Part shown: in pieces, positions 1-64,000 of the stretch | Layout of the letters: every line of letters begins with the position of its first letter | Position numbering within the stretch: position 1 is the stretch's first letter | From: Alphaproteobacteria bacterium | GTDB lineage: Bacteria > Pseudomonadota > Alphaproteobacteria > Rs-D84 | Reading direction: 5' to 3' | Assembly (NCBI GenBank): GCA_046881825.1 | Contig: JBKSMS010000012.1 | Location: 25,103-89,102, forward strand | Length of the DNA: 64,000 bases | Translations under genes and position numbers: made by a program | Notes under the pieces: generated by a model | The model's input: only the letters and a program-made list of their open reading frames with translations | Databases searched by the model: none | What the model was told of the DNA's origin: nothing

Positions 1-137
1 ATCAATTTAATCATGGCATTTTGACGAAAAGGCACACGCGGAGTCCACACATGCCCACATACCGCACATCTCACAGACGCATTAGGCATTTTATCCAAAG
101 TATATTCTGTTTTACAAAAATCACATATTATCTTCAT
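1..137 (-). CDS. Zinc-ribbon (MJ0042-type CxxC...CxxC) protein, N-terminal part; gene runs off the window
   Basis: Minus-strand ATG at 137-135 gives MKIICDFCKTEYTLDKMPNASVRCAVCGHVWTPRVPFRQNAM... This shows two CxxC pairs with the spacing typical of MJ0042-family finger-like domains. It lies 33 nt downstream of the prepilin-like gene trio on the same strand. It is absent from the ORF track because it is truncated by the window edge. Confidence 0.5.
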   Translation of the reverse strand, partial: MKIICDFCKTEYTLDKMPNASVRCAVCGHVWTPRVPFRQNAMIKL

Positions 138-170
138 CAGTTTTTCCTTTGATATTTCTTATAGCATAAA

Positions 171-1490
171 TTATTTCAAATTCAACACTTCATATTTAGC
201 CCGAATTTGTTCCTGCATACTGTTTATACCGTTTATATAATCACCAACTGTGGCATTTACATTAGCAACGATACCACTAAATATTGTTGTCGCTGAAGTT
301 CCAGGAACCGCTTCTAACCTCGCAATTTGTGATGCCATACGGTATAATTCTGGGAAATTAATATCTGCAAAACGCGCTTTCTTAGCTGCAACATCCCAAT
401 AAAACGAAGAATCTTTGGAATCTTGGATTTTTCCAGTAATCACCAATTTCGGCGTCACAGACCCTGTATACCCAACGGAAACATACGCAGCCGTAATATG
501 TCCCAGAATCAAATCCATATCCCCAATGATTTGCAATGTTGAAGATTTTCCGGCAGTCGGTGTCACTATAAAACCATTTAAAGTTAAATTATTTACATAC
601 AAATCATTAGTATAAAAATTAGAAAATTTTCCAGAATCTGCCAATGTCAATATTCCGCCCACATTCAAAGTTCTTGAATCAGATGTAAACGCACCATTTA
701 CAACAGCTGTGTTCGAAGCAAAAATCGCATCTACACTGGCACGATTTGAAAACACCAATGAATCAGCCATAATTTGACTTACTTTTAATTTTTCTTCAAA
801 TTGAGCTTTGGACGCATCAAAAAATTTTACTTTGGTTATATCATGTCCATCTAAATTCAGCGGGGACAACATTGTCGCATCACTTTCATTTTCCGAAGGA
901 AGACGCCACAAATATTCCGTATTACCGCGCATTGTTGATGTTATTCCGACCAAACCTTTTGTATCTTTGATACCGAAATCACTGGTATTACCATGGAACG
1001 CACCAAAACCACCATATGTCATATCACCTTCGATAAATCCAAATTGACCACCACCTAAATTTACTATTTCGCGTGTGCGAAGTGGGGTGATTTCGCTGTT
1101 AGACAAAATAACTATACCCTGTAATACAGATTTGTCACTTTGGTCCGCGGTTTTCAAAATACGCAACTGATAATCATCTTTGTAATTTTCAGCGATATAT
1201 TCAGGTAATCCGTAATTAACCAAATCACTTATTTTTACGCGCGATATATTTTTACCCTTTGGCTTCATCAATTCTGTTTTGTTTTCCACAATGTATCTTT
1301 CCAGTGCAGTTTGAACATTTTCCATCTGTTTTGTTATCGCAACATTTCTAGCGCGTTCCACAGCTGTTTGTTGATAGCGAAACACAAACGGAATAATTAT
1401 CGCCGCCAAAGCAATTGTCATCATCAATTCAACCAGCATTCCACCATGCTGTGTTTTATGCCAAAAAAAAGAAGTTTTTTTTCTTGTCAT
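171..1490 (-). CDS. Large prepilin-like protein C (class III signal-peptide-like N-terminus; PilV/shufflon-like or TadG-like)
   Basis: The N-terminus reads MTRKKTSFFWHKTQHG|GMLVELMMTIALAAIIIPFVF: a basic leader, Gly, Glu at +5, a hydrophobic helix and Pro at +18. An internal motif, YLWRLPSENESDATMLSPLNLDGHDITKV, recalls the PilV/shufflon constant region. The ATG at 1490 overlaps the upstream stop by 1 nt (TAATG). The ORF track alternative start is 1505. Confidence 0.6.
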   Translation of the reverse strand: MTRKKTSFFWHKTQHGGMLVELMMTIALAAIIIPFVFRYQQTAVERARNVAITKQMENVQTALERYIVENKTELMKPKGKNISRVKISDLVNYGLPEYIAENYKDDYQLRILKTADQSDKSVLQGIVILSNSEITPLRTREIVNLGGGQFGFIEGDMTYGGFGAFHGNTSDFGIKDTKGLVGITSTMRGNTEYLWRLPSENESDATMLSPLNLDGHDITKVKFFDASKAQFEEKLKVSQIMADSLVFSNRASVDAIFASNTAVVNGAFTSDSRTLNVGGILTLADSGKFSNFYTNDLYVNNLTLNGFIVTPTAGKSSTLQIIGDMDLILGHITAAYVSVGYTGSVTPKLVITGKIQDSKDSSFYWDVAAKKARFADINFPELYRMASQIARLEAVPGTSATTIFSGIVANVNATVGDYINGINSMQEQIRAKYEVLNLK

Positions 1491-2686
1491 TATTTGTTCT
1501 GCCAACCTTTCTGTATTATGTTTTTAAATTCAACTGCATCTGGGACAGATGGTATTGTTGCGCGTGTTAATATAAGCTTTGAAAAAGATGGTGGTGTTGG
1601 TGTTGGAAACAGCCAAGAACCAATTTTTAATGGTGCATCCCCAGTTAATAACAATTCGCCAGAAACCGTTAATCCAAAATTTTCAAAAAATGCTATGTCC
1701 GTAGCAGATAAATACGGGGTTAACAATTTCCCCATTGATATACCACCAAAACCACTTACTTTTTTCGCACTGCTGGATTTCAAAATTAAATTATTAGATA
1801 CATTTATTGAATTGCCTATTGTTGCCCTGTCAACAACTAATCTGCCATTTGTGGTGTATTTATTCCCATTTAGCATATCTGCGCGTATCATCTTAAATCC
1901 GTTTGTATCACCAGTCACACGCATTGAACCAACCGCCATGTTCATAGAATTCATATTTGCGCCCGCAGAAAAATAAACACTGTTCGCATCAATAACATCA
2001 GCATTTAAAAACACCGCATCAACATCTGTTATATTGGCAGAATCACCATCAATAGTGCTGACATTAAAAATGTTATAATTGTTCAAATGTAAATCGCGAT
2101 TCATTTGATTCAGATTATCTTCACCCATTGTGCCACGATGTAAAAATCTAGATTTATCCGCACCTTCAAAATCACGAGAAATTTTATAAATCAAATCACC
2201 AACATAAAAATCTTCTGGAGCGGACACAGCCCAGCTTTGAGAATAAGCAATTCCATCTTCACGCACAACCGCAGCATCTTCACCGATTTGCTTCGCGATA
2301 TTCGCTATTCTGTAAACAGATAAATCCAAATCAAAAGCCAAATAAACATCTGTGATTTCTGCGCCATTTACTTTGTATTTATCAATAAAACCACTGTGTG
2401 CCATTGGTGCTATTTCAGCAAGTTCTTCTTCACCCATTTTTATTTCCGCAACTTCATCCCATTGGGGTTGATTTATACGCAAATAATTTATAACAGAACC
2501 ACGCAAATCCACTATTTTATTTGCCGTTGCGATATCAGAAGATTCATGTGTCATGTCTATAATTTGATTATACAAAAAAGGCGATACAACAACAACGACA
2601 GCAACAGCCAATATAACCTCTGTCATTGTAGCGCCGCGTTGTGCCAATGTTATCGCGCGATTAAAATGTTTTTTACAAACAGTCAT
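1490..2686 (-). CDS. Large prepilin-like protein B
   Basis: The N-terminus reads MTVCKKHFNRAITLAQRG|ATMTEVILAVAVVVVVSPFLY, with Gly, Glu +5 and Pro +18. An internal motif is RFLHRGTMGEDNLNQMNRDLHLNNYNIFNV. The ATG at 2686 overlaps the upstream gene by 14 nt. The ORF track start at 2695 is a GTG. Confidence 0.6.
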   Translation of the reverse strand: MTVCKKHFNRAITLAQRGATMTEVILAVAVVVVVSPFLYNQIIDMTHESSDIATANKIVDLRGSVINYLRINQPQWDEVAEIKMGEEELAEIAPMAHSGFIDKYKVNGAEITDVYLAFDLDLSVYRIANIAKQIGEDAAVVREDGIAYSQSWAVSAPEDFYVGDLIYKISRDFEGADKSRFLHRGTMGEDNLNQMNRDLHLNNYNIFNVSTIDGDSANITDVDAVFLNADVIDANSVYFSAGANMNSMNMAVGSMRVTGDTNGFKMIRADMLNGNKYTTNGRLVVDRATIGNSINVSNNLILKSSSAKKVSGFGGISMGKLLTPYLSATDIAFFENFGLTVSGELLLTGDAPLKIGSWLFPTPTPPSFSKLILTRATIPSVPDAVEFKNIIQKGWQNK

Positions 2687-4055
2687 TTCTGCCACTTTTA
2701 AAACATTGTTTTATATCTATTCTTGCTTCTAATCTTTGCCAGAAAACATACTGACAAATTATGTTTTGTGCCAAAGACTTATTGTTATATGTTTCACCAA
2801 GACCTGTTATGATGTCTTTACAAGAAACCGTTTTTCCATCTGTATCCTTAGCATTTGCGATAATTTCAAAAGAATCATTGTTTATCGTATCCACATAAGC
2901 ATCTGGCAGTAAAGATGTTCCCGCAGGTCTAATATCAATCAACAAAGCCCCACTTTGCCCATTTAATAACCCATACGAAGTTTGATCACGCAACGATATG
3001 TTCGTAGCATAAATATTTTTAACTTCTATACCCATTTTTGTATTATATGACAAAGTGTCTGAATCTATATAAACATCTTGCCCACGCGAAGCATCGATGT
3101 AAGAAGCTATATCCAATCTATCTGTCGCAAAACTGAAATTATCAGCACGCACAGAACCATGAACCTGCCAATCAGATGGACCTGTGAAGCCTGTTTTTCC
3201 TTCTGCCATGGAAAATTCATGCACCGCTGCAGAATTAGATTCAAATCCACCTGCAGCGCCGAATTTAGAAATCGTCCTTAATGACAAATCACTAACATTT
3301 AATTCGCCGCGCAACAAAGACAAAGCCGAACCACCATCCGCGCTTTGAAAAACCGTTCTATTGGCATATAAATCTGATATTTTATTTTTTCCTTCGCGTC
3401 CTGATTCCAAACCATAAAGAACCAAAGTATTAAATTGCGCTGTTTCAAAAACACCATTTCGCGCAAACAAAACACCAACTTTGTCGACAGAATTATTATT
3501 CATATCTAATTCAGCCAAAAAGCCCACATTTTCATCTGTTTCTTTCTTAGACACAATATCCGAATACATTGTATCAATTGGAATATTTACTTCTATGCCA
3601 GAACCACGCAACACAGCATAAAAACCAATTCTGCGTGCCAATTCAGCCATCTGGATTCTTGATAATTTACCACCTTCGACATTTATGTATCCACGAATTC
3701 CATCTTGGTTTTTATCTATAACAAATGATAATTTTTGTTTAAAAATTGTTTCTGGCACAAATCCCAAAGGCAACCCATAATGTTCCAGTACATCAACAAA
3801 AGAATTTCCTGATAATTCTTGCTTTTTATATGGCAATTTATCTTTTTCTTCGCGCAAATAAATACGCGCAGCATTATACGCAGTTTCTATTTGTTCTGTG
3901 GCGGTATACATTTGCGCTGCAAAATCACGAGCTGACAATTTATTTGCAAAAAAAGGCATAAAAGCAAAAACCAGTGTTAATGCTAATAACGCTTGCAACA
4001 AGAAATTACCGTGTTGATTTTTCAAATAAAATCTCCCTCCTACACCGTCAATCAT
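2673..4055 (-). CDS. Large prepilin-like protein A (Gln at +5, pseudopilin-like)
   Basis: The N-terminus reads MIDGVGGRFYLKNQHG|NFLLQALLALTLVFAFMPFF, with Gly, Gln +5 and Pro +18. YGLPLGFVP is shared with protein C (YGLPEYI). Four Cys residues lie in the last 50 aa. It is the first gene of the minus-strand operon. Confidence 0.55.
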   Translation of the reverse strand: MIDGVGGRFYLKNQHGNFLLQALLALTLVFAFMPFFANKLSARDFAAQMYTATEQIETAYNAARIYLREEKDKLPYKKQELSGNSFVDVLEHYGLPLGFVPETIFKQKLSFVIDKNQDGIRGYINVEGGKLSRIQMAELARRIGFYAVLRGSGIEVNIPIDTMYSDIVSKKETDENVGFLAELDMNNNSVDKVGVLFARNGVFETAQFNTLVLYGLESGREGKNKISDLYANRTVFQSADGGSALSLLRGELNVSDLSLRTISKFGAAGGFESNSAAVHEFSMAEGKTGFTGPSDWQVHGSVRADNFSFATDRLDIASYIDASRGQDVYIDSDTLSYNTKMGIEVKNIYATNISLRDQTSYGLLNGQSGALLIDIRPAGTSLLPDAYVDTINNDSFEIIANAKDTDGKTVSCKDIITGLGETYNNKSLAQNIICQYVFWQRLEARIDIKQCFKSGRNDCL

Positions 4056-4183
4056 AGCAACTGAAAAAAATTATTGCAATCAGTTTTAAGATGTTATAAC
4101 ATGTATTCTGTTGGAACATTAAGTGATAAAAAAATTATCACTTGGTTAAGAAAAAGTATTTCCTTTATAAAAAAGAAAAGAAC

Positions 4184-4498
4184 ATGGCTAATAAAAAAAA
4201 TCAAACCCCTGTGGGACAGATGATTCAACGCTGTCATAAATGGCGTCAGAAAAGAAAACAATACATCGACCAGGCTCGTCAAACCAGTGACGAAATCGAA
4301 CGCGAACGTTTATTACAAGCGGCAGAACATTATTGTCGTATCGCTAATGAAGAACAGGCTAAAATCGATTCTTTGCGTGACCCAAAGGATAAAGCGGTCG
4401 CCGAAGAAATTGCTGAAAATTCTGAAAATACGGAACAAGGCGATTCTGGTGAAGAAGAAGAAATTGGCTTTCCTGATTTCATCACAAATTTAAAATAA
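4184..4498 (+). CDS. DUF4167-like small charged protein
   Basis: QYIDQARQTSDEIERERLLQAAEHYCRI resembles the conserved AENxxQHAEHYxRI core of alphaproteobacterial DUF4167 proteins. The tail is acidic. The ATG at 4184 is preferred over the TTG-extended ORF at 4142. Confidence 0.5.
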   Translation: MANKKNQTPVGQMIQRCHKWRQKRKQYIDQARQTSDEIERERLLQAAEHYCRIANEEQAKIDSLRDPKDKAVAEEIAENSENTEQGDSGEEEEIGFPDFITNLK

Positions 4499-4564
4499 AA
4501 TATTATCGTTTTTTAATTGAAATCGTATATTTATTTGCTATGCTTTTGACGACAAGGAAGCATT

Positions 4565-6106
4565 ATGGAAAATAATTATACTGTTTTAGCACGAAAATAC
4601 CGCAGTCAGAATTTTGAAACTCTTATTGGTCAAGATGTTTTGGTTAAAACCTTGACTACGGCTATAAATACGGGGCGCATCGCACATGCGTACATTTTCA
4701 CCGGGATACGCGGAACTGGGAAAACCAGTACTGCCCGTATTTTAGCAAAGGCTTTGAATTGTTTATCTTCGGATACAGCCACATCTAGACCATGTGGTGT
4801 GTGTGAAAATTGTCGCGCGATTGCGGCGGGTCAACATATTGATGTTATGGAAATTGACGCTGCTTCGCATACTGGTGTGGATAATATGCGCGAAATTTTA
4901 GATGCTGCGCTTTATCGGCCGACTAATGCACGATACAAGGTTTATATTATAGACGAAGTTCATATGTTATCGACCAGTGCTTTTAATGCATTGCTTAAAA
5001 CACTGGAAGAACCACCGGCACATGTGATATTTATTTTGGCTACGACAGAAATAAGAAAAGTGCCAGTCACTATTTTGTCGCGTTGCCAGCGATTTGATTT
5101 AGCACGCGTTCCTGTTGAAACATTAAAAAAACATTTTGCGTGGGTCGCAGAACAAGAAAAAATCACTTTATCAGACGAAGCCAATGAATTATTAGCACGC
5201 GCGGCAGATGGTTCTGTGCGTGACGGATTATCTTTGCTGGACCAGGCGATTGCACAAACTGGTGGTCATGTTGATGAAGGCGCGGTTCTTGATATGCTTA
5301 AACGAACAGACCGCGGCACAGTTGTTAATTTTATGAAAACCGTTCTGTCTGGTGACACCAGTGCAGCGTTAAACAAACTGGACGAAATTTATGCAAATGG
5401 GGCAGATTTAACAATGTTGCTTAACGACATGATGGAATGGACACATTGGGCAACGCGTATGTATCCTTCTTTGCGTTTACAAGAAGCATCGTCTTCGCCA
5501 TATACTGCGGATCAGCGCGAAACAATCAAAAAAATAAACGAAACGATATCATTAAATACTTTGTCCAGAATATGGCAGGTTATGGTTGCTGCGGTTCCTG
5601 AATTACAATCATCAAGTAATCAAAAACAATGTTTTGATATGTTGATTATACGATTGATGCATATTGCAGATATGCCGTCTATTCCAGAATTGTTAAAACA
5701 AGATTCTATCAAACAGGAAGAAAACAAATCTGAAAAAGCAGCGCCAGTTGCACCAGAAAAATCACAATATATTGATATAAAAAGTGCGAATGAATTGGTA
5801 AACGCATTACAAAATGCACGCGAATTATTGCTGTATTCTTATGTCAGTTCTAATTTGGAAATTCTGGAATTTGAAAATGGAAAAATAAAATATTTTGACA
5901 GACAAAACGATAAAAGTTTTCCACAAAAATTGACTTTGTGGTTAAAGGATAATACTGGTAAAAATTGGACACTTGAAATAACAAGTGAAGATCCAAAACA
6001 AGAAACAATTTCTGAACACAAAAAATCTGAAATCGCGGCGGATCCTATGGTGGCTGATGCGATGAATTTATTTGAAGGTGCAGAAATCGTTGGTGTATCT
6101 AAATAA
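4565..6106 (+). CDS. dnaX: DNA polymerase III subunit gamma/tau
   Basis: YRSQNFETLIGQD, Walker A GIRGTGKTSTARILAK, a Zn module CGVCENC, YIIDEVHMLS and SRCQRFDL are all present. Confidence 0.95.
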   Translation: MENNYTVLARKYRSQNFETLIGQDVLVKTLTTAINTGRIAHAYIFTGIRGTGKTSTARILAKALNCLSSDTATSRPCGVCENCRAIAAGQHIDVMEIDAASHTGVDNMREILDAALYRPTNARYKVYIIDEVHMLSTSAFNALLKTLEEPPAHVIFILATTEIRKVPVTILSRCQRFDLARVPVETLKKHFAWVAEQEKITLSDEANELLARAADGSVRDGLSLLDQAIAQTGGHVDEGAVLDMLKRTDRGTVVNFMKTVLSGDTSAALNKLDEIYANGADLTMLLNDMMEWTHWATRMYPSLRLQEASSSPYTADQRETIKKINETISLNTLSRIWQVMVAAVPELQSSSNQKQCFDMLIIRLMHIADMPSIPELLKQDSIKQEENKSEKAAPVAPEKSQYIDIKSANELVNALQNARELLLYSYVSSNLEILEFENGKIKYFDRQNDKSFPQKLTLWLKDNTGKNWTLEITSEDPKQETISEHKKSEIAADPMVADAMNLFEGAEIVGVSK

Positions 6107-6131
6107 AACAAAAAACAAAGGGCGAACAAAG

Positions 6132-6587
6132 ATGAGAGAGCAATCCGGGCGTTCATTAATAGAAATTGTCGGTGTTTTGGCGATTGGTGCAATCATGATA
6201 TCTGCGACATACAGCATATATCATTCAGCAAATGAAAACCAAAAACGGCTTGTTGCCGGCGAAGAATTAAAAGATATTGCTCAAAAGACTCATATTTTGT
6301 TGAATCATTCAGGGTATACAAATGTGTCTGTTGATTATTTAATCGAAGCTGGTGTTATAAATAATGATCGGGCACCAGCTGGTGGTAAAGACTGGTCCGT
6401 CACCAGCAATTATGAAGGCGATGAATTTTCAATAAATTTAGTGGATTTATCTTTCGAAGAATGTGCTTACTTTACAACAAAGAAATTTGATTGGGTCGAA
6501 TATTTGGTTGTTAATGGATATGATACATCAGATTCTTCGTATTGTATGAAAACTGGCGGAAACATAGTATCGTTTTTTGTAAAATAA
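6132..6587 (+). CDS. Type IV pilin-like protein (short leader)
   Basis: MREQSG|RSLIEIVGVLAIGAIMISATY has a 6-aa leader, Gly, Glu +5 and a hydrophobic helix. A C-terminal Cys pair (EEC...SYC) fits a pilin disulfide loop. The ATG at 6132 follows AAAGGGCG and lies after the dnaX stop. Confidence 0.7.
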   Translation: MREQSGRSLIEIVGVLAIGAIMISATYSIYHSANENQKRLVAGEELKDIAQKTHILLNHSGYTNVSVDYLIEAGVINNDRAPAGGKDWSVTSNYEGDEFSINLVDLSFEECAYFTTKKFDWVEYLVVNGYDTSDSSYCMKTGGNIVSFFVK

Positions 6588-6588
6588 A

Positions 6589-7269
6589 ATGAAAAGAAAA
6601 AACATTATTTTTATTGCTTTGGCTGTCTTACTTGCTGGGTGTTTACAATACCACAGCCCCAATCGTGCTGATTGGAATCAGTATTTATATGGCGCGTCTT
6701 TTATGGATATGACAGAAAATGCCAAAACGGCTAAATTGCCGGTGTATATGGGACATGGCGGCAAAGTTATAACACAAGATGGCAAATTATCAGCCAAAAT
6801 GCAATACGGCGATAAAAACAACCTGGATAATGCGGTTTTGTTGAATTATATGTCTAATTTAGAATATGAACTATATGATGCTTTGCGAAAGCCAGGAATT
6901 TCTGTTCAACGCGCAGGAACCGATGTAGTAATCATATTGGTTCGTGATGCAATTATGAAACCGGATGTTGCAGATATATCTGTTGACGGTGCAGACACAT
7001 TAAAAACCATTTCCAAAATATTGAACAAATATAACGCAACATTTATGGAAATTGCTGGATATACAGATTCTATGCAAGATAAAACTGCGGCGCATGCTTT
7101 GTCATTAGATATGGCAGAACGCGTTGCTGTATATTTTGCTCAACATCAAATTTCTACATCACGCATGTTTATTGTGGCTCGTGGTGCGGCGCGTCCTATT
7201 GCTGCCCAAGATGACATGGGACGATTGATGAATCGTCGCGTAGAAATAAGATTAAGCCCAGCCAGATAA
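6589..7269 (+). CDS. OmpA/MotB-like domain lipoprotein
   Basis: It has a lipobox LLAGC. The C-terminal OmpA-like domain reads AGYTDSMQD...ALSLDMAERVAVYF...RGAARPIA...NRRVEIRL. It starts 2 nt after the pilin stop. Confidence 0.75.
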   Translation: MKRKNIIFIALAVLLAGCLQYHSPNRADWNQYLYGASFMDMTENAKTAKLPVYMGHGGKVITQDGKLSAKMQYGDKNNLDNAVLLNYMSNLEYELYDALRKPGISVQRAGTDVVIILVRDAIMKPDVADISVDGADTLKTISKILNKYNATFMEIAGYTDSMQDKTAAHALSLDMAERVAVYFAQHQISTSRMFIVARGAARPIAAQDDMGRLMNRRVEIRLSPAR

Positions 7270-7343
7270 TCATTGATTTTTCTTATAAATATTGCTATAT
7301 TTCAACCAGTTAAAAACAACTATTAAACAAAAAGGAAGTAAAA

Positions 7344-8003
7344 ATGGCACAAACAAAAGAATTAAATCCAACAGTTAAAAAATATTCAAAAATGGGCATC
7401 ATTGCTGGGGTCGTGATTGTTGTGGCGTTGCTTGGCATTTGGGCAATAAGCGCTGCAAGACGCGGTGTATCTACTGAAACAGCTTTGAAAGAAGTGACAG
7501 AAACAGCTGTCACTGGGGCTGATTTGCGTATCGCAGTGGTCAGCATGGAACAAATCCAAAAAGAAGCAACTGTTTTGGAAGATTTACACAAACAACGCGC
7601 TTCATTTGAAAATAAATTGAAATCTAAATTGGAAAAAGAACAAAAAGCTATTGAAAAAGAAAAAGCAGATATCGAAAAATCACAAGATATGTTATCCCAA
7701 GAAGCTTTGCAAAGACGCGTTGTTGAATATCAAAAACGCGTAAGCCAATTCCAACGCGATTTGTCTGAAAATGCCCAGGCAATTGATGCCGCATATCAAG
7801 AAGCATTATCAACAATTCAAAAGAAACATCTGGATCCAATTATCGAAGGCATAATTGCAAAAAAGCATCTTGATTTGGTAATTGATGGTCGTATGGCGCG
7901 TGTCGGCAAAGAAATCAAAGGTCTTGATATCACAGACGAAGTGGTCAAAGCATTAAACAAAAAGATTTCTTCTGTTAAAATGGACACACCAAAAGGTCTG
8001 TAA
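7344..8003 (+). CDS. OmpH/Skp-family periplasmic chaperone-like protein
   Basis: An N-terminal hydrophobic segment is followed by a long coiled-coil KEQKAIEKEKADIEK...VEYQKRVSQFQRDL, typical of Skp/OmpH. Confidence 0.6.
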   Translation: MAQTKELNPTVKKYSKMGIIAGVVIVVALLGIWAISAARRGVSTETALKEVTETAVTGADLRIAVVSMEQIQKEATVLEDLHKQRASFENKLKSKLEKEQKAIEKEKADIEKSQDMLSQEALQRRVVEYQKRVSQFQRDLSENAQAIDAAYQEALSTIQKKHLDPIIEGIIAKKHLDLVIDGRMARVGKEIKGLDITDEVVKALNKKISSVKMDTPKGL

Positions 8004-8026
8004 AATCATAACAAAAAAAATATAAG

Positions 8027-8055
8027 AAAACACCGGCAAATGCCGGTGTTTTTTT
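8027..8055. terminator. Bidirectional rho-independent terminator (CACCGGCAAATGCCGGTG + T7)
   Basis: A perfect hairpin flanked by an A-run and a T-run sits between the convergent skp-like gene and infB. Confidence 0.85.
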
Positions 8056-8073
8056 ATTACAAAATAATTTATT

Positions 8074-10488
8074 TTATAACTGTGCTTTGATTTCTTGGAC
8101 TTCATAGCATTCGACACGATCACCCTCTTTAAGGTCGTTGTACTTATCAAAGCTCATACCGAATTCTACGCCAGCGCCTGAAACCTCACTAACTTCGTTC
8201 TTTTCGCGACGCAATTCGCCAATTTTACCGTCATAAATCACGACATTATTACGCAGCAAACGAACGAACGCAGATTTCTTTACCACACCCTCACTGATGC
8301 GACACCCTGCAACTTTTGTGCCCTTGCCCACAGTAAACAGCGCTATAACATCTGCGTATCCGATAAAGTTTTCTTTGTGTTCTGGTGCTAATTTTCCAGA
8401 CAATATTTCTTTGATTTCATCGGTTATACGATAAACAACACTGTGATATCTTATGTCCACACCATTGTTTCTTGCCATATCACGTACCGCAGAATCAGCA
8501 CGCACATTAAACGCAATTATAACAGCACCTGATGCAGTTGCCAATCTGATATCACCTTCGGTAATTTGACCGACACCAGCAGACAACAATTCTACACCAG
8601 CCTTGTCAGAATTAAATCCACGTAACATGTCGGAAATAGCTTCAACAGAACCCTGTACATCTGCACGCAGAATAATCGGCAAAGTCAATTTTTTTGTTTC
8701 ATCACGTTTAGCAAACAACTCTTCTAACGAAGAACGTTTAACTGCATTTGCTTTGTCTTTGGCTTTTTGAACACGATATGCTGCAACTTCGCGTGTTTGC
8801 GCTTCGGTTTCCATAACATGCAATTCATCACCAGCACTTGGCACAGATTCCAATCCCAACACCATCGCAGGTTGACCTGGCTTTACAGATTTAACACGAA
8901 CACCATTTGAATTTATCAAACCACGGACACGACCAAATGTTTCGCCAACTACAAACACATCACCCACAGATAATGTTCCCTGACGAATCAAAATAGTCGC
9001 AACAGCACCCAATCCTTTTTCCATTTTTGCTTCGACTACATAAGCAGAAGCTAACATTTCTGGGTCTGCTTTTAAATCCATGATTTCTGCCTGTAATAAA
9101 ATAGCTTCTTCTAATTTGTCCAGTCCCATCTTGGTTTTCGCAGAAATTTCAACACATTGAACATCGCCACCCATTTCTTCAACTTGGACTTCTTGTTGCA
9201 AAAGATCTGTTTTTACACGCTGTGGGTTTGCTTCGGGTAAATCACATTTATTGATTGCAACGATAAAAGGAACCTTGGCTGCGCGAATATGATTTATCGC
9301 TTCGACAGTCTGTGGCATAATTGAATCATTAGCAGCAACAACCAAAACTACTATATCAGCAATCTGTGCACCACGCGCACGCATCGCAGTAAATGTTTCA
9401 TGTCCAGGTGTATCCAAAAATGTTATCATCGCACCAGATTTAGTTTTAACTTCGTACGAAGAAATGTGCTGAGTGATTCCACCCGCTTCGCCCGCCGCTA
9501 CATTTGCATTACGGAACGCATCAAGTAATGAAGTTTTACCATGGTCCACATGTCCGACAACCGTCACAACTGGTGAACGCGGTTGTAATCTTTCTGGGTT
9601 TGGTTGCTGTTCCAAAATATCAGCATAAGGTTTCACAACAACGCGTTTAACTGTTGCACCAAATTCACTTGCGACCAATTCAGCAGTATCCGCATCAATA
9701 GATTGATTCTGTGAAGCCATCATGCCCATTTCCATCAATTTCTTGATAACATTACCGACCTTTTCAGCCATTGCTGCCGCCAAATCTTTGACAGTTATGG
9801 TATCACCAAGTGTCACAACATGTTCAACCTTTTGCGGTGCAGTAAACACAGCACGCGCTTTTTCACGAAAACGTTTAAGTGATGCTTCGCTGCGTCTGCG
9901 GTTTGCACCACGCAAGCCGATTTCATCATCGTCATCGTCTTCGCCACCACCAATAACAATATCATGGATAGATATTTTTCCGCCTTTTTTGAAATCTTTT
10001 TTGAACCGATTTTGTTTTCCACCGCGACCGCCCATATCGTCATCATCATCATTGCGACGATTGTTATGGTTTTGTGATACAAAATTAGCCTTTTTAGATT
10101 CGTGAGTGTTTTCACGCGGGACAACATTAACAACTTGTTCGACAGGTTGCTGTTGTTCTTCAGCATTTTCGCGTTGTGCCAACTGTTCTTTGACTGCTTT
10201 GTATTCACGATTTTCGCGTTCGATTTCAGCCTGACGCGCAGCGCGTGCCGCTTCTTCTTCGGCTTCGCGTTTTTTGCGCTCTTCGTCACGCGCCTTTGCC
10301 GCAGCCAACACAGCGCGCAATTTTTCATCAGCCGCATTGCGTGTTGGTTCAACCCGTTTCGGTTCTTCACGTAATTCTTTGCTACCTGGTGCAACGATAC
10401 GCCGACGACGTTCTACAAAAACAGCATCGCCTTTTTTGCTTTGCACTGCACCAATTGTCACTGATTTTCCAAGTGTTAATGTTGCCAT
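8074..10488 (-). CDS. infB: Translation initiation factor IF-2
   Basis: The G domain shows [25 protein letters not shown] and NKCD. The N-terminal region is charged, with two poly-Asp tracts. Confidence 0.97.
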
Positions 10489-10526
10489 ATTTTAACCTTT
10501 GGTTAATTTATTTCCTTGATGTTGTT

Positions 10527-12068
10527 TTAAGCATCTTCTTCTGGAACTATGCCATAAGCCAATTCACGCGCCTTCATAATCACGCGATCAGCTAGACGCA
10601 ACGACATATTGTCTTCGCCCAAGATTTCGACCAATTCATCAGATGCCAGGTCTGCTAAATCAGACAAAGATTTTATCCCGGCTTCGCCCAGTTTAATAAT
10701 TGTTGGACGTTTGATAAAATCAAATTTCAATAAATCATCAGCCATTCCAGCCTTGTGCCCATTATCGAAATAATCTTGTTCTATCTTTGCCAGATAAGCC
10801 TTTGCACGATTTTGCAATTCTGTTGCCAATTCTGGATTGAAACCTTCAATAGATTCTAATTCAGCCAATTCAACATAAGCAATTTCTTCAATTGTTCTGA
10901 ATCCTTCGGTGATTAAAAGCTGTGCGATTGTTTCATCAACATCCAGCGCAGAAGTGAACAATTCTGTCTTTTCTTTGAATTCTTTGGCACGACGTTCTTG
11001 TTCTTCGGCTTCGCTCATAACGTCAATATTCCACCCAGTTAGTTGAGAAGCAAGACGAACATTTTGTCCGCGACGACCAATCGCCAAAGATTGTTGGTCT
11101 TCGGTCACAACCACAGCCGCAGTATGTGTGTCTTCATCAACTATAATTTTTGCAACTTTTGCAGGTTGCATCGCGTTAACAATAAACACAGCCGGATCTT
11201 CCGAATACAAAATTACATCGATTTTTTCACCATGACATTCATTTATCACAGGTTGAATACGCGTTCCTTTGATACCTACAGTCATCCCCACAGCATCAAT
11301 AGACGGATCCAATGTTTCCACTGCGATTTTAGCATGCGACCCAGGTGCACGAGATACCGATTTAATTTTAATAATACCTTCGTAAATTTCTGGAACTTCT
11401 TGGGTGAACAATTTTTCCATAAACAAAGGATGTGTTCTGGTTAAAAAGATTTGTGGCCCAGAATTAGAACGAACCACATCCATAATCAAAGCACGAACGC
11501 GATCACCCACAGCCAATCTTTCACCTGGGATTAATTCTGTATTTTTAATATAGCCTTCTGCTTTGCCATTGATATCAACGAAAACACTGCCGAATTCAAT
11601 GCGTTTAACAACCCCATTGACAATATCACCAATGTTTTCTTTGAATTCTTCATATTGTCTGCCTTTTTCAGCATCCCTAACACGCGCAGACATAATTTGA
11701 CGCGCAGTTTGAAAAGCCATACGACCAAATTCAGGTTCAGGCAACATATCTTCAACTACATCACCAACAACAGGATTCTTAGAATATTTTTTTGCCTGTG
11801 CCACAGTCAACATGGTATTTGCATCATAGTCTTCGCCAGCACTTTCTGGAGATTCAATAACATCAAATAAACGTTTTACATGGATTGCGCCATTTTTACG
11901 GTCAATCTGTGCAACGATATTAAATTCTTCGCCGTATTTATGTTTAGCAATCTTGGCGATAGCCGCTTCCAAAGATTCAATAACTGTTTCCCTGTCTATC
12001 ATTTTTTCTTGCGCCAAAGAATCAATGGCTAATAATAAATCCTGACGTGGCATAGATTCAAAAGACAT
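10527..12068 (-). CDS. nusA: Transcription termination/antitermination factor NusA
   Basis: S1 and KH domains are present (GDIVNGVVKRIEFGSVFVDI, RAPGSHAKIAV, AIGRRGQNVRLASQLTGWNIDV). C-terminal acidic repeats are present. Confidence 0.95.
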   Translation of the reverse strand: MSFESMPRQDLLLAIDSLAQEKMIDRETVIESLEAAIAKIAKHKYGEEFNIVAQIDRKNGAIHVKRLFDVIESPESAGEDYDANTMLTVAQAKKYSKNPVVGDVVEDMLPEPEFGRMAFQTARQIMSARVRDAEKGRQYEEFKENIGDIVNGVVKRIEFGSVFVDINGKAEGYIKNTELIPGERLAVGDRVRALIMDVVRSNSGPQIFLTRTHPLFMEKLFTQEVPEIYEGIIKIKSVSRAPGSHAKIAVETLDPSIDAVGMTVGIKGTRIQPVINECHGEKIDVILYSEDPAVFIVNAMQPAKVAKIIVDEDTHTAAVVVTEDQQSLAIGRRGQNVRLASQLTGWNIDVMSEAEEQERRAKEFKEKTELFTSALDVDETIAQLLITEGFRTIEEIAYVELAELESIEGFNPELATELQNRAKAYLAKIEQDYFDNGHKAGMADDLLKFDFIKRPTIIKLGEAGIKSLSDLADLASDELVEILGEDNMSLRLADRVIMKARELAYGIVPEEDA

Positions 12069-12102
12069 TTGCTTTCTCCTTCGTTTTATCGTCTTTTATT
12101 CA

Positions 12103-12130
12103 AAGGGCGGGGTCTTTCGACCCCGCCCTT
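12103..12130. other. Isolated GC-rich perfect hairpin upstream of nusA
   Basis: AAGGGCGGGGTC-TTTC-GACCCCGCCCTT has no adjacent T-run on either strand. It lies about 35 nt 5' of the nusA start, where rimP is normally found. Confidence 0.6.
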
Positions 12131-12277
12131 AAAACTCACTTTTAAGAACTTAGCTTTATTATCGTCCCCGAATCGCTAAAAATCAAGTAAAAAATTATCT
12201 TTTTTCAAACAGCTGTGTATTTATATTATTTCTATTGTTGCTTGACGGTTGTTGTTTTGGGCTTTATACTTTGTATC

Positions 12278-13339
12278 ATGAATATTATTAACAGATATTT
12301 TCGAAAACAGCTGGTCGGTATATTCATCATGTTGCTGCTTATCCTGGTTGGGGTTGCGTGGATGATGCAGATAATGACTATGATGAAATTTTTACTTACT
12401 TACGGTGTCGATTTTTCAAGCTTTGTATACCTGACTTCGCTGATGATTCCGTTTATAATTTCTATTATCGTGCCGTTCGTCACATTTATCACGATAATCT
12501 TTATTTATAATAAAATGATTTCAGAAAATGAAATAACTGTTATGGCGGCTTCGGGTTTGTCCCCATGGCAAATCGCAAAACCAGCTTTGAAGTTCGCTGC
12601 CGTTTTAACAATATTGCATTTGATTTTAAATATTTGGATTGTACCATCCAGTCAAGCTTTGTTTTACAGCACTCAATGGAATTTGCGCTATGGTTTGGCG
12701 CATTTGAAATTACAAGAAGGTGCTTTTACAAAACTTGCCAATGGGTTGGTTGTTTATGTTGATAATGTATCTGGGAATGATTTAAACCAATTAATGATAT
12801 CTGATACGCGCAAAGAAAAAAATCAAATGATGGTTTTCGCAGAACGTGGGAAATTAGTTTCTACAATTCATGGATTATCCATTGTGACAAATAATGGTTC
12901 ATTACAAATGTCTGGGAAAAATGGATTTACAACTGGAACTTTTGACAGTTTAGGCATGGATTTAAATCTGGTGGAAAACGATGCAGATATGTCTTTCCGT
13001 GTTCGCCGTATCCCAACATCTGTATTACTAGAATCTGTGGTTTCTCAAGATAATTCCAGACAACATAAATTGACTTTGGTTGAAATATGCACGCGCCTTA
13101 TTAATCCGTTTATGAATTTAATTTTAGCGATTGTTTGTACTTTGGTTTTGTTAAAAACTTCCCTTTTGCGCAGACGCGCCAGTTTTGCCCCTGCCATCGC
13201 AGTATTGTCAATGGCAGTTATTATGGCATCTTATATGTCTTTGTCTAATATGGTGGACAGTTTAACTGATGTTGGACTGGTTGCATTAGGGGTCTTGGTT
13301 GTATTATGTGGTTTGATTGGTTTACTGTTAAAAAAATGA
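12278..13339 (+). CDS. LPS export ABC permease, LptF/LptG (YjgP/YjgQ) family
   Basis: MNIINRYFRKQL is followed by multiple TM segments and a central periplasmic domain. It is immediately followed by lptD with an ATGA overlap. Confidence 0.8.
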   Translation: MNIINRYFRKQLVGIFIMLLLILVGVAWMMQIMTMMKFLLTYGVDFSSFVYLTSLMIPFIISIIVPFVTFITIIFIYNKMISENEITVMAASGLSPWQIAKPALKFAAVLTILHLILNIWIVPSSQALFYSTQWNLRYGLAHLKLQEGAFTKLANGLVVYVDNVSGNDLNQLMISDTRKEKNQMMVFAERGKLVSTIHGLSIVTNNGSLQMSGKNGFTTGTFDSLGMDLNLVENDADMSFRVRRIPTSVLLESVVSQDNSRQHKLTLVEICTRLINPFMNLILAIVCTLVLLKTSLLRRRASFAPAIAVLSMAVIMASYMSLSNMVDSLTDVGLVALGVLVVLCGLIGLLLKK

Positions 13340-15372
13340 AATATTTGGTATCATTTTTATCAATCTTTGTCTTGCCAAATATTGCGTTGGCTTTGGGGGT
13401 AGATTTAAATTCGCCAAAAACAATCAAATCTGATTCAATCGAATACAATGTAAAGACGGAAGAAATTAAGACTTCGGGCAATACAGAAATGACTAATGCC
13501 AGTGGACAACGCGTTAAACTAAATAATTTAACAATATCCAAAGACAAAAATAATCTGGTCACAGATGATATTGAATTATGGCTGGGGAAACACGTTTATA
13601 TTCGCGCAGAAGAAATAACACGAAACGATGCTAAAACTGTTGCCAAGGATGCTGAATTTACCGCATGTGATGGGTGTGATGATTATGGAAACGCATGGGA
13701 AATATTTGGTAAAAAGATAATTCATGATTCAAATGAAAAAATGCTTTATTTTCATAATGCTTCTTTTTGGGTTTATAATGATACTTTTCCTATTTTATGG
13801 TTGCCGTATTATGAAATGCCTGATCCTTCTGTAAAATACAAGACTGGTTTTTTGAACCCCAGTTTTAATTCCACTAATGATATGGGATTACAAATAAACA
13901 TACCTTTTTACATTAATTTTTCAAATACACATGATTTGACGACAACTCTTTCATATTTGACCAAAGAAAATCCATTATTCCAGGCAGAACATAGATTAAA
14001 TCTGCGTCATTCAGAATTTAGAACCAAGGGTTCATTTACCCACAACAAAGAAGGTGAAAATCGTTGGCATATTTACAATAACGATAAAATTGAATTGGGC
14101 GAAAATGCCCGCGCTTATGTTTACATCGCAAGAACATCTGATAAAACATATTTGCAGAAATACGATTTCTATGATTATCAACCTTACTTAGATTCTGGGG
14201 CTAAATTGGAATTATTTGGTCAGACCAGCTATGTTGTTGCTGACACACATATATTCCAAGAACTTCGTCAAGCGTACGGAAACCAACATTCAATTTCTGG
14301 CAATATATTACCTAATATCCGCGGAACATATCAAACAGACCCATTTTTCAAAGAAACTTACCTGAATTTTTCTGGTGATATCTTGGGCGTTTCTGGGGAT
14401 GATTCAAACAGCCAACGTCTTATTGGCGAAGCACGCATAATTTCCCCATGGACTTTGTGGTGGGGAAATCGTATTACTGCCAGTGTGGCTGCACGTTACG
14501 ATATTTATAATTTTGATAAAACATCTATATATGAAGACGGACAACAGACAGATTCTTTTTCAGGGGTGAAATCTCGTTTTTTACCAAATGGTTATGTTGA
14601 ATGGGGGTTGCCGTTATACAGTGTTGAAAATAGTTGGACTTATATTATTGAACCACGCGCGCGTTTGACATTGATGCAACACACAAATAAAGACGCTGTA
14701 TTTGCTGTGAACAATGATTCTGCTGGGCGCTTTTTGTCAGATACGACCTTGTTTTCAGATAACAGATTTGCGGGATTGGATGTTTGGGAAAACGGAAATT
14801 TCATAGATTACGGTGCAAGATGGGCGGCGTTTAATGAAAATCATAATATTGAAATTTTCTTGGGGCAAACATACGATTTTAACACAGAATCTAAAGACGG
14901 AGATTTTAATGACAATGGATTCAGAAATGGTTTTTCTGACTATGTTGGTCGCGTTTCTTATTCAAGAAAATATTTTCAAATTGCCAGTCGTTTCCGTTTT
15001 GACCGCGAAAATATCGGACTTAGCCATATTGAAAATTCATTATATGTTGGCAAGGACGGATATTATTTATCTGTCGGTCACATATGGGATACGCAACCCA
15101 TTGATGTTTTTTCAACCACAGACAAAGATACTCATGAAATTTCTGCGGGGGCTGGGATTCCTTTGACAGAACGGTTGCGTATTGCAGGGTCTGTGATTTA
15201 TAATGCTTATGAACATTTAGTTCAAAGACATTCTAGCGGAATTTATTACGAACATCCATGTTATCACTTTTCATTGGAATACAGTCGTGATAACACTATT
15301 AAATATGAATATGTTGGAAATACTACTTACAGATTCAAATTCGGCATAAGTATTGATGGAAAACATTATTAA
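13336..15372 (+). CDS. lptD: LPS-assembly outer membrane protein LptD
   Basis: It has a signal peptide MKYLVSFLSIFVLPNIALA, an OstA-like N-domain, a large aromatic-rich beta-barrel region and a terminal aromatic residue. Confidence 0.85.
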   Translation: MKYLVSFLSIFVLPNIALALGVDLNSPKTIKSDSIEYNVKTEEIKTSGNTEMTNASGQRVKLNNLTISKDKNNLVTDDIELWLGKHVYIRAEEITRNDAKTVAKDAEFTACDGCDDYGNAWEIFGKKIIHDSNEKMLYFHNASFWVYNDTFPILWLPYYEMPDPSVKYKTGFLNPSFNSTNDMGLQINIPFYINFSNTHDLTTTLSYLTKENPLFQAEHRLNLRHSEFRTKGSFTHNKEGENRWHIYNNDKIELGENARAYVYIARTSDKTYLQKYDFYDYQPYLDSGAKLELFGQTSYVVADTHIFQELRQAYGNQHSISGNILPNIRGTYQTDPFFKETYLNFSGDILGVSGDDSNSQRLIGEARIISPWTLWWGNRITASVAARYDIYNFDKTSIYEDGQQTDSFSGVKSRFLPNGYVEWGLPLYSVENSWTYIIEPRARLTLMQHTNKDAVFAVNNDSAGRFLSDTTLFSDNRFAGLDVWENGNFIDYGARWAAFNENHNIEIFLGQTYDFNTESKDGDFNDNGFRNGFSDYVGRVSYSRKYFQIASRFRFDRENIGLSHIENSLYVGKDGYYLSVGHIWDTQPIDVFSTTDKDTHEISAGAGIPLTERLRIAGSVIYNAYEHLVQRHSSGIYYEHPCYHFSLEYSRDNTIKYEYVGNTTYRFKFGISIDGKHY

Positions 15373-15386
15373 AAAGGAAAAAGGAT

Positions 15387-16211
15387 ATGAAAAAAATATT
15401 TGGTATTTTAACAACTTTGATTTTAATTACAAATTACGCAAATGGTGCGACTGTGATTGGAACTGTTAATGGAAATCCAATTACTGATTCTGATATAACT
15501 GCGCGCACAGAATTGATGGCAAAGCAAGGAAAAACTTCTGCGACAAACCGCAAGCAAGCATTTCAAAACATTGTCGATGATTATGTAAAATTAGACCATG
15601 CAGCGAAATTCAATGTCAAACCAACAGACAAAGATGCAGACAAAGAATTAAAACGCATGGGACTGGTTGATTTAAGTCCAACAATGCGTTCTATGGCGCG
15701 TCTGGCTGTGCGTGCTGATATCGCATGGCAGGTTATGGTTGCTAAAACAATTGTCCCAACAATAGAAGTTTCAAAATCTGATATTGAAAAAGAAAAATCA
15801 AAAATAGCACGCGAACACGGGTTGCCAATTGAAATGACCTTGATTCGTATTACTGGGGTGCCAGATGAAATTGCAACCAAACTTAGCAAACCCAAAAATT
15901 GTGAAGCAGCTGAAACAATGATTGAAGATTTGGGTGGTTATCCACAAAAAATTACTGCTATGCATTATGAATTAGCCGAAGATATACGCGCAAAAATTTC
16001 TGGCTTGCCATTATTGACTTGGTCAAAGGTTGAAGATGGTTCTGCTGTTTTAATTTGCAGTGAAAAAAAAGGCAAAGAATACAAAAACTTAAATAATGTA
16101 ATAAAACAAAATGCAGAATTTAGAAAGGCATCAACAGTTGCTGACCAACAATTAAAACAGTTGCGCCGCAAAGCAATTATAATAATCAACGACGACAGAT
16201 ATAAATTATGA
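15387..16211 (+). CDS. SurA N-terminal-domain chaperone-like protein
   Basis: A signal peptide and IGTVNGNPITDSDITARTEL match a SurA_N-like start. It follows lptD. No clear parvulin motif was seen. Confidence 0.6.
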   Translation: MKKIFGILTTLILITNYANGATVIGTVNGNPITDSDITARTELMAKQGKTSATNRKQAFQNIVDDYVKLDHAAKFNVKPTDKDADKELKRMGLVDLSPTMRSMARLAVRADIAWQVMVAKTIVPTIEVSKSDIEKEKSKIAREHGLPIEMTLIRITGVPDEIATKLSKPKNCEAAETMIEDLGGYPQKITAMHYELAEDIRAKISGLPLLTWSKVEDGSAVLICSEKKGKEYKNLNNVIKQNAEFRKASTVADQQLKQLRRKAIIIINDDRYKL

Positions 16212-17314
16212 AACCTGTATTATTTAATTTTAACGACAGTGAATTAGAAAAATTCGTTACGGATTTATCATTGCCACGATTTCGCGCTAAACAGATTCGT
16301 GAATGGTTAAATCGTGGCGCACCTGATTTTGGTGTAATGAAAAATTTGCCCATTGATTTGCGTGAAAAATTAAATGAAGCAGCAGAAACTTTGCCAGTGA
16401 AAATTATTAAAAAATTAGAAAGCAGCGACAATCAAACAACTAAATTTTTGCTGGAATTAAAAGACGGGGAACAAATAGAATGTGTTTTAATGCGCACAAC
16501 ATACGGCAACAGTGTTTGCGTATCGTCCCAAGCAGGATGCGCAATGGGATGCAAATTTTGTGCTTCGACTTTGCTTGGGCTTAAACGCAATTTGACAGTA
16601 AATGAAATGTTCGCACAAATTTTGGTGGCTCAATGGGAATTGCGTGGCGACAGATTACGCGATATACATCCAAACGGTGACGCAAACAACGGCGATGTTT
16701 CACACATAGTTGTTATGGGCACAGGCGAACCATTACAAAATACAGAAAATGTTATTGGCTTTTTAGAACGCGCGAATTCTGAATTAAATATATCTTGGCG
16801 GCGAATAACTGTATCGACTTGTGGGATTGTGCCCGGAATCGAAGAATTAAACAAATGGGGGCGCCCGATTAATTTAGCTATATCTTTGCATGCCCCAGAT
16901 GATGAATTGCGTTCAAAAATCATGCCGATAAATAACAGATATAAACTACACGAAGTTCTTGATGCCGCATTCACGTTTTCTGACACACACAATCGCCAAT
17001 TAATGATTGAATATATACTGTTAGGCAAAAAAGACAAAGATGGTTCTGTGGCGCTTTATAACGCAACTGAAGAGCATGCGTTAAAACTGGTTGATTTAAT
17101 GCGTGGACATAATGTTATGGTAAATCTTATTCCATGGAACAGTGTTGATGAACGCGATTTTGCTTCCATTTCTGGAAATGCGGTTCACAGATTTCAAGAT
17201 ATTTTGATTAAAAATGGGATACACACGCGAATAAGGCGGGAACGGGGGGCAGATATAGGTTCTGCGTGCGGACAATTAAGATTAAAAAACAAAAGGATAA
17301 AAGATGAAGCTTAA
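16208..17314 (+). CDS. rlmN: 23S rRNA/tRNA m2A methyltransferase RlmN (radical SAM)
   Basis: FRAKQIREW, SSQAGCAMGCKFCAS, VVMGTGEPL and the C-terminal GADIGSACGQL are present. Confidence 0.93.
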   Translation: MKPVLFNFNDSELEKFVTDLSLPRFRAKQIREWLNRGAPDFGVMKNLPIDLREKLNEAAETLPVKIIKKLESSDNQTTKFLLELKDGEQIECVLMRTTYGNSVCVSSQAGCAMGCKFCASTLLGLKRNLTVNEMFAQILVAQWELRGDRLRDIHPNGDANNGDVSHIVVMGTGEPLQNTENVIGFLERANSELNISWRRITVSTCGIVPGIEELNKWGRPINLAISLHAPDDELRSKIMPINNRYKLHEVLDAAFTFSDTHNRQLMIEYILLGKKDKDGSVALYNATEEHALKLVDLMRGHNVMVNLIPWNSVDERDFASISGNAVHRFQDILIKNGIHTRIRRERGADIGSACGQLRLKNKRIKDEA

Positions 17315-17425
17315 ATACATAACATGTTCAGACCCACGCGAACATAATTCGATTAAATCAATAATGGAATTGGCGCGCATGCCGAATGCAGAAATTGCTG
17401 TTCAATGCCACCCTTCGAAAATGTC

Positions 17426-18730
17426 TTAATTTTTCAACATGTTTGGATTATTATCATCTGATTTTCTTGGGGCTGTTATACTAATTCCATCTAATAACCG
17501 AAAACATTTGCCTTCGTAATCTACATTGAAACCCTCCATACATTGACATTTACCCCCAATCCAATTACCACCACTGTCTTTACACTTAAATTTTTTTGTT
17601 TCTTGGGGAACATTGGTTGTTGTTTTTGTCACAGAACCATTACCCTGCCCGCTGGCTGATGTTCCAGATTTATCTGTTGACAAATTTTTATTGTTGTTGT
17701 TGATGTTCGAAGATGTTATGGAAACATCTGACAAATCTATTTCTTCATATTCTGATTCAATGCACCCCTCAGAATCATCCCAAATAGAAAGTCCCGGACA
17801 CAAACATGTGTTATATTGGTCATCCCAATCACCCAAAGTCATATAACATTTATCTTCCGCGTTATATTCGATATTATTATTACCGTTACTATTGCCATCA
17901 CTATTATTATTAGAATTTGACGAATTTTTATTGCTGACGGGACCGGTAGATAATGATGGACATTGCCCCATAAAATTAGCGGTACCATACAAACAGTAAC
18001 ATGTACCAGGGACAGCGGAAATTCCACCAGAATTTTTACAATTTTCTGTGAAGGTATCAACCGCAACATCTGTGCTATCTAAAAACTTTGCTTCTTCAAT
18101 CTCATTAAACAAATGCGTTCCGCATTCTTTATCCGTTACTGCCGCTTTAAAGACCCCCTGTAAAAAATCATCTACACCATCACAATCTTTGAATTTTGTG
18201 CCTTTTTTGCATGCAAACCTATAACCGTGCCATATTATACCACCATCTTCATCTACGACTTCTTCTAACAAGTCGTCTAATTCTTCTTTTAGTCCAGTAT
18301 AAGAATCTTGATATTTGCTTGGAATTCCGACTGTGAATTCCCCGTTAACCCGGTTAATACATTGTTGTTGGTTTTCGTTTATCGGTGCAGGGGTCGGATT
18401 TGATTTCTTTTGTTGTTTTTTTGCAATTTTTTCTTTTTCGTCTGCAATTGCTTTTTCTTTTGCTTCTATGTCTTTGTTCTTTTTAGCAATGGCATCATCG
18501 TATTCTTGTAATTTTTGTGCTTCGGCTATATTACCCGCAACACCAACCGCGGTAAGACCTATCGTGGAAAGCCCCGCTATCTTTAAGCCCTTTGACGAAC
18601 CCATACATTTTTCCAACTCTTCCATCTTGCGTTGTTTTTCGCGAACCAGTTGTGTATAGCGCGCCCCGGCCCCAAAACAAATATTTGGCGCAATCGCAAC
18701 AATCAAGCCAAGCAAAAAATATTTTTTCAT
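17426..18730 (-). CDS. Secreted cysteine-rich protein with coiled-coil, Asn/Ser-rich linkers and EGF-like CxC modules
   Basis: The signal peptide is MKKYFLLGLIVAIAPNICFGAG, followed by a Gly/Ala hydrophobic stretch and a Lys/Glu coiled coil. There are three CxC modules. The last, CQCMEGFNVDYEGKC, fits C-x-C-x2-G-F-x7-C. Poly-N/S linkers are present. Confidence 0.6.
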   Translation of the reverse strand: MKKYFLLGLIVAIAPNICFGAGARYTQLVREKQRKMEELEKCMGSSKGLKIAGLSTIGLTAVGVAGNIAEAQKLQEYDDAIAKKNKDIEAKEKAIADEKEKIAKKQQKKSNPTPAPINENQQQCINRVNGEFTVGIPSKYQDSYTGLKEELDDLLEEVVDEDGGIIWHGYRFACKKGTKFKDCDGVDDFLQGVFKAAVTDKECGTHLFNEIEEAKFLDSTDVAVDTFTENCKNSGGISAVPGTCYCLYGTANFMGQCPSLSTGPVSNKNSSNSNNNSDGNSNGNNNIEYNAEDKCYMTLGDWDDQYNTCLCPGLSIWDDSEGCIESEYEEIDLSDVSITSSNINNNNKNLSTDKSGTSASGQGNGSVTKTTTNVPQETKKFKCKDSGGNWIGGKCQCMEGFNVDYEGKCFRLLDGISITAPRKSDDNNPNMLKN

Positions 18731-18753
18731 GTCATAAACCCTCAAAATTTTAT

Positions 18754-19146
18754 TTAATTTGTTTTTTTCAATTCGTTTAATTCATCATTTTTGGCTTTTA
18801 ATTCTAATTTTTTAGATTCTAATTCACTTTTTTTGTCGCCTATTTTAACACCTTGGACAGCAGCAGCAGTTCCAGTTGCGACAACCCCAACGGCACCAAT
18901 TACCGTTGCAGCAATCCAACCCTTTTTCTGCTTCTTACATTTGGCGATTTCTTCATCCAAAATACGAATATCTTCTTGTAATGTGGCGATGTCTGCAGCC
19001 TCTTCAGCCCCTATTACTTCTTCGCCACCGTTGGCATCAATAATCTGTTGCTCATAACGTTGTGCGGTAGAATTTTTTATCTTTACAGCCCCATAGGCTT
19101 CAAATACAAACACACCAATTATTACGGGTATAATATATTTTTTCAC
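18754..19146 (-). CDS. Small secreted/membrane protein sharing the N-terminal module of the 17426-18730 protein
   Basis: A GTG start sits 5 nt after the GGGGGGA SD. The signal peptide is MKKYIIPVIIGVFVFEAYGA. KCKKQKKGWIAATVIGAVGVVATG parallels KCMGSSKGLKIAGLSTIGLTAVGVAGN of the neighbour. The tail is coiled-coil. Confidence 0.55.
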   Translation of the reverse strand: MKKYIIPVIIGVFVFEAYGAVKIKNSTAQRYEQQIIDANGGEEVIGAEEAADIATLQEDIRILDEEIAKCKKQKKGWIAATVIGAVGVVATGTAAAVQGVKIGDKKSELESKKLELKAKNDELNELKKTN

Positions 19147-19172
19147 AAAATCCCCCCTTCTTTCTCGTGATT

Positions 19173-19201
19173 ATTGTATCACATTTTGGGTAAATTTACA
19201 A
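19173..19201 (-). promoter_or_regulatory. Candidate sigma70-type promoter for the 18754-19146 gene
   Basis: The minus strand reads TTGTAA-N17-TACAAT with a TG one base upstream of the -10 box, about 25 nt upstream of the GTG start. Chance matches are common in AT-rich DNA. Confidence 0.35.
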
Positions 19202-19227
19202 ACGCAAATATGTTTTTTGTTCCACTT

Positions 19228-19434
19228 TTATAATTTCCCCTTTGTAGGGGGCGCCCGTAAGGACGGGGGAGGGTTACCCCCCTCCGGCTGACGCCGCACT
19301 CCCCCGATGGGGGAGAATTGTTCTGCAACTCCTGAGTGCAAATTCTGCCCCGACCTGTCCCACGAAGCCTTAGCGAAGTGGGATGGGGGAAGTGTCACCG
19401 CAGGTGACGAAGGGGGTGAATAAAAAAACGCCAC
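19228..19434. repeat. G+C-rich multi-hairpin element (copy 1 of a repeated core)
   Basis: It consists of runs of C4-C7/G4-G7 forming stacked hairpins: CTCCCCC-GAT-GGGGGAG, GTCACC-GCA-GGTGAC and CCCGT-AAGG-ACGGG. The core at 19386-19417 is 31/32 identical to 34382-34413. Confidence 0.7.
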
Positions 19435-19447
19435 ATGGCGTTTTTTT
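19422..19447. terminator. Bidirectional terminator (A7-CGCCACATGGCG-T7)
   Basis: A hairpin flanked by A7 and T7 lies immediately 3' of tRNA-Val on the minus strand. Confidence 0.7.
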
Positions 19448-19452
19448 ATTTG

Positions 19453-19529
19453 TGGTGGATGTTAAGGGACTCGAACCCCTGACCCTCTGCGTGTAAAGCA
19501 GATGCTCTAGCCAACTGAGCTAAACATCC
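19453..19529 (-). tRNA. tRNA-Val (anticodon UAC)
   Basis: The minus strand reads GGATGTTTAGCTCAGTTGGCTAGAGCATCTGCTTTACACGCAGAGGGTCAGGGGTTCGAGTCCCTTAACATCCACCA. It folds as a cloverleaf with anticodon loop TTTACAC and an encoded CCA. Confidence 0.92.
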
Positions 19530-19578
19530 AGAAAGCGATAGTTATGTTATCTTATTTTTTCAAATTGTCCAGTGTTTT

Positions 19579-19872
19579 TTATTCGCCCAATCCGCCGGTT
19601 ATTGCTGACATAGTTTTATCAATCAATGCGTCTGCTTTTGATTTAGCGTCTTTATAGGCATCAAATACCAGTTTTGATAATGCTTCTGCCCCCAAATTCA
19701 ATGCGCTTTCTTGAATATTCACAGACACAATATCGTATTTCCCAGTCATATCAACAACAACCAGCCCCTTTTCTGCAATACCTTTGACATGCTGTTGCGC
19801 CAATGAATCTTGAGCGTTTGATATTTTGGTCTGTAAATCTTTGGCTTGCGCCATCAAAGCTTCCATATCCAT
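19579..19872 (-). CDS. ybaB: Nucleoid-associated protein YbaB/EbfC
   Basis: MEALMAQAKDLQTKI...GLVVVDMTGKYDIVSVNI is typical of this family, and the size is 97 aa. Confidence 0.88.
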   Translation of the reverse strand: MDMEALMAQAKDLQTKISNAQDSLAQQHVKGIAEKGLVVVDMTGKYDIVSVNIQESALNLGAEALSKLVFDAYKDAKSKADALIDKTMSAITGGLGE

Positions 19873-19889
19873 TTTATCCCCCTTTGGCT

Positions 19890-20255
19890 TTATTTTTGTT
19901 TTTCATGAATGTGCAACATTTGAAGAAGTTTTGACGGAACACCACGCGCACCTGCAACGGCGGGTTTTAATTTCAGCGATGGGATAAATTCGTTGTTTGT
20001 ATATTCGACCATATCATCCAACGATATATCAAACCTATGCGATATTGCTATTGGTACATAACGAATATTGCCAGATGGCGTGTCATGACGCACCTGAATT
20101 TCCGCATATTTCAGTTTCGTATCATATTCTTGCCAAATTCCCAACCAAAAATTCTGCGATAAATAATGTTTGAACTTTGGAACGTCTTGGACGGCACACT
20201 CCAAGTGCGTCGCCCAATCTTTGTCCGTCCAATTTAACTGTTCTGTTTTCATCAT
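19890..20255 (-). CDS. Hypothetical protein
   Basis: A 121-aa ORF sits tightly between pnp and ybaB on the same strand. No motif was recognised. Confidence 0.45.
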   Translation of the reverse strand: MMKTEQLNWTDKDWATHLECAVQDVPKFKHYLSQNFWLGIWQEYDTKLKYAEIQVRHDTPSGNIRYVPIAISHRFDISLDDMVEYTNNEFIPSLKLKPAVAGARGVPSKLLQMLHIHEKQK

Positions 20256-20261
20256 GAATCC

Positions 20262-22433
20262 TTATTTCTTAATTTCTGCACCTGTTTTCTGGTCAATACC
20301 AACCATAGACAAACGGGTTTTACCGCGTTTATCTGTTCCCAAGTAACGAACAAAAACTTTATCGCCTTCTTTAAGTTTAGCATCTTCGATTTTTGCCAAT
20401 CTTTCACCAGTAATTTCAGAAATATGAACCAAAGATTCAAAGTTCTTCATGATTTTTACGAACAAACCAAAATCTTTGATGCCTGAAACGACACCTTCAT
20501 AGATTTCACCAACTTCTGGTTCTGCGACAATTTCTTTGATACGCGCAATAGCGGCATCTGCATCTTCTTTGGAAGTCGCCATAATTTTAATACTGCCATC
20601 GTCTTCCAATTCAATCTGGGTATTTGTATCGCGTGTCAAAGCCTGGATAACAGAGCCACCCTTGCCAATAACTTCACGAACTTTGTCCGGATTGATTTTC
20701 ATCGCATAGCTTTGCGGAGCATATTCAGACACAGATTTACGCGGTGCCTTGATAGCATTTTCAATCTTGCCCAAAATGTGCATACGACCATCTTTGGCCT
20801 GTGCCAATGCGTGTTCCATGATTTCAAATGTAATAGATGTGATTTTGATATCCATCTGCAAAGCAGTGATACCTTTGCCTGTTCCAGTCACTTTGAAATC
20901 CATATCGCCCAAATGGTCTTCATCGCCCAAGATATCAGTCAAGATTGCGTATTCATTGCCTTCTTTAATCAATCCCATTGCAATACCAGCAACAGGTCTT
21001 TTCATTGGAACCCCGCCATCCATCAATGCCAAAGTTGCACCACATGTCGTAGCCATTGACGAAGAACCATTAGATTCCAAAATATCAGAACATACCCGAA
21101 TTACATAATCAAACTGTTCACGACTTGGAATCATAGGATGAATCGCACGCCATGCCAAATTACCATGTCCCAATTCACGACGACCCGGGGCTTTTAACCC
21201 TTTGGCTTCGCCAACTGAAAATCCAGGGAAATTATAATTCAAAATGAAATCACGTTCAGAATCACCGTCCAACGCTTCGATTGGCAAAGCATCTTTACCA
21301 CCACCCAATGTCAAAGACACCAAAGCCTGGGTTTCACCGCGTGTGAACAACGCGGAACCATGTGCGCGTGGCAACACACCCAATTCAATTTCGATTGGAC
21401 GAACTGTCTTTGTATCACGACCATCAATACGTGGTTTGCCCGCCAAAATATTTCCACGCATAATACGCGCAGTTATATTTTCAATAATTTCATCAGCCCA
21501 AGATTCAAGCGTAGAAGCCGCTGTTGTTGTTTCCGGAAATAATTCTGGGATGCGCGCTTTTGCCTTGGCATGAATTTCAGCCAATGTATCCAGACGAACT
21601 AATTTTTCCTTAATCAACAGCGCATCGGTAATTTCGCCCGCAAATTGTTCGAAATCTTTTTCCATAATGACATATTCTTCGCTGTGTTCTGGGGCTGTCC
21701 AACGTTCTTTGCCAGCCTTTTGCGCAAATTCGTTAATAGCATTGATAACTGTTTGTTGTTGATCAAAGCCGAATTTCACAGCACCCAAAGTTGTCTTTTC
21801 GTCCAATTCACCAATTTCAGATTCTACCATCAAAACGCCGTCTTTGGTCGCAGCAACAACCAAATCCATTTCAGAATCTTCTACTTCTTTTTTTGATGGA
21901 TTCAAAACATATTGACCGTCACGATAGCCAACACGCGCAGCACCAATTGGACCCTGAAAAGGAACACCAGAAATCGCCAACGCGGCAGACGCGGCAATCA
22001 TCGCCAAAATATCAGGTTGATTCTTTTTATCATAAGAAAACACCTGAGCAATAATTTGAACTTTGTTTTTAAATGTTTCTGGGAAAAGCGGACGTATAGG
22101 TCTGTCAATAAGGCGCGCAATCAATGTTTCATTAACACTTGCCTTGCCTTCGCGTCTGTCGCGTGAACCTGGGATACGACCCGCAGATGCATATTTTTCT
22201 TGGTAATCAACGGTTAAAGGAAAGAAATCTTGCCCTTCGACCGCGGTCTTTTCAGCACACACAGTCGCCAAAACCATTGTTTCACCCATTGTCGCCATTA
22301 CTGCACCAGTTGCCTGTTTTGCATAACGACCTGTTTCCAAGCGAACAGTTTCATCACCATATTGGAATTCAACCACAGTTGGATTATTCAAAACATGTTC
22401 GTTGTTTTTTGATTTTTTAAAAATACCAAACAT
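20262..22433 (-). CDS. pnp: Polyribonucleotide nucleotidyltransferase (PNPase)
   Basis: It has two RNase PH domains, a KH domain (IGKGGSVIQAL) and an S1 domain (GEIYEGVVSGIKDFGLFVKI). Confidence 0.97.
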   Translation of the reverse strand: MFGIFKKSKNNEHVLNNPTVVEFQYGDETVRLETGRYAKQATGAVMATMGETMVLATVCAEKTAVEGQDFFPLTVDYQEKYASAGRIPGSRDRREGKASVNETLIARLIDRPIRPLFPETFKNKVQIIAQVFSYDKKNQPDILAMIAASAALAISGVPFQGPIGAARVGYRDGQYVLNPSKKEVEDSEMDLVVAATKDGVLMVESEIGELDEKTTLGAVKFGFDQQQTVINAINEFAQKAGKERWTAPEHSEEYVIMEKDFEQFAGEITDALLIKEKLVRLDTLAEIHAKAKARIPELFPETTTAASTLESWADEIIENITARIMRGNILAGKPRIDGRDTKTVRPIEIELGVLPRAHGSALFTRGETQALVSLTLGGGKDALPIEALDGDSERDFILNYNFPGFSVGEAKGLKAPGRRELGHGNLAWRAIHPMIPSREQFDYVIRVCSDILESNGSSSMATTCGATLALMDGGVPMKRPVAGIAMGLIKEGNEYAILTDILGDEDHLGDMDFKVTGTGKGITALQMDIKITSITFEIMEHALAQAKDGRMHILGKIENAIKAPRKSVSEYAPQSYAMKINPDKVREVIGKGGSVIQALTRDTNTQIELEDDGSIKIMATSKEDADAAIARIKEIVAEPEVGEIYEGVVSGIKDFGLFVKIMKNFESLVHISEITGERLAKIEDAKLKEGDKVFVRYLGTDKRGKTRLSMVGIDQKTGAEIKK

Positions 22434-22473
22434 AATTTTTCTCCATTTTTTGTTTGTTAAAAGTTTTCATTTT

Positions 22474-22545
22474 GCGAAGAAAAATTATTCATTTTTGTAT
22501 TCTGTTTGAAACTAAAAATACAAGAAAGAACAATTTCTTCTTCGC
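22474..22545 (-). promoter_or_regulatory. Long imperfect hairpin in the pnp 5' leader
   Basis: GCGAAGAAAAATT (22474-22486) pairs with AATTTCTTCTTCGC (22532-22545). An inner stem pairs TTGTATT with AATACAA (22495-22501 / 22517-22523). Confidence 0.45.
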
Positions 22546-22610
22546 CACACTTGCCGAATTATAAAATAAATAAATTTATTTGCAACAAAAAACCCGGGTA
22601 AAAATCGTTT

Positions 22611-23474
22611 TTACAACCCCATTTTGTTCTTCATATCGTCCAAAACTGGCGTTTGGATATGTAAATCTTGTGCATGGCGGATTAAGCCGTTCAGCGCGAA
22701 TATCCCCTCTACCGTTCCAGTGACTTTTTCACCACGCGCAATAGATAATCCTGCTGAAAAATTACGACTGGTTGGTGATGTCGCAGACAAAAACAAATCA
22801 CCAACACCACAAAGCCCCAAGAATGTTTCACACTTTGCACCCATTTTTATACCAAGTTTCGCGATTTCGTCCCATGCACGAGTAAACACCAATGCCCTTT
22901 CGTTTTCGCCACTTGCTTTCACTGTTAAAAAGCCAGAAATAATCGATACAGCATTTTTACCAACACCGCATACCTGGGCACCAATAACATCATCACTGTC
23001 TTGTAAATAAAGGTTAGACAAAGCTTTGTGCCCCCCTGTCCTGACCTGTTCATTGCCAGCCAATGTAGATCCAGTTGGAACACCAGTTGCAACCTCACGC
23101 GCAAATTGTGGCCCGGACAAAATTCCAAAATTTTTACATTCTGGGATTTCATCGTTTAATATTTCAGACATGAATTGACCGGTTTGCGCTTCCATGCCTT
23201 TGGTACAAATCAAAATCGGTTGACCTTTATAAACATCTCGCATTTTACGCACAGTTTCCCTAAAAAATGCCGCAGGTGTCACAATCAACCAATATTCACT
23301 ATCGCTTAAATCTGTCATTTTGTCAGTGCGAATTACATTGTCTGGTTTTTCCAAATCAGCCAAGCCATCAAAAATACCATTGAATCCCCAATGCATAACC
23401 TTGTTCCCAGCCCTGGCGCATGTGTAAGCCAGCGCAGTTCCCCAAGCGCCCGCACCAAAAACACCTATTTTCAT
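22611..23474 (-). CDS. gpsA: NAD(P)H-dependent glycerol-3-phosphate dehydrogenase
   Basis: MKIGVFGAGAWGTALA is a Rossmann motif, followed by a GpsA-like C-domain. The protein is short at 287 aa. Confidence 0.85.
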   Translation of the reverse strand: MKIGVFGAGAWGTALAYTCARAGNKVMHWGFNGIFDGLADLEKPDNVIRTDKMTDLSDSEYWLIVTPAAFFRETVRKMRDVYKGQPILICTKGMEAQTGQFMSEILNDEIPECKNFGILSGPQFAREVATGVPTGSTLAGNEQVRTGGHKALSNLYLQDSDDVIGAQVCGVGKNAVSIISGFLTVKASGENERALVFTRAWDEIAKLGIKMGAKCETFLGLCGVGDLFLSATSPTSRNFSAGLSIARGEKVTGTVEGIFALNGLIRHAQDLHIQTPVLDDMKNKMGL

Positions 23475-25096
23475 TTTAATTTCCTTATCTTTTTTTCAAC
23501 GAACGGCACAACAATTAAACAATCATCAGACAAATCAAGTGCCTGACCATACGCACGCAACGCCCGTTCTTTATCGCCATATTGCACATATAAATCACCC
23601 AATGTTTCATAAAGTATCGACATATTCGCACCCGATGCACTGACTGATTCTAATAATTCCAACGCATTATCAATACTTTCTTTCTTTGCCACAACCATCG
23701 CAGCCAAAGTCCACGCATACACATCAGAAGTATTATTTTTTATCAAAACCATTGCATAATTATACGCATCATCTAAATTTCTGTTTTGTGAAATCCATGC
23801 ACGCGCCTGAAGCGACATGATGTCCGCAGACATATTACCACTTATAATTTTTACATCGTAAATATCTTCTTGAGCGCGTTTGTTTTCACCAAACACCAGA
23901 TAAACATAAGCGCGTTGTTTTAATAAAAATGCCTGACCTTCATCAGGTAAATTTTTATAACTTAACGCACGATTCAACACAGACAAAGCGCCAGATTTAT
24001 CACCGTTTTTAACACTTTCGCGAACCAATAACTGAATTGCTGGCACAAACAAAGGATTATCACGGGCTATCTTTTTAACCGTTTTAAAATCTTTGTCACG
24101 TTCTGCGATATTTAATTGACTGAACAAATACAGTGGGCTGGTCTTTTTTATGCTGTTGAAACAAGTTCTATAATCACCGGTATTGTAAAAATAATATTGC
24201 CCCAAATAGTAATTTATCGCATCCATGTTTGCTTCGTTCGATATAGTTTGCGCAAAACGCAAAAATAACAAAGATAAATCTGTATAAATCATTATCTGGG
24301 TGTGCGATATATTTTGAATAAGCGCAAATACCAAATTATTCTTATACCCCGCATAATTAGACCAATCTGGAATTTCAGGATAATCCAGCACATACATTCC
24401 CCCAGGTTTGGCAGTAAAATCTTTGCGCAAAATATCCATATCTTCCATCATGCCGTTTTCTTTGTAAAACGACATCAAATAAAGATAATCGTTGATATTC
24501 ATAAAATCAGGATGAACCTTGGCAAATTCTTTTGCTGCCGCATCAATATCGTTATTTAATACCGCAATCTGTCCCTTTACAAAAGCTTTCCAAGAATCGT
24601 TAGTTTTTAAAGAATCTATAAATTTTAAAACTTCTTTGGTTTTGCCCTGCTTTGCCCCAGCAAATATACGCAACGGTGCCGCCAAAACATTTGAATCTTT
24701 GATATGGCGATTATAAACTGATTTCCAATCATCTTTTTGAATCAAAAAAGCATCATAAATTAACCCATGAACCAAATCTTTGGAATCTTTGAATTTATCA
24801 GCGTTTTTTGGTAATTTCCCATTGAAAAAATCAGCCAAATTTTGTGTATCTGCAACAGTTTTATTTTCTGCCTTTACCATAGACGCCATTTGTGCAGCCC
24901 TGTTAAAATCATTGACATACAAAGCATGCTGAGCAGCCAAAAAATTTCCAAAATCAGAATCAAAAACAATATCGCCCTGCCCCGAATTTTGTGACTTAAA
25001 ATCTGCGATTTTTTGCCCAATTAAAACAGCACAAAAAACCAGAGCAGCAACCAAAAAAACACCAATATAAAATTTTTTTATTTCTTTCATAATCAT
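23471..25096 (-). CDS. Membrane-anchored TPR-repeat protein
   Basis: It has an N-terminal TM (FYIGVFLVAALVFCAVLI). C-terminal TPR-like repeats are present (ALELLES...ETLGDLYVQYGDKERALRAYGQAL). It overlaps the gpsA start by 4 nt. Confidence 0.6.
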   Translation of the reverse strand: MIMKEIKKFYIGVFLVAALVFCAVLIGQKIADFKSQNSGQGDIVFDSDFGNFLAAQHALYVNDFNRAAQMASMVKAENKTVADTQNLADFFNGKLPKNADKFKDSKDLVHGLIYDAFLIQKDDWKSVYNRHIKDSNVLAAPLRIFAGAKQGKTKEVLKFIDSLKTNDSWKAFVKGQIAVLNNDIDAAAKEFAKVHPDFMNINDYLYLMSFYKENGMMEDMDILRKDFTAKPGGMYVLDYPEIPDWSNYAGYKNNLVFALIQNISHTQIMIYTDLSLLFLRFAQTISNEANMDAINYYLGQYYFYNTGDYRTCFNSIKKTSPLYLFSQLNIAERDKDFKTVKKIARDNPLFVPAIQLLVRESVKNGDKSGALSVLNRALSYKNLPDEGQAFLLKQRAYVYLVFGENKRAQEDIYDVKIISGNMSADIMSLQARAWISQNRNLDDAYNYAMVLIKNNTSDVYAWTLAAMVVAKKESIDNALELLESVSASGANMSILYETLGDLYVQYGDKERALRAYGQALDLSDDCLIVVPFVEKKIRKLK

Positions 25097-25115
25097 ATAT
25101 GTTAAAATAAATCTT

Positions 25116-25676
25116 ATGAAAATAGAAGAAAAATTTATTGAATATGAAAAACTGTTAAAAGATTGGTCGACAAGAATAAACTTGGTCGCCCCCAGTACTT
25201 TGAATGATGTTCAAAACAGACACATCAAAGACAGCGCGCAATTGGCTAAATACATACCAAAAAATGTAAAAATCATTGATTTGGGCAGCGGCGCGGGCTT
25301 TCCCGGGGTCGTTCTGGCTATTTTGGGATGGGAAGTTGTTTGTATCGAATCAATCGGCAAGAAAACAAAATTTTTAAATGAATTAAAAGAAAAATTAGAT
25401 TTACCAAACCTGACTATTATAAACGACAGAATAGAAAATTTTTTATCGAAAACACCGGTAAATGCCGGGAAATTTGTATTCACCGCTCGGGCTTTTGCAC
25501 CATTAATTAAAATTTTTGATTATACACACAAAACAAATTGCCGGCTTTTTTTACTAAAAGGCCGGGAAATTGAAACAGAAATCGCAACTGCAAAAAGTCG
25601 ATATAAATTCGATTATAAACTTTATAAATCTGAAACAGGCGACGGTTTTATTATTTGTATTTCTAATTTAAAATGA
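25116..25676 (+). CDS. rsmG: 16S rRNA m7G527 methyltransferase RsmG (GidB)
   Basis: NRHIKDS and the SAM motif IIDLGSGAGFPGVVLAI are present. Confidence 0.9.
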   Translation: MKIEEKFIEYEKLLKDWSTRINLVAPSTLNDVQNRHIKDSAQLAKYIPKNVKIIDLGSGAGFPGVVLAILGWEVVCIESIGKKTKFLNELKEKLDLPNLTIINDRIENFLSKTPVNAGKFVFTARAFAPLIKIFDYTHKTNCRLFLLKGREIETEIATAKSRYKFDYKLYKSETGDGFIICISNLK

Positions 25677-25680
25677 TTTT

Positions 25681-25696
25681 TATTTCACATGAAATA
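25681..25696. promoter_or_regulatory. parS-like palindrome
   Basis: TATTTCACATGAAATA matches TGTTTCACGTGAAACA at 13 of 16 positions. It has 7-2-7 dyad symmetry and lies between rsmG and parA. A 12-nt perfect palindrome, ATAGATATCTAT, follows at 25697-25708. Confidence 0.45.
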
Positions 25697-25790
25697 ATAG
25701 ATATCTATTTGATTGAACGCGTTTTTTATTTTTATATTGACTAATTTTTTGTTATTTTATATTCTGTTTTTTGTTAAAAAGGTCGACAAA

Positions 25791-26564
25791 ATGACAAAAA
25801 TAATATCATTTGCAAATCAAAAGGGCGGGGTGGGCAAAACCACAACCGCGATAAATATAGCAACATCATTAGCCACAATAAAAAAACGGGTTTTATTGAT
25901 AGATTTGGATTCCCAAGGTAATGCTGGAACCGGTCTGGGGTTTGTCCGCACTGCCCATAAACAAAGCGTTTACGGCGTTTTGATGGGTACTGCCAGTGCG
26001 GCAGAAAACATCTTAACCACGGCTGTTCCAAACATGCATTTATTGCCTGCATCGCAAAAATTAGCCGGCGCAGAATTAGACATGCTGGATTTGGACAGGC
26101 GCGAATACCGCCTGCGGGATGCCTTGGAATCTATTAAACATAATTATGATTATATACTGATAGATTGTCCACCAAATTTAGGTATGCTGACTATAAATGC
26201 TTTGACTGCTTCTGATTATGTTATAATACCGTTGCAGTGCGAATTTTTTGCGTTAGAAGGGGTCCAACATCTTTTATCGACAATAACCGCTATACAACAA
26301 AAATGGAATAAAAAATTGGATGTGTTGGGTATGGTTTTAACTATGTACGACAAAAAATTGGGGTTAACACGCGCTGTTGAAGAAGATGTTCGCAACACAT
26401 TTGGCAACAAAGTTTTCAAAACTGTTGTTCCGCGTAATGTCCGCATTTCAGAAGCACCAAGCCATGGAAAACCGGCACTTTTTTATGATTTTAAATCATC
26501 AGGCGCCCAGGCTTATCTGCGCGTTGCAACCGAAGTAGTCAATGCATTAGAACAAAGGATATAA
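25791..26564 (+). CDS. parA: Chromosome partitioning ATPase ParA/Soj
   Basis: MTKIISFANQKGGVGKTTTAINIA is the deviant Walker A. The ATG at 25791 is preferred over the extended ORF. Confidence 0.93.
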   Translation: MTKIISFANQKGGVGKTTTAINIATSLATIKKRVLLIDLDSQGNAGTGLGFVRTAHKQSVYGVLMGTASAAENILTTAVPNMHLLPASQKLAGAELDMLDLDRREYRLRDALESIKHNYDYILIDCPPNLGMLTINALTASDYVIIPLQCEFFALEGVQHLLSTITAIQQKWNKKLDVLGMVLTMYDKKLGLTRAVEEDVRNTFGNKVFKTVVPRNVRISEAPSHGKPALFYDFKSSGAQAYLRVATEVVNALEQRI

Positions 26565-26565
26565 A

Positions 26566-27441
26566 ATGTCATCAAAATTTTTAGGCAAAGGATTGGCTGA
26601 ATTAAACGAAGAAATGGGGCAATTGCCTGATATTTCCGTATTAACTGGCTCTCAACGCGTTGTTGTAAAACAAATACCTCTCGCACAAATCAGTCCTAAT
26701 CCGAATCAGCCAAGAAAAACATTTAATCAAAAAGAATTGGATGAATTGGCCAACTCTATACGAGAAAAAGGGGTTTTTCAACCAATTATTTTACGCACTG
26801 TAAAAAACAAACCTTATCTTTATGAAATTGTTGCTGGGGAACGCCGTTTTCGCGCATCACAATCTTTGGGTTTAACTGAAATTCCGGCTTTGGTAAAGGA
26901 ATTAGATGATAAAAATGTGGCGGAAATTTCTTTAATTGAAAATGTTCAACGCGAAAATTTGAATCCTATAGAAGAAGCGCAAGGCTATGAAAACCTGATG
27001 AAAAAGTATCAGTATTCGTTGCAAGATATATCAAAATTAATTGGGAAATCAGAAAGTTATATCCGGAATTTAATGCGCATAAATTCACTTCCTGATTCTG
27101 TCAAAGAATTAATAAGAGAAGGTAAAATATCGGCATCACACGCACGCACAATTGCTGTTTCAGACAATCCAGAACAAATGGCGCACGATATTATAAACAA
27201 CAAATTATCTGTTGCAGAAACGCAAAAACGCGTAAAAAATTCGAATCGGTCGGAAAAAAGTCGCAACTTTAATAAAACAACCCTGGACAAGGAATATGTC
27301 GCAAAAATAGAATTTAAATTGTCAGCACATCTGGATGCTGATGTAAAATTACGCGAAAAACGGGGCGGGGCGGGGCAATTTGTTATATCTTTTGCGAATC
27401 GAATACAAATGGAAGATTTGGTGAATAAATTGTCCAAATAA
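26566..27441 (+). CDS. parB: Chromosome partitioning protein ParB/Spo0J
   Basis: ISPNPNQPRK, IVAGERRFRAS and the HTH region are present. Confidence 0.93.
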   Translation: MSSKFLGKGLAELNEEMGQLPDISVLTGSQRVVVKQIPLAQISPNPNQPRKTFNQKELDELANSIREKGVFQPIILRTVKNKPYLYEIVAGERRFRASQSLGLTEIPALVKELDDKNVAEISLIENVQRENLNPIEEAQGYENLMKKYQYSLQDISKLIGKSESYIRNLMRINSLPDSVKELIREGKISASHARTIAVSDNPEQMAHDIINNKLSVAETQKRVKNSNRSEKSRNFNKTTLDKEYVAKIEFKLSAHLDADVKLREKRGGAGQFVISFANRIQMEDLVNKLSK

Positions 27442-27449
27442 AAATATTA

Positions 27450-27478
27450 AAAAACACCGGCAAATGCCGGTGTTTTTT
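27450..27478. terminator. Bidirectional terminator (CACCGGCAAATGCCGGTG + T6)
   Basis: The hairpin is identical to the one at 8031-8048. It lies between the convergent parB and pal. Confidence 0.85.
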
Positions 27479-27495
27479 GAATAACAAAAGTTATA

Positions 27496-27912
27496 TTATT
27501 TAACTGTTGTTGTTGCGTTACGGTTATATTTCCAAACATCTTCACCAGTACCACGGACCAATGGACGTTCTTTACCGTAAGAGATTGTAGAGATACGAGA
27601 AGCATCTATACCATCGTTAACCAATACGCGCTTAGCAGCGTTTGCACGACGTGCACCCAATGCCAAGTTGTATTCTGTAGAACCACGTTCGTCGCAGTTA
27701 CCAGCGATTTGGATTTTAACATCTTCGTGGTTTTTCATATACAAAGATTGACCCAACAAGTTATCATTTGCTTCGTCAGAGATTTCTGAGGAATTGAAAG
27801 CAAAGAATACGCGTTGATCGTTTAAATCGGTTGGTTCAACAATACTGGAACCGCCGCAAGCCGCAAGCATACCAGCAACACCAGCCAATAAAGCAAAGTT
27901 TACTATTTTCAT
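27496..27912 (-). CDS. pal: Peptidoglycan-associated lipoprotein Pal (OmpA family)
   Basis: It has the lipobox MLAAC, then VFFAFNSSEI, GNCDERGSTEYNLALGARRA and YGKERP. Confidence 0.9.
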   Translation of the reverse strand: MKIVNFALLAGVAGMLAACGGSSIVEPTDLNDQRVFFAFNSSEISDEANDNLLGQSLYMKNHEDVKIQIAGNCDERGSTEYNLALGARRANAAKRVLVNDGIDASRISTISYGKERPLVRGTGEDVWKYNRNATTTVK

Positions 27913-27986
27913 GAAAATACTCCCTTGAGTTTTTGTTGCTCAAAGTGTATTTTATATCAATATTATCAAAAAATCAAGGAAAAAAC

Positions 27987-28733
27987 ATGAACAAAAGTGC
28001 GTTGAAAGATTTGAACCTGTCTGGTGTGCGTTGGGAATTGACTGAAAGCCCTTGGAAATCAGAGCATTTGCACAGCCCCGTTCAACAAACCTTTCAAACT
28101 AATCCTATAAAATCTGAGAAACCAATCATAGTGCCCCCAATAGCACCAATAACTTTGGACACTGTAAAATCAATGGTGACAAGACCAAGTGATATAGATT
28201 CACTGATTCGTATGGTTGGTGAATTTAATCACCCTTTGCGGGGTGGGGCAACAAATACTGTTTTGCCTAATATCGCGAAAAATCCAAATGGGTTGGTAAT
28301 TATAACAGATTTGCCAAGTACAGATGATGATTTATCCGGACATATTTTATCGGGAAATGCCGGTGAAATGACTGATAAAATGTTAAGCGCAGTTGGGATG
28401 AGTCGTGAAAATGTATCAATTATACCGCTTTTGTTTTGGCGAACCCCAGGGGGGCGCAGTCCTTCGCGAGAAGAGTTAGATTTATCCATGCCTTTTGTGA
28501 ATAAAATGCTGGAAATGCTGGCGCCACGCGTGATTATTACTTTTGGGACATTGGCAACCAATGAAATTGCTAAAATCAACCTGAACGAAGCGCACGGCAA
28601 CGAAATAACAGATGAAAAAGGCTGTGTGATAGTTCCGCTTTATCATCCAAATTACCTAATTTTAAAGCCCAGCGCAAAACGCGATGTCTGGAATGCTTTG
28701 CAAAACATCGAAAAATTGTTGAAAAATGCTTAA
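27987..28733 (+). CDS. Uracil-DNA glycosylase superfamily (family-4-like) protein with N-terminal extension
   Basis: SGNAGEMTDKMLSAVGMSRENVSIIPLLFWRTPGGRSPSREE and the C-terminal PLYHPNYL resemble family-4 UDG motifs. The usual GE(A/G)PG motif is replaced by TDLPS. Confidence 0.55.
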   Translation: MNKSALKDLNLSGVRWELTESPWKSEHLHSPVQQTFQTNPIKSEKPIIVPPIAPITLDTVKSMVTRPSDIDSLIRMVGEFNHPLRGGATNTVLPNIAKNPNGLVIITDLPSTDDDLSGHILSGNAGEMTDKMLSAVGMSRENVSIIPLLFWRTPGGRSPSREELDLSMPFVNKMLEMLAPRVIITFGTLATNEIAKINLNEAHGNEITDEKGCVIVPLYHPNYLILKPSAKRDVWNALQNIEKLLKNA

Positions 28734-28776
28734 AAATATTTAATAATTCACCCATAGCTATTAAAGGAGCATTACT

Positions 28777-29325
28777 ATTAAACCGAATAATAACAATGGC
28801 AAAGCCCGCGATATGGGTCCGCGTATAAACGAAAAAATATTTGCAAAAACTGTCCAAGTAATCAGCAATGATGGTCAAAATCTTGGCACAATGAATTTAT
28901 CCGATGCTTTGAACAGGGCATATGATTTGGGATTGGATTTGGTTGAAATAAACGCATCTGCAACCCCAGTGTTGGTCAAAATTATGGATTACGGCAAATA
29001 TAAATACGAACAGAAAAAACGCGCTAATGAAGCGCGCAAAAAGCAAAAAACAATCGAAATCAAAGAAGTTTGGGTAAAACCTTTTATCGAAGAAAATGAT
29101 TTAAACATCAAAATGAAAAAGGTTTTCGAATTCCTGGACGAAGGGAACAAGGTAAAAATTGCGGTTATGACGCATGGTAATAAAAAAGTATTGGCGCGTG
29201 GCCGTGATGCTGTTCCACAGTTGTTTGCTAATATTATTGAATTGATTGGTGACAAAGGAACACTGGAATCTAAATCTAAACCAGATGACAGGACAAAATC
29301 AATTATAATTGCACCTGCAAAATAA
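28777..29325 (+). CDS. infC: Translation initiation factor IF-3, probable AUU start
   Basis: RINEKIFAKTVQVISNDGQNLG and KEVWVKPFIEENDLNIKMKK are IF-3 motifs. An in-frame ATT at 28777 lies 7 nt after AAAGGAG (28763-28769). The first ATG is at 28813. Confidence 0.85.
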   Translation: MKPNNNNGKARDMGPRINEKIFAKTVQVISNDGQNLGTMNLSDALNRAYDLGLDLVEINASATPVLVKIMDYGKYKYEQKKRANEARKKQKTIEIKEVWVKPFIEENDLNIKMKKVFEFLDEGNKVKIAVMTHGNKKVLARGRDAVPQLFANIIELIGDKGTLESKSKPDDRTKSIIIAPAK

Positions 29326-29328
29326 TCA

Positions 29329-29352
29329 CACCGGCAAACGCCGGTGTTTTTT
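29329..29352 (+). terminator. Rho-independent terminator (CACCGGCAAACGCCGGTG + T6)
   Basis: The hairpin plus T-run sits 4 nt after the infC stop. Confidence 0.8.
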
Positions 29353-29423
29353 ATATCGTTTATTTGTTGCAAATAATGATTTTATGCTGTATCTTTTAAG
29401 GACAAAAAACAAAAGGATTTTTC

Positions 29424-29627
29424 ATGGATACCAGCAAACTTTCATTCGAAGAAGCTTATAAACAATTAACCGAATTGGTGCAAAAAATGGAAAGTGGCGA
29501 AATGCCTTTGGCTGATTCTGTTGCTGCTTATGAAAAAGGTATAAAATTAAAGGCTTATTGCGAACAGTTGTTAAAAGAAGCTGAATTAAAAATCGAAACT
29601 TTGAAAGTGTCGAATACTGGGGAATAA
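29424..29627 (+). CDS. xseB: Exodeoxyribonuclease VII small subunit
   Basis: SFEEAYKQLTELVQKMESGEMPLADSVAAYEKGIKL is typical of the family, and the size is 67 aa. Confidence 0.88.
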   Translation: MDTSKLSFEEAYKQLTELVQKMESGEMPLADSVAAYEKGIKLKAYCEQLLKEAELKIETLKVSNTGE

Positions 29628-29628
29628 A

Positions 29629-32142
29629 ATGGCTGAAAAAAATAAACTTTCGCCTGTTATGCAACAATATGTTGATATGAAGGCGGAAAATCCCGAAGCT
29701 CTTTTGCTTTTTCGGCTGGGCGATTTTTATGAGGCTTTCTTTGAAGACGCAAAAACAGTCAGCGAAGTATTAAGTTTGGTTTTAACAAAACGCGGCACAG
29801 ATGGTTTTGGTGCAGATGTTCCTATGTGTGGGATTCCGTGGCATGCAGCCGATAATTATTTTGGCAGATTGGTGCGTTCAGGATTTAAAGTCGCACTGGT
29901 TGAACAAATGGAAACACCACAGCAGGCTAAACAACGCGGACATAAATTTATTGAAAGAAAAGTTGTTCGTGTTTTAACACCTGGGACATTGACAGACGAC
30001 AATTTATTAACACCAAATAAATCTAATTTTTTGGTTTCTATCGTCCCGATATCTGGCGCAAAATTTGATATTGCAGGATGCGATATTTCAACAGGTGAAT
30101 TTTTTATTGGCGAAAGTGATTGTATCGTTGATGACATGACACGCATAAATCCGGCAGAAATTATTTACCCAGAACAAAATGCCGAACATCAAATTATAAA
30201 AAATTTACGGGAAATTTATAAAACCACCCCAGTATACGAAAAACTTTATTTGCGGTCTGATATAAATGTTATTGTATCGCATGTATTCGGCGGAAATGTT
30301 CGTTCAGACAATGTTTCTGATGTTTCTGCAATACGATTATTGGCGGGATATTTATTTAACACACAGCGCGGTGCAAATGTGTCTTTTCGTGCCCCATACG
30401 CATTTAAATCTGGTCGGCAATTATTGATTGATTCTTCAACTTGGAAAAGTCTTGAAATAGATGCACCATTAAACGATGGTGGAACATGTTTGTTATATGT
30501 TATCGATAAAACAAAAACAGCCGTTGGCGCACGAAAATTGCGTTCTTATTTACGTGTTTTGCCGGGGGACAAAGGTGTTATTTTATCCCGACAAACTCAT
30601 ATCGGACATTTTTTGACTAATCATTCTTTGATGGCAGAAACAAGCGATATTTTATCGCGCATTCCTGATGTAAATCGTGCTGTATCACGATTATTGTCTG
30701 GGCGCGGAATGCCACGCGATTTGCGCAATGTTTATGAATTTTTATCTGTTCTTGATTCTGTAAAAAATATCGGAAAAAAATTAGATACAGAATTGGCGGC
30801 CAAATTTTCAAACATAGATACGCATGATACATTAGCAACTGAATTAGCGCGTGCATTAAACGATGAATTACCTTCTTTTTTCAGGGATGGAAATGTTATA
30901 AAACGCGGATTTGATATATCTTTGGACAATATGCGCGATTTATCAAATGGCGCAATTGAAACTATTGCTGGCCTGCAGGCAGAATACATAAATCAGACAG
31001 GCGTTAACACTCTTAAAATAAAATACAATAATGTTCTGGGGTATTTTATCGAAGTTCCATCCAGCAAAGCAGATATATTAATGGCACCTGAATCTGGATT
31101 TATACATCGTCAAACTATGGCGGGGAATATGCGATTCACAACATCAAAATTAATTGATTTGGATAATGATATTCGCAGTGCTTCTGAAAAAGCAGCCGCT
31201 ATTGAAAATGAAATCATCGATAAATTCATTGAAAAAGTTCGTGATATATCAAACGATTTGATGAATACCGCAGATTTAATCGCAGACATCGATGTTTGGT
31301 TGTCTCTGGCAGAATGTGCTGACCTGTATTCTTGGGTTCGTCCAAACATTACAGAAAATGCCGAATTCAACATTGTTGGTGGGCGTCATCCCGTAATTGA
31401 ATATGTTCTGCGTGGCAAAGGTGGAAATTTTGTTAAAAACGATTGCGATTTAAAAGAAAAACCTGTCGCATTATTGACTGGACCTAATATGGCTGGTAAA
31501 TCGACATATTTGCGTCAGAACGCGATTTTGGTTGTTCTGGCGCATCTTGGGTCATTTGTCCCAGCAACCGAAGCCACAATTGGAATTTGCGATCAATTAT
31601 TTTCACGTGTCGGCGCATCAGACAATCTGGCGGCAGGACAATCTACTTTCATGGTAGAAATGGTTGAAACCGCGAACATTTTAAATCGTGCAACAAAACA
31701 ATCTTTTATAATCTTTGATGAAATAGGGCGGGGGACTTCGACTTTTGATGGTATGGCTATTGCCCAGGCTGTATTGGAATACCTTAATAATTTGGGTCCA
31801 CGAACACTGTTTGCGACACATTATCACGAATTAACACGATTGGTTGATGACGAAAAACTGAACAATGTATCGTGTTTAACTATTGATGTCCGCGAACACA
31901 ATAATGACATAGTCTTTTTACACAAGATTATACCAGGTGTTGCGAATCGCTCTTATGGTATTGCAGTGGCAAAAATGGCTGGTATGCCGGAAAACATAGT
32001 CGCACGCGCTGAACAGGTTTTATCAAATCTGGAATCGTGCGATAAAGACACACAACCTGTTGCAAAAGCGATGGAAAAAACTTCGGTTAAACCTGTTGTT
32101 GAAGAACCTAAACCAAAATCACAATTATCATTATTTGGATAA
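29629..32142 (+). CDS. mutS: DNA mismatch repair protein MutS
   Basis: PVMQQYVDMK, GDFYEAFFEDA, Walker A TGPNMAGKSTYLRQ, STFMVEM and DEIGRGTSTFDG are present. Confidence 0.97.
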   Translation: MAEKNKLSPVMQQYVDMKAENPEALLLFRLGDFYEAFFEDAKTVSEVLSLVLTKRGTDGFGADVPMCGIPWHAADNYFGRLVRSGFKVALVEQMETPQQAKQRGHKFIERKVVRVLTPGTLTDDNLLTPNKSNFLVSIVPISGAKFDIAGCDISTGEFFIGESDCIVDDMTRINPAEIIYPEQNAEHQIIKNLREIYKTTPVYEKLYLRSDINVIVSHVFGGNVRSDNVSDVSAIRLLAGYLFNTQRGANVSFRAPYAFKSGRQLLIDSSTWKSLEIDAPLNDGGTCLLYVIDKTKTAVGARKLRSYLRVLPGDKGVILSRQTHIGHFLTNHSLMAETSDILSRIPDVNRAVSRLLSGRGMPRDLRNVYEFLSVLDSVKNIGKKLDTELAAKFSNIDTHDTLATELARALNDELPSFFRDGNVIKRGFDISLDNMRDLSNGAIETIAGLQAEYINQTGVNTLKIKYNNVLGYFIEVPSSKADILMAPESGFIHRQTMAGNMRFTTSKLIDLDNDIRSASEKAAAIENEIIDKFIEKVRDISNDLMNTADLIADIDVWLSLAECADLYSWVRPNITENAEFNIVGGRHPVIEYVLRGKGGNFVKNDCDLKEKPVALLTGPNMAGKSTYLRQNAILVVLAHLGSFVPATEATIGICDQLFSRVGASDNLAAGQSTFMVEMVETANILNRATKQSFIIFDEIGRGTSTFDGMAIAQAVLEYLNNLGPRTLFATHYHELTRLVDDEKLNNVSCLTIDVREHNNDIVFLHKIIPGVANRSYGIAVAKMAGMPENIVARAEQVLSNLESCDKDTQPVAKAMEKTSVKPVVEEPKPKSQLSLFG

Positions 32143-32144
32143 AG

Positions 32145-33014
32145 ATGAACGGAATAATAATCTTGGACAAAGAAAGTGGTGTATACAGCAGAAATGCTGG
32201 CGCACGCGTTGCGCGCATGTTCGGCGAAAAAAAGTTTGGACACATTGGAACATTAGACCCAATGGCAACAGGGGTATTGCCGATTGCGATTGGAAACGCT
32301 ACAAAAATGATTCCATACATCGAAGAAGAAAATGAAAACAGAAAAGAATATTTATTTGGTCTGCGGTTCGGTATAGAAACAGATTCTTTGGATATAACCG
32401 GAAAAACAATAAATACAAACGACATTATTCCAAACGACAAAGATATCATCGCGGCTTGTGAAAAAATTCGTAAAAACACAACACAGATTCCACCGGCTTT
32501 CTCTGCGGTGCATATAGATGGCAAGCGCGCATATGAATTGGCGCGAATCGGCAAAAGTATTGAATTAAAACCGCGCACCATAACTATTCATGAATTGGAA
32601 TATACCGGGAAAAGCGACAATGAATACAATTTTCGTGTTATTTGTTCACGCGGAACTTATGTTCGCTCGCTCGTGCGCGATATTGCAAAAATGTGTGATG
32701 CGATTGCGACAACAACTTATATACGGCGAACACTTACCAATGGATTTGAAATAAAAAACGCGCTGACACTTGATTTTTTGGAAAATCTGGTTAATAATGG
32801 GGGCGATATCAAAGAATATTTGATGTCATCAGATTGTGCACTGGGGGACATTCCGGTAATCAATCTGAACCGTAAAGACACTGAATTTTATAAAAACGGT
32901 GGCTTTATAAAAACCGATGTAAATGCCGGATTTGTTCGTGTTTATTCTGGTAAAGACTTTATTGGAATAGGGCGCGTTGAAAACGGAATTTTACATCCAA
33001 AACGAACACTTTAA
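32145..33014 (+). CDS. truB: tRNA pseudouridine-55 synthase
   Basis: GHIGTLDPMATGVLPIAIG contains the catalytic Asp motif, and AVHIDGKRAYELAR is present. Confidence 0.93.
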   Translation: MNGIIILDKESGVYSRNAGARVARMFGEKKFGHIGTLDPMATGVLPIAIGNATKMIPYIEEENENRKEYLFGLRFGIETDSLDITGKTINTNDIIPNDKDIIAACEKIRKNTTQIPPAFSAVHIDGKRAYELARIGKSIELKPRTITIHELEYTGKSDNEYNFRVICSRGTYVRSLVRDIAKMCDAIATTTYIRRTLTNGFEIKNALTLDFLENLVNNGGDIKEYLMSSDCALGDIPVINLNRKDTEFYKNGGFIKTDVNAGFVRVYSGKDFIGIGRVENGILHPKRTL

Positions 33015-33032
33015 AAACATAAGGATTAAATA

Positions 33033-33305
33033 ATGTCCATAACAAAAGAAAAGAAAAGCGAATTGGTCGCTCAATTCAAAACCAGCGAAAAAGACAATGG
33101 CGGTTCTGCTGCATCCCAGGTTGCAGTTTTAACAGAACGCATTCGCAATTTAACAGAACATATGAAAAACAACCACAAAGACGAACATTCTAAACGCGGA
33201 TTGTTATTGATGGTTAACCGCCGCAAGAAATTATTGGCGTACATCAAAAATCGTAATGTTTCTGAATACGAAGAACTGATTAAAAAATTAGGTCTGCGTA
33301 AATAA
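33033..33305 (+). CDS. rpsO: 30S ribosomal protein S15
   Basis: [47 protein letters not shown] is typical of S15. Confidence 0.95.
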
Positions 33306-33308
33306 GAT

Positions 33309-33335
33309 AAAAACCGGCATTTGCCGGTTTTTTTT
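33309..33335. terminator. Bidirectional terminator (ACCGGCATTTGCCGGT + T8)
   Basis: A hairpin with flanking A- and T-runs lies between rpsO and the convergent 33374 gene. Confidence 0.8.
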
Positions 33336-33373
33336 ATTCTTCATCTTCTTCTGTTCTGTGACATGATAGTAAA

Positions 33374-33931
33374 CTATTTGACCGCCCCTGGTACATTGGT
33401 TGATTTGACTGATTTTTCATTACATAAATTACCATTACCATCTAAACAATAAACCATAACTTTGTTACCATTTGTAGAAATTTTTGGTTCGCAACCTTCT
33501 GGGCATTCAATATTCACAAAACCAGAACTAACTTTTGTTATTGATCCTGGTTCAACACTGACTGGTTCATACACAATCTTTTTTACCATACGCGGTGTTT
33601 CCGCGCTACGTGCAGAAACTTTTTTTGATTTTTTTGCATTTACTTTGTCTGTTTTATTTGGTTTTAAAGCGGTCGGATTACCCACTGGTGTTACAGGTGA
33701 AATCGCATTATCAGCCTCAATATTTACACTAGGGTCATCACATATTTTACCTTCTGGTGTACGGCACTCAGCCATTGTGAAACTGCCACCATGCGCAAAA
33801 TGAAGCTCGCATCCAGCAGGACAAGTATAAGTAACTACCACATCTTCAGATTGAACAGCACCAGCATTATTTATACCATTAATCAATGAAAGGCACCCCG
33901 CCATCGAAAAAATTAAAAACACTTTTTTCAT
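33374..33931 (-). CDS. Secreted (possibly lipo-) cysteine-rich protein with two CPxGCE modules
   Basis: The signal peptide has MAGC. The two modules are TYTCPAGCELHF...C...C and NIECPEGCEPKI...C...C. The central region is basic, and KVSARSAETPRMVKKIVYEP is shared with the neighbour. Confidence 0.55.
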   Translation of the reverse strand: MKKVFLIFSMAGCLSLINGINNAGAVQSEDVVVTYTCPAGCELHFAHGGSFTMAECRTPEGKICDDPSVNIEADNAISPVTPVGNPTALKPNKTDKVNAKKSKKVSARSAETPRMVKKIVYEPVSVEPGSITKVSSGFVNIECPEGCEPKISTNGNKVMVYCLDGNGNLCNEKSVKSTNVPGAVK

Positions 33932-33964
33932 TTTTTACTCCTTTTTGTATTAATTTTGTTTCAA

Positions 33965-34345
33965 TTATTCCATATAGTCATCGGAAATGATTTCTTCGTA
34001 AACAATCTTTTTTACCATTTTTGGCATTTCCGCGGCACGTGCTGAAACCTTGTTCACTTTTTTTGCGTTTTTTATTGCTGCTTGATTTAAAGTGCTCTGA
34101 CTCATTACTCGTTGTATTTCACTGGGTGACGGAGTGAGATCTTCCGTCGATACGTTTGGGTCTGTCACAGTGCCGTCTGAACATTTGCATCCCGCTACTG
34201 TAGTTCCATTTTGAAGGATATGCGTGGAAAGCTCACATCCATCAGGACAAGTATAAGTAACAATGACAGTCTGTGAACTGACCGCATACCCATTTGTTGC
34301 AGTTAGACCTGCAATCAGTCCCATGATTAAAAAAGTTTTTTTCAT
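33965..34345 (-). CDS. Secreted cysteine-rich protein, single-module paralog of the 33374-33931 protein
   Basis: The signal peptide is MKKTFLIMGLIAGLTATNGYA. TYTCPDGCELST...GCKC is the module. KVSARAAEMPKMVKKIVYEE matches the neighbour. Confidence 0.55.
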   Translation of the reverse strand: MKKTFLIMGLIAGLTATNGYAVSSQTVIVTYTCPDGCELSTHILQNGTTVAGCKCSDGTVTDPNVSTEDLTPSPSEIQRVMSQSTLNQAAIKNAKKVNKVSARAAEMPKMVKKIVYEEIISDDYME

Positions 34346-34368
34346 AATGTTTCTCCCTTTTTTATATT

Positions 34369-34445
34369 ATTCTGCCCCATTGGGGAAGTGTCACCGAAGG
34401 TGACGAAGGGGGTTCAACACCCCATCGGAAAAACTCTTTCCGACA
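34369..34445. repeat. G+C-rich multi-hairpin element (copy 2)
   Basis: ATTCTGCCCC-ATT-GGGGAAGTGTCACCGAAGGTGACGAAGGGGGT is followed by GGGGTTCAACACCCC and CGGAAA..TTTCCG hairpins. It lies 24 nt 5' of the 34345 start codon. Confidence 0.7.
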
Positions 34446-34489
34446 CAGAGTATTTTATCATAAAAAAGCATATAAACGAAGCAAAAAAT

Positions 34490-35707
34490 TTATTCATACC
34501 TTAAACTGTCTATGGGGTTTAATTTGGCGGCTTTGATTGCCGGCATTACACCAGATGCCAGACCAACCACAATCGCGACCCCCATTGATAATATTACCGG
34601 CCAAATTGAAAAAGGAACATCATAACCAAGTATAAATCGTCCAACGCCTTGGGATAACAAAACACCCAAAACCAATCCAACCATAGAACCAATAAAAGAT
34701 ATCATTATCGATTCTGATAAAAATTGAATTATTATCACGCGTTCGCGCGCACCGATAGCTTTGCGAATACCAATTTCACGCGTGCGTTCTGCAACAGATG
34801 TCAACATCATATTCATAATTCCAATAGAACCAACCAATAATGATACTGCTGCAATCGCTATCAACAGCAATTTAAGATAACCCGTCACAGTATCCATCGT
34901 TTCCATAATCTGTTTCATGTCTGTAATTTGAAAATCGTCTTCGTCCATATCTTTGATTCTGTGTCGTTGACGCAGCAGAGATGTTAATTGTTCAATTACA
35001 ACATTGTTATCTGCATCGGGGAAAATTTTTAATGCTATCATCGTAACCGCATCTGGAAATTTAGAACCTTGCAGGCGTTTTTTCAATGTTGTGACGGGAA
35101 TAATTATCATATCGTCTTGGGAACCAAAAGCAGAATCACCACGCGCTTTCATTACACCAATTACTACAAAAGGCATGTTTTGAATTCTTATAGTTTCACC
35201 AACTGGATTTTCTGGCAACCCTAATTCTGTTGCTGTATCGGGGCCAATAACTGCATAAGTTGCCGCATTCTTTACAGCCGTATCGTCAAAGAAAGTCCCA
35301 TATTCAACTTCTATATCCTGTATGGCTGCATAATCAGGATACGCCCCCAACATCATCGTAGACCAATTTTTATTTCCGTAAATAACCTGTGCATTACCCA
35401 TCTGTGCCGGGGTTATCGCCATTACATCTGGTAATCTTTTGATTTGTTCTGCATCTGTTATGGTCAGTGTTTGCTTGTTCCCAGTTCTGACACCGCCCGT
35501 GCGCGCCGCACCTGCACGAATTACTATTGTGTTTGTGCCAAGTGATGAAAATTGGTCTGTGATTGATTTTTGAACAGTTTCACCCACAGCAACCATTATC
35601 ACCACTGCCATTACACCAATAATGATGCCCAGAACGGTCAGGAACGACCTTAACTTGTTTCCGCTTATCGATATCCAAGATTCTTTTAAAATGTCGCCCA
35701 GTGTCAT
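34490..35707 (-). CDS. ABC transporter permease, MacB/FtsX-like
   Basis: An N-terminal TM, a large periplasmic domain and a C-terminal FtsX-type 3-TM bundle are present (ERTREIGIRKAIGA). Confidence 0.85.
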   Translation of the reverse strand: MTLGDILKESWISISGNKLRSFLTVLGIIIGVMAVVIMVAVGETVQKSITDQFSSLGTNTIVIRAGAARTGGVRTGNKQTLTITDAEQIKRLPDVMAITPAQMGNAQVIYGNKNWSTMMLGAYPDYAAIQDIEVEYGTFFDDTAVKNAATYAVIGPDTATELGLPENPVGETIRIQNMPFVVIGVMKARGDSAFGSQDDMIIIPVTTLKKRLQGSKFPDAVTMIALKIFPDADNNVVIEQLTSLLRQRHRIKDMDEDDFQITDMKQIMETMDTVTGYLKLLLIAIAAVSLLVGSIGIMNMMLTSVAERTREIGIRKAIGARERVIIIQFLSESIMISFIGSMVGLVLGVLLSQGVGRFILGYDVPFSIWPVILSMGVAIVVGLASGVMPAIKAAKLNPIDSLRYE

Positions 35708-36453
35708 TTTTTATGCCGTTTTTCAGATTTTAATAATACTGTTTCACTTTTGGGAATTTTCCCATCGTATGTGATGCGTCCGTCATAGATATGAATGACG
35801 CGATGTGCAAATTTTGCTATTTCAAATTCATGAGTAATCATGATAATAGTTATCCCCATGTCTTTATTTAACTTTTCAAAAAATCTTAATACTTCTGTCC
35901 CCATCTTGGAATCAAGCGACCCAGTTGGTTCATCTGCCAGAATCAATTTAGGATTTCCAGCCAATGCACGCGCAATAGCAACTCTTTGCTTCATACCACC
36001 TGATAATTGTGTTGGTAAATATGCTTCAAAATTTTCCAGATTCACAAGTTTCAACATTTCGCGCGCACGAATAATTCTGTCGTTCATAACCCACCCACGA
36101 TACATCAACGGCAACATAACATTGTCCAAAATAGTTCGTTTGGGTAATAAATTAAAATTTTGAAAAACAAAACCAATATGTTCATTTCGAACAATTGCTA
36201 AATCATCAGCCGTCATTGTTGTTATGTCTTTGCCGTATAATTCATATGTTCCGCTGGTTGCAGAATCAAGTGCGCCGACAATATTCATACAAGTTGATTT
36301 TCCCGAACCACTAGGCCCCATAATCGCAACAAATTCACCAGGATTTATTGTAAAAGTTATATCGAATAAAACCTGTTGAATGCCACCTATGGCAATCGGG
36401 AAACTTTTGCAAATTTTATCCATAACAATAATCGGTGTTTTATCTTTCATCAC
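35704..36453 (-). CDS. ABC transporter ATP-binding protein (MacB/LolD-like)
   Basis: Walker A GPSGSGKST, the signature LSGGMKQRVAIARAL and Walker B LILADEPTGSLD are present. Confidence 0.92.
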   Translation of the reverse strand: MMKDKTPIIVMDKICKSFPIAIGGIQQVLFDITFTINPGEFVAIMGPSGSGKSTCMNIVGALDSATSGTYELYGKDITTMTADDLAIVRNEHIGFVFQNFNLLPKRTILDNVMLPLMYRGWVMNDRIIRAREMLKLVNLENFEAYLPTQLSGGMKQRVAIARALAGNPKLILADEPTGSLDSKMGTEVLRFFEKLNKDMGITIIMITHEFEIAKFAHRVIHIYDGRITYDGKIPKSETVLLKSEKRHKK

Positions 36454-37634
36454 ATACGGGGCCCGCGCATAGTTGATTTATTTGTAGTGGTTTGACCAGT
36501 AAACCCAATTACCAATTTATCGTTTTCTTTGATTCCATCAGATATGATTTGAGTATCTGTTGGGGTTGTTATACCGCGCGTATACGGCACGAATACTATA
36601 TCTTTGCCGCGTTTAATCGCCAAGTGAGTTTTTGGTGTTATATCTTCTGGAACATCTTTGATTATGTTTTTATATGTGCGAATCAAAAGCCCTGAATTTT
36701 TTGTTTTCCATGTATTTTTTGCTTCGGCAACAACTACTGTCACAAATGCAGTCATCCCCGGCATCAATTTTAAATCAGAATTATCTACATCAATAACCAC
36801 AGTATAAACAACAACATTAGAAACATTTGTTGGTGATAATCTTATTTGTTGAACATTTCCCTTAAAAGTTTGATTTGGGTATGCATCCACAGTAAATGTG
36901 ACCGGCAGTCCTTCTTTAATCATACCTATATCTGCCTCACTGACCGCAGTTTCAATTTGCATTTTTGATAAATCTTCGGCTATTTCAAAAAGGTCTGGCG
37001 TTTGAAAAGATGCGGCAACCGTTTGCCCTTTGTCTACCTTGCGTGAAATCACAGTCCCATCCACAGGCGAAGTAATTGTTGCATACCCCAAATTAGTCAC
37101 AGCGCGTTCATATGAATATTGCGCTTTGTTAACAGCTTGTTGTGCTTGTTCATAAATTGTTTCAGACTTTTCCATTTCTGCGCGCGAAATAAAACCATCA
37201 CGATATAATGTTTCATTTCTTTTGAATTCACTTTGCGCGTATTTCAATTCTGATTTTGCAGAATCAAGTGAAGCTTTGGCTTCATCAACAGTCGATTGCA
37301 AAACAGACGGTTCAATGGTCAGCAATAAATCGCCTTTTTTAACACGCGAATTATAATCGACAAAAATGTCTTCGATTGTGCCAGATACTTGTGAACCAAC
37401 ATTGACTGTATTTACCGGCATAATCTCACCTGTTGCGGTCACAGTTTGAACTATATCCCCCCGCGTTATATCAACCGTCACATAATCTTTGCGTTTTGTT
37501 TTTGTCCCGAAATAAATCCATAAAATAATCCCAATCAAAACAAGAATAATCAACAACGACCACCATTTGTGTCGCCAAAACCACCCAAAAAATCTTTTGA
37601 AAAATGAAGGCTTGGTTGCCGTTTGTTCTTCCAT
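36450..37634 (-). CDS. HlyD/MacA-family periplasmic adaptor
   Basis: It has an N-terminal TM, a lipoyl-like VGSQVSGTIEDIFVDYNSRVKKGDLL, a coiled-coil hairpin and a beta-barrel. Confidence 0.85.
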   Translation of the reverse strand: MEEQTATKPSFFKRFFGWFWRHKWWSLLIILVLIGIILWIYFGTKTKRKDYVTVDITRGDIVQTVTATGEIMPVNTVNVGSQVSGTIEDIFVDYNSRVKKGDLLLTIEPSVLQSTVDEAKASLDSAKSELKYAQSEFKRNETLYRDGFISRAEMEKSETIYEQAQQAVNKAQYSYERAVTNLGYATITSPVDGTVISRKVDKGQTVAASFQTPDLFEIAEDLSKMQIETAVSEADIGMIKEGLPVTFTVDAYPNQTFKGNVQQIRLSPTNVSNVVVYTVVIDVDNSDLKLMPGMTAFVTVVVAEAKNTWKTKNSGLLIRTYKNIIKDVPEDITPKTHLAIKRGKDIVFVPYTRGITTPTDTQIISDGIKENDKLVIGFTGQTTTNKSTMRGPRM

Positions 37635-38947
37635 TATTTATCTTCCTTTAATCCATTTTTTATATCACCAATAGCCAGCGCAACCGCAGCGCGTTTTATA
37701 AACAAATCGTATTTAGCAGAATTATTTTGTTTCCGTGCATTGACCAATTCTGATTGGGCAGTTTGCCAATCCAGCATTGTTGCGCGTCCAACTTTGTACA
37801 TACCAGATGTCACGCGTTCACTTTCTTTGGCAGATTTTAACAATGTTTCAGATTGCTTTAAAACCGTCTTGGCTGTCTTGTAATTTTGATACGCCGTGAA
37901 CACATCCATAATCGCATCATTAGAAATATTTTCTTCATTGTATTTTGTGCTTTCCCAATCTGCACTGGCTGATCGCGCATTGTAATAATTTAAAAAGCCA
38001 GTAAATATAGGCATAGATACCGATACGCCTATGGTCCCGTGAGTTTTAGCAGTCATATTATCAAACATGCCCCCAACTGTTTTATCTGTCACCTCTATGC
38101 CACCTGTCACAGAAATAGACGGCAAATTTTTCAAAAAAGCACTGTTACGACGATGCCATGCTGCGGCTGTTTGAGATTTTGCTTTTAACAAATCGGGTCT
38201 TTTTTCACGCGCAATTTTCATCAATTTATCAATGCTTTCGCTTTCCGCATCAGAGCCAAAAAAAGATGGCATGTCTTTAATTTTTATATCATCATCTGCC
38301 GGGAAAGACAATATAGTAAGCAAAGTTCCTTTGGCTATTTCACGATTGTTTTTTGCGCGTTCTAATTCCAATTGTGATGATGCCAATGTTGTATCAGCTT
38401 TGTAAACATCGGCTTTGGCTACTACACCTGCAGAATATTTTTTATCTGCTGTATCTTTGGCAGTTTGCGCAACAGTCAGGGCAGATTGTGCCGCACTGAC
38501 ATCTGCATCTGTATTTAACAACGCATAATAAGCACCAATTATAGAATAAATGAAATTTTGAATTGTTTCATCATAATCAAAACCTGCTGCACGATATATA
38601 GCAAGGCTTTGCGCAAAATCAGATTCCCGTTTTCCAAAATCAAAAACTAAATAAGATGCAGAAAGAGATGCTGTATAAGTCCAATCATCGTGTTCTGTAT
38701 GCGCACGATTTGCCCCCGCTTTGCCAGAAATTGTCGGCAAAAATTGTGAATATGATGAATTTTTTGTATACCGCGCAGATTTTAAAGACGCGTATGCAGC
38801 GGCTGTGCGCGGATTTCTGCACAGACCCATATTTATCACTTCGTCCAACATCATTTCTTTATCTGGAATATGACGCATAGTTGCACAATCTTCTGTTGCA
38901 AAGGCATAAATGGGCAAACAGGCAAAAATCCAGGCGTAAAACTTCAT
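37634..38947 (-). CDS. TolC-family outer membrane efflux protein
   Basis: The signal peptide is MKFYAWIFACLPIYAFA. There are two repeats of the OEP helical pattern. The stop overlaps the adaptor start. Confidence 0.8.
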   Translation of the reverse strand: MKFYAWIFACLPIYAFATEDCATMRHIPDKEMMLDEVINMGLCRNPRTAAAYASLKSARYTKNSSYSQFLPTISGKAGANRAHTEHDDWTYTASLSASYLVFDFGKRESDFAQSLAIYRAAGFDYDETIQNFIYSIIGAYYALLNTDADVSAAQSALTVAQTAKDTADKKYSAGVVAKADVYKADTTLASSQLELERAKNNREIAKGTLLTILSFPADDDIKIKDMPSFFGSDAESESIDKLMKIAREKRPDLLKAKSQTAAAWHRRNSAFLKNLPSISVTGGIEVTDKTVGGMFDNMTAKTHGTIGVSVSMPIFTGFLNYYNARSASADWESTKYNEENISNDAIMDVFTAYQNYKTAKTVLKQSETLLKSAKESERVTSGMYKVGRATMLDWQTAQSELVNARKQNNSAKYDLFIKRAAVALAIGDIKNGLKEDK

Positions 38948-39078
38948 TTTCTTTTTTCTCTTTATATAAATGATACCCTTTTTGACCCTTAAAAAATATC
39001 GGAACAAATTCATTAGGCTTTTGTGTAATTTTTATGTTGAAATCTTATTATTTTTTGCCTATGATGCTTTTACGCGAA

Positions 39079-39152
39079 GGCCAGGTGGCAGAGTGGTTAT
39101 GCAGAGGACTGCAAATCCTTGGATGCCGGTTCGATTCCGACCCTGGCCTCCA
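39079..39152 (+). tRNA. tRNA-Cys (anticodon GCA)
   Basis: GGCCAGGTGGCAGAGTGGTTATGCAGAGGACTGCAAATCCTTGGATGCCGGTTCGATTCCGACCCTGGCCTCCA has acceptor GGCCAGG/CCTGGCC and anticodon loop CTGCAAA. There is one C-A mismatch in the T stem. Confidence 0.85.
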
Positions 39153-39162
39153 AATTTAAAAA

Positions 39163-40242
39163 ATGATACAACAAATAACTCTTACCAATTTTAGAAATCA
39201 TGAATGTTCCAGAATTACTGTTGGAAATGCAAAAAATATTATTATAACAGGTTCAAATGGCGCTGGTAAAACAGCCGTATTGGAAGCAATATCTTTGCTT
39301 TCCGGCGAACGCGGATTGCGCGGGGCTGATATGTTAAATCTTGCACGATTTGATGGGAATGGCGGCTTTTCTGTTTTTGCAACCACAGATGATGATAACG
39401 ATATATGTGTGTTTTTCGCATCCAAAGATACAAATCGGCACGCAAAAATAAATAATGAAAATGCGCCTTTGTCAGAATTAGGCAAAATATCCCGCATAAT
39501 ATGGTTAACGCCCCACGAAGATAGAATTTTTGTTGATTCTGTTGCAAACAGACGCGCTTTTTTTGATCATCTGGTTGCCAGTTTTGAACCATCTCATATT
39601 GGACGCCTGTCGCGTCTTAATAAATTATTATCAGAAAGGGCAGGTGCAATCAAAAATAATGCTGATAATAATTGGTTGGATGCGATTGATAAACAGATTG
39701 CAGCAACCGCCGTATCCGTTGCCGCATGCCGTATACAGTATTCTGGGGAAATAAATTATTTCTTTGAAAATGGTGCAGTATCAGTTAACGGTATGGTTGA
39801 AAAACTGGTTCTGGAAAATACCTCAACAATTGCTGAAAATAAATATTTCGAATATTTACAAAACAATCGAAATTTGATTGGCGATAAAATGGTCATAGAT
39901 GGCGCACATAAATCAGATTTTGGTGTGTTTAATAAAAAACTAAATTTGCCTGCATATATAACTTCGACTGGTCAACAAAAATCTATCTTGATTGATTTGA
40001 TTTTGGCACATGCGAAATTAGTTCGTATAAAAACAGGTCAAAGACCAATTATTTTATTAGATGAAGCTGCATCTCATCTGGATGAAAAAACTCGTGAAAA
40101 AATATTCAACGATTTAAATGAATTGGATGCTCAGGTTTGGGCAACAGGATTGGATATAAATATATTTAAAAATATTCCAAATGCTTTATTTGTCACTTGC
40201 CAAAATGGCTGGATAAGTAATATAGTAAAAGCGGAGAATTAA
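39163..40242 (+). CDS. recF: DNA replication and repair protein RecF
   Basis: LTNFRNH, Walker A GSNGAGKTAVLEAI and LLDEAASHLD are present. Confidence 0.92.
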   Translation: MIQQITLTNFRNHECSRITVGNAKNIIITGSNGAGKTAVLEAISLLSGERGLRGADMLNLARFDGNGGFSVFATTDDDNDICVFFASKDTNRHAKINNENAPLSELGKISRIIWLTPHEDRIFVDSVANRRAFFDHLVASFEPSHIGRLSRLNKLLSERAGAIKNNADNNWLDAIDKQIAATAVSVAACRIQYSGEINYFFENGAVSVNGMVEKLVLENTSTIAENKYFEYLQNNRNLIGDKMVIDGAHKSDFGVFNKKLNLPAYITSTGQQKSILIDLILAHAKLVRIKTGQRPIILLDEAASHLDEKTREKIFNDLNELDAQVWATGLDINIFKNIPNALFVTCQNGWISNIVKAEN

Positions 40243-40243
40243 C

Positions 40244-40717
40244 ATGGCAAAAATAAACTATAAACAATTGCTGGATAACGCATTGAAGTCTGTTGTCAAA
40301 GAGGCACTTATTCATGCTCAATTTAATGGGCTGGGGGATGATGCCAGTTTTTTTATAACTTTTAAAACGCGCGACCCAGGGGTTGTGTTGCCAGATTTTT
40401 TGCGTATGCGCTATCCTGATTTAATGACTATTGTTTTGCAATATTCTTATAATAATCTTAATGTGTCAGACAAAGAATTTGGTGTTCAGTTAACCTTTGA
40501 CGGACGCCCATTCTTTATTCGCGTCCCATTTTCTGCATTGATAGAATTTAAAGATCCATCTGTTGATTTTATGTTGTCTTTCCAACCAAATCAGCCATCA
40601 AACACTGAACCCAAAGAAGAAAATATTGAATTACCATTGGAAGAAAAACCAGGAACAGTTCCAGACGATAAACGCGTTGTGTCTTTGGATGAATTTAGGA
40701 AAAGAAAAAATCAATAA
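40244..40717 (+). CDS. sspB: ClpXP adaptor SspB, alphaproteobacterial type
   Basis: FFITFKTRDPGVVLPDFLRMRYPDLMTIVLQYSY...VPFSALIEFKDPSVDFMLSF closely follows the alpha-type SspB pattern. The tail ends SLDEFRKRK. Confidence 0.8.
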   Translation: MAKINYKQLLDNALKSVVKEALIHAQFNGLGDDASFFITFKTRDPGVVLPDFLRMRYPDLMTIVLQYSYNNLNVSDKEFGVQLTFDGRPFFIRVPFSALIEFKDPSVDFMLSFQPNQPSNTEPKEENIELPLEEKPGTVPDDKRVVSLDEFRKRKNQ

Positions 40718-40757
40718 TCCGTCTTTGCTGTCGCAAAGCCGTGATTCGTTATTGATA
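40718..40757. repeat. Short hairpin repeat (CTTTGC/GCAAAG), copy 1
   Basis: TCCGTCTTTGCTGTCGCAAAGCCGTGA fills the whole sspB/accC convergent spacer. Blocks of 11 and 9 nt are identical to 44545-44571. Confidence 0.6.
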
Positions 40758-42146
40758 TTATTCTTCGTTAATTTTTTCAACGATTTCTTCTGCTGATTTC
40801 TTTTTTTCTTCCAGATAATTTTCCAACCAATGATTATCTGTTTTTAACTGACGCACATCGGTGTTTTCCAAAAGTTCTTTTTGAAGTGGTATAGTTGTTT
40901 TGATTCCTTCGATAACGAATTCGTCCAACGCGCGTGTCGCACGCATTATACAAGCCGTCCTTGATTGCGCATGAACAATCAATTTCGCAATCATAGAATC
41001 ATAAGTCGGCGGAATTGTATATCCACTGTATACAGCAGAATCTACACGAACACCCAAACCACCTGGGGGGGCATACAAAGTTATTTTGCCCGGATTTGGA
41101 ATAAAAGTTTCAGCATCTTCGGCATTGATGCGAAATTCTATCGCATGCCCATGTGCGACCAAATTGGATTGAGTATATCCCAACTTTTCCCCAGCCGCAA
41201 TTCGTATCTGTTCACGAACTAAATCAACACCGTAAACCATTTCAGTCACAGGGTGTTCCACCTGTAATCTGGTATTCATTTCAAGAAAATAAAATTTTCC
41301 GCCTTCGAACATAAATTCAAAAGTCCCAGCATTTGTGTATTTCATCTTTTTGGCGGCATTTTTACAAATTTCAATCATATCATCGCGTTGCTTTTGCGTT
41401 AAAACAGCCGCAGGACATTCTTCGATTAATTTTTGATTCTTTCTTTGCAGGGAACAATCGCGTTCACCAAAAATAACAACATTACCGTGTTTGTCGCCCA
41501 AAACCTGAAATTCGATATGGCGCGGATGCAATAATAATTTTTCCATATAAAGTGTATCATCACCAAATGCTGTTTTTGATTCAGCCTTGACCAACGGATA
41601 AGCTTCGCGTAATTCGTTCGCATTATGCACAGCACGCATACCACGACCACCACCGCCCGCAGCCGCCTTTATCATAACAGGATAACCAATTTTATCCGCC
41701 CAACAAAGTGCATCTTCTATTGTTTTTATTGCGCCATCAGACCCTGGAACAACCGGCAACCCGCATTTTATCGCAGTCTGTTTAGCATTAACTTTGTCGC
41801 CCATTTTGCGAATCATATCCGCATTCGGTCCAATCCAAACAAGACCGTGTTGTTCTACTTTGTCCACAAAATCGGCACGTTCAGATAAAAATCCATATCC
41901 AGGATGAATCGCGTCTGCATTCGTCAACAATGCCGCCGTCAATATAGCTGATTCATTTAAATAAGAATCTATGGATTGTGCCGGACCAATACATACAGAT
42001 TCATCTGCCAATTTTACATGCATTGCATCCTTGTCCGCTGTAGAATACACAGCCACCGTTCGTATCCCCATATCACGACACGCACGAATAACACGCAGTG
42101 CTATTTCACCACGATTAGCAATCAAAACTTTCTTAATCTGCGGCAT
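40758..42146 (-). CDS. accC: Acetyl-CoA carboxylase biotin carboxylase subunit
   Basis: KVLIANRGEIALRVIRAC, GGGGRGMR and EMNTRLQVEHPVTE are present. Confidence 0.97.
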   Translation of the reverse strand: MPQIKKVLIANRGEIALRVIRACRDMGIRTVAVYSTADKDAMHVKLADESVCIGPAQSIDSYLNESAILTAALLTNADAIHPGYGFLSERADFVDKVEQHGLVWIGPNADMIRKMGDKVNAKQTAIKCGLPVVPGSDGAIKTIEDALCWADKIGYPVMIKAAAGGGGRGMRAVHNANELREAYPLVKAESKTAFGDDTLYMEKLLLHPRHIEFQVLGDKHGNVVIFGERDCSLQRKNQKLIEECPAAVLTQKQRDDMIEICKNAAKKMKYTNAGTFEFMFEGGKFYFLEMNTRLQVEHPVTEMVYGVDLVREQIRIAAGEKLGYTQSNLVAHGHAIEFRINAEDAETFIPNPGKITLYAPPGGLGVRVDSAVYSGYTIPPTYDSMIAKLIVHAQSRTACIMRATRALDEFVIEGIKTTIPLQKELLENTDVRQLKTDNHWLENYLEEKKKSAEEIVEKINEE

Positions 42147-42585
42147 CTGGAACCTGTTCTATTACGATAATCGGTGTATCAAATTCAACCGCAGTCCCAT
42201 CGGTACCCAAAATTTCTTTGACCACACCATCTATATCTGATTTTATTGGATTAAATGTTTTCATCGCTTCTACCAGCGCAACTGTGTCACCAGCTTTTAC
42301 CTTAGCCCCAACCTTTACAAAAGGTTTTGCGCCCGGTTCTGGCGCCAAATAAAGAACGCCAACCATCGGTGATTTTAACACATGTCCAGATATTTTATCA
42401 GCAACATTTGTCTTTGATTGAGAAACGAAACCCGCAGCAGGTGCAGCCACAGTTTGTTGTTTAGATAAATGAATATGTTTACGGTATAAACCCAATAACA
42501 GTTGTCTTTCCAAATCTAGTTCTGTTATGCCCATTTCATCCATCAATTTGGACATATTTTCAACTGTCGAACGAAAAGAAGCCAT
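42133..42585 (-). CDS. accB: Biotin carboxyl carrier protein
   Basis: The C-terminal biotinyl motif is VEAMKTFNPI. The ATG at 42585 is preferred over the extended ORF. Confidence 0.9.
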   Translation of the reverse strand: MASFRSTVENMSKLMDEMGITELDLERQLLLGLYRKHIHLSKQQTVAAPAAGFVSQSKTNVADKISGHVLKSPMVGVLYLAPEPGAKPFVKVGAKVKAGDTVALVEAMKTFNPIKSDIDGVVKEILGTDGTAVEFDTPIIVIEQVPDAAD

Positions 42586-42647
42586 AATTATAAATCCTTT
42601 TTTAAAGCCATATATCACTATTAATTCTACCACATTGATTTTCGATG

Positions 42648-42905
42648 TCAAGGAACGGGATCATATCCATATCCACCACCAGGGCGACAACGCGATATGC
42701 GTTTTATTCCCATCCATGTCCCCTTAAATGCGCCATATTTTTCAATAGCTTGTTTTGTATATTCGCTGCATGTTGGTGTAAATCTGCACGCACAGCGTCC
42801 ACCAATAAACGGTGATATACAAATCTGATACATGCGAACCATATTACATGCAATTGTTTGAAGAAAATTATTCTGCGTTTTTAGCATTTCTTTTTTTATA
42901 CACAC
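42648..42905 (-). CDS. yidD: Membrane protein insertion efficiency factor YidD
   Basis: YQICISPFIGGRCACRFTPTCSEYTKQAIEKYG and RISRCRPGGGYGYDPVP are present. The start is uncertain (42905, 42887 or 42842), and the longest form overlaps rnpA. Confidence 0.85.
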   Translation of the reverse strand: MCIKKEMLKTQNNFLQTIACNMVRMYQICISPFIGGRCACRFTPTCSEYTKQAIEKYGAFKGTWMGIKRISRCRPGGGYGYDPVP

Positions 42906-43230
42906 CAGCTATTCTTTTCAAAGAATACGCCATTTCTTTACGACCTGAATCGCGCCGTCTGGTTAAAATCGGAGCATGCGCAATAAAGATATAGTCTAAT
43001 TCGGGAATCATTAAATCTTCATTAAAAGCGATCCAATCACGCATCATCCTTTTGGCGCGATTGCGATCTGTTGCCAATTTTAATTCCTTTTTCGGTGCAA
43101 ACAAACCATATCTAGCATCACCAGGTATTTTAGCACTTTTGGCCTTTACGGTCATATTATAAGAATTCACCTTGTAATCGCCAAGGGATGTTTTAAAATC
43201 TTTGTGATTGCGTATAGTTTTTCTTTTCAT
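42868..43230 (-). CDS. rnpA: Ribonuclease P protein component
   Basis: It is a basic, approximately 120-aa protein with KLATDRNRAKRMMRDW (the RNR motif region), directly upstream of yidD. Confidence 0.8.
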   Translation of the reverse strand: MKRKTIRNHKDFKTSLGDYKVNSYNMTVKAKSAKIPGDARYGLFAPKKELKLATDRNRAKRMMRDWIAFNEDLMIPELDYIFIAHAPILTRRRDSGRKEMAYSLKRIAGVYKKRNAKNAE

Positions 43231-43268
43231 AAGGCATATATTAGCAAAATCTTGGAAAAAGCAAATAA

Positions 43269-44399
<1,131 letters not shown>

Positions 44400-44402
44400 T
44401 TC

Positions 44403-44425
44403 AACCGGCAAATGCCGGTTTTTTT
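44403..44425 (+). terminator. Rho-independent terminator (AACCGGCAAATGCCGGTT + T5)
   Basis: The hairpin plus T-run sits 4 nt after the mreB stop. Confidence 0.8.
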
Positions 44426-44467
44426 ATTTGCAAATGCAATTTTTGCTGTTATAATCTGTTCTGCTTT

Positions 44468-44544
44468 GGGTGGTTAGCTCAGTTGGCTAGAGCGTCACGT
44501 TGACATCGTGGAGGTCGTTGGTTCGAGCCCAATACCACCCACCA
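44468..44544 (+). tRNA. tRNA-Val (anticodon GAC)
   Basis: GGGTGGTTAGCTCAGTTGGCTAGAGCGTCACGTTGACATCGTGGAGGTCGTTGGTTCGAGCCCAATACCACCCACCA has anticodon loop TTGACAT. Confidence 0.9.
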
Positions 44545-44640
44545 TCCGTCTTTGCCGTTAGCAAAGCCGCGACAGGCGGGTTTGATACAAGCAAAACGGA
44601 ATGCCGCGGATGTGCGAAGCACAGACGGGCTGTTAAGAAA
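44545..44640. repeat. G+C-rich structured spacer directly 3' of tRNA-Val(GAC); contains copy 2 of the CTTTGC/GCAAAG repeat
   Basis: TCCGTCTTTGCCGTTAGCAAAGCCGCGA is followed by the hairpins CCGC-GACAG-GCGG and TGTGC-GAA-GCACA. Confidence 0.55.
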
Positions 44641-44749
44641 ACAAAGAACAAACAAAATGCGAATGTACAATTAATCTTAGGTAAAAATTTTGCGGGAACA
44701 AATTGATGCGCCCGTTATGGCGCGTTTATTTTTAGAAGAGGACTACACA

Positions 44750-46378
44750 ATGGGACAAAAATATTTAATTACTTCTGCACTACCGTATGTTAACAACAAT
44801 TTACATATTGGGCATTTAATTGGTTGTTTATTGCCAAGTGATGTATATGCCAGATTCTGCCGTGCACAGGGACGCGATGTTCTTTATATTGGTGGCGCTG
44901 ATGAACATGGTACCCCCAGCGAAGTTGGTGCTTTGAAAGAAAACATCCCTGTTGAAGAATATGTTGATAAATACCGCGCGAAACATTTGGAAGCTGTTCG
45001 TGATTTTAAATTGTCCTTTGATTTATATGGTCGTACACATACAAAATTACATGAAAAATTGATTCATGAATTATTCAATCGTCTTGATTCTTTGGGAATG
45101 ATAGAAGAAAAATCATCCATGCAGCCTTATTCTGTAAACGAAAAAAAATTCTTGGCAGACAGATATGTTATTGGGACTTGTCCAAAATGCGGCTATGACC
45201 ACGCATATGGGAATGAATGCGATAAATGTGGCATATCACTTGACCCTGATCAATTAATCAATCCACACAGCGCAATCGATCCTTCTTCCCCAGTTGAAAT
45301 GCGTGAAACAAAACATTTGTATTTTAAATTAAGCGCTGTCCAAGATAAATTACGCGCTTGGATTGATTCTCGCCAAAATTGGCCAAAAACAGCCATAACC
45401 ATAGCTAATAAATGGCTGGACGAAGGTTTACATGATAATCCTATAACCCGCGATTTAAAGTGGGGAATACCTGTTAATAAACCTGGGTTTGAAGACAAAG
45501 TATTCTATGTCTGGTTTGATGCCCCATGGGGTTATGTTTCTATATCCCAAGCCGCGACAAATGATTGGGCAAGTTGGTGGAAAAACCCAGATTGCTATTA
45601 TACACAATTTATGGCCAAAGATAATGTGTCTTTCCATTCTGTATTCTTCCCAGCACAAGAATTGGCAATGAACGATAATTGGAAAACCGTAGATATGTTA
45701 AAGGGCCAAAATTTCATGAACTTTAACGGTGCAAAGATTTCAAAATCTACTGGAAATGGTATTTTCCTTGATGAAGCATTAAACATCGCACCAAGCGATT
45801 GTTGGAGATATGCCCTATTAGCATCCGCACCAGAAACAGACGATACTGATTTTACAATGGCGCGTTTTGCAGATGTTGTGAACAAAGATTTAAACGGGTT
45901 GCTTGGTAATTTTGTTTCACGTGTTTGCAAATTGTCCAATAAAAACTTTGGCGATGTTGTCCCAGATGGAAATGGTATTGATAAAGATTTAGAATTAAAA
46001 ATAAATGAAAAATTAAACGATTTAACAAACGCACTTGAAAAATGTGAATTTAGAAATGCTGTCTTTGCATTGCGTTCTTTGTGGGCAATCGCAAATGAAT
46101 ATATGACTGCAAAAGAACCATGGGCATTGGTTAAAAACGGTGATATGAACGGCGCAGCAGCTTCATTAAATGAATGTTTTCAAATGATTGATTTGTTCGC
46201 ACGCGTGTCTGCACCTTTTATACCAGACGCGGCTGAAAAAATGCAGAATGTATTCGAAATAAAACACGATTTATCGTGGCCAACAAAATATGAACACCGT
46301 ATTGCAAATGGCGAAAAGTTTGTTGTTCCAGAAAATTTGTTTAATCGAATTGAATTGGTCGAAAAAACAAATGAATAA
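44750..46378 (+). CDS. metG: Methionyl-tRNA synthetase (no C-terminal tRNA-binding appendage)
   Basis: ALPYVNNNLHIGHL is the HIGH motif, the zinc knuckle is CPKCGYD...CDKCG, and the KMSKS-like motif is KISKSTGN. Confidence 0.95.
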   Translation: MGQKYLITSALPYVNNNLHIGHLIGCLLPSDVYARFCRAQGRDVLYIGGADEHGTPSEVGALKENIPVEEYVDKYRAKHLEAVRDFKLSFDLYGRTHTKLHEKLIHELFNRLDSLGMIEEKSSMQPYSVNEKKFLADRYVIGTCPKCGYDHAYGNECDKCGISLDPDQLINPHSAIDPSSPVEMRETKHLYFKLSAVQDKLRAWIDSRQNWPKTAITIANKWLDEGLHDNPITRDLKWGIPVNKPGFEDKVFYVWFDAPWGYVSISQAATNDWASWWKNPDCYYTQFMAKDNVSFHSVFFPAQELAMNDNWKTVDMLKGQNFMNFNGAKISKSTGNGIFLDEALNIAPSDCWRYALLASAPETDDTDFTMARFADVVNKDLNGLLGNFVSRVCKLSNKNFGDVVPDGNGIDKDLELKINEKLNDLTNALEKCEFRNAVFALRSLWAIANEYMTAKEPWALVKNGDMNGAAASLNECFQMIDLFARVSAPFIPDAAEKMQNVFEIKHDLSWPTKYEHRIANGEKFVVPENLFNRIELVEKTNE

Positions 46379-46910
46379 AAACATTAAACTTATTTTAATG
46401 TCTTGTTGTGCGCCGTGTTCTGCTGGTGCTATTAAACAGCTTGCAGACGGTGAAATCCCAGGCATAGAAGACTTTATTGTTATGTTTTTTAATCCTAATA
46501 TTTACCCAGTGGCTGAATATCAAAAAAGATTAAATGAACAAATAAAATACTGTGAAAAGCTAGGTGTGAAATATGTTGTTGGTGCTTATAATCATGATAA
46601 ATGGCGCGAACATATTACTGGATTAGAAAATGAACCTGAACGTGGACTGCGCTGTTCAAAATGTTTTGCTTATCGTTTTTGTTATGCGCGCGAATATGCT
46701 GCACAGCATGGATTTAATGCGATTGCATCAGTATTTGGTGTTTCACGCCACAAAGATCAAAATCAGGTTGATACAGCTGGAAATGAATCTTGTGGGGAAA
46801 TAAAATATTTACCGATTAAATGGAATGAAGATTTACGCAATAAAATAAATCGTGAATCTGAATTTTATCGCCAGAATTATTGCGGTTGTGAATTTTCAAT
46901 ACGTAAATGA
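46371..46910 (+). CDS. queH: Epoxyqueuosine reductase QueH (DUF208)
   Basis: LMSCCAPCSAG, FFNPNIYP, RCSKCF and the C-terminal YRQNYCGCEFS are present. The start overlaps the metG stop. Confidence 0.8.
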   Translation: MNKNIKLILMSCCAPCSAGAIKQLADGEIPGIEDFIVMFFNPNIYPVAEYQKRLNEQIKYCEKLGVKYVVGAYNHDKWREHITGLENEPERGLRCSKCFAYRFCYAREYAAQHGFNAIASVFGVSRHKDQNQVDTAGNESCGEIKYLPIKWNEDLRNKINRESEFYRQNYCGCEFSIRK

Positions 46911-46972
46911 TAATCTGTTGATTTTTGCTTTTAATTTCCTATAATTTTATGGTTACGAAAAAAGGTAAAGAC

Positions 46973-47848
46973 ATGTCAAAAATTTATGTTTTCCCAGGTC
47001 AAGGCGCACAGTTTGTCGGTATGGGCAAAGAATTGTATGAAAACAATACCACTGCGCGCGCCGTATTTGACGAGGTTGATGATGCATTGGGCGAAAAATT
47101 ATCAAACATAATTTTCAATGGCACAATGGAAGAATTAACATTAACAAAAAATGTTCAACCTGCAATTATGGCAACAAGTGTTGCTATGTTTCGTGCAAGT
47201 GGTTTGTCAATGCCAGAATATGTAGCTGGACACAGTTTGGGGGAATACACCGCGCTTTGTGTGGCGGGTGCAATATCCTTGTCTGATACTGCGCGTTTAC
47301 TTCGCGCACGCGGAAATGCTATGCAATCTGCTGTTCCGGTTGGCATGGGTTTGGTATCTGTAGTTTTGGGATTGGATACAGATACAGTCAAAAATATTTG
47401 TGATGAATGTGGCTGCGATATGGCAAATGATAATTGTCCGGGTCAAGTTGTAATTTCTGGATTAAAGGGTGCGGTTGAAAGCGCAAGTGAAAAATTAAAA
47501 TCTGCTGGTGCGCGTCGCGTTATGCCACTGGCATTATCTGCGCCAGTGCATTGTCGCGACCAAGAGCCATCTGTTGAAGTTATGCGCAAAGAATTTGAAA
47601 ATGTTAAAATAGAAATACCAAAATCAAAATGGATTTCTAATAAAACTTGTGCTGTTATTGAAAATCCAGATGATATAAAAGAAGCACTGATTTATCAATT
47701 AACACATGGTGTTCGTTGGCGCGAAAGTGTTTTGGAAATGGTAAATCTTGGTATAAATACAGCGGTTGAAATCGGTCCGGGCAGTGTTCTGTCTGGTTTG
47801 ATTTCCCGCACAACAGATAAAATAAAAACAGAAAAATTGGAGATATAA
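46973..47848 (+). CDS. fabD: Malonyl CoA-ACP transacylase
   Basis: VFPGQGAQFVGMG, the active site GHSLGEYTA and the fabD-fabG order support the call. Confidence 0.93.
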   Translation: MSKIYVFPGQGAQFVGMGKELYENNTTARAVFDEVDDALGEKLSNIIFNGTMEELTLTKNVQPAIMATSVAMFRASGLSMPEYVAGHSLGEYTALCVAGAISLSDTARLLRARGNAMQSAVPVGMGLVSVVLGLDTDTVKNICDECGCDMANDNCPGQVVISGLKGAVESASEKLKSAGARRVMPLALSAPVHCRDQEPSVEVMRKEFENVKIEIPKSKWISNKTCAVIENPDDIKEALIYQLTHGVRWRESVLEMVNLGINTAVEIGPGSVLSGLISRTTDKIKTEKLEI

Positions 47849-47849
47849 A

Positions 47850-48575
47850 ATGTTTGAATTAAAAGACAAAGTTGTTTTAATCACAGGTGCCACAGGTGGT
47901 ATTGGTGGTGCTATTGCAAATCAAATGAAAGCAGCTGGGGCAACTGTTGTTTTAACTGGACGCGATGAAAAAAAATTATCCAATTTTGATGATTCTTTTA
48001 TAAAAATTGTGGCTGATTTGTCTGTTGATGGCGTGGCTGAAAAATTGATTGATGAAACTATTGCAAAGGTTGGTCGCATTGATGTTTTAATCAATAACGC
48101 TGGGATTACTGCTGATACTTTGATGATGCGTATGACTGATGAACAGTTTGATAATGTTTTGAACACTAATTTGCGCGCAACATTTAAATTGTGCCGCGCA
48201 TGTTTAATGCCAATGATGAAACAAAGATACGGTCGCATTATAAACATGGCATCAATCGTTGGTGTTGTTGGTGGTGCGGGTCAGGCTAATTATGCGGCAA
48301 GCAAAGGCGCAATTATTGCAATGTCTAAATCTATTGCTGCCGAAGTGGCTTCGCGTGGTATTACCGCGAACGCAATCGCCCCAGGATTTATCAAAACACC
48401 AATGACAGATGTTTTATCGGAAGAATTAAAAAAGAAGTATTTAGAACAAATACCTGCTGGGCGTTTTGGTGAACCAATTGATATCGCTAATGCTTGCGTA
48501 TTCTTGGCAAGCGATGAAGCGTCGTACATAAACGGACAAACAATTCATGTAAACGGTGGTATGGGAAGATTCTAA
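47850..48575 (+). CDS. fabG: 3-oxoacyl-ACP reductase
   Basis: The SDR motifs are TGATGGIG, NNAG and YAASKGA. Confidence 0.93.
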   Translation: MFELKDKVVLITGATGGIGGAIANQMKAAGATVVLTGRDEKKLSNFDDSFIKIVADLSVDGVAEKLIDETIAKVGRIDVLINNAGITADTLMMRMTDEQFDNVLNTNLRATFKLCRACLMPMMKQRYGRIINMASIVGVVGGAGQANYAASKGAIIAMSKSIAAEVASRGITANAIAPGFIKTPMTDVLSEELKKKYLEQIPAGRFGEPIDIANACVFLASDEASYINGQTIHVNGGMGRF

Positions 48576-48579
48576 ATAA

Positions 48580-50232
48580 ATGAAAAAATATGATGTGATT
48601 GTTATCGGTGGTGGACATGCGGGTGTGGAAGCAGCAACTGCATCTGCGCGTCGTGGTGCAAAAACACTTTTGTTGACTATGCGCGAAAGTGATATTGGCG
48701 CTATGTCTTGCAATCCGTCTATTGGGGGGCCTGGGAAATCTCAAATGGTTGCTGAAATAGCTGCATTTGGTGGTGTTATACCGTTTGCGGCAGATTCGTC
48801 TGGTATTCATTGGCGAACACTTAATGCCACGCATGGCGCCGCAACTCAGGCTTTGCGCGCACAAATAGATAGAAATTTTTATCATGATGCTGTGATGAAA
48901 ATTTTAAAAGAAACAAAAAATTTAGATGTGATTTTTGAACCTGTTGTTGATTTAGATTTGAAAAGAAAAACCGTCAATGGCAAATATCGTGCTGTATCCA
49001 TCGTTTTAACTACTGGGACTTTCTTGGGTGGTTTGGTGACAAGGGGAAATGAAAAAATTCCATCTGGCCGTTTAATGGATAATGGCGAATATCAAGAAAA
49101 CGATACACATATTTCTTCTGTTTTAAAAAAGGCAGGATTTGAATTATTTCGTCTTAAAACTGGAACACCTGCGCGTATTTATCGCGACAGTATTGATTTT
49201 AGTGTATGCGAAGAACAACCGGGTGATACACCACATGATTGGTTTGGATTAGGCGATAAAAAAAATACTATAAATGATAAATGTTTTATTACACATACAA
49301 ATGAAAAAACGCATGAAATAATTCGCAAAAACATTAAAAAAGCGCCAATGTATAACGGCGATATAACTGGTCTTGGTCCACGGTATTGCCCATCATTGGA
49401 AGACAAAGTTATGCGTTTCCCAGAACATAAAACACACCATGTATTTTTAGAACCCGAAGGTTGGGGCAGCGATTTAATTTATCCAAACGGTATTTCAACA
49501 TCTTTTGGTGCAGATGTTCAAGATAAATGGATACGCACTATTCCAGGGCTTGAAAATGCCCGCATAGCGCGTTATGGTTATGCAATTGAATATGATGCTA
49601 TTGATGCACGTATGTTAAAATCTACATTAGAATCAAAAGATATTCCTGGTTTATTTTTTGCTGGACAAATCAATGGAACATCGGGTTATGAAGAGGCCGC
49701 CGCCCAAGGTATTGTTGCAGGCGCAAATGCTGCTGCATTCGCATTAAATATTGAACCACTGGTATTAGACAGAACTAATTCAATGATTGGCGTTTTGATT
49801 GATGATATAACATCATTGGGGGTTGATGAACCATATCGTATGTTCACTTCGCGTGCCGAATATAGATTAAACTTACGTGCAGATAACGCAATATTAAGGT
49901 TAGGCGAAATTAGTGAATCAATCGGGTTAATTTCAAAAGATTTACATAAAAAAATTAAAAAATTGCGCGAAAATACAGCAAAAGAAAATGACAAATTTTA
50001 TGCAGGCTATATCGCAAGAAACGAACGCGAAATCGCAAATTATAAACGGGATGCACAATTAAAAATTCCCGCTGATTTTGATTATAAATCACTATCCGGT
50101 TTAACAAATGAATTGATTGAAAAAATGACAAAAGCGCGTCCTGAAAACATCGCGGCATTATCGCGGATTCCGGGTATTACCCCGGCTGGGATAATGGTAG
50201 TTTTACGCAAAATAAAATGTGGAAATAATTAA
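48580..50232 (+). CDS. mnmG: tRNA uridine 5-carboxymethylaminomethyl modification enzyme MnmG (GidA), compact form
   Basis: [58 protein letters not shown] and the C-terminal SRIPGITPA are present. It is 550 aa, shorter than typical. Confidence 0.9.
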
Positions 50233-50258
50233 AAATATATACTATGATTTTCTCATTC

Positions 50259-50334
50259 GCCGGTTTAGCTCAGCTGGTAGAGCATCTCATTCGTAATGAG
50301 GGGGTCGTAGGTTCAAGTCCTATAACCGGCACCA
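50259..50334 (+). tRNA. tRNA-Thr (anticodon CGU)
   Basis: GCCGGTTTAGCTCAGCTGGTAGAGCATCTCATTCGTAATGAGGGGGTCGTAGGTTCAAGTCCTATAACCGGCACCA has anticodon loop TTCGTAA. Confidence 0.9.
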
Positions 50335-50359
50335 GAATAAAAAGAAGGAGAGAAAAATC

Positions 50360-50689
50360 ATGAAAAAAATTATTTTATTACTGGCAACTATCGTTTTAAC
50401 AGGTTGCGATTCTTTCCAACAACCGAAATGTTGGGACAAAAAAGCGAAAGATTTCTTATTAAACGATACTGATTATACGGAAACAAATAACGATACAAAT
50501 TCTCCTGATTTTATGAAAACCTCTAATTATAAAGCCGTACAAATTAAAGATATATATGATGATAACGATGGAAATTGTGTAGGAACCGTTCTGTTCTCAA
50601 ATGGTAAAACATGGACATATACATATAAAATTAGATATGTAAAAACAGAGAAAGGAAAAGAAACTAGGGTTTATGACGTAACATACTAA
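50360..50689 (+). CDS. Small lipoprotein, unknown function
   Basis: The signal peptide carries the lipobox VLTGC. An AAGGAG SD sits upstream. It lies between tRNA-Thr and a terminator. Confidence 0.55.
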   Translation: MKKIILLLATIVLTGCDSFQQPKCWDKKAKDFLLNDTDYTETNNDTNSPDFMKTSNYKAVQIKDIYDDNDGNCVGTVLFSNGKTWTYTYKIRYVKTEKGKETRVYDVTY

Positions 50690-50716
50690 AAATACCGGCT
50701 TTTGCCGGTGTTTTTA
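50690..50716. terminator. Bidirectional terminator (ACCGGCTTTTGCCGGT + T5)
   Basis: The hairpin lies between the lipoprotein gene and the convergent nth. Confidence 0.75.
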
Positions 50717-51388
50717 ATGTTTTTTATCACTTGCACAACACCACTTATTTACCGGGCAATTTTGACAATCTGGACGAAGTGCTTTGCATGTGTATCGTCC
50801 ATGCAAAACCATTACATGATTGACGATTGCATGATATTTTTTCGGGATTATTTTTAATAATTTTGCTTCCACTTTTTCTGGGGTATTTTCTTTTTCATCA
50901 CACCAACCAAATCTGTGTGCCAATCTAAACACATGTGTATCAACCCCGATGTTTGGCGCATTCCACAAAACATTCATTATCACATTTGCTGTCTTTTGAC
51001 CGACACCCGCCAATTTCATCAATTCACTGCGTTCATGATACTTTTGCGGAAATTTATAGTTCAAATCATTGCTGTTTTTATCTTTTAATTGCGTAGCAAG
51101 TTTTATGATATTGTTTGCCTTGTTATTAAAAAAAGAAATTACTTTGATTTGTTTTTTTAACTCAATCAAACCCAATTCCAGCATTTTATCGGGTGTTGGC
51201 GCAATTTTAAACAGATTTGGGGTTACTTCATTAACCTTTCTATCAGTTGCCTGGGCTGATAAAATTACAGCTACCGCAAAAGTAAATTCGTTAATCGAAT
51301 ATAACTCTGACCGGATATTCATATTCAATGTTTTTGGAACATTTTCAAAATAAATATCCGGTGTAAGAGTTATTTTCTTTTTTGTCAT
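50714..51388 (-). CDS. nth: Endonuclease III
   Basis: The HhH motif is LMKLAGVGQKTANVIMN. The 4Fe-4S cluster loop is CKALRPDCQNCPVNKWC. Confidence 0.9.
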   Translation of the reverse strand: MTKKKITLTPDIYFENVPKTLNMNIRSELYSINEFTFAVAVILSAQATDRKVNEVTPNLFKIAPTPDKMLELGLIELKKQIKVISFFNNKANNIIKLATQLKDKNSNDLNYKFPQKYHERSELMKLAGVGQKTANVIMNVLWNAPNIGVDTHVFRLAHRFGWCDEKENTPEKVEAKLLKIIPKKYHAIVNHVMVLHGRYTCKALRPDCQNCPVNKWCCASDKKH

Positions 51389-54300
51389 TTATGCTTTTTC
51401 AATATCGATTGCAAAATTATATTCTTCAATAGTTGTTGTGAATTGTTCCGCAGCACCTGGATTCATTTCAACAATCAACGCATCGTGCATTATGCGTTTT
51501 TTGTGTGCTTCTATCGCGCGAAACAGCGCAAAATCAGCCGTTACGGTCAATTTTATTCTATCCGATACATCCAATCCAGCGGCTTTGCGTGAATCTTGAA
51601 TAAAGCGCAAAGCATCGTTCACCAAGCCTTCGGCTAATAATTCGCCATTGGTTTCGGTATTCAAAACAACCACCGCAGTATTATCGGGCAGGGCAGCACC
51701 AGTTACACCTTCTTTGACAGTCAATCTGTTTTCAAATTCATCGCTGTTCAGTGTATATTCACCAACAACCAATTTGTCACCATCAATTGTGTAATCGCCG
51801 CGTTTAACCGCTGGGATAATATCTTTTAATGCACCACCAAGACGCGAACCAATTTTTGGTGTAATTAGATACACAAAAGAATCGGCAACTGATTTGATAT
51901 TATCAACAAATTTGACTTCTTTGACATTTAATTCATCACGGATAATATCTGCATATTCTGCCATATCAACACCAGCAATAGTGACATCTGATAACGGCAA
52001 ACGATTACGCAATCTGTATTGTTCACGAAGTTGTTTACCCGTCGATACTATCATTTGAACACGACGCATATCGTTCAATATATTTTCGTTTGTGTCCGCT
52101 GCAGTTGGCCAATCTTCCAAATGAACAGATTCTTTGCCTGTTAAATTCTTGAATATGTATTCACTTATGAACGGTGCAAAAGGCGCAAGGCATTTACAGA
52201 ATGTCACCAACACATAATGTAATGTTTCAAAAGCACTTTCGTCTTCGTCCCAGAATCTGTCACGATTACGACGAATATACCAGTTATTCAACACATCCAA
52301 AAATCTGACAAATTCTTTGATTGCGATATCTGGTTTATATTCGTTTAATGATGTCGTCGTTGTTTTTACCAAATCATTTAATTCAGATAAAATATATTTA
52401 TCCAATAAATTTTCATCATCTGGTTCTTTCTCTACGGTGATTTTTCCCGCATTGGCATAAAGCGTAAAGAAATGATACGCGTTCCAAAGTGGTGTTAAAA
52501 TCGTCTTTATAGAATCATTAAAGACCTTGCCTTCTTTATCAACACAAACGCCTTCTGCTTTCATAAAATTACTGCCCTGGATAAAAAGACGAATTGCGTC
52601 CGCGCCATATATTTCAAATTGTTCACTTGGGTCAGAATAATTATGTAACGATTTGGCAAATTTTCTTTTCTGTTCATCTAAAATCATACCGTTAGCAGAT
52701 ACAACACGGAATGCCGGTTTATCAAACAATGCAACCGCAATAACCATCAAGGCATAAAACCATCCACGCGTTTGGTCTTGACCTTCGATAATATAATCTG
52801 CCGGGAAAGTTTTTTCAAACACATCCTTGTTTTCAAATGGATAATGTAATTGAGCGAATGGCATAGAGCCGCTTTCCACCCAGCAATCCAAAACATCAGA
52901 TATACGATGCCAGCCGTCTTTTTCTAACTTATCCAAAGTTGGTCGATGTAAATCATCAATTTTCACACCAAAGAAATCTTCTATTTCTTTGATTGAACCA
53001 AAGATTTTATATTGACCATCTTTTTCCCAAATCGGTAATGGAACACCCCAAAATCTGTTGCGAGAAATCCCCCAAGGGCGCGCATTTTCTATCCATGCCA
53101 TAAAACGATTTCCTGCACTGGTCCATGTTGTTTCATTTTTTGTTATTTCAACCAATCTTTCACGAATCTTTGGAACATCAATATACCACGCATCTGTTGC
53201 ACGATAAATCAGTTTTTCATGGCTGCGCGGACCGAACGGATAGCTGTGTTTATGTTGGTCTTTTTTAACCAAGATTCCATTGTCGCGCAACCAATCTATG
53301 ATTTTTGGATTCGCAACAAAGATATTTTCACCCGCCCAATCGGTGACAGTAGAATCAAAATTACCATAATCATCAACATTCAAAATTACCGGGAATTTTG
53401 GGTCAACCGCCTTTGCCACAAAATAGTCATCTTCACCATATGCAGGTGCAATATGAACGATACCAGTTCCATCGCTGTCCGATACATAATCCCCAGAAAT
53501 CACCGTATACAGCCCATGACCATCCTTTGCCAAATCCGTATAGTATGGGAATATCGGCTTATAATGCAAGCCCACCAAATCAGAACCCAAAACAGTTCCT
53601 AAATTTTCAGATGTTGCAAATATTTTTTCATAAGCTTTTAACCGGCTTTCTGCCAAAACATAAACATGTCCGTCTTCATGACGCAGTCTTAAATATTTCA
53701 TTTTTGGATTTACCGCCAACGCAGAATTAGCCGGCAGCGTCCATGGTGTTGTTGTCCAAGCAATAGCCCTGTCGCCATTTTCCAATTCAAACCAAACTGT
53801 CACTGTATCATCAACGATATCTTGGTATTCACTTGATGCTTCGCTGTTAGATAAAACAGTTCCCAATTTCCAATCAAATGGATTAACTTTGAAATCTTTA
53901 TAGAGCAAACCTTTGTCATATAATTGTTTCAAGCCCCAAATTACAGATTCCATATAATTAGTATCCATTGTGCGGTATCCAAACCCGTCACCACCATCAA
54001 CCCAACGACCAATACGTTCAATAAATCGCGACCATTCATTGGTATATGTCATAACATCGATTTTGCACATATCACAGAAAGCCGCAATACCGTTTGTTGC
54101 GACAATATCTTTCGCACTTTTACCCTGTTTTTTTTCAACAGAATTTTCAGCCGGAAGTCCGTGACAGTCCCATCCCAATTCACGCACAACATGTTTGCCA
54201 CACATTGTTTGATAACGCGAAACCATATCCTTAATACACGACACACCTAAATGTCCCCAATGTGGCAAACCATTTCCAAATGGTGGACCATCATAAAAAT

Positions 54301-54427
54301 TAAACTCTTCCCCCATTTTGGTTTTATTCAAAGACTTATGAAAAGTGTCGTCTTGGCGCCAAAAATCTATAACCTGGTGTTCAAGTTCTGCAAAATTCGC
54401 CTTTGGTTCTGTTTTTTTATATGCCAT
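51389..54427 (-). CDS. ileS: Isoleucyl-tRNA synthetase, type 2 (eukaryote-like) form
   Basis: FYDGPPFGNGLPHWGHL is the HIGH region in the type-2 FYDGPPF context. The KMSKS-like motif is KFAKS. A large CP1 editing insert is present, and the protein is 1012 aa. Confidence 0.93.
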   Translation of the reverse strand: MAYKKTEPKANFAELEHQVIDFWRQDDTFHKSLNKTKMGEEFNFYDGPPFGNGLPHWGHLGVSCIKDMVSRYQTMCGKHVVRELGWDCHGLPAENSVEKKQGKSAKDIVATNGIAAFCDMCKIDVMTYTNEWSRFIERIGRWVDGGDGFGYRTMDTNYMESVIWGLKQLYDKGLLYKDFKVNPFDWKLGTVLSNSEASSEYQDIVDDTVTVWFELENGDRAIAWTTTPWTLPANSALAVNPKMKYLRLRHEDGHVYVLAESRLKAYEKIFATSENLGTVLGSDLVGLHYKPIFPYYTDLAKDGHGLYTVISGDYVSDSDGTGIVHIAPAYGEDDYFVAKAVDPKFPVILNVDDYGNFDSTVTDWAGENIFVANPKIIDWLRDNGILVKKDQHKHSYPFGPRSHEKLIYRATDAWYIDVPKIRERLVEITKNETTWTSAGNRFMAWIENARPWGISRNRFWGVPLPIWEKDGQYKIFGSIKEIEDFFGVKIDDLHRPTLDKLEKDGWHRISDVLDCWVESGSMPFAQLHYPFENKDVFEKTFPADYIIEGQDQTRGWFYALMVIAVALFDKPAFRVVSANGMILDEQKRKFAKSLHNYSDPSEQFEIYGADAIRLFIQGSNFMKAEGVCVDKEGKVFNDSIKTILTPLWNAYHFFTLYANAGKITVEKEPDDENLLDKYILSELNDLVKTTTTSLNEYKPDIAIKEFVRFLDVLNNWYIRRNRDRFWDEDESAFETLHYVLVTFCKCLAPFAPFISEYIFKNLTGKESVHLEDWPTAADTNENILNDMRRVQMIVSTGKQLREQYRLRNRLPLSDVTIAGVDMAEYADIIRDELNVKEVKFVDNIKSVADSFVYLITPKIGSRLGGALKDIIPAVKRGDYTIDGDKLVVGEYTLNSDEFENRLTVKEGVTGAALPDNTAVVVLNTETNGELLAEGLVNDALRFIQDSRKAAGLDVSDRIKLTVTADFALFRAIEAHKKRIMHDALIVEMNPGAAEQFTTTIEEYNFAIDIEKA

Positions 54428-54648
54428 TGTTTTTTACCTTTGTTGCATTAAAAAAGAGCGCTTATGCGCCCCAGCCCCCGCCAAAGCGCAGTTGCTGATT
54501 ATTTAATAATGATTATTGTTTTTTTGTTCATGTCCTTATTTATACAATTATTTTTAATAAAAATCAAGTAATCTGTTGATTTTTTGTTATATTCATATAG
54601 AATTATCCTGCGTAGTTGAGAGTGTGATAAAAACAAAAGGGCTTTTTT

Positions 54649-55035
54649 ATGTTCACACAACGCGATAAAATTAAAGAATTGGCTGAATATATGGTCAAAG
54701 ACGAAAATACACAATGTTTGATTTTCAGAAATACTAATTATGGTCAAAAAGATTGCGCAGAAGTTTTAACTTGCGAATATACCACACCAAAAAACCTTAA
54801 AATCGTTTATAATGAATGGTTTGTCGAAGGTTTTGAATTAGCTAAAAAAATGGAATTACCAGGAACCGAAAAACATGGAAAACTGGTAAAAGGCAGCGGT
54901 GTCATGGTTTCAAGTAAAAAGTCAGGAACTTATACTTTCTATGGCAAAGATGCTTTGTCTATTAAAAACGCATGTGAATTAAATCGCGATATGGAATCTT
55001 TGATTATATCAAACCATAATTTAAAGATAAGATAA
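54649..55035 (+). CDS. Hypothetical cytoplasmic protein
   Basis: It is a 128-aa ORF with no recognisable motif, bounded by a strong terminator. Confidence 0.45.
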   Translation: MFTQRDKIKELAEYMVKDENTQCLIFRNTNYGQKDCAEVLTCEYTTPKNLKIVYNEWFVEGFELAKKMELPGTEKHGKLVKGSGVMVSSKKSGTYTFYGKDALSIKNACELNRDMESLIISNHNLKIR

Positions 55036-55060
55036 AAAAACCGCCAATACGGCGGTTTTT
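55034..55060. terminator. Bidirectional terminator (A7-CCGCCAATACGGCGG-T5)
   Basis: The hairpin lies between the hypothetical gene and the convergent pheT. Confidence 0.8.
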
Positions 55061-55061
55061 C

Positions 55062-57383
55062 TTATGCACGCAGCTTTGCACCACATTTTGTTTCTATTGC
55101 TTTGATTACCTTGTCTTGAATTTCCAGCAATTCTTTGTCAGACATATTAGCATCAGGATAAATCGTAATTGTAAAGGCAATAGATTTTTTACCATCACCC
55201 ATATCAAATGCATCAAATATAACAGCATCCGCAATCTTTGAATCAGAACTAATCGCAGTTGCTATTATTTTTTCAGCCGCAAAATTTGTTTCAACCACAA
55301 ATGCAAAATCACGCGTAATCGGCATAAAATCTGTCATTGGGATTTTTTTGTGTTTTGGATTTTGCGGTAAATCATCAATATTTTCAACAATTGCCACATA
55401 TACTTTGGTTTTAATATGCAACTGTTTCGCAACAGATGGATGTAATTCACCAAATTCACCCAATACTTTTTTACCCTGAACAATTTTACCATATTTATAA
55501 GGATGCGCCCAACGCGGTGCATTTGTTGTATCAATTGTGTATTTTTGTGCACCAAGCAGGGATATTATATCAGCCTTGACATCAAAGACATCAACACTTC
55601 TATTGCGTTTTTGCCAATGTTTTGGTGATGTTTCACCACAACGCACAATACAAAGACCAAAATGTTGTTCCCCAGGTTTGTCACCATCAAATACTGTTCC
55701 CAATTCAAACATATTCAAATCAGAAAAACCGCGTTTTTCATTGTTTGCGACAGCAACCAAAAGATTTTCCAATAAATTATTTCTTGCTGTATCCAAATCT
55801 ACGGTTATTGGGTTTGCTATTTTAACAATTGGTTTATCTGTTAACAGTTCTTCGATTTTCGAATTACCAAAACCGAAAGTAATCGCTTCATTAAGCCCGC
55901 GATTAACAAGTTGTTGCTTTAAAGACACATTCATATCTTTGTGAACCACATTCATAGTATTTTGTGGCATTTCCTTTAAACCAATTTTTTCATAACCATA
56001 AATACGCACCAATTCGGACACTATGTTTTCAGGCATAACAACATCTGTTCTTTGTGGATTTGGTGTGATTATCCAATTACCTTTTTTATCTTCTTTGATT
56101 TCAAAATGTAATTTTAAAAGTATATCTTTTTGTGTTTTTGCATCTAATTTTATACCTGTTTTCTTTTCAAATATAGATGGGCTGTATACGACAGATTCTG
56201 GCGTATAGGAAGCGCATCCTGCAACAGAAACATTAACTATTTTTCCACCACATGTATCCATTATTATTTTTGCAGCTTTGGACAAAGCATGCAAAGTCCC
56301 ATCTGGATTTATATTGCGTTCATATCGGTATGAAGAATCTGTTGATACACCATGTCTTTTTGATGATTTGCGAACAGATACAGGATCAAAATACGCTGAT
56401 TCCAAGATAATATTTTTTGTGTTATCTGTGGTTGATGCACGTTTTCCGCCGATAACACCAGCCAATGCCAATATTCCAGCGTCATCTGTTATAACCAAAT
56501 CTTTATCACATAATTCATGTTCGTTATCGAAAAGATCTTTGAATTTTTCGCCTTTTTTTGCCATACGAACCGTTATATCACCTTTGACTTCATCTGCATC
56601 AAAACAATGCATAGGTTGTGCCAAATCATAACATATATAATTAGTAGCATCCACAGGTGCATTTTTTGGGTTTATCCCGGCAGATAACAAACGCGATTGA
56701 ATCGTTTTATTTGATGGCGCATTTTTAATTCCATGAATTTCACAAAATCTATAAGTTGGACATGCGTCTTTTGCCAAAAGATTTACTTTGCGTGTTCCTT
56801 TGACTTCTTTTAATTCGTTTATTTTTTCATCAATAAAATCACCAGCACCCGCAGCGCTTAAATCCAGCGCAATTCCACGAACTGACAGATAATCAGGACG
56901 GTTTGGTGTTATGGAAGTTTCCAAAATCGCAGACGCAGAACCAGACAATGCCGATATAGGTTGCCCGATTATTTCTTGCTTTTCATCTAATTCGATAATA
57001 CCACTGTGGTCATCATTGATTCCCAATTCTTTGCCAGAACACATCATGCCGTCTGATAATACACCGCGCAATTTGCCGCTTTGAATCACCATATCGCCAA
57101 TTTTACAACCAGGTATTGCCAATGCAGAAACCAATCCTACGCGTGCATTTGGCGCACCACACACAACCTGACGCAAAATACCAGTCCCATCATCCACCAT
57201 TAATACATGTAGATGGTCACTGTTTTCGTGTGGTTTGCATTCAACGATTTTAGCAGCAATTGGCAATATTGGATTATATAAATCTTCAACTTCCAACCCA
57301 ACAGCATTTAATTTGTCTGCGATTTCTTCCGGAGTTAAATCTGTTTTTAAATATTGTTTTAACCATTCATAAGACCATTTCAT
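55062..57383 (-). CDS. pheT: Phenylalanyl-tRNA synthetase beta subunit
   Basis: MKWSYEWLKQYL starts the protein. A tRNA-binding OB domain, B3/4, B5 and FDX-ACB-like C-terminal domains are present. Confidence 0.95.
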   Translation of the reverse strand: MKWSYEWLKQYLKTDLTPEEIADKLNAVGLEVEDLYNPILPIAAKIVECKPHENSDHLHVLMVDDGTGILRQVVCGAPNARVGLVSALAIPGCKIGDMVIQSGKLRGVLSDGMMCSGKELGINDDHSGIIELDEKQEIIGQPISALSGSASAILETSITPNRPDYLSVRGIALDLSAAGAGDFIDEKINELKEVKGTRKVNLLAKDACPTYRFCEIHGIKNAPSNKTIQSRLLSAGINPKNAPVDATNYICYDLAQPMHCFDADEVKGDITVRMAKKGEKFKDLFDNEHELCDKDLVITDDAGILALAGVIGGKRASTTDNTKNIILESAYFDPVSVRKSSKRHGVSTDSSYRYERNINPDGTLHALSKAAKIIMDTCGGKIVNVSVAGCASYTPESVVYSPSIFEKKTGIKLDAKTQKDILLKLHFEIKEDKKGNWIITPNPQRTDVVMPENIVSELVRIYGYEKIGLKEMPQNTMNVVHKDMNVSLKQQLVNRGLNEAITFGFGNSKIEELLTDKPIVKIANPITVDLDTARNNLLENLLVAVANNEKRGFSDLNMFELGTVFDGDKPGEQHFGLCIVRCGETSPKHWQKRNRSVDVFDVKADIISLLGAQKYTIDTTNAPRWAHPYKYGKIVQGKKVLGEFGELHPSVAKQLHIKTKVYVAIVENIDDLPQNPKHKKIPMTDFMPITRDFAFVVETNFAAEKIIATAISSDSKIADAVIFDAFDMGDGKKSIAFTITIYPDANMSDKELLEIQDKVIKAIETKCGAKLRA

Positions 57384-57398
57384 TTTTAACCCCTTTTA

Positions 57399-58358
57399 TT
57401 AGAAACCACTATTTTTCAACCAACGTATATCACCGTCATAAATGGGGCGAATATCGTTAAGTCCATATTTCAACATTGCCATACGGTCCCAACCAAAACC
57501 AAACGCAAAACCCTGATATTCATTTGGGTCTATGTTGCAATTTTTTAACACATTTGGATGAACCATGCCGGCACCACAAATTTCAAGCCATTTCCCATTG
57601 TCCCATTTCATATCAAATTCAACAGATGGTTCTGTGAATGGGAAATAAGACGGACGAATACGAATTTCAATATCTCGTTCAAAAAACTTTGAAAGCAGGG
57701 CGCGCATTGTTCCAATCAAATCAGACATAGTTATATTTTTATCAACATATAAACCTTCCATTTGACCAAACATTGGTGCATGTGTTGCATCCCATTCTTT
57801 ACGATAGGTAGAACCAATAGCAAATATCTTAATTGGCGCACCTTGTTTTTCCATGGCGCGAATTTGAATCGCAGATGTTTGTGTCCGCATAACATTACCA
57901 TTTTCTAAAAAGAAGGTATCTTGCATATCACGCGCAGGATGATATTGTGGGGTATTAAGCGCTGTAAAATTATGCCAATCATCTTCAATTTCTGGCCCAG
58001 TCCAAAGTGTAAAACCAAACGATTCCATTATGGCTGCTAATTCTTTTAAACTTTGTGTCAAAGGATGCAATGTTCCACGATTTTCTGGACTGCAATCCAA
58101 AGTCACATCAACATATTCAGTTGCCAATTTCGCATTCAATGCCGCCAATTCTAATTCATTTTGTTTTTCTTTGAATAAATTGCGCAATTTTGCATTTTCG
58201 GCATTTATTTCTGCGCGTTCTTCATTTGATAAATTTTTCATATTCTTTAATTTAGCAGTCATAGTGCCATTTTTACCAAATGTATCAGAATATAATTTTT
58301 GTAATTCTTCCAAAGACTCTATATTTTCAATTTTATTCTTCATATCTACCCCGTTCAT
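57399..58358 (-). CDS. pheS: Phenylalanyl-tRNA synthetase alpha subunit
   Basis: HPLTQ, class II motifs (FRxE-like YRKEWDATHAPMFGQMEG) and GFAFGFGWDRMAML are present. An alternative start at 58343 has a better SD. Confidence 0.95.
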   Translation of the reverse strand: MNGVDMKNKIENIESLEELQKLYSDTFGKNGTMTAKLKNMKNLSNEERAEINAENAKLRNLFKEKQNELELAALNAKLATEYVDVTLDCSPENRGTLHPLTQSLKELAAIMESFGFTLWTGPEIEDDWHNFTALNTPQYHPARDMQDTFFLENGNVMRTQTSAIQIRAMEKQGAPIKIFAIGSTYRKEWDATHAPMFGQMEGLYVDKNITMSDLIGTMRALLSKFFERDIEIRIRPSYFPFTEPSVEFDMKWDNGKWLEICGAGMVHPNVLKNCNIDPNEYQGFAFGFGWDRMAMLKYGLNDIRPIYDGDIRWLKNSGF

Positions 58359-58422
58359 AAAAAATTAAGACCGTAATACTTTACGGTCTTATTGTGACAA
58401 AACAAAACAGTGCCGTAAAGCG
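58359..58422 (-). promoter_or_regulatory. Terminator/antiterminator-like structure between rplT and pheS
   Basis: On the minus strand, a 10-bp hairpin AAGACCGTAA-AGTA-TTACGGTCTT is followed by AATTTTTT. An upstream CTTTACGG can pair with CCGTAAAG inside the terminator's 5' arm. Confidence 0.5.
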
Positions 58423-58791
58423 TTATTTTACACCACCGTTGATAAATCGTTTTGCTGTTTCAATCAAAGTGTTGAAGTTTTTATCAGCATCATATGCCAT
58501 TTGAGCCAACACTTTGCGGTCCAAATTGACACCAGCTTTCTTCAAACCATTCATAAATTGACTGTATGTTAAACCATTTGGACGAACAGCAGCATTTATA
58601 CGAACAATCCAAAGAGAACGGAAATCGCGTTTCTTTTGACGACGATCGCGATATGCGTATTGTCCAGCCTTTTCGGTTTTTTCACGTGCAGCACGATAAG
58701 TTGAATGATGACGACCCAAATAACCTTTGGCCCTGTCAAGAATCTTATTATGTTTTTGTTTAACGGTTGTTCCGCGTTTTACCCTTGCCAT
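58423..58791 (-). CDS. rplT: 50S ribosomal protein L20
   Basis: [18 protein letters not shown]...[24 protein letters not shown] is typical of L20. Confidence 0.96.
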
Positions 58792-58803
58792 AATCTAACC
58801 CCC

Positions 58804-59007
58804 TTATTTCAATCCATACGGAGCCAAGATTTTAGCCTGACCCATCATGTTATCGTTCAAATACTGTGGTTTTGCCCCCGCTTTATTAGCGCGTTTGGAC
58901 TTGTGCAACAAGCATTTGTGGTGAGAGTTTCTGGCAACGCGAATTTTACCGCTAGCCGTCATAGACGCACGTTTTTTCAAGTACGATTTTGTTTTCATTT
59001 TTGGCAT
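58804..59007 (-). CDS. rpmI: 50S ribosomal protein L35
   Basis: MPKMKTKSYLKKR... matches L35. The ATG at 59007 is preferred over the extended ORF. Confidence 0.9.
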   Translation of the reverse strand: MPKMKTKSYLKKRASMTASGKIRVARNSHHKCLLHKSKRANKAGAKPQYLNDNMMGQAKILAPYGLK

Positions 59008-59135
59008 TTTTTTATCCTTTTGGTTAATACCTCGTGGCAATGCCTTGCCATGTCGGATGTGCCTATTTTGACATATAAAAAATAAAAATCAAGTTTTTAT
59101 TGAATATTGCTTTTTTTGCGTTTAAAGTGTTTTTC

Positions 59136-59957
59136 ATGATAAAGGACAAATCATCTTATAGATTAAATCGTATTATCAAAGCGGGATTGGCCGCGGCGGC
59201 GGTTCCAATAATTATAATCTATATCATGGTGGCAAAGCCTGATTATACCATCACTAATTCTTTGGCGCACTTCTTTTTACCAATCGCTCATGGGGTTGGT
59301 TCTGCTGTGACTTGGCCTGTTCGTGCAATTGGGCAAGGCGCACATTGGTTAAAAGAAATGTCTAATTTACGTAACGAAAACAAAAAACTGCGTATTAAAT
59401 TAGATGAAGTATTGGCTAAACAAAATGATTGTGATATTGCCATAGCAGAAAACAAAAAACTGGAACGCGAAATTGACATAAAACAGGCTTCGCCTTTTAA
59501 AACTGTAATCGCAGATATCCAATTTGATGATGCCGTTTTTCATTACAATACATTTTTAATAAATCGTGGAAAAAAAGACGGTATTACCAAGGGGATGGTT
59601 GTCGTATCCTTTGAAAATCAACTGGTTGGGATAATTACTGATTGTGGCTCTGAATTTTGCCGCGTTCGCGCATTAATGGATACAAATACAAAAATAGCCG
59701 TTCGCATAAGTGGTTCTGATGTATCCGGATTTTTACAAGGAAACGGAAAATCAGGTGCAACAATCGGTTTTTTCAATGATACAGAATTTGTAGGTCGCCA
59801 AGGGTTAAAAGTTATAACTTCTAATATCAGTGGTGTTTTACCAGCAGGCATATATGTTGGCGAAATGCGTGACGATAAAAATGTTAATGTTTTAAAACCT
59901 AATAATATATCGCGTGTTATGGTCTTGGAATTTGACAATCAGGGTTCATATAAATAA
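59136..59957 (+). CDS. mreC: Rod shape-determining protein MreC
   Basis: It has an N-terminal TM, a coiled-coil LRNENKKLRIKLDEV and beta-barrel domains (GITKGMVVVS, GVLPAGIYVGE). Confidence 0.85.
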   Translation: MIKDKSSYRLNRIIKAGLAAAAVPIIIIYIMVAKPDYTITNSLAHFFLPIAHGVGSAVTWPVRAIGQGAHWLKEMSNLRNENKKLRIKLDEVLAKQNDCDIAIAENKKLEREIDIKQASPFKTVIADIQFDDAVFHYNTFLINRGKKDGITKGMVVVSFENQLVGIITDCGSEFCRVRALMDTNTKIAVRISGSDVSGFLQGNGKSGATIGFFNDTEFVGRQGLKVITSNISGVLPAGIYVGEMRDDKNVNVLKPNNISRVMVLEFDNQGSYK

Positions 59958-60406
59958 TGCATAGATTTATATCAATTTTTAAACAATTATCGCCATTTTT
60001 AATAACTTTGTTTTTGTGGCGTATGTCTATATATTTCTGGAACCCAGCAGGAATTTTGGCTTTGATACCAATTTTTTATTATACTTTTGTTCGACCAGTT
60101 GATGGGTTTACTTGGTTCGGTTTACTGTTTTGTTTTTTGATTGATTATCGTTCTAATTTGACTTTGTTTTGGACTTGCCTTTATTGTTTGTTTTATGCGA
60201 TAAATGGGTTACAAAACTTTTTAGATATGGAACATACAGATAATAACGCATTATATGTGTTTATGTCTTTTATTGGGGTTGGTTTTCTGCTGTTGATATT
60301 TTCTGGATTGAGTTGGACAAATCTGGTAAATAATGTATGGTTGTTTATATGGATGAGTGTTTTATATACACCAATAACGGCAATAGATAATTGGGTAAAA
60401 CCATGA
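59957..60406 (+). CDS. mreD: MreD-like membrane protein
   Basis: It is a 149-aa polytopic membrane protein between mreC and mrdA, with overlapping stop/start codons on both sides. Confidence 0.6.
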   Translation: MHRFISIFKQLSPFLITLFLWRMSIYFWNPAGILALIPIFYYTFVRPVDGFTWFGLLFCFLIDYRSNLTLFWTCLYCLFYAINGLQNFLDMEHTDNNALYVFMSFIGVGFLLLIFSGLSWTNLVNNVWLFIWMSVLYTPITAIDNWVKP

Positions 60407-62169
60407 TAGATACAGAAGTTTCTCGCACTTTTGACAGACGCAGCGCCCTGTTTTTAACAGGTGGTGCCGTATTAACTTCTGTTTTGATTTTACGCATGTT
60501 GCAAATGCAGGTTTTTGAATACAAAACTTATTTGAAAAAAAGCGAGAATAATTCTTTTCGTATTCAAAATATTATGCCAAAACGCGGGAATATTTTGTCT
60601 GAATCTGGGACTGTGATTTCCAGGGATGCGCCTATATACAGAATATATATTATTCCCGAAGAAACCGAAGATATAAATGCTGCGGTGGATTTGGTTGAAA
60701 AAGACTTAAATTTGCGTAAAAAAACCGTTGAAAGAATATGGAAAACCATAAAAAAACAAGCACCTTTTCAACCTGTTCTGGTCACAGAAAGTTTAAATTG
60801 GGATGTTTTAGCAAAAATATCTGCGAAAAATATACCTGGAATTTATATTGGAAATGGATTTTCGCGTGTATATGAAATGGGACCTGCCGGGGCACAAGTA
60901 TTTGGTTATGTCGGTGCACCACAAAAACCAATGCCTAATACCCCATTTTTTACAACTGGGGTAAATGGGTTAGAAAAAAGATTTAATGACGATATGGCTG
61001 GAACCGCCGGACAAACTGTATTGGTCACAAATGCAGTGGGGCGCATTACTGGCGAAGATAAATCACAATACATAGAACCAATCGAAGGAAAAGATATAAA
61101 AACGACCATACGCGATAATGTTCAAAAGGTTTTATATGATTCACTGGCGATGCATCGTGCGGGATGCGGTGTTGTTCTGGATATTGAAAACGGTAATATT
61201 CTGGCGATGGCTTCGACCCCCAGTTTTGATGCAAATAATTTTAAAACTGATGATGGCGAAGAATACATTTCAACATTACTGGAAGATAACGCAAAACCGT
61301 TTATGAACAAAACTATCGAAGGTCTATATCCCCCAGGTTCAACATTTAAAATAGTTGTTGCGTTGGCGGCATTGGAAAGTGGCGCTATAAATCCAAATGA
61401 AAAAGTATTTTGTCCAGGATATTGGGAATATGGTTACCATAAATACCATTGCTGGGAAAAAAAGGGACACGGGCATGTTGATTTATATGGCGCATTAAAA
61501 CATTCTTGCGATATATATTTTTATCAGCTTGCATTGCGCATTGGTATTGATGCGATAAAAAACATGGCGCTTAAATTAGGTTTAAATCAAAAATATATGG
61601 ATGATGTTTTGGTACATGAAATGCCTGGAATTATGCCGGACAGACGATGGAAAGAAAAAAATGTCGGCACTTTTTGGGTTCATGGGGACACTATTATTTC
61701 CGGAATTGGTCAGGGATTTATTTTAACTAATTGTTTACAGCTAGCGGTAATGATGGCACGGGTTGCTTCAAATAAACAAGTTAAACCACGATTGATATAT
61801 TCTGATAAAAATCCAAATTTTAAATCTTTGGGATTACAAGAAAAAAACATAAAACATGTATTAAATGGTTTGGAACAAGTGACTCAAAAAGGTGGCACCG
61901 CTTCTGGCAGCGCAATCAATGTAAACGGCAAAAAAATGGGTGGAAAAACCGGGACTTCCCAGGTCAGAAATATATCTAAAGCTGAACGTCAAAGCGGTGT
62001 TTTAAAAACAGAACAATTACAATGGAATTTGCGCAATCACGGTTTATTTGTTGGATATGCCCCAACGGACAAGCCTAAATATGCCGTATGCGTGATTATG
62101 GAACATGCCGGTGGTTCGTCACCTGCAGCACATGCAGTTGCTGATGTAATGAAGGAATTATTGAAATAA
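60403..62169 (+). CDS. mrdA: Penicillin-binding protein 2 (elongasome transpeptidase)
   Basis: PRGNILSESG lies in the dimerisation domain. The transpeptidase motifs are STFK, SCD (SxN-type position) and KTGTSQ. Confidence 0.93.
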   Translation: MIDTEVSRTFDRRSALFLTGGAVLTSVLILRMLQMQVFEYKTYLKKSENNSFRIQNIMPKRGNILSESGTVISRDAPIYRIYIIPEETEDINAAVDLVEKDLNLRKKTVERIWKTIKKQAPFQPVLVTESLNWDVLAKISAKNIPGIYIGNGFSRVYEMGPAGAQVFGYVGAPQKPMPNTPFFTTGVNGLEKRFNDDMAGTAGQTVLVTNAVGRITGEDKSQYIEPIEGKDIKTTIRDNVQKVLYDSLAMHRAGCGVVLDIENGNILAMASTPSFDANNFKTDDGEEYISTLLEDNAKPFMNKTIEGLYPPGSTFKIVVALAALESGAINPNEKVFCPGYWEYGYHKYHCWEKKGHGHVDLYGALKHSCDIYFYQLALRIGIDAIKNMALKLGLNQKYMDDVLVHEMPGIMPDRRWKEKNVGTFWVHGDTIISGIGQGFILTNCLQLAVMMARVASNKQVKPRLIYSDKNPNFKSLGLQEKNIKHVLNGLEQVTQKGGTASGSAINVNGKKMGGKTGTSQVRNISKAERQSGVLKTEQLQWNLRNHGLFVGYAPTDKPKYAVCVIMEHAGGSSPAAHAVADVMKELLK

Positions 62170-62170
62170 A

Positions 62171-63316
62171 ATGTCTATAACAACACGCGTTTCTAATGCA
62201 AATATGATGAGTTTTGGTGAAAAACTATCTCGCTTTTCATGGGTGTTATTTATACCTATGTGTGTTGTTTTATTGTTTTCTGTGATTGTTTTATTCAGTG
62301 CTGGCGGTGGTTCATGGACACCTTTTGCTTTGTCGCAATTATCAAAAATAGCATTAGGTATGATAATATTTTTCATTGTATCTTTTTCTAACATAAAAAT
62401 ATGGATAAAATCTGCTTATTCTATTTATGCGGTGGTTTTAATTTTAATAATATTGGTCACTTTTATTGGTGATGTTGGTATGGGTGCACAAAGGTGGTTG
62501 TCTTTTGGTTTTATAAATATTCAACCATCAGAACTTATTAAAATCGCCCTTGTTTTAGCACTGGCACGATATTTTGCATGGGAAAATAGTGTTGAATTAT
62601 CACAATTTAAAAATTATCTGATTCCTATTTTAATGTTGTTTGTTCCATTTGTTCTTATTTGCGCTCAACCAGATTTGGGGACAGGAATTTCTTTGGCGCT
62701 TATTACATTGGGAATGTTTTATATTGTTGGGGCTAATAAAAAATGGTTCGTAATCGGTGGAATACTTGCTTTGTTGGCAGCACCAGTTATTTGGTATGGT
62801 GGTATGCATGATTATCAAAGAAATAGAATTATCACTTTTATAAACCCGGAATTGGATACAAAAGGTTCTGGATATCAAATAAATCAGGCAAAAATAGCTT
62901 TTGGTTCTGGTGGTATTATCGGCAAAGGGTATTTATCTGGGACACAATCTCAACAATCGTTTTTACCTGAAAAACAAACGGACTTTATATTTACAATGTT
63001 GGGTGAAGAATTTGGTTTTTTGGGCGCATTTATGTTGCTGATGATATACACTTTTATCGTGATAATGCTGTTCTGGGCGGCAAAAACATGCAGAAACAGA
63101 TTTGGGCAATTGATATGTTTTGGTTTTATGTTGAACTTTTTCATTTATTATTTTATAAATATCTCTATGGTATTGGGAATATTACCTACGGTTGGTGTTC
63201 CTTTGCCGTTAATGTCTTTCGGTGGCAGCAGTTTGATATCACTACTTTTTGGGTTTGGTTTGTGTCAAAACGCTCATATACACAAAGACCAACAACTATC
63301 GTCCAGGGGGTTTTAA
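62171..63316 (+). CDS. rodA: Peptidoglycan glycosyltransferase RodA (SEDS family)
   Basis: QPSELIKIALVLALARY, PEKQTDFIFTMLGEEFGFLG and GILPTVGVPLPLMSFGGSS are present. Confidence 0.95.
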   Translation: MSITTRVSNANMMSFGEKLSRFSWVLFIPMCVVLLFSVIVLFSAGGGSWTPFALSQLSKIALGMIIFFIVSFSNIKIWIKSAYSIYAVVLILIILVTFIGDVGMGAQRWLSFGFINIQPSELIKIALVLALARYFAWENSVELSQFKNYLIPILMLFVPFVLICAQPDLGTGISLALITLGMFYIVGANKKWFVIGGILALLAAPVIWYGGMHDYQRNRIITFINPELDTKGSGYQINQAKIAFGSGGIIGKGYLSGTQSQQSFLPEKQTDFIFTMLGEEFGFLGAFMLLMIYTFIVIMLFWAAKTCRNRFGQLICFGFMLNFFIYYFINISMVLGILPTVGVPLPLMSFGGSSLISLLFGFGLCQNAHIHKDQQLSSRGF

Positions 63317-63319
63317 AAA

Positions 63320-64000
63320 ATGAATTTACTTATCGTAGAATCACCATCAAAAGCAAAAACTATTGAAAAATATCTGGGCTCTGGTTGGCGCGTTATTGCG
63401 TCTGTTGGGCATGTTCGTGATTTAGTCCCTGAAAATGGCAGTGTGGATGTAAAACATAATTTTAAACCTAAATGGCAAATAATGCCGGGCAAGGAAAAAC
63501 AAATTAAACTGATAATTGATGAAATTAAAAAAGCTGACAATGTATATTTGGCATCTGATCCTGACCGCGAAGGTGAAGCCATAGCATGGCATATAAACGA
63601 TATTTTAAAAGCACGCGATGTTCTAAAAGGAAAAAATGTATATCGTGTTGCTTTTCATGAAATAACAAAAAATGCTGTGCTTGATGCTATAAAGAATCCT
63701 CGTGAAATTGATAATAACTTGGTTGATGCTTATCTTGTTCGCCGTATTCTTGATTATTTAATTGGATTTGGAATTTCACCATTACTTTGGAAAAGAAATC
63801 TTGGTAAATCTGCGGGACGCGTTCAAAGTGTTGCTGTGAAATTGGTTGTTGATCGTGAAAAAGAAATTGAAAAATTTAACGCAACAGAATATTGGAGTGT
63901 TATCGCAAACTGCAATTTTAACAAGACGAATTTTGATGCTAATTTGATAAAATTTGATGGGAAAAAAATTGAAAAAATGACCCTTGAAAATAAATCAATG
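63320..64000 (+). CDS. topA: DNA topoisomerase I, N-terminal part; runs off the window
   Basis: MNLLIVESPSKAKTIEKYLG and the TOPRIM motif LASDPDREGEAIAWH are present. It is open to the window end and absent from the ORF track because no stop is reached. Confidence 0.93.
   Translation, partial: MNLLIVESPSKAKTIEKYLGSGWRVIASVGHVRDLVPENGSVDVKHNFKPKWQIMPGKEKQIKLIIDEIKKADNVYLASDPDREGEAIAWHINDILKARDVLKGKNVYRVAFHEITKNAVLDAIKNPREIDNNLVDAYLVRRILDYLIGFGISPLLWKRNLGKSAGRVQSVAVKLVVDREKEIEKFNATEYWSVIANCNFNKTNFDANLIKFDGKKIEKMTLENKSM

Follow-up and report, generated by a model that had tools for sequence, protein, structure and literature searches.

What do three consecutive genes with prepilin-type N-termini encode when no pilus assembly genes lie beside them? 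This question is raised by a 64,000-nucleotide stretch of DNA (herein "the window") from an Rs-D84 alphaproteobacterium, Candidatus Enterousia, an uncultured gut bacterium with a tiny genome. We propose that the products of these genes, designated A, B, and C, together with a small pilin encoded nearby, probably make up the tip by which a hair-like filament adheres.

Layout of the locus and its prepilin-type N-termini

The three minus-strand open reading frames (ORFs) of the initial annotation were borne out by ORF and sequence reading (Table 1), as was their translational coupling; i.e., the final 14 nt of A (2673-2686) also begin B, and the stop of B and the start of C share a TAATG at 1490. 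The start of A is most likely the TTG at 4025, since (i) it is preceded by AGGAGG, (ii) Met occupies this codon in 40 of 91 orthologues, and (iii) most orthologues are called at 450 aa. Beginning at 4025, A has a 6-aa leader (MKNQHG); the leader length of 16-18 aa first ascribed to all three genes thus holds for B (18 aa, ending in QRG) and C (16 aa, ending in QHG) but not for A. Upstream, a consensus scan placed promoter-like hexamer pairs at 4097-4070 and 4079-4051; the number of such sites does not exceed the shuffled expectation, and these positions are therefore to be read as a plausible placement. The trio genes are functional and under purifying selection (dN/dS of 0.14-0.21 for A and 0.15-0.23 for B, with 0.13-0.23 overall).

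Table 1. Features of the locus, numbered from the first position of the window
Feature	Position	Strand	Description
Gene A, putative PilV-like large minor pilin	2673..4025	-	450 aa from TTG at 4025 (ORF, sequence read)
Gene A, longer ORF reading	2673..4055	-	460 aa from ATG at 4055
Gene B, putative PilV-like large minor pilin	1490..2686	-	398 aa (ORF, sequence read)
Gene C, putative PilV-like large minor pilin	171..1490	-	439 aa (ORF, sequence read)
Zinc-ribbon gene start	1..137	-	169 aa; MJ0042-type zinc ribbon, transmembrane segment, beta-rich domain
Operon upstream region	4026..4100	-	AGGAGG ribosome-binding site before the TTG of A; two overlapping promoter-like hexamer pairs
Small type IV (pseudo)pilin	6132..6587	+	151 aa; leader MREQSG, then RSLIE (Glu at +5)

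The N-terminal design reads as originally described: in all three proteins, a leader closing with Gly is followed by Gln (A, NFLLQ) or Glu (B, ATMTE; C, GMLVE) at +5, by a hydrophobic helix and, at +18, by Pro, i.e., NQHG/NFLLQ..MP, AQRG/ATMTE..SP, and TQHG/GMLVE..IP (the slash marking the putative cleavage site). Gly at -1 is retained in 91/91 (A), 88/89 (B), and 79/79 (C) orthologues, the +5 residue in every one (Gln in 91/91 for A, Glu in 89/89 for B and 79/79 for C), and Pro at +18 in 89/91, 89/89, and 79/79, respectively; such near-invariance among 79-91 orthologues per gene argues that the design is not due to chance. Sequence and strict conservation together support the class III prepilin architecture assigned at the outset. 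The +1 residues are atypical (Asn in A, Ala in B, Gly in C, and Arg in the small pilin), and when A, B, and C were scored against the curated Pfam and NCBIfam models for pilins, N-methylation, TadE, and Shufflon_N, all fell below threshold. When the window and its flanks were scanned for this pattern in all six frames, the design occurred only four times, all inside 6.6 kb.

The claim that no pilus machinery lies nearby stands for assembly genes but had overlooked a fourth class III gene 2 kb away, namely that of the small pilin, canonical in type. Present in 42 genomes, this protein carries two invariant Cys approximately 25 residues apart near its C-terminus, matches Pfam N_methyl at a below-threshold E of 0.0045, and is a candidate major subunit of the filament.

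Homology to PilV and conservation of the trio

That A, B, and C are paralogs was only partly recovered by pairwise BLASTP, with weak matches over the first ~90 aa for A-C (1e-7) and B-C (4e-4) but no significant match for A-B, such that profile comparison was needed. The mid-protein motif first seen in B (RFLHRGTMGEDNLNQMNRDLHLNNYNIFNV) and C (YLWRLPSENESDATMLSPLNLDGHDITKV) is present as noted, with a weaker copy also found in A (FLAELDMNNNSVDKVGV). The link first drawn between this motif and the PilV constant region of IncI plasmids proved real: the PilV peptide in question matches annotated IncI PilV at 100% identity, and all three families match in profile-profile alignments (hhalign) against a PilV profile built from seven diverse PilV/Shufflon_N proteins. 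Matches were obtained for C (probability 98.4%, E 9.6e-15, 259 columns), B (95.8%, 7.3e-9, 235 columns), and A (93.9%, 1.6e-7, 192 columns), and these extend beyond the hydrophobic helix alone to span the globular domain and a LYR..LN.M..L.M..N.I.NV motif. In a search of 1.84 billion proteins, the gene B profile retrieved the bona fide Shufflon_N proteins P0464, P0467, and P0454, the first of these (itself Shufflon_N at 1.1e-25) at E 5.6e-4 against the 1.84e9 proteins, with the match in the motif region. The proteins are too divergent from PilV for detection by the Pfam model or by tblastn against plasmids. Separately, the N-terminal helix of C gave a weak PDB match to the PilA-N geopilin.

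AlphaFold2 (AF2) models were poor overall (mean pLDDT of 47 and 56 in two models), and Foldseek searches with these weak models found no pilin. For A, an N-terminal domain (residues 17-160, pLDDT 70-89) was modelled as a long helix (17-70) followed by strands and beta-sheet, and residues 385-455 reached a pLDDT of ~80; four invariant Cys lie within the C-terminal 50 residues of this protein. The C-terminal parts of A, B, and C, initially described as beta-solenoid-like in look, are 32-36% Asn+Gly+Ser+Thr; they have AF2 confidence below 50, and no DNA repeats were found. Within the genus, C-terminal halves are as conserved as N-terminal halves, unlike in a hypervariable adhesin. Between genome L079 and the window, N-terminal halves are ~50% identical and C-terminal halves ~25%, a constant-N/variable-C sequence pattern that resembles that of PilV.

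The trio is old and ordered. Synteny analysis revealed an identical A-B-C order in ~36 Rs-D84 genomes, and A-like, B-like, and C-like genes follow the same order in distant low-GC alphaproteobacterial MAGs, always amid housekeeping genes. We read A, B, and C as ancient, order-conserved chromosomal relatives, albeit distant ones, of PilV, which serves as an adhesin at the tip of conjugative-plasmid pili. After correction for housekeeping divergence, the divergence of the small pilin tracks that of the trio (partial r 0.77, p 1e-6; 0.60 without an outlier), whereas that of the OmpA neighbour does not (partial r 0.02), with the statistic ignoring phylogenetic non-independence. Identity between L079 and the window is 35-48% for the four pilin genes, compared to 66-90% for flanking genes.

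Directly downstream of C, the CxxC..CxxC gene reported at 137-1 does exist, as the start of a zinc-ribbon protein gene that is probably co-transcribed with the trio. This protein alone resembles ZitP-type zinc-finger membrane proteins of Alphaproteobacteria in its N-terminal MJ0042-type zinc ribbon, transmembrane segment, and extracytoplasmic domain, differing in that it has no DUF3426 match. In Caulobacter, ZitP has been linked with the biogenesis of pili. The present gene is not beside the trio in L029-L032, sits in a zinc-ribbon/'FPCYG' protein/RluD block ~4 kb from it behind four other genes in distant genomes L035-L040, and shows no significant co-divergence with it (partial r 0.14). It is therefore probably not a member of the set as initially suggested, and most likely adjoins the trio only through genome compaction.

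A putative tip complex and its alternatives

We favour, with some reserve, a model in which A, B, and C, as PilV-like minor pilins, form a heterotrimer that tips or primes a type IV filament serving for contact with partner cells. We infer a path from cleavage and heterotrimer formation to tip location and adhesion, and with it the existence of an assembly machine. Each protein would enter the inner membrane through its N-terminal helix and be cut by a prepilin peptidase after the invariant Gly. The heterotrimer of A, B, and C would then seed a filament of the 151-aa pilin, with the lineage-variable C-terminal halves displayed at the tip so as to contact a partner cell or surface, in a host presumed to depend on partners. 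Glu5 forms a pair with the N-terminal amine of the subunit next to it; with Gln in its place, A may serve as the capping subunit. Tip complexes do employ a subunit without Glu5 as a cap (PMC10191384), and PilV is itself a minor pilin that acts as an adhesin (PMC9045228). Relatives of A in some distant lineages carry Glu at +5, and a capping role would therefore not be universal.

The four proteins might instead belong to a type II secretion-like system and build its short pseudopilus in the periplasm, with the small pilin as major pseudopilin and A, B, and C as the tip; such a system would push proteins across the outer membrane with no adhesive surface pilus involved. Reduced genomes can keep such systems, and the public names of gene C orthologues include, besides 'Tfp pilus assembly protein PilE', one instance of 'type II secretion system protein' assigned by NCBI. 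One small pilin plus minor pilins, one of these without Glu5, also matches the logic of GspG with GspH-K (PMC10191384). We nevertheless deem this unlikely: the NCBIfam models for GspG, H, I, J, and K give no match to the four proteins at E up to 1, genes for GspD, E, or F did not turn up at the loci examined around the trio or small pilin, A, B, and C are far bigger than pseudopilins, the homology found is to a pilus adhesin, and lineage-specific C-terminal turnover better suits exposed adhesins. Still harder to sustain, and very improbable in our estimation, is a reading of the trio as TadE/TadF/TadG-type pseudopilins belonging to a Tad (type IVc) pilus, the kind that Alphaproteobacteria usually have. 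Despite three consecutive genes as in tadE-tadF-tadG, an alphaproteobacterial host, and an RG/ATMTE N-terminus in B that resembles Flp/TadE processing sites, the TadG-like alternative raised at the outset gained no support; no Pfam TadE or related model matches at E up to 1, the window and flanks showed no tad or cpa genes, significant profile homology goes to Shufflon_N/PilV, and the small pilin has 151 aa and a disulfide-type C-terminus, not the 50-80 aa of Flp.

The missing machinery bears on a further scenario, in which the filament machine has been lost and the four proteins persist as uncleaved, inner-membrane-anchored periplasmic proteins or serve another machine such as a type IV secretion system. 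As first reported, the window holds no ATPase, platform, secretin, or peptidase gene; the same is true of the ~84 kb inspected with its flanks, and no A24 peptidase, PilB/GspE, PilC/GspF, or secretin gene occurs within 10 kb of the trio or small pilin at >60 loci. The genome is 0.90 Mb, and the only genome paper to cover this lineage describes type IV pili in a different lineage and not in Rs-D84 (PMC12306168). The atypical +1 residues and unmatched curated N-methylation models also fit this scenario, as does a VirB4 gene ~5 kb beyond the window end, the same contig encoding a type IV secretion system. We find such a loss quite unlikely. Neither the buried Glu at +5 nor the Gly at -1 varies among hundreds of orthologues or between distant lineages, which is hard to account for without peptidase recognition and filament packing; moreover, the inspected part covers only ~9% of the genome, minor-pilin operons often lie apart from the genes of their machinery, and we know of no precedent for class III pilins used by a type IV secretion system.

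Comparison with known systems

The closest counterpart is PilV of the IncI1, IncI2, and IncK conjugative plasmids (Shufflon_N, PF04917; type IVb thin pilus), which shares with the trio its size (400-470 aa), a Gly-terminated leader followed by Glu at +5 (Pro at +18 also being found in IncI2 and IncK PilV), profile-detected homology over the first 190-270 residues including a LYR..G..LN.M.T.[IL].M..NN[IL].N[VA] motif, and a constant N-terminal part with a C-terminal part that varies between lineages. The trio differs in being chromosomal, in comprising three distinct ordered genes instead of one, in its unrelated C-terminal regions, and in having neither adjacent pilL-pilU machinery nor a shufflon (sfx-type repeats are absent, as is a nearby Rci recombinase).

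The minor pilins of type IVb pili are few and large, the CofB trimer at the tip being one example (PMC10191384). CofB and TcpB are large type IVb minor pilins forming a tip-located trimer that initiates pilus assembly. With a pilin domain and beta-rich C-terminal domains, they compare to the trio only in how they would work; they have no sequence similarity to it, and neither was retrieved by Foldseek or by PDB profile searches with the A and C families. CofB and TcpB are encoded by single genes and form homotrimers, unlike the three different genes here; A, B, and C could fill such a threefold tip as a heterotrimer.

Core minor-pilin sets (GspH-I-J-K of type II secretion; type IVa PilH-I-J-K/FimU-PilVWX) likewise come from a coupled operon unlinked from its machinery, with one member lacking Glu5 capping the tip (PMC10191384). 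These sets have four genes as opposed to three, A, B, and C are 2-3 times larger, and Pfam and NCBIfam detect no sequence relationship between them; the homology of the trio points instead to the type IVb PilV lineage.

Three pilin-type genes and their kinship with PilV

The three minus-strand open reading frames named in the initial annotation (A, B and C, together the trio; see table) are present as described: the frames of A and B have 14 nt in common, the B stop and C start share TAATG, and a zinc-ribbon gene starts 33 nt past C. Each product opens with a polar leader that runs to a Gly; four residues separate this Gly from Glu (B and C) or Gln (A) at +5, beyond which comes a hydrophobic stretch free of charges, and Pro is placed at +18 relative to the predicted cleavage site. 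These positions are invariant or nearly so across 79-91 orthologues per gene. Class III signal features (i.e., a short polar leader with Gly at -1, ~20 hydrophobic residues, and Glu at +5) were thus found in B, C, and a fourth, 151-aa protein encoded nearby. The Gln at +5 of A is invariant in its orthologues; of relevance here, Glu5 is absent from capping minor pilins (PMC10191384). When the window and its two flanks were scanned in six frames for this N-terminal design, only four segments emerged, corresponding to A, B, C, and the 151-aa protein; the design is therefore specific and does not simply arise from AT richness in membrane segments. The residues at +1 are atypical (Asn, Ala, and Gly in the trio, Arg in the 151-aa protein). 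The initially proposed combination of Gly, position 5, and Pro+18 stands; the leader length given for A does not, as its start is almost certainly the TTG at 4025, yielding the leader MKNQHG. An AGGAGG lies upstream of this codon, Met occurs there in 40 of 91 orthologues, and most orthologues are called at 450 aa.

Scans of A, B, and C against Pfam and NCBIfam recognised no family, with neither N_methyl (PF07963) or its NCBIfam equivalents nor Shufflon_N (PF04917, gathering score) matched at E up to 1. By BLASTP, the likeness among the three proteins is confined to the first ~90 residues; seeing them as paralogs takes profile comparison, which lengthens the likeness to about 200-250 residues, PilV-type motif included (C-A 91.6%, C-B 33%, B-A 17%). 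The suspected link to PilV was likewise correct, with profile-level evidence required to show it. A 34-residue peptide attributed to PilV is 100% identical to annotated IncI PilV. Against a profile of seven diverse PilV/Shufflon_N proteins (from IncI1, IncI2, IncK, a further Salmonella plasmid, Serratia, Xanthomonas, and the library protein P0464), hhalign matched C at 98.4% (E 9.6e-15, 259 columns), B at 95.8% (E 7.3e-9, 235 columns), and A at 93.9% (E 1.6e-7, 192 columns). All three alignments run collinearly, starting at the leader, crossing the globular domain, and reaching the LYR..LN.M..L.M..N.I.NV motif, such that N-terminal constant-region homology, including LN.M..[IL].M..NN, was detected for all three proteins. 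Independently, a search of 1.84 billion representative proteins with the B profile yielded only 108 clusters, among them three Shufflon_N-matching library proteins, P0464, P0467, and P0454 (Pfam Shufflon_N scores of 1.1e-25, 1.9e-5, and 1.5e-3, respectively); P0464 was reached at E 5.6e-4 and was matched in the motif region, not in the hydrophobic helix. Since these two lines of evidence agree, A, B, and C are, on profile grounds, remote members of the PilV superfamily that lie past the reach of the curated model. A tblastn search of 72,556 PLSDB plasmids with B found nothing.

No solved PilV-family structure is present in the PDB, and the AlphaFold2 (AF2) models obtained for C (mean pLDDT 47) and A (mean pLDDT 56) were poor overall because their alignments were shallow, with all members at least 70% identical. 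Within the weak model of A, the N-terminal domain (17-160) reaches pLDDT 70-89 and comprises a 54-residue helix (17-70), after which come strands and two short helices. This predicted topology is compatible with a pilin head domain; a C-terminal 70-residue module with four invariant Cys reaches about 80. Foldseek searches with these poor models against the PDB and a viral library gave no match at E up to 0.001, those to CofB and TcpB included, rendering the structure route uninformative rather than negative. At the sequence level, phmmer and hmmsearch against the PDB returned only weak N-terminal helix matches (C to PilA-N); neither phmmer with A, B, and C nor the A and C family profiles matched CofB or TcpB.

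A fourth pilin gene and the conserved neighbourhood

The claim that no pilus genes lie nearby needs amending for the 151-aa open reading frame, which had been overlooked and which encodes a small type IV (pseudo)pilin. Situated between dnaX and an OmpA-family lipoprotein gene and conserved in 42 genomes, it is textbook-like except for the Arg at +1, with a 6-aa leader and two invariant C-terminal Cys about 25 residues apart; it scored 17.0 bits against N_methyl PF07963, under the cut-off of 21.2.

Across 29 genomes, with housekeeping divergence controlled by DnaX and RluD identity, the small pilin diverges in step with the trio (partial r 0.77, p 1e-6; 0.60 without one outlier), a correlation that is only indicative because it ignores shared ancestry. 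The adjacent genes do not track the trio (OmpA partial r 0.02, zinc ribbon 0.14). In the outlier, locus L079 of another genome, identity to the window is 66-90% for the flanking genes, 35-38% for A, B, and C, and 48% for the small pilin. Within the L079 trio, identity is about 50% over the PilV-like N-terminal halves and about 25% over the C-terminal ones, a constant-N/variable-C pattern that stems from lineage divergence, not DNA inversion. Purifying selection acts on all four genes, with dN/dS of 0.10-0.23 vs 0.07-0.09 for DnaX, values that are rough because dS exceeds 1.

Gene order in Rs-D84 (IF-2, Skp, OmpA, small pilin, DnaX, DUF4167, then A, B, C, zinc ribbon, a 156-aa "FPCYG" protein, and RluD) is identical in about 36 species-level genomes. 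Distant alphaproteobacterial MAGs of low GC content, which come from springs, sediments, and animal or human guts, carry the ordered trio as well, always among housekeeping genes and with BLASTP identifying the successive members as A-like, B-like, and C-like. The A-like protein carries Gln at +5 in one set of these loci (L035-L040) and Glu in another (L029-L032).

The gene following C does encode a MJ0042 CxxC..CxxC zinc ribbon at curated cut-offs, as its 45-aa fragment in the window scores 22.7 bits against TIGR02098 (cut-off 20.9) and 31.3 against Pfam Zn_ribbon_4 (cut-off 30.3); the C-terminal DUF3426 expected in ZitP was, however, not found in this protein. Synteny and the lack of co-divergence speak against its proposed membership in the set, and we reject it as a system component. 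In L035-L040, about 4 kb holding four unrelated genes separates the zinc-ribbon/FPCYG/RluD block from the trio, and in L029-L032 the block is missing beside the trio; adjacency in Enterousia is thus best explained by the loss of intervening genes. The block itself, comprising a zinc-ribbon membrane protein, a secreted FPCYG protein of 153-165 aa, and RluD, extends from Enterousia to distant gut alphaproteobacterial MAGs. The Cys-rich protein encoded next to the block keeps its place downstream of RluD in Rs-D84 and is found beside dnaX in a few more distant genomes.

Coordinates of the trio, the small pilin, and neighbouring or related features (L001 and L028, loci covering the window flanks; L033 and L079, loci in other genomes)
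Feature	Location	Strand	Length (aa)	Description
A	window 2673-4025 (almost certain start; 4055 initially)	-	450	PilV-like
B	window 1490-2686	-	398	PilV-like
C	window 171-1490	-	439	PilV-like
Small type IV (pseudo)pilin	window 6132-6587	+	151	leader MREQSG, then RSLIE; Gly-1, Glu+5
Zinc-ribbon gene	window 137-1	-	169 (full protein)	
Zinc-ribbon/FPCYG/RluD block	window 1-137 with L001 11354-13289	- (window part)		
DUF4167-like gene	window 4184-4498	+		small, highly charged; sub-threshold DUF4167 (E 2.7e-4); divergent from trio; kept in all Rs-D84 loci
Open reading frame	window 17426-18745	-	439	no family; adjoins 130-aa open reading frame
Open reading frame	window 18754-19146	-	130	sub-threshold NF033928, alpha-xenorhabdolysin binary toxin subunit A (E 1e-5, 25 bits, cut-off 125)
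Cys-rich protein	L001 13369-15789 (beyond window position 1)		806	secreted, very Cys-rich; no family match
Polytopic pair	L001 18627-21320 (7-10 kb beyond position 1)		435 and at least 452	adjacent membrane proteins; no Pfam/NCBIfam match
VirB4/CagE_TrbE-type ATPase	L028 16349-18757 (same contig, about 5 kb beyond position 64000)		802	101-aa open reading frame upstream; 226-aa and 204-aa open reading frames without family downstream
PilV-like protein	L033 9971-12886 (another alphaproteobacterial MAG)		971	GSMMVEALAML.., LN.M motif; within flagellar cluster, adjoining FliP-like and FliO-like genes
Divergent Enterousia trio	L079 3536-7932		C, 522	C with new Cys-rich C-terminus; A split into open reading frames of 217 and 266 aa (frameshift, assembly error, or pseudogenisation)

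Filament tip and competing readings

As claimed initially, no machinery genes occur in the 64 kb: among called genes of the window plus 10 kb on each side (~84 kb), no peptidase A24, T2SSE, T2SSF, or secretin domain was detected, and phmmer with the eight IncI proteins PilM/N/O/P/Q/R/S/U gave no match in any retrieved locus, each translated in six frames (about 1.3 Mb altogether). The search covered about 9% of the genome together with the neighbourhoods of the same genes in other genomes; within that ~9%, the filament machine is unlinked to the trio and the small pilin, a result that speaks to linkage and not to absence. Beyond the window on the same contig lies a gene for a VirB4-type ATPase, which implies that a type IV secretion system is at least partly encoded in this genome. 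For the polytopic membrane-protein pair in the other flank, a VirB6/TrbL-like identity was suspected and proved unsupported.

Type IV filaments are primed by a minor-pilin tip complex and capped by a subunit without Glu5, the residue that neutralises the following subunit's N-terminal amine; type IVb systems have, in place of the four-protein core, a smaller number of large minor pilins, of which the CofB trimer at the tip is an example, and PilV is a minor pilin and the adhesin of IncI pili (PMC10191384, PMC9045228). From this established knowledge of type IV and PilV biology, we consider it probable that a filament of the 151-aa pilin would be tipped by a heterotrimer of A (with Gln5), B, and C, whose C-terminal halves would supply contact specificity. 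What the analysis shows directly is homology, conservation, gene order, and co-divergence; processing at the predicted sites, assembly, stoichiometry, location at the tip, and the ligand are inferred.

The same four proteins might instead build a secretion pseudopilus, a reading we regard as unlikely given that neither the trio nor the small pilin matched the Pfam or NCBIfam GspG-K pseudopilin models at E up to 1. Slightly less probable again is that the machine (A24 peptidase, PilB/GspE/TadA ATPase, platform, and secretin) has truly been lost and the four co-evolving pilin-type proteins kept under purifying selection. On that reading, they would be put to use by another device, one candidate being the type IV secretion system to which the VirB4 gene on the same contig belongs, as an echo of the partnership between PilV and conjugation on IncI plasmids, or they would remain uncleaved and envelope-anchored at a site of cell-cell contact. 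An identity as Tad pseudopilins is highly improbable, as neither TadE (PF07811) nor any TadG-type domain was matched at E up to 1.

A chromosomal branch of the PilV family

Candidatus Enterousia, of the order Rs-D84, belongs to a group of uncultured gut Alphaproteobacteria with genomes <1 Mb that are described as devoid of respiration, flagella, the TCA cycle, and part of glycolysis and that possibly depend on partner cells; in the same work, type IV pili were reported for another lineage only (PMC12306168). The window corresponds to about 13.4-77.4 kb of the 97-kb contig JBKSNC010000022.1 (assembly GCA_046881865.1), read as its reverse complement, in MAG 101_22-10 (0.90 Mb, 32 contigs, 94% complete). 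The strictly conserved, fast-evolving PilV-like trio and its matching small pilin constitute the most concrete candidate so far for an attachment organelle in these bacteria.

PilV/Shufflon_N proteins are known mainly as plasmid-borne adhesins diversified by a shufflon. A shufflon was rejected for the trio, as positions 1-4600 hold only short chance-level repeats and no sfx-like inverted repeats, and the neighbourhood is without an Rci-type recombinase. The trio, chromosomal and made up of three genes without a shufflon, is a branch of the PilV family in Alphaproteobacteria with reduced genomes, widening the family to include an old chromosomal module across low-GC members of the class that is invisible to current Pfam/NCBIfam models. 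Whereas IncI PilV is encoded in the pil operon (pilL-pilV) of a conjugative element, the trio sits among IF-2, Skp, DnaX, and RluD in every genome examined, with three genes and no shufflon in place of the diversified plasmid gene. Compared with CofB, the trio would represent a heterotrimeric counterpart of a homotrimeric tip, which constitutes a testable structural prediction.

Follow-up and report, generated by a model that had tools for sequence, protein, structure and literature searches.

A G+C-rich hairpin island in an alphaproteobacterial genome is a cluster of REP-like units from a family associated with small DUF559 nuclease genes

RESULTS

The locus and its surroundings

The window, the whole 64-kb stretch of alphaproteobacterial DNA that was analysed, has a G+C content of 37.7% and contains a G+C-rich island (56% over 19200–19399) located upstream of a minus-strand gene (18754–19146). 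A second, shorter copy of the island sequence lies upstream of another minus-strand gene (33965–34345), and the products of both genes have signal-peptide-like N-termini, in line with the original prediction, which had placed both copies 5′ of secreted-protein genes. The other claims that it made about the sequence itself were also reproduced. The short perfect hairpins reported in the island were all located, including GGGGGAGGG-TTA-CCCCCCTCC (19265–19285) and those given in Table 1. The segment 19386–19417 is identical to 34382–34413 at 31 of 32 positions (blastn within the window, E = 4e-10), and the match extends to 33 of 35. The decamer ATTCTGCCCC is present at both loci (19342–19351 and 34369–34378), and the gap between the two shared blocks is 34 nt in copy 1 and 3 nt in copy 2.

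The sequence 19140–19455 folds far more stably than its dinucleotide shuffles (z = –6.4 and –5.6 for the two strands), with none of 100 shuffles being as good. When the window was searched with Rfam 15, the gathering score was reached by tRNAs only, and local searches up to E = 10 returned weak terminator-driven matches, none of them credible, so there is no ground for reclassifying the island as a known RNA, an outcome that the original prediction had allowed for. A 68-codon open reading frame that runs across the island is probably spurious. The island is best read as non-coding repeated DNA rather than as an RNA gene.

The terminator-like hairpin that directly follows unit 3 is context and lies outside the repeat; the same order, element and then terminator, is also found in loci L102, L110 and L111.

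Table 1. Features of the two loci carrying repeat units (window coordinates)
Feature	Positions	Strand	Description
Promoter-like site	19173–19201	–	TTGTAA, 17 nt, TG-n-TACAAT; for gene 18754–19146
Unit 1	19232–19273	+	Decayed variant; AATTTCCCC-TTTGTA-GGGGG, hairpin CCCGT-AAGG-ACGGG (19254–19267), terminal purine tract GGGGGAGGG
Unit 1/unit 2 tail-to-tail junction	19274–19276		TTA, 3 nt
Unit 2	19277–19319	–	CCCCCCTC, hairpin CGGC-TGAC-GCCG (19285–19296), CTCCCCC-GAT-GGGGGAG (19299–19315), AATT; from unit-pattern search
Unit 2/unit 3 head-to-head spacer	19320–19341		
Unit 3	19342–19417	+	ATTCTGCCCC ... GGGGAAG, hairpin GTCACC-GCA-GGTGAC (19394–19408), CGAAGGGGGT
Insert within unit 3	19352–19385		34 nt; own hairpin TCCCAC/GTGGGA (19358–19363, 19378–19383)
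Terminator-like hairpin	19422–19447		Bidirectional intrinsic type: A-run, CGCCA-CA-TGGCG, T-run
tRNA-Val(tac)	19453–19529	–	ARAGORN; context only
Copy 2	34369–34413	+	Solitary unit: ATTCTGCCCC-ATT-GGGGAAG, hairpin GTCACC-GAA-GGTGAC (34390–34404), GAAGGGGGT

Copy 1 consists of three alternating units

Copy 1 (19232–19417) is made of three palindromic units of about 45 nt in alternating orientation, (+), (–), (+), which together with the solitary unit of copy 2 gives four units in the window, all of them intergenic. The repeat proposed in the original prediction is therefore real, but the island of about 200 nt is not one element: it is three units and an insert, and its second copy is a single unit. 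The proposed nesting held up as well. The insert is placed within the loop of the first hairpin of unit 3 and occurs neither in copy 2 nor in any other unit of this type that was compared, and its own hairpin, CCCACTTCG..CTTCGTGGG, is similar to another hairpin, CCACACTTCG..CTTCGTGTGG, which is repeated independently in the related contigs L100, L103 and L106.

Unit 2, the spacer and unit 3 (19279–19417) match positions 2–125 of the full-element profile (nhmmer E = 4e-10), and copy 2 matches its right-arm half (positions 74–125, E = 1e-9). Full elements of the Marinicaulis type and of low-GC contigs have a variable spacer of 20–35 nt at the place corresponding to the head-to-head spacer, and a 29-nt core of unit 3 is identical in Marinicaulis metagenome-assembled genomes (MAGs) and low-GC metagenome contigs.

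A widespread family with covarying stems

The unit, 42–50 nt long, is composed of a C-tract/G-tract hairpin, a highly variable second hairpin and a terminal purine tract. Exact pattern scans found it in Marinicaulis and other MAGs and, in several copies each, on low-GC metagenome contigs from gut or rumen; among the matches listed, units are also present in Sphingomonas, Caulobacter, Phenylobacterium and others. Unrelated genomes contain hundreds of homologous units, which stand alone, in inverted doublets or in mosaic clusters (doublets or arrays in L001–L012, L102, L108 and L110), and genomes other than that of the window show 2–3 copies per 8 kb, with matches on several contigs. The termini of the element are inverted repeats (CCCCCTYCG ... 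CGRAGGGGG). BLAST searches of plasmid and phage collections gave no match to the island, and no exact pattern match to the unit was found on viral contigs. The idea that the similarity is a remnant of a local duplication or a chance likeness of two intergenic regions, suggested by the presence of only two loci in the window, is refuted by these collection scans, with their hundreds of homologous units and compensatory stem changes in unrelated genomes.

The stems are conserved as structure. Among 174 units there are 138 distinct sequences of the variable hairpin, in which pairing reaches 88.8% versus 63.6% in shuffles and changes on both sides of the stem were observed in 133 cells versus 39.7. 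The covariation score is 0.512 versus 0.114 in shuffled alignments, none of 500 shuffles scored as high and slid controls stayed at or below 0.12. These counts refer to the variable hairpin only, since MAFFT aligned the C-tract inconsistently; a script was used to tabulate both the first hairpin and, as described below, the mirror relation. Variable-hairpin stems are G+C-rich and 5–7 bp long with loops of 3–4 nt. The G-tract and the terminal purine tract form mirror repeats that change together (GGGGGAAG/GAAGGGGG, GGGGGAGG/GGAGGGGG, GGGGGAG/GAGGGGG), a pattern that an intramolecular purine-motif triplex would accommodate. On its 3′ side the variable hairpin ends in a nearly invariant GACG (CGTC on the opposite strand), which is followed by CCACC in high-GC units. 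In the window CGTC is found in units 1 and 3 and in copy 2, unit 2 is without it, and none of the units has the CCA tail.

The copies in related strains

The island is not a conserved local regulator, as judged from element-free strains and from the loci of related species (80 species, 1.42 Mb), which contain a single unit. In the related strains L013 and L014 the flanks are 87–99% identical and both the gene 18754–19146 and its promoter-like site, which separates it from copy 1, are kept, and the copy 1 element is absent. The locus differs from these strains also by an inverted tRNA cassette (19419–19572, blastn), a 63-nt duplicate and 117 nt of other sequence, and no clean empty site for copy 1 could be defined in the strains compared.

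Copy 2 lies upstream of the minus-strand ATG at 34345, at a distance of 23 nt, and a related MAG (L023, from a species about 86% identical) carries a decayed counterpart at the same site. Because of this counterpart and the short distance to the start codon, some copies may be old and co-opted. The copy 2 unit contributes a –35-like GTGACA with AATAAT 17 nt downstream, and it may contribute a promoter. A unit-borne promoter as a property of the family was considered and rejected, for the –10-like hexamer belongs to the flanking sequence and is not conserved elsewhere.

Units bracket DUF559 nuclease genes

In other genomes, inverted units bracket small genes of the DUF559 family (Vsr-like PD-(D/E)XK nucleases) in the order unit(+)-DUF559-unit(–), and all four window units fit the architecture of the bracketing units. 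Such a partner was not foreseen in the original prediction. The products of the flanked genes were assigned to Pfam PF04480 (DUF559), with E-values of 1e-24 to 1e-26, and the closest solved structure of the partner protein is 3HRL. Residues D52, E63, D65 and H69, numbered as in the protein alignment, are conserved. In a set of 80 loci found from the DUF559 protein alone with a three-sequence alignment, representing at least 33 genomic neighbourhoods, units are present on both sides at fixed distances in 58 and on one side in 17, that is, on at least one side in 75 of 80. Every one of the DUF559 genes in unit-seeded loci (7/7) is flanked by units. Unit density directly beside DUF559 genes is about 100 times that elsewhere in the same loci, and clustering of the neighbours gave DUF559 as the only recurrent family, besides translated repeats and syntenic housekeeping genes. 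No transposase-like reading frame (RAYT or other) was seen next to unit clusters when translations of L006, L009, L100, L102 and L112 were inspected by eye. The coupling extends from gut organisms with 38% G+C to Sphingomonas with 70% G+C, the cassette layout being fixed. A REP-like family spread across Alphaproteobacteria is thus tied to small DUF559 nuclease genes. The DUF559 literature that we surveyed describes no such pairing.

The window units themselves have close relatives in cassettes. The cassette arrangement was seen in every low-GC locus with flanking sequence that was examined, and low-GC DUF559 genes (L313–L340), on contigs that originate from samples other than that of the window's genome, are flanked by the unit subtypes of the window at 79–93% identity. 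Unit 1 is identical at 37 of 47 positions to the unit that follows the DUF559 gene of L313 and at 33 of 44 to the sequence just upstream of the gene in L102; unit 2 agrees with DUF559-flanking units of L325 and L323 at 38 and 37 of 46 positions, respectively, and in L335–L340 a unit nearly identical to it stands 11 nt upstream of the DUF559 ATG. Copy 2 shares 42 of 45 positions with the unit adjoining the L102 gene. The TTA junction between units 1 and 2 is the site where other genomes have a DUF559 gene of about 350 nt (cassettes L145, L207, L225, L233–L312 and L313–L340). Copy 1 has the layout of a cassette with 3 nt in the place of the gene and therefore seems to be a gene-less derivative; most likely it is such a derivative or an orphan of a DUF559 cassette. 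Searches of the 64-kb window with tblastn and HMMs found no DUF559 gene.

DISCUSSION

Our data are best explained if the island is a BIME-like cluster of REP-like units, a gene-less derivative or orphan of a DUF559 cassette, whose units are putative sites of the cognate nuclease. We put the probability of this reading at roughly 0.7, with the role of the units argued by analogy with REP/RAYT and NTS/SsnA. By the same analogy, the folded unit would be the recognition and cleavage site of the DUF559 enzyme, and its copies might be spread or kept through nuclease-induced repair, copying or recombination, with orphan units then remaining in intergenic DNA. It is a more tentative proposal that the DUF559 proteins of this clade are nucleases specific for both structure and sequence and that the two-hairpin unit is their cognate site. 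Locally, the island would add stable hairpins between the tRNA terminator and the next promoter, and its effects there are probably small.

Three other explanations had to be weighed. One is that the units are classical REP or REPIN elements mobilised by a RAYT, or MITEs mobilised in trans by a DDE transposase, and that the link with DUF559 is incidental. The hallmark of REPINs and BIMEs is indeed an organisation in BIME-like clusters and in inverted doublets that enclose a spacer (PMC3116915, PMC2817692), and the element has inverted termini. However, unit alignments reveal no GTAG tag at either unit end, no target-site duplication is consistently seen around full elements, and what recurs beside the units is DUF559 and no Y1 or other transposase family, with units being some 100-fold denser immediately next to DUF559 genes. 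The original prediction of nested mini-elements of the REP/RPE type stands as regards REP-like organisation, stem covariation and presence or absence among strains, with the reservation that the GTAG tag and the RAYT partner, which define classical REPs, are missing. We regard RAYT- or transposase-driven mobilisation as unlikely.

Quite unlikely, in our opinion, is the second explanation, that the family is a variant of the CGTC-tagged REPs or of a related Ssn motif with the GIY-YIG nuclease SsnA as its partner and DUF559 as a passenger. In most units the variable hairpin opens with CGTC on the unit(–) strand, and in high-GC units CCA comes next, as described for CGTC REPs (PMC3733652). These REPs are mostly alphaproteobacterial, and Sphingomonas is reported to have SsnA homologues (PMC11893778). 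Yet the stems and loops of our units are shorter than the published 8–9 bp and 4–5 nt, the stems do not begin with the two A/T pairs described for those REPs (PMC3733652), the units have an additional C/G-tract hairpin and a purine tail, and the NTS consensus CGTCATTCCCGCGMAVGCGGGAATCYRG is not matched. A passenger role also fits poorly with units on at least one side of 75 of the 80 DUF559 loci found through the protein, and with DUF559 as the sole recurrent family, as far as a clustering of the neighbours shows.

The third explanation takes the island for an RNA that controls the adjacent secreted-protein genes, either a structured cis-regulatory one (5′ leader or riboswitch) or the product of a small RNA gene; it appears very unlikely. 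It could draw on the stable folding of both strands, on the secreted-looking minus-strand genes downstream of both copies with similar placement in L108 and L112, on the terminator-like hairpin at the plus-strand end of the island and on the –35-like hexamer of copy 2 with its AATAAT. But Rfam offers no match, a promoter-like site intervenes between copy 1 and the gene and is kept together with the gene in strains that have no element, and the –10-like hexamer of copy 2 comes from the flank and is unconserved in other copies. Units in both orientations, moreover, occupy unrelated contexts: some lie between convergent genes, some downstream of stop codons and some around DUF559 genes. For the window, this removes a false lead, the island being neither an RNA gene nor a riboswitch. 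It should be noted that, within the DUF559 cassette itself, the units could serve as expression or termination signals of the nuclease gene rather than as its targets.

If the more tentative proposal, that the unit is the cognate site of these nucleases, is true, it would account for a repeat family that is widespread in Alphaproteobacteria and has the window island as one of its gene-less orphans. Bacteria would then have a third independent partnership of nuclease and repeat besides RAYT-REP and SsnA-NTS, the only such partnerships described in the literature surveyed. Recognition of the unit by the nuclease would give a testable function to a very large domain of unknown function and possibly a source of new site-specific nucleases. 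It would also provide a mechanism for repeat-linked rearrangements, for example the inversion of the tRNA cassette beside copy 1. A published precedent is the 14-fold enrichment of DUF559 proteins at predicted programmed inversions (PMC9881135).

Comparison with known systems

Like a MITE compared with its parent insertion sequence, copy 1 seems to be derived from a longer element with a gene between inverted ends and to lack that gene. The differences are that neither a transposase nor a target-site duplication was found, that the hairpin unit also occurs alone and that the longer relative carries DUF559 and not a transposase. To our knowledge, the DUF559 nuclease domain is not known to act as a transposase. 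With the Rickettsia palindromic elements (RPEs) the family shares palindromic repeats and an alphaproteobacterial host; by description, however, RPEs are defined in Rickettsia and often lie in frame within genes, whereas the window copies are intergenic. Two of them, RPE-4 and RPE-6, are CGTC-type REPs (PMC3733652).

For the CGTC-tagged REPs in general (Di Nocera et al. 2013, PMC3733652), Alphaproteobacteria predominate and head-to-head dimers are the main arrangement, as in our family, and there is a partial likeness in the CGTC tag, found in most units, and, in high-GC units, in the CCA tail around a variable hairpin; the distinctions are those of stem, loop and second hairpin discussed above. 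No dedicated transposase was reported for them by the authors (PMC3733652).

The resemblance to REP, BIME and REPIN sequences lies in short, extragenic, G+C-rich imperfect palindromes that stand alone, pair up as inverted doublets around a spacer or form alternating clusters, and that keep the structure of the stem and vary its sequence. Unlike them, the present family is without GTAG and has a composite unit of about 45 nt with two hairpins and C/G tracts. As in REP/RAYT, the partner gene is bracketed by two inverted repeats, but it encodes a PD-(D/E)XK DUF559 nuclease here and an HUH tyrosine transposase there. RAYTs are typically single-copy (PMC5581495), whereas some species carry several DUF559 cassettes per genome.

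Vsr and the homing endonuclease I-Bth0305I share their PD-(D/E)XK clade with the partner protein, and the latter enzyme provides a precedent in the DUF559 clade for a selfish site-specific nuclease (PMC3424549). Unlike these enzymes, the DUF559 genes are free-standing and outside introns, with no adjoining cytosine methyltransferase in the loci seen.

Finally, NTS-ssnA-NTS is a published precedent for a repeat-nuclease-repeat arrangement (Nat Commun 2025, PMC11893778). The repeat sequence and its two-hairpin architecture are different here, and the nuclease fold is Vsr-like PD-(D/E)XK rather than GIY-YIG. In common, both systems have a small single-domain nuclease gene between two repeats, orphan hairpin repeats that are apparently numerous in other parts of the genome, hosts among Alphaproteobacteria including Sphingomonas and a CGTC-like start of the hairpin.

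The island is a cluster of two-hairpin repeat units

Against 37.7% for the window, G+C content reaches up to 56% in 19200-19399, and the region 19140-19455 folds far more stably than shuffled controls on both strands (z = -6.4 and -5.6). All four hairpins named in the original prediction are found in the sequence, and its near-identity of 19386-19417 to 34382-34413 holds in a blastn search within the window (31/32, E = 4e-10; 33/35 when extended). ATTCTGCCCC is indeed common to the island (copy 1) and to copy 2, the two shared blocks being separated by 34 nt in the former versus 3 nt in the latter. Rfam at gathering score returns four tRNAs only, and local searches up to E = 10 gave nothing credible.

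Comparison of element arms delimits a unit of ~45 nt with three parts: pyrimidine and purine tracts that form a first hairpin (e.g. CTTCCCCC / GGGGGAAG), a second hairpin of 5-7 bp with very variable sequence, and a terminal purine tract (CGAAGGGGG). Units may stand alone, pair up as inverted doublets or form arrays in which the orientation alternates; a unit pattern search of the 64-kb window found none beyond copy 1 and copy 2, the latter also lying downstream of a MacB-like permease gene.

A 68-codon minus-strand ORF with a GTG start (19228-19434) sits wholly inside the repeats and the terminator; it is probably spurious, of a kind that gene finders could call a hypothetical protein, and similar repeat-derived ORFs form the largest 'protein' cluster near units. 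Tandem paralogous genes at 33374-33931 and 33965-34345 (repeat families D3 and D12) code for small, cysteine-containing proteins that look secreted. Next to copy 1 is a gene for a larger Cys-rich protein, also secreted-looking (17426-18745), and units on contigs L102, L108 and L112 likewise lie beside genes for secreted-looking Cys-containing proteins. The consequences of the island for its surroundings in the window are probably minor. Seven intrinsic-terminator-like hairpins, nearly identical in stem and loop (ACACCGGC-AAAT-GCCGGTGT), with a T-run after them and often an A-run before them, make up a second, terminator-type repeat family of the window (D1).

Features of the two repeat loci, in minus-strand order around copy 1, and of family D1 (window coordinates)
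Feature	Position	Remarks
ybaB	19579-19872	first in minus-strand order
tRNA-Val(tac)	19529-19453	after ybaB
Bidirectional terminator-like hairpin	19447-19422	between tRNA-Val(tac) and island
Island (copy 1)	19417-19232	after terminator-like hairpin
unit(+)	19342-19417	copy 1; loop of first hairpin carries 34-nt hairpin insert, 19352-19385
unit(-)	19277-19319	copy 1; a spacer lies between it and unit(+) 19342-19417
TTA junction		copy 1; between unit(+) 19232-19273 and unit(-) 19277-19319
unit(+)	19232-19273	copy 1
Promoter-like site	19201-19173	between island and 130-codon gene
130-codon gene	19146-18754	last; secreted-looking product
Copy 2	34369-34413	one unit(+)
126-codon gene	34345-33965	minus strand; start 23 nt from copy 2, which is upstream
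Family D1 hairpins	8026-8058, 25448-25480, 27450-27482, 29324-29356, 33307-33339, 44398-44430, 50688-50720	

The variable second hairpin is under structural constraint

The second hairpin occurs as 138 distinct sequences in 174 units, and its pairing is maintained. Of the cells in a 77-sequence alignment, 88.8% are paired, versus 63.6% when shuffled, and two-sided changes are found in 133 cells versus 39.7. The covariation score is 0.512 versus 0.114 shuffled, a value reached by 0/500 shuffles, while a control with slid partner columns gives at most 0.12.

The terminal purine tract is a mirror image of the one in the first hairpin, and the two vary together (AAG with GAA, AGG with GGA, AG with GA; alignment A5, tabulated by script). 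The tally covers 460 pattern matches, with a unit counted repeatedly where it matches in several registers: the variable mirror position is concordant as G/G in 364 and as A/A in 59, and discordant in ~25. Such co-variation is not demanded by Watson-Crick pairing and is needed for an intramolecular purine-motif triplex, with which the mirrored sequences appear compatible. Shared ancestry of a few subfamilies is an adequate alternative explanation, since only three or four subtypes exist.

The repeat family is widespread in Alphaproteobacteria

Scanned for the exact 29-nt core, species-representative genomes yielded 12 loci, from MAGs of ~58% G+C belonging to Marinicaulis and other Alphaproteobacteria; at these loci the core forms the right arm of an inverted-repeat element of ~125 nt. 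A profile made from ten of these full elements matches window 19279-19417 over positions 2-125 (E = 4e-10) and copy 2 over positions 74-125. The metagenome scan yielded 13 contigs, mostly of 38-43% G+C and with several copies apiece, some in tandem mosaics and some, like copy 1, directly ahead of a bidirectional terminator. With a broader pattern, the matches listed include Sphingomonas isolates, Caulobacter, Phenylobacterium, Hyphomonadaceae, Reyranella and Kiloniellales, and also a few non-alphaproteobacterial MAGs; plasmid, phage and viral collections searched for the island or unit gave no match.

The original prediction, which called for a search for copies elsewhere, had proposed nested palindromic mini-elements of REP/RPE type. 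Its REP-like part is supported by this widespread family, while support for the nesting is modest: the hairpin in the 34-nt insert resembles a different repeated hairpin, CCACACTTCG..CTTCGTGTGG, one of several repeats interleaved with units in unit-rich low-GC contigs (L100 4490-5270, L103, L106 1909-1933). Other interleaved repeats there are of TGTCATCCTGAGG type and recall CGTC/NTS-like repeats.

The island is not a conserved local feature

Loci from two close strains (L013 and L014) encode an identical YbaB protein, have flanks 87-99% identical and share the promoter and downstream gene, and a blastn comparison of the locus shows the island to be absent from both. In its place stand a 63-nt duplicate (terminator and tRNA 3' end) and then 117 nt of other sequence, and the tRNA-Val cassette is inverted, adjoining window position 19222. 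This inversion of the tRNA-Val(tac) promoter, gene and terminator (window 19419-19572 versus L013 1102-1437 and L014 533-868) has the look of a scar left by integration or recombination at the tRNA. Searching 1.42 Mb of syntenic-region sequence from 80 related species turned up a single unit, in L032. Copy 2 is older, because a decayed, recognisable counterpart sits at the same position in L023 (16245-16450 versus window 34362-34461; flanks ~86% identical). This counterpart is A+T-shifted, keeps its hairpins with other stem sequences (CCCTCCAAC/GTTGGAGG and GTCC/GGAC), and has ~100 extra nt ahead of the ribosome-binding site.

Both of the public SRR26714000 contigs matching the window break inside unit(+) 19342-19417: L016 (100% identity over 912 nt) ends at 19388 and L019 starts at about 19416. 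Such breaks are typical of assembly graphs where a repeat has further identical copies in the same sample.

Units flank DUF559 nuclease genes

When ORFs near units were clustered, with translated repeats and syntenic housekeeping genes set aside, DUF559 was the sole recurrent protein family. Unit-flanked proteins match Pfam PF04480 with E of 1e-24 to 1e-26, and the closest solved structure is 3HRL. At unit-seeded loci 7/7 DUF559 genes have units as immediate neighbours, usually in the order unit(+)-gene-unit(-). Among 80 loci retrieved by the DUF559 protein only, representing at least 33 distinct neighbourhoods, units lie on both sides of the gene in 58, on one side in a further 17 and are lacking in 5; in the two-sided loci unit(+) ends ~11 nt ahead of the ATG and unit(-) begins ~25 nt past the stop. 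Only 8 units occur elsewhere in the 80 loci, a ~100-fold enrichment next to DUF559, and in several species the cassette is present two or three times.

For the DUF559 protein of L102 there are 223 close homologues; many come from very short contigs, and two are named by NCBI as from alphaproteobacterial MAGs. Low-GC loci fetched for four homologues carry units on both sides of DUF559 wherever flanking sequence is present, and these are subtypes of the window (identity 37/47, 38/46, 37/46 and 42/45). The window ParA is 91% identical to rumen/gut MAG proteins labelled Alphaproteobacteria or Candidatus Enterousia. One subtype is 42/45 identical in a gut organism of 38% G+C and in marine MAGs of 58% G+C, which suggests that the nuclease-unit pair spread horizontally or is very strongly constrained.

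Cassettes differ in their details. The order in L335-L340 is unit(-), spacer, unit(+), 11 nt, DUF559, unit(-), spacer and a unit(+) of GTCACC type. In L328-L334, inverted repeats of ~170 nt, near-perfect by eye, bracket the DUF559 gene (1501-1848); because they reach well past the unit, this cassette looks like a ~700-nt IS-like element without transposase. In Sphingomonas (L207 4340-4365) and in L335-L340 (L335 1880-1902) the terminal purine tract merges into a Shine-Dalgarno-like GGAGGA or AAGGA, 5-6 nt ahead of the DUF559 start codon. Other low-GC cassettes (L313, L323 1450-1500) have a ~50-nt A+T-rich promoter-like stretch without Shine-Dalgarno before the ATG, an arrangement suggestive of a leaderless mRNA.

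There is no DUF559 gene in the 64-kb window. Copy 1 has the cassette layout with TTA where the gene would be, and is therefore most likely a gene-less version of the cassette. We put the probability that the island is an orphan repeat cluster of the DUF559-coupled family at roughly 0.7; as such it is an ordinary kind of object. By analogy with known systems, the DUF559 nuclease could recognise or cut its unit in folded form, nuclease-induced repair or recombination would then disperse or maintain the units, and the hypervariable hairpin may carry specificity.

Comparison with known systems

REP/BIME/REPIN repeats with RAYT are organised alike, but are marked by a GTAG tag and partnered by a tyrosine transposase, neither of which is seen in the present family (PMC3116915, PMC2817692). 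The CGTC-tagged REPs described by Di Nocera et al. are found mainly in Alphaproteobacteria and have no transposase dedicated to them (PMC3733652). In most of our units the variable hairpin opens with CGTC on the unit(-) strand, with CCA next in high-GC units; its stem and loop sizes lie outside the four published families, and a second hairpin is present. The closest functional precedent is the canonical CGTC repeat (NTS), which was shown in 2025 to lie on both sides of the gene for SsnA, a small GIY-YIG nuclease that cuts the repeat in single-stranded form (PMC11893778), although both repeat and nuclease fold are unlike those of the DUF559 system. One survey lists a 14-fold enrichment of DUF559 proteins at predicted programmed inversions (PMC9881135), which fits genes bracketed by inverted units, and the homing endonuclease I-Bth0305I also belongs to the DUF559/Vsr clade (PMC3424549). 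Literature mentioning DUF559, mostly titles and abstract openings, contained no link to a repeat family; the coupling, which we did not find described, extends the theme of a nuclease paired with hairpin repeats.
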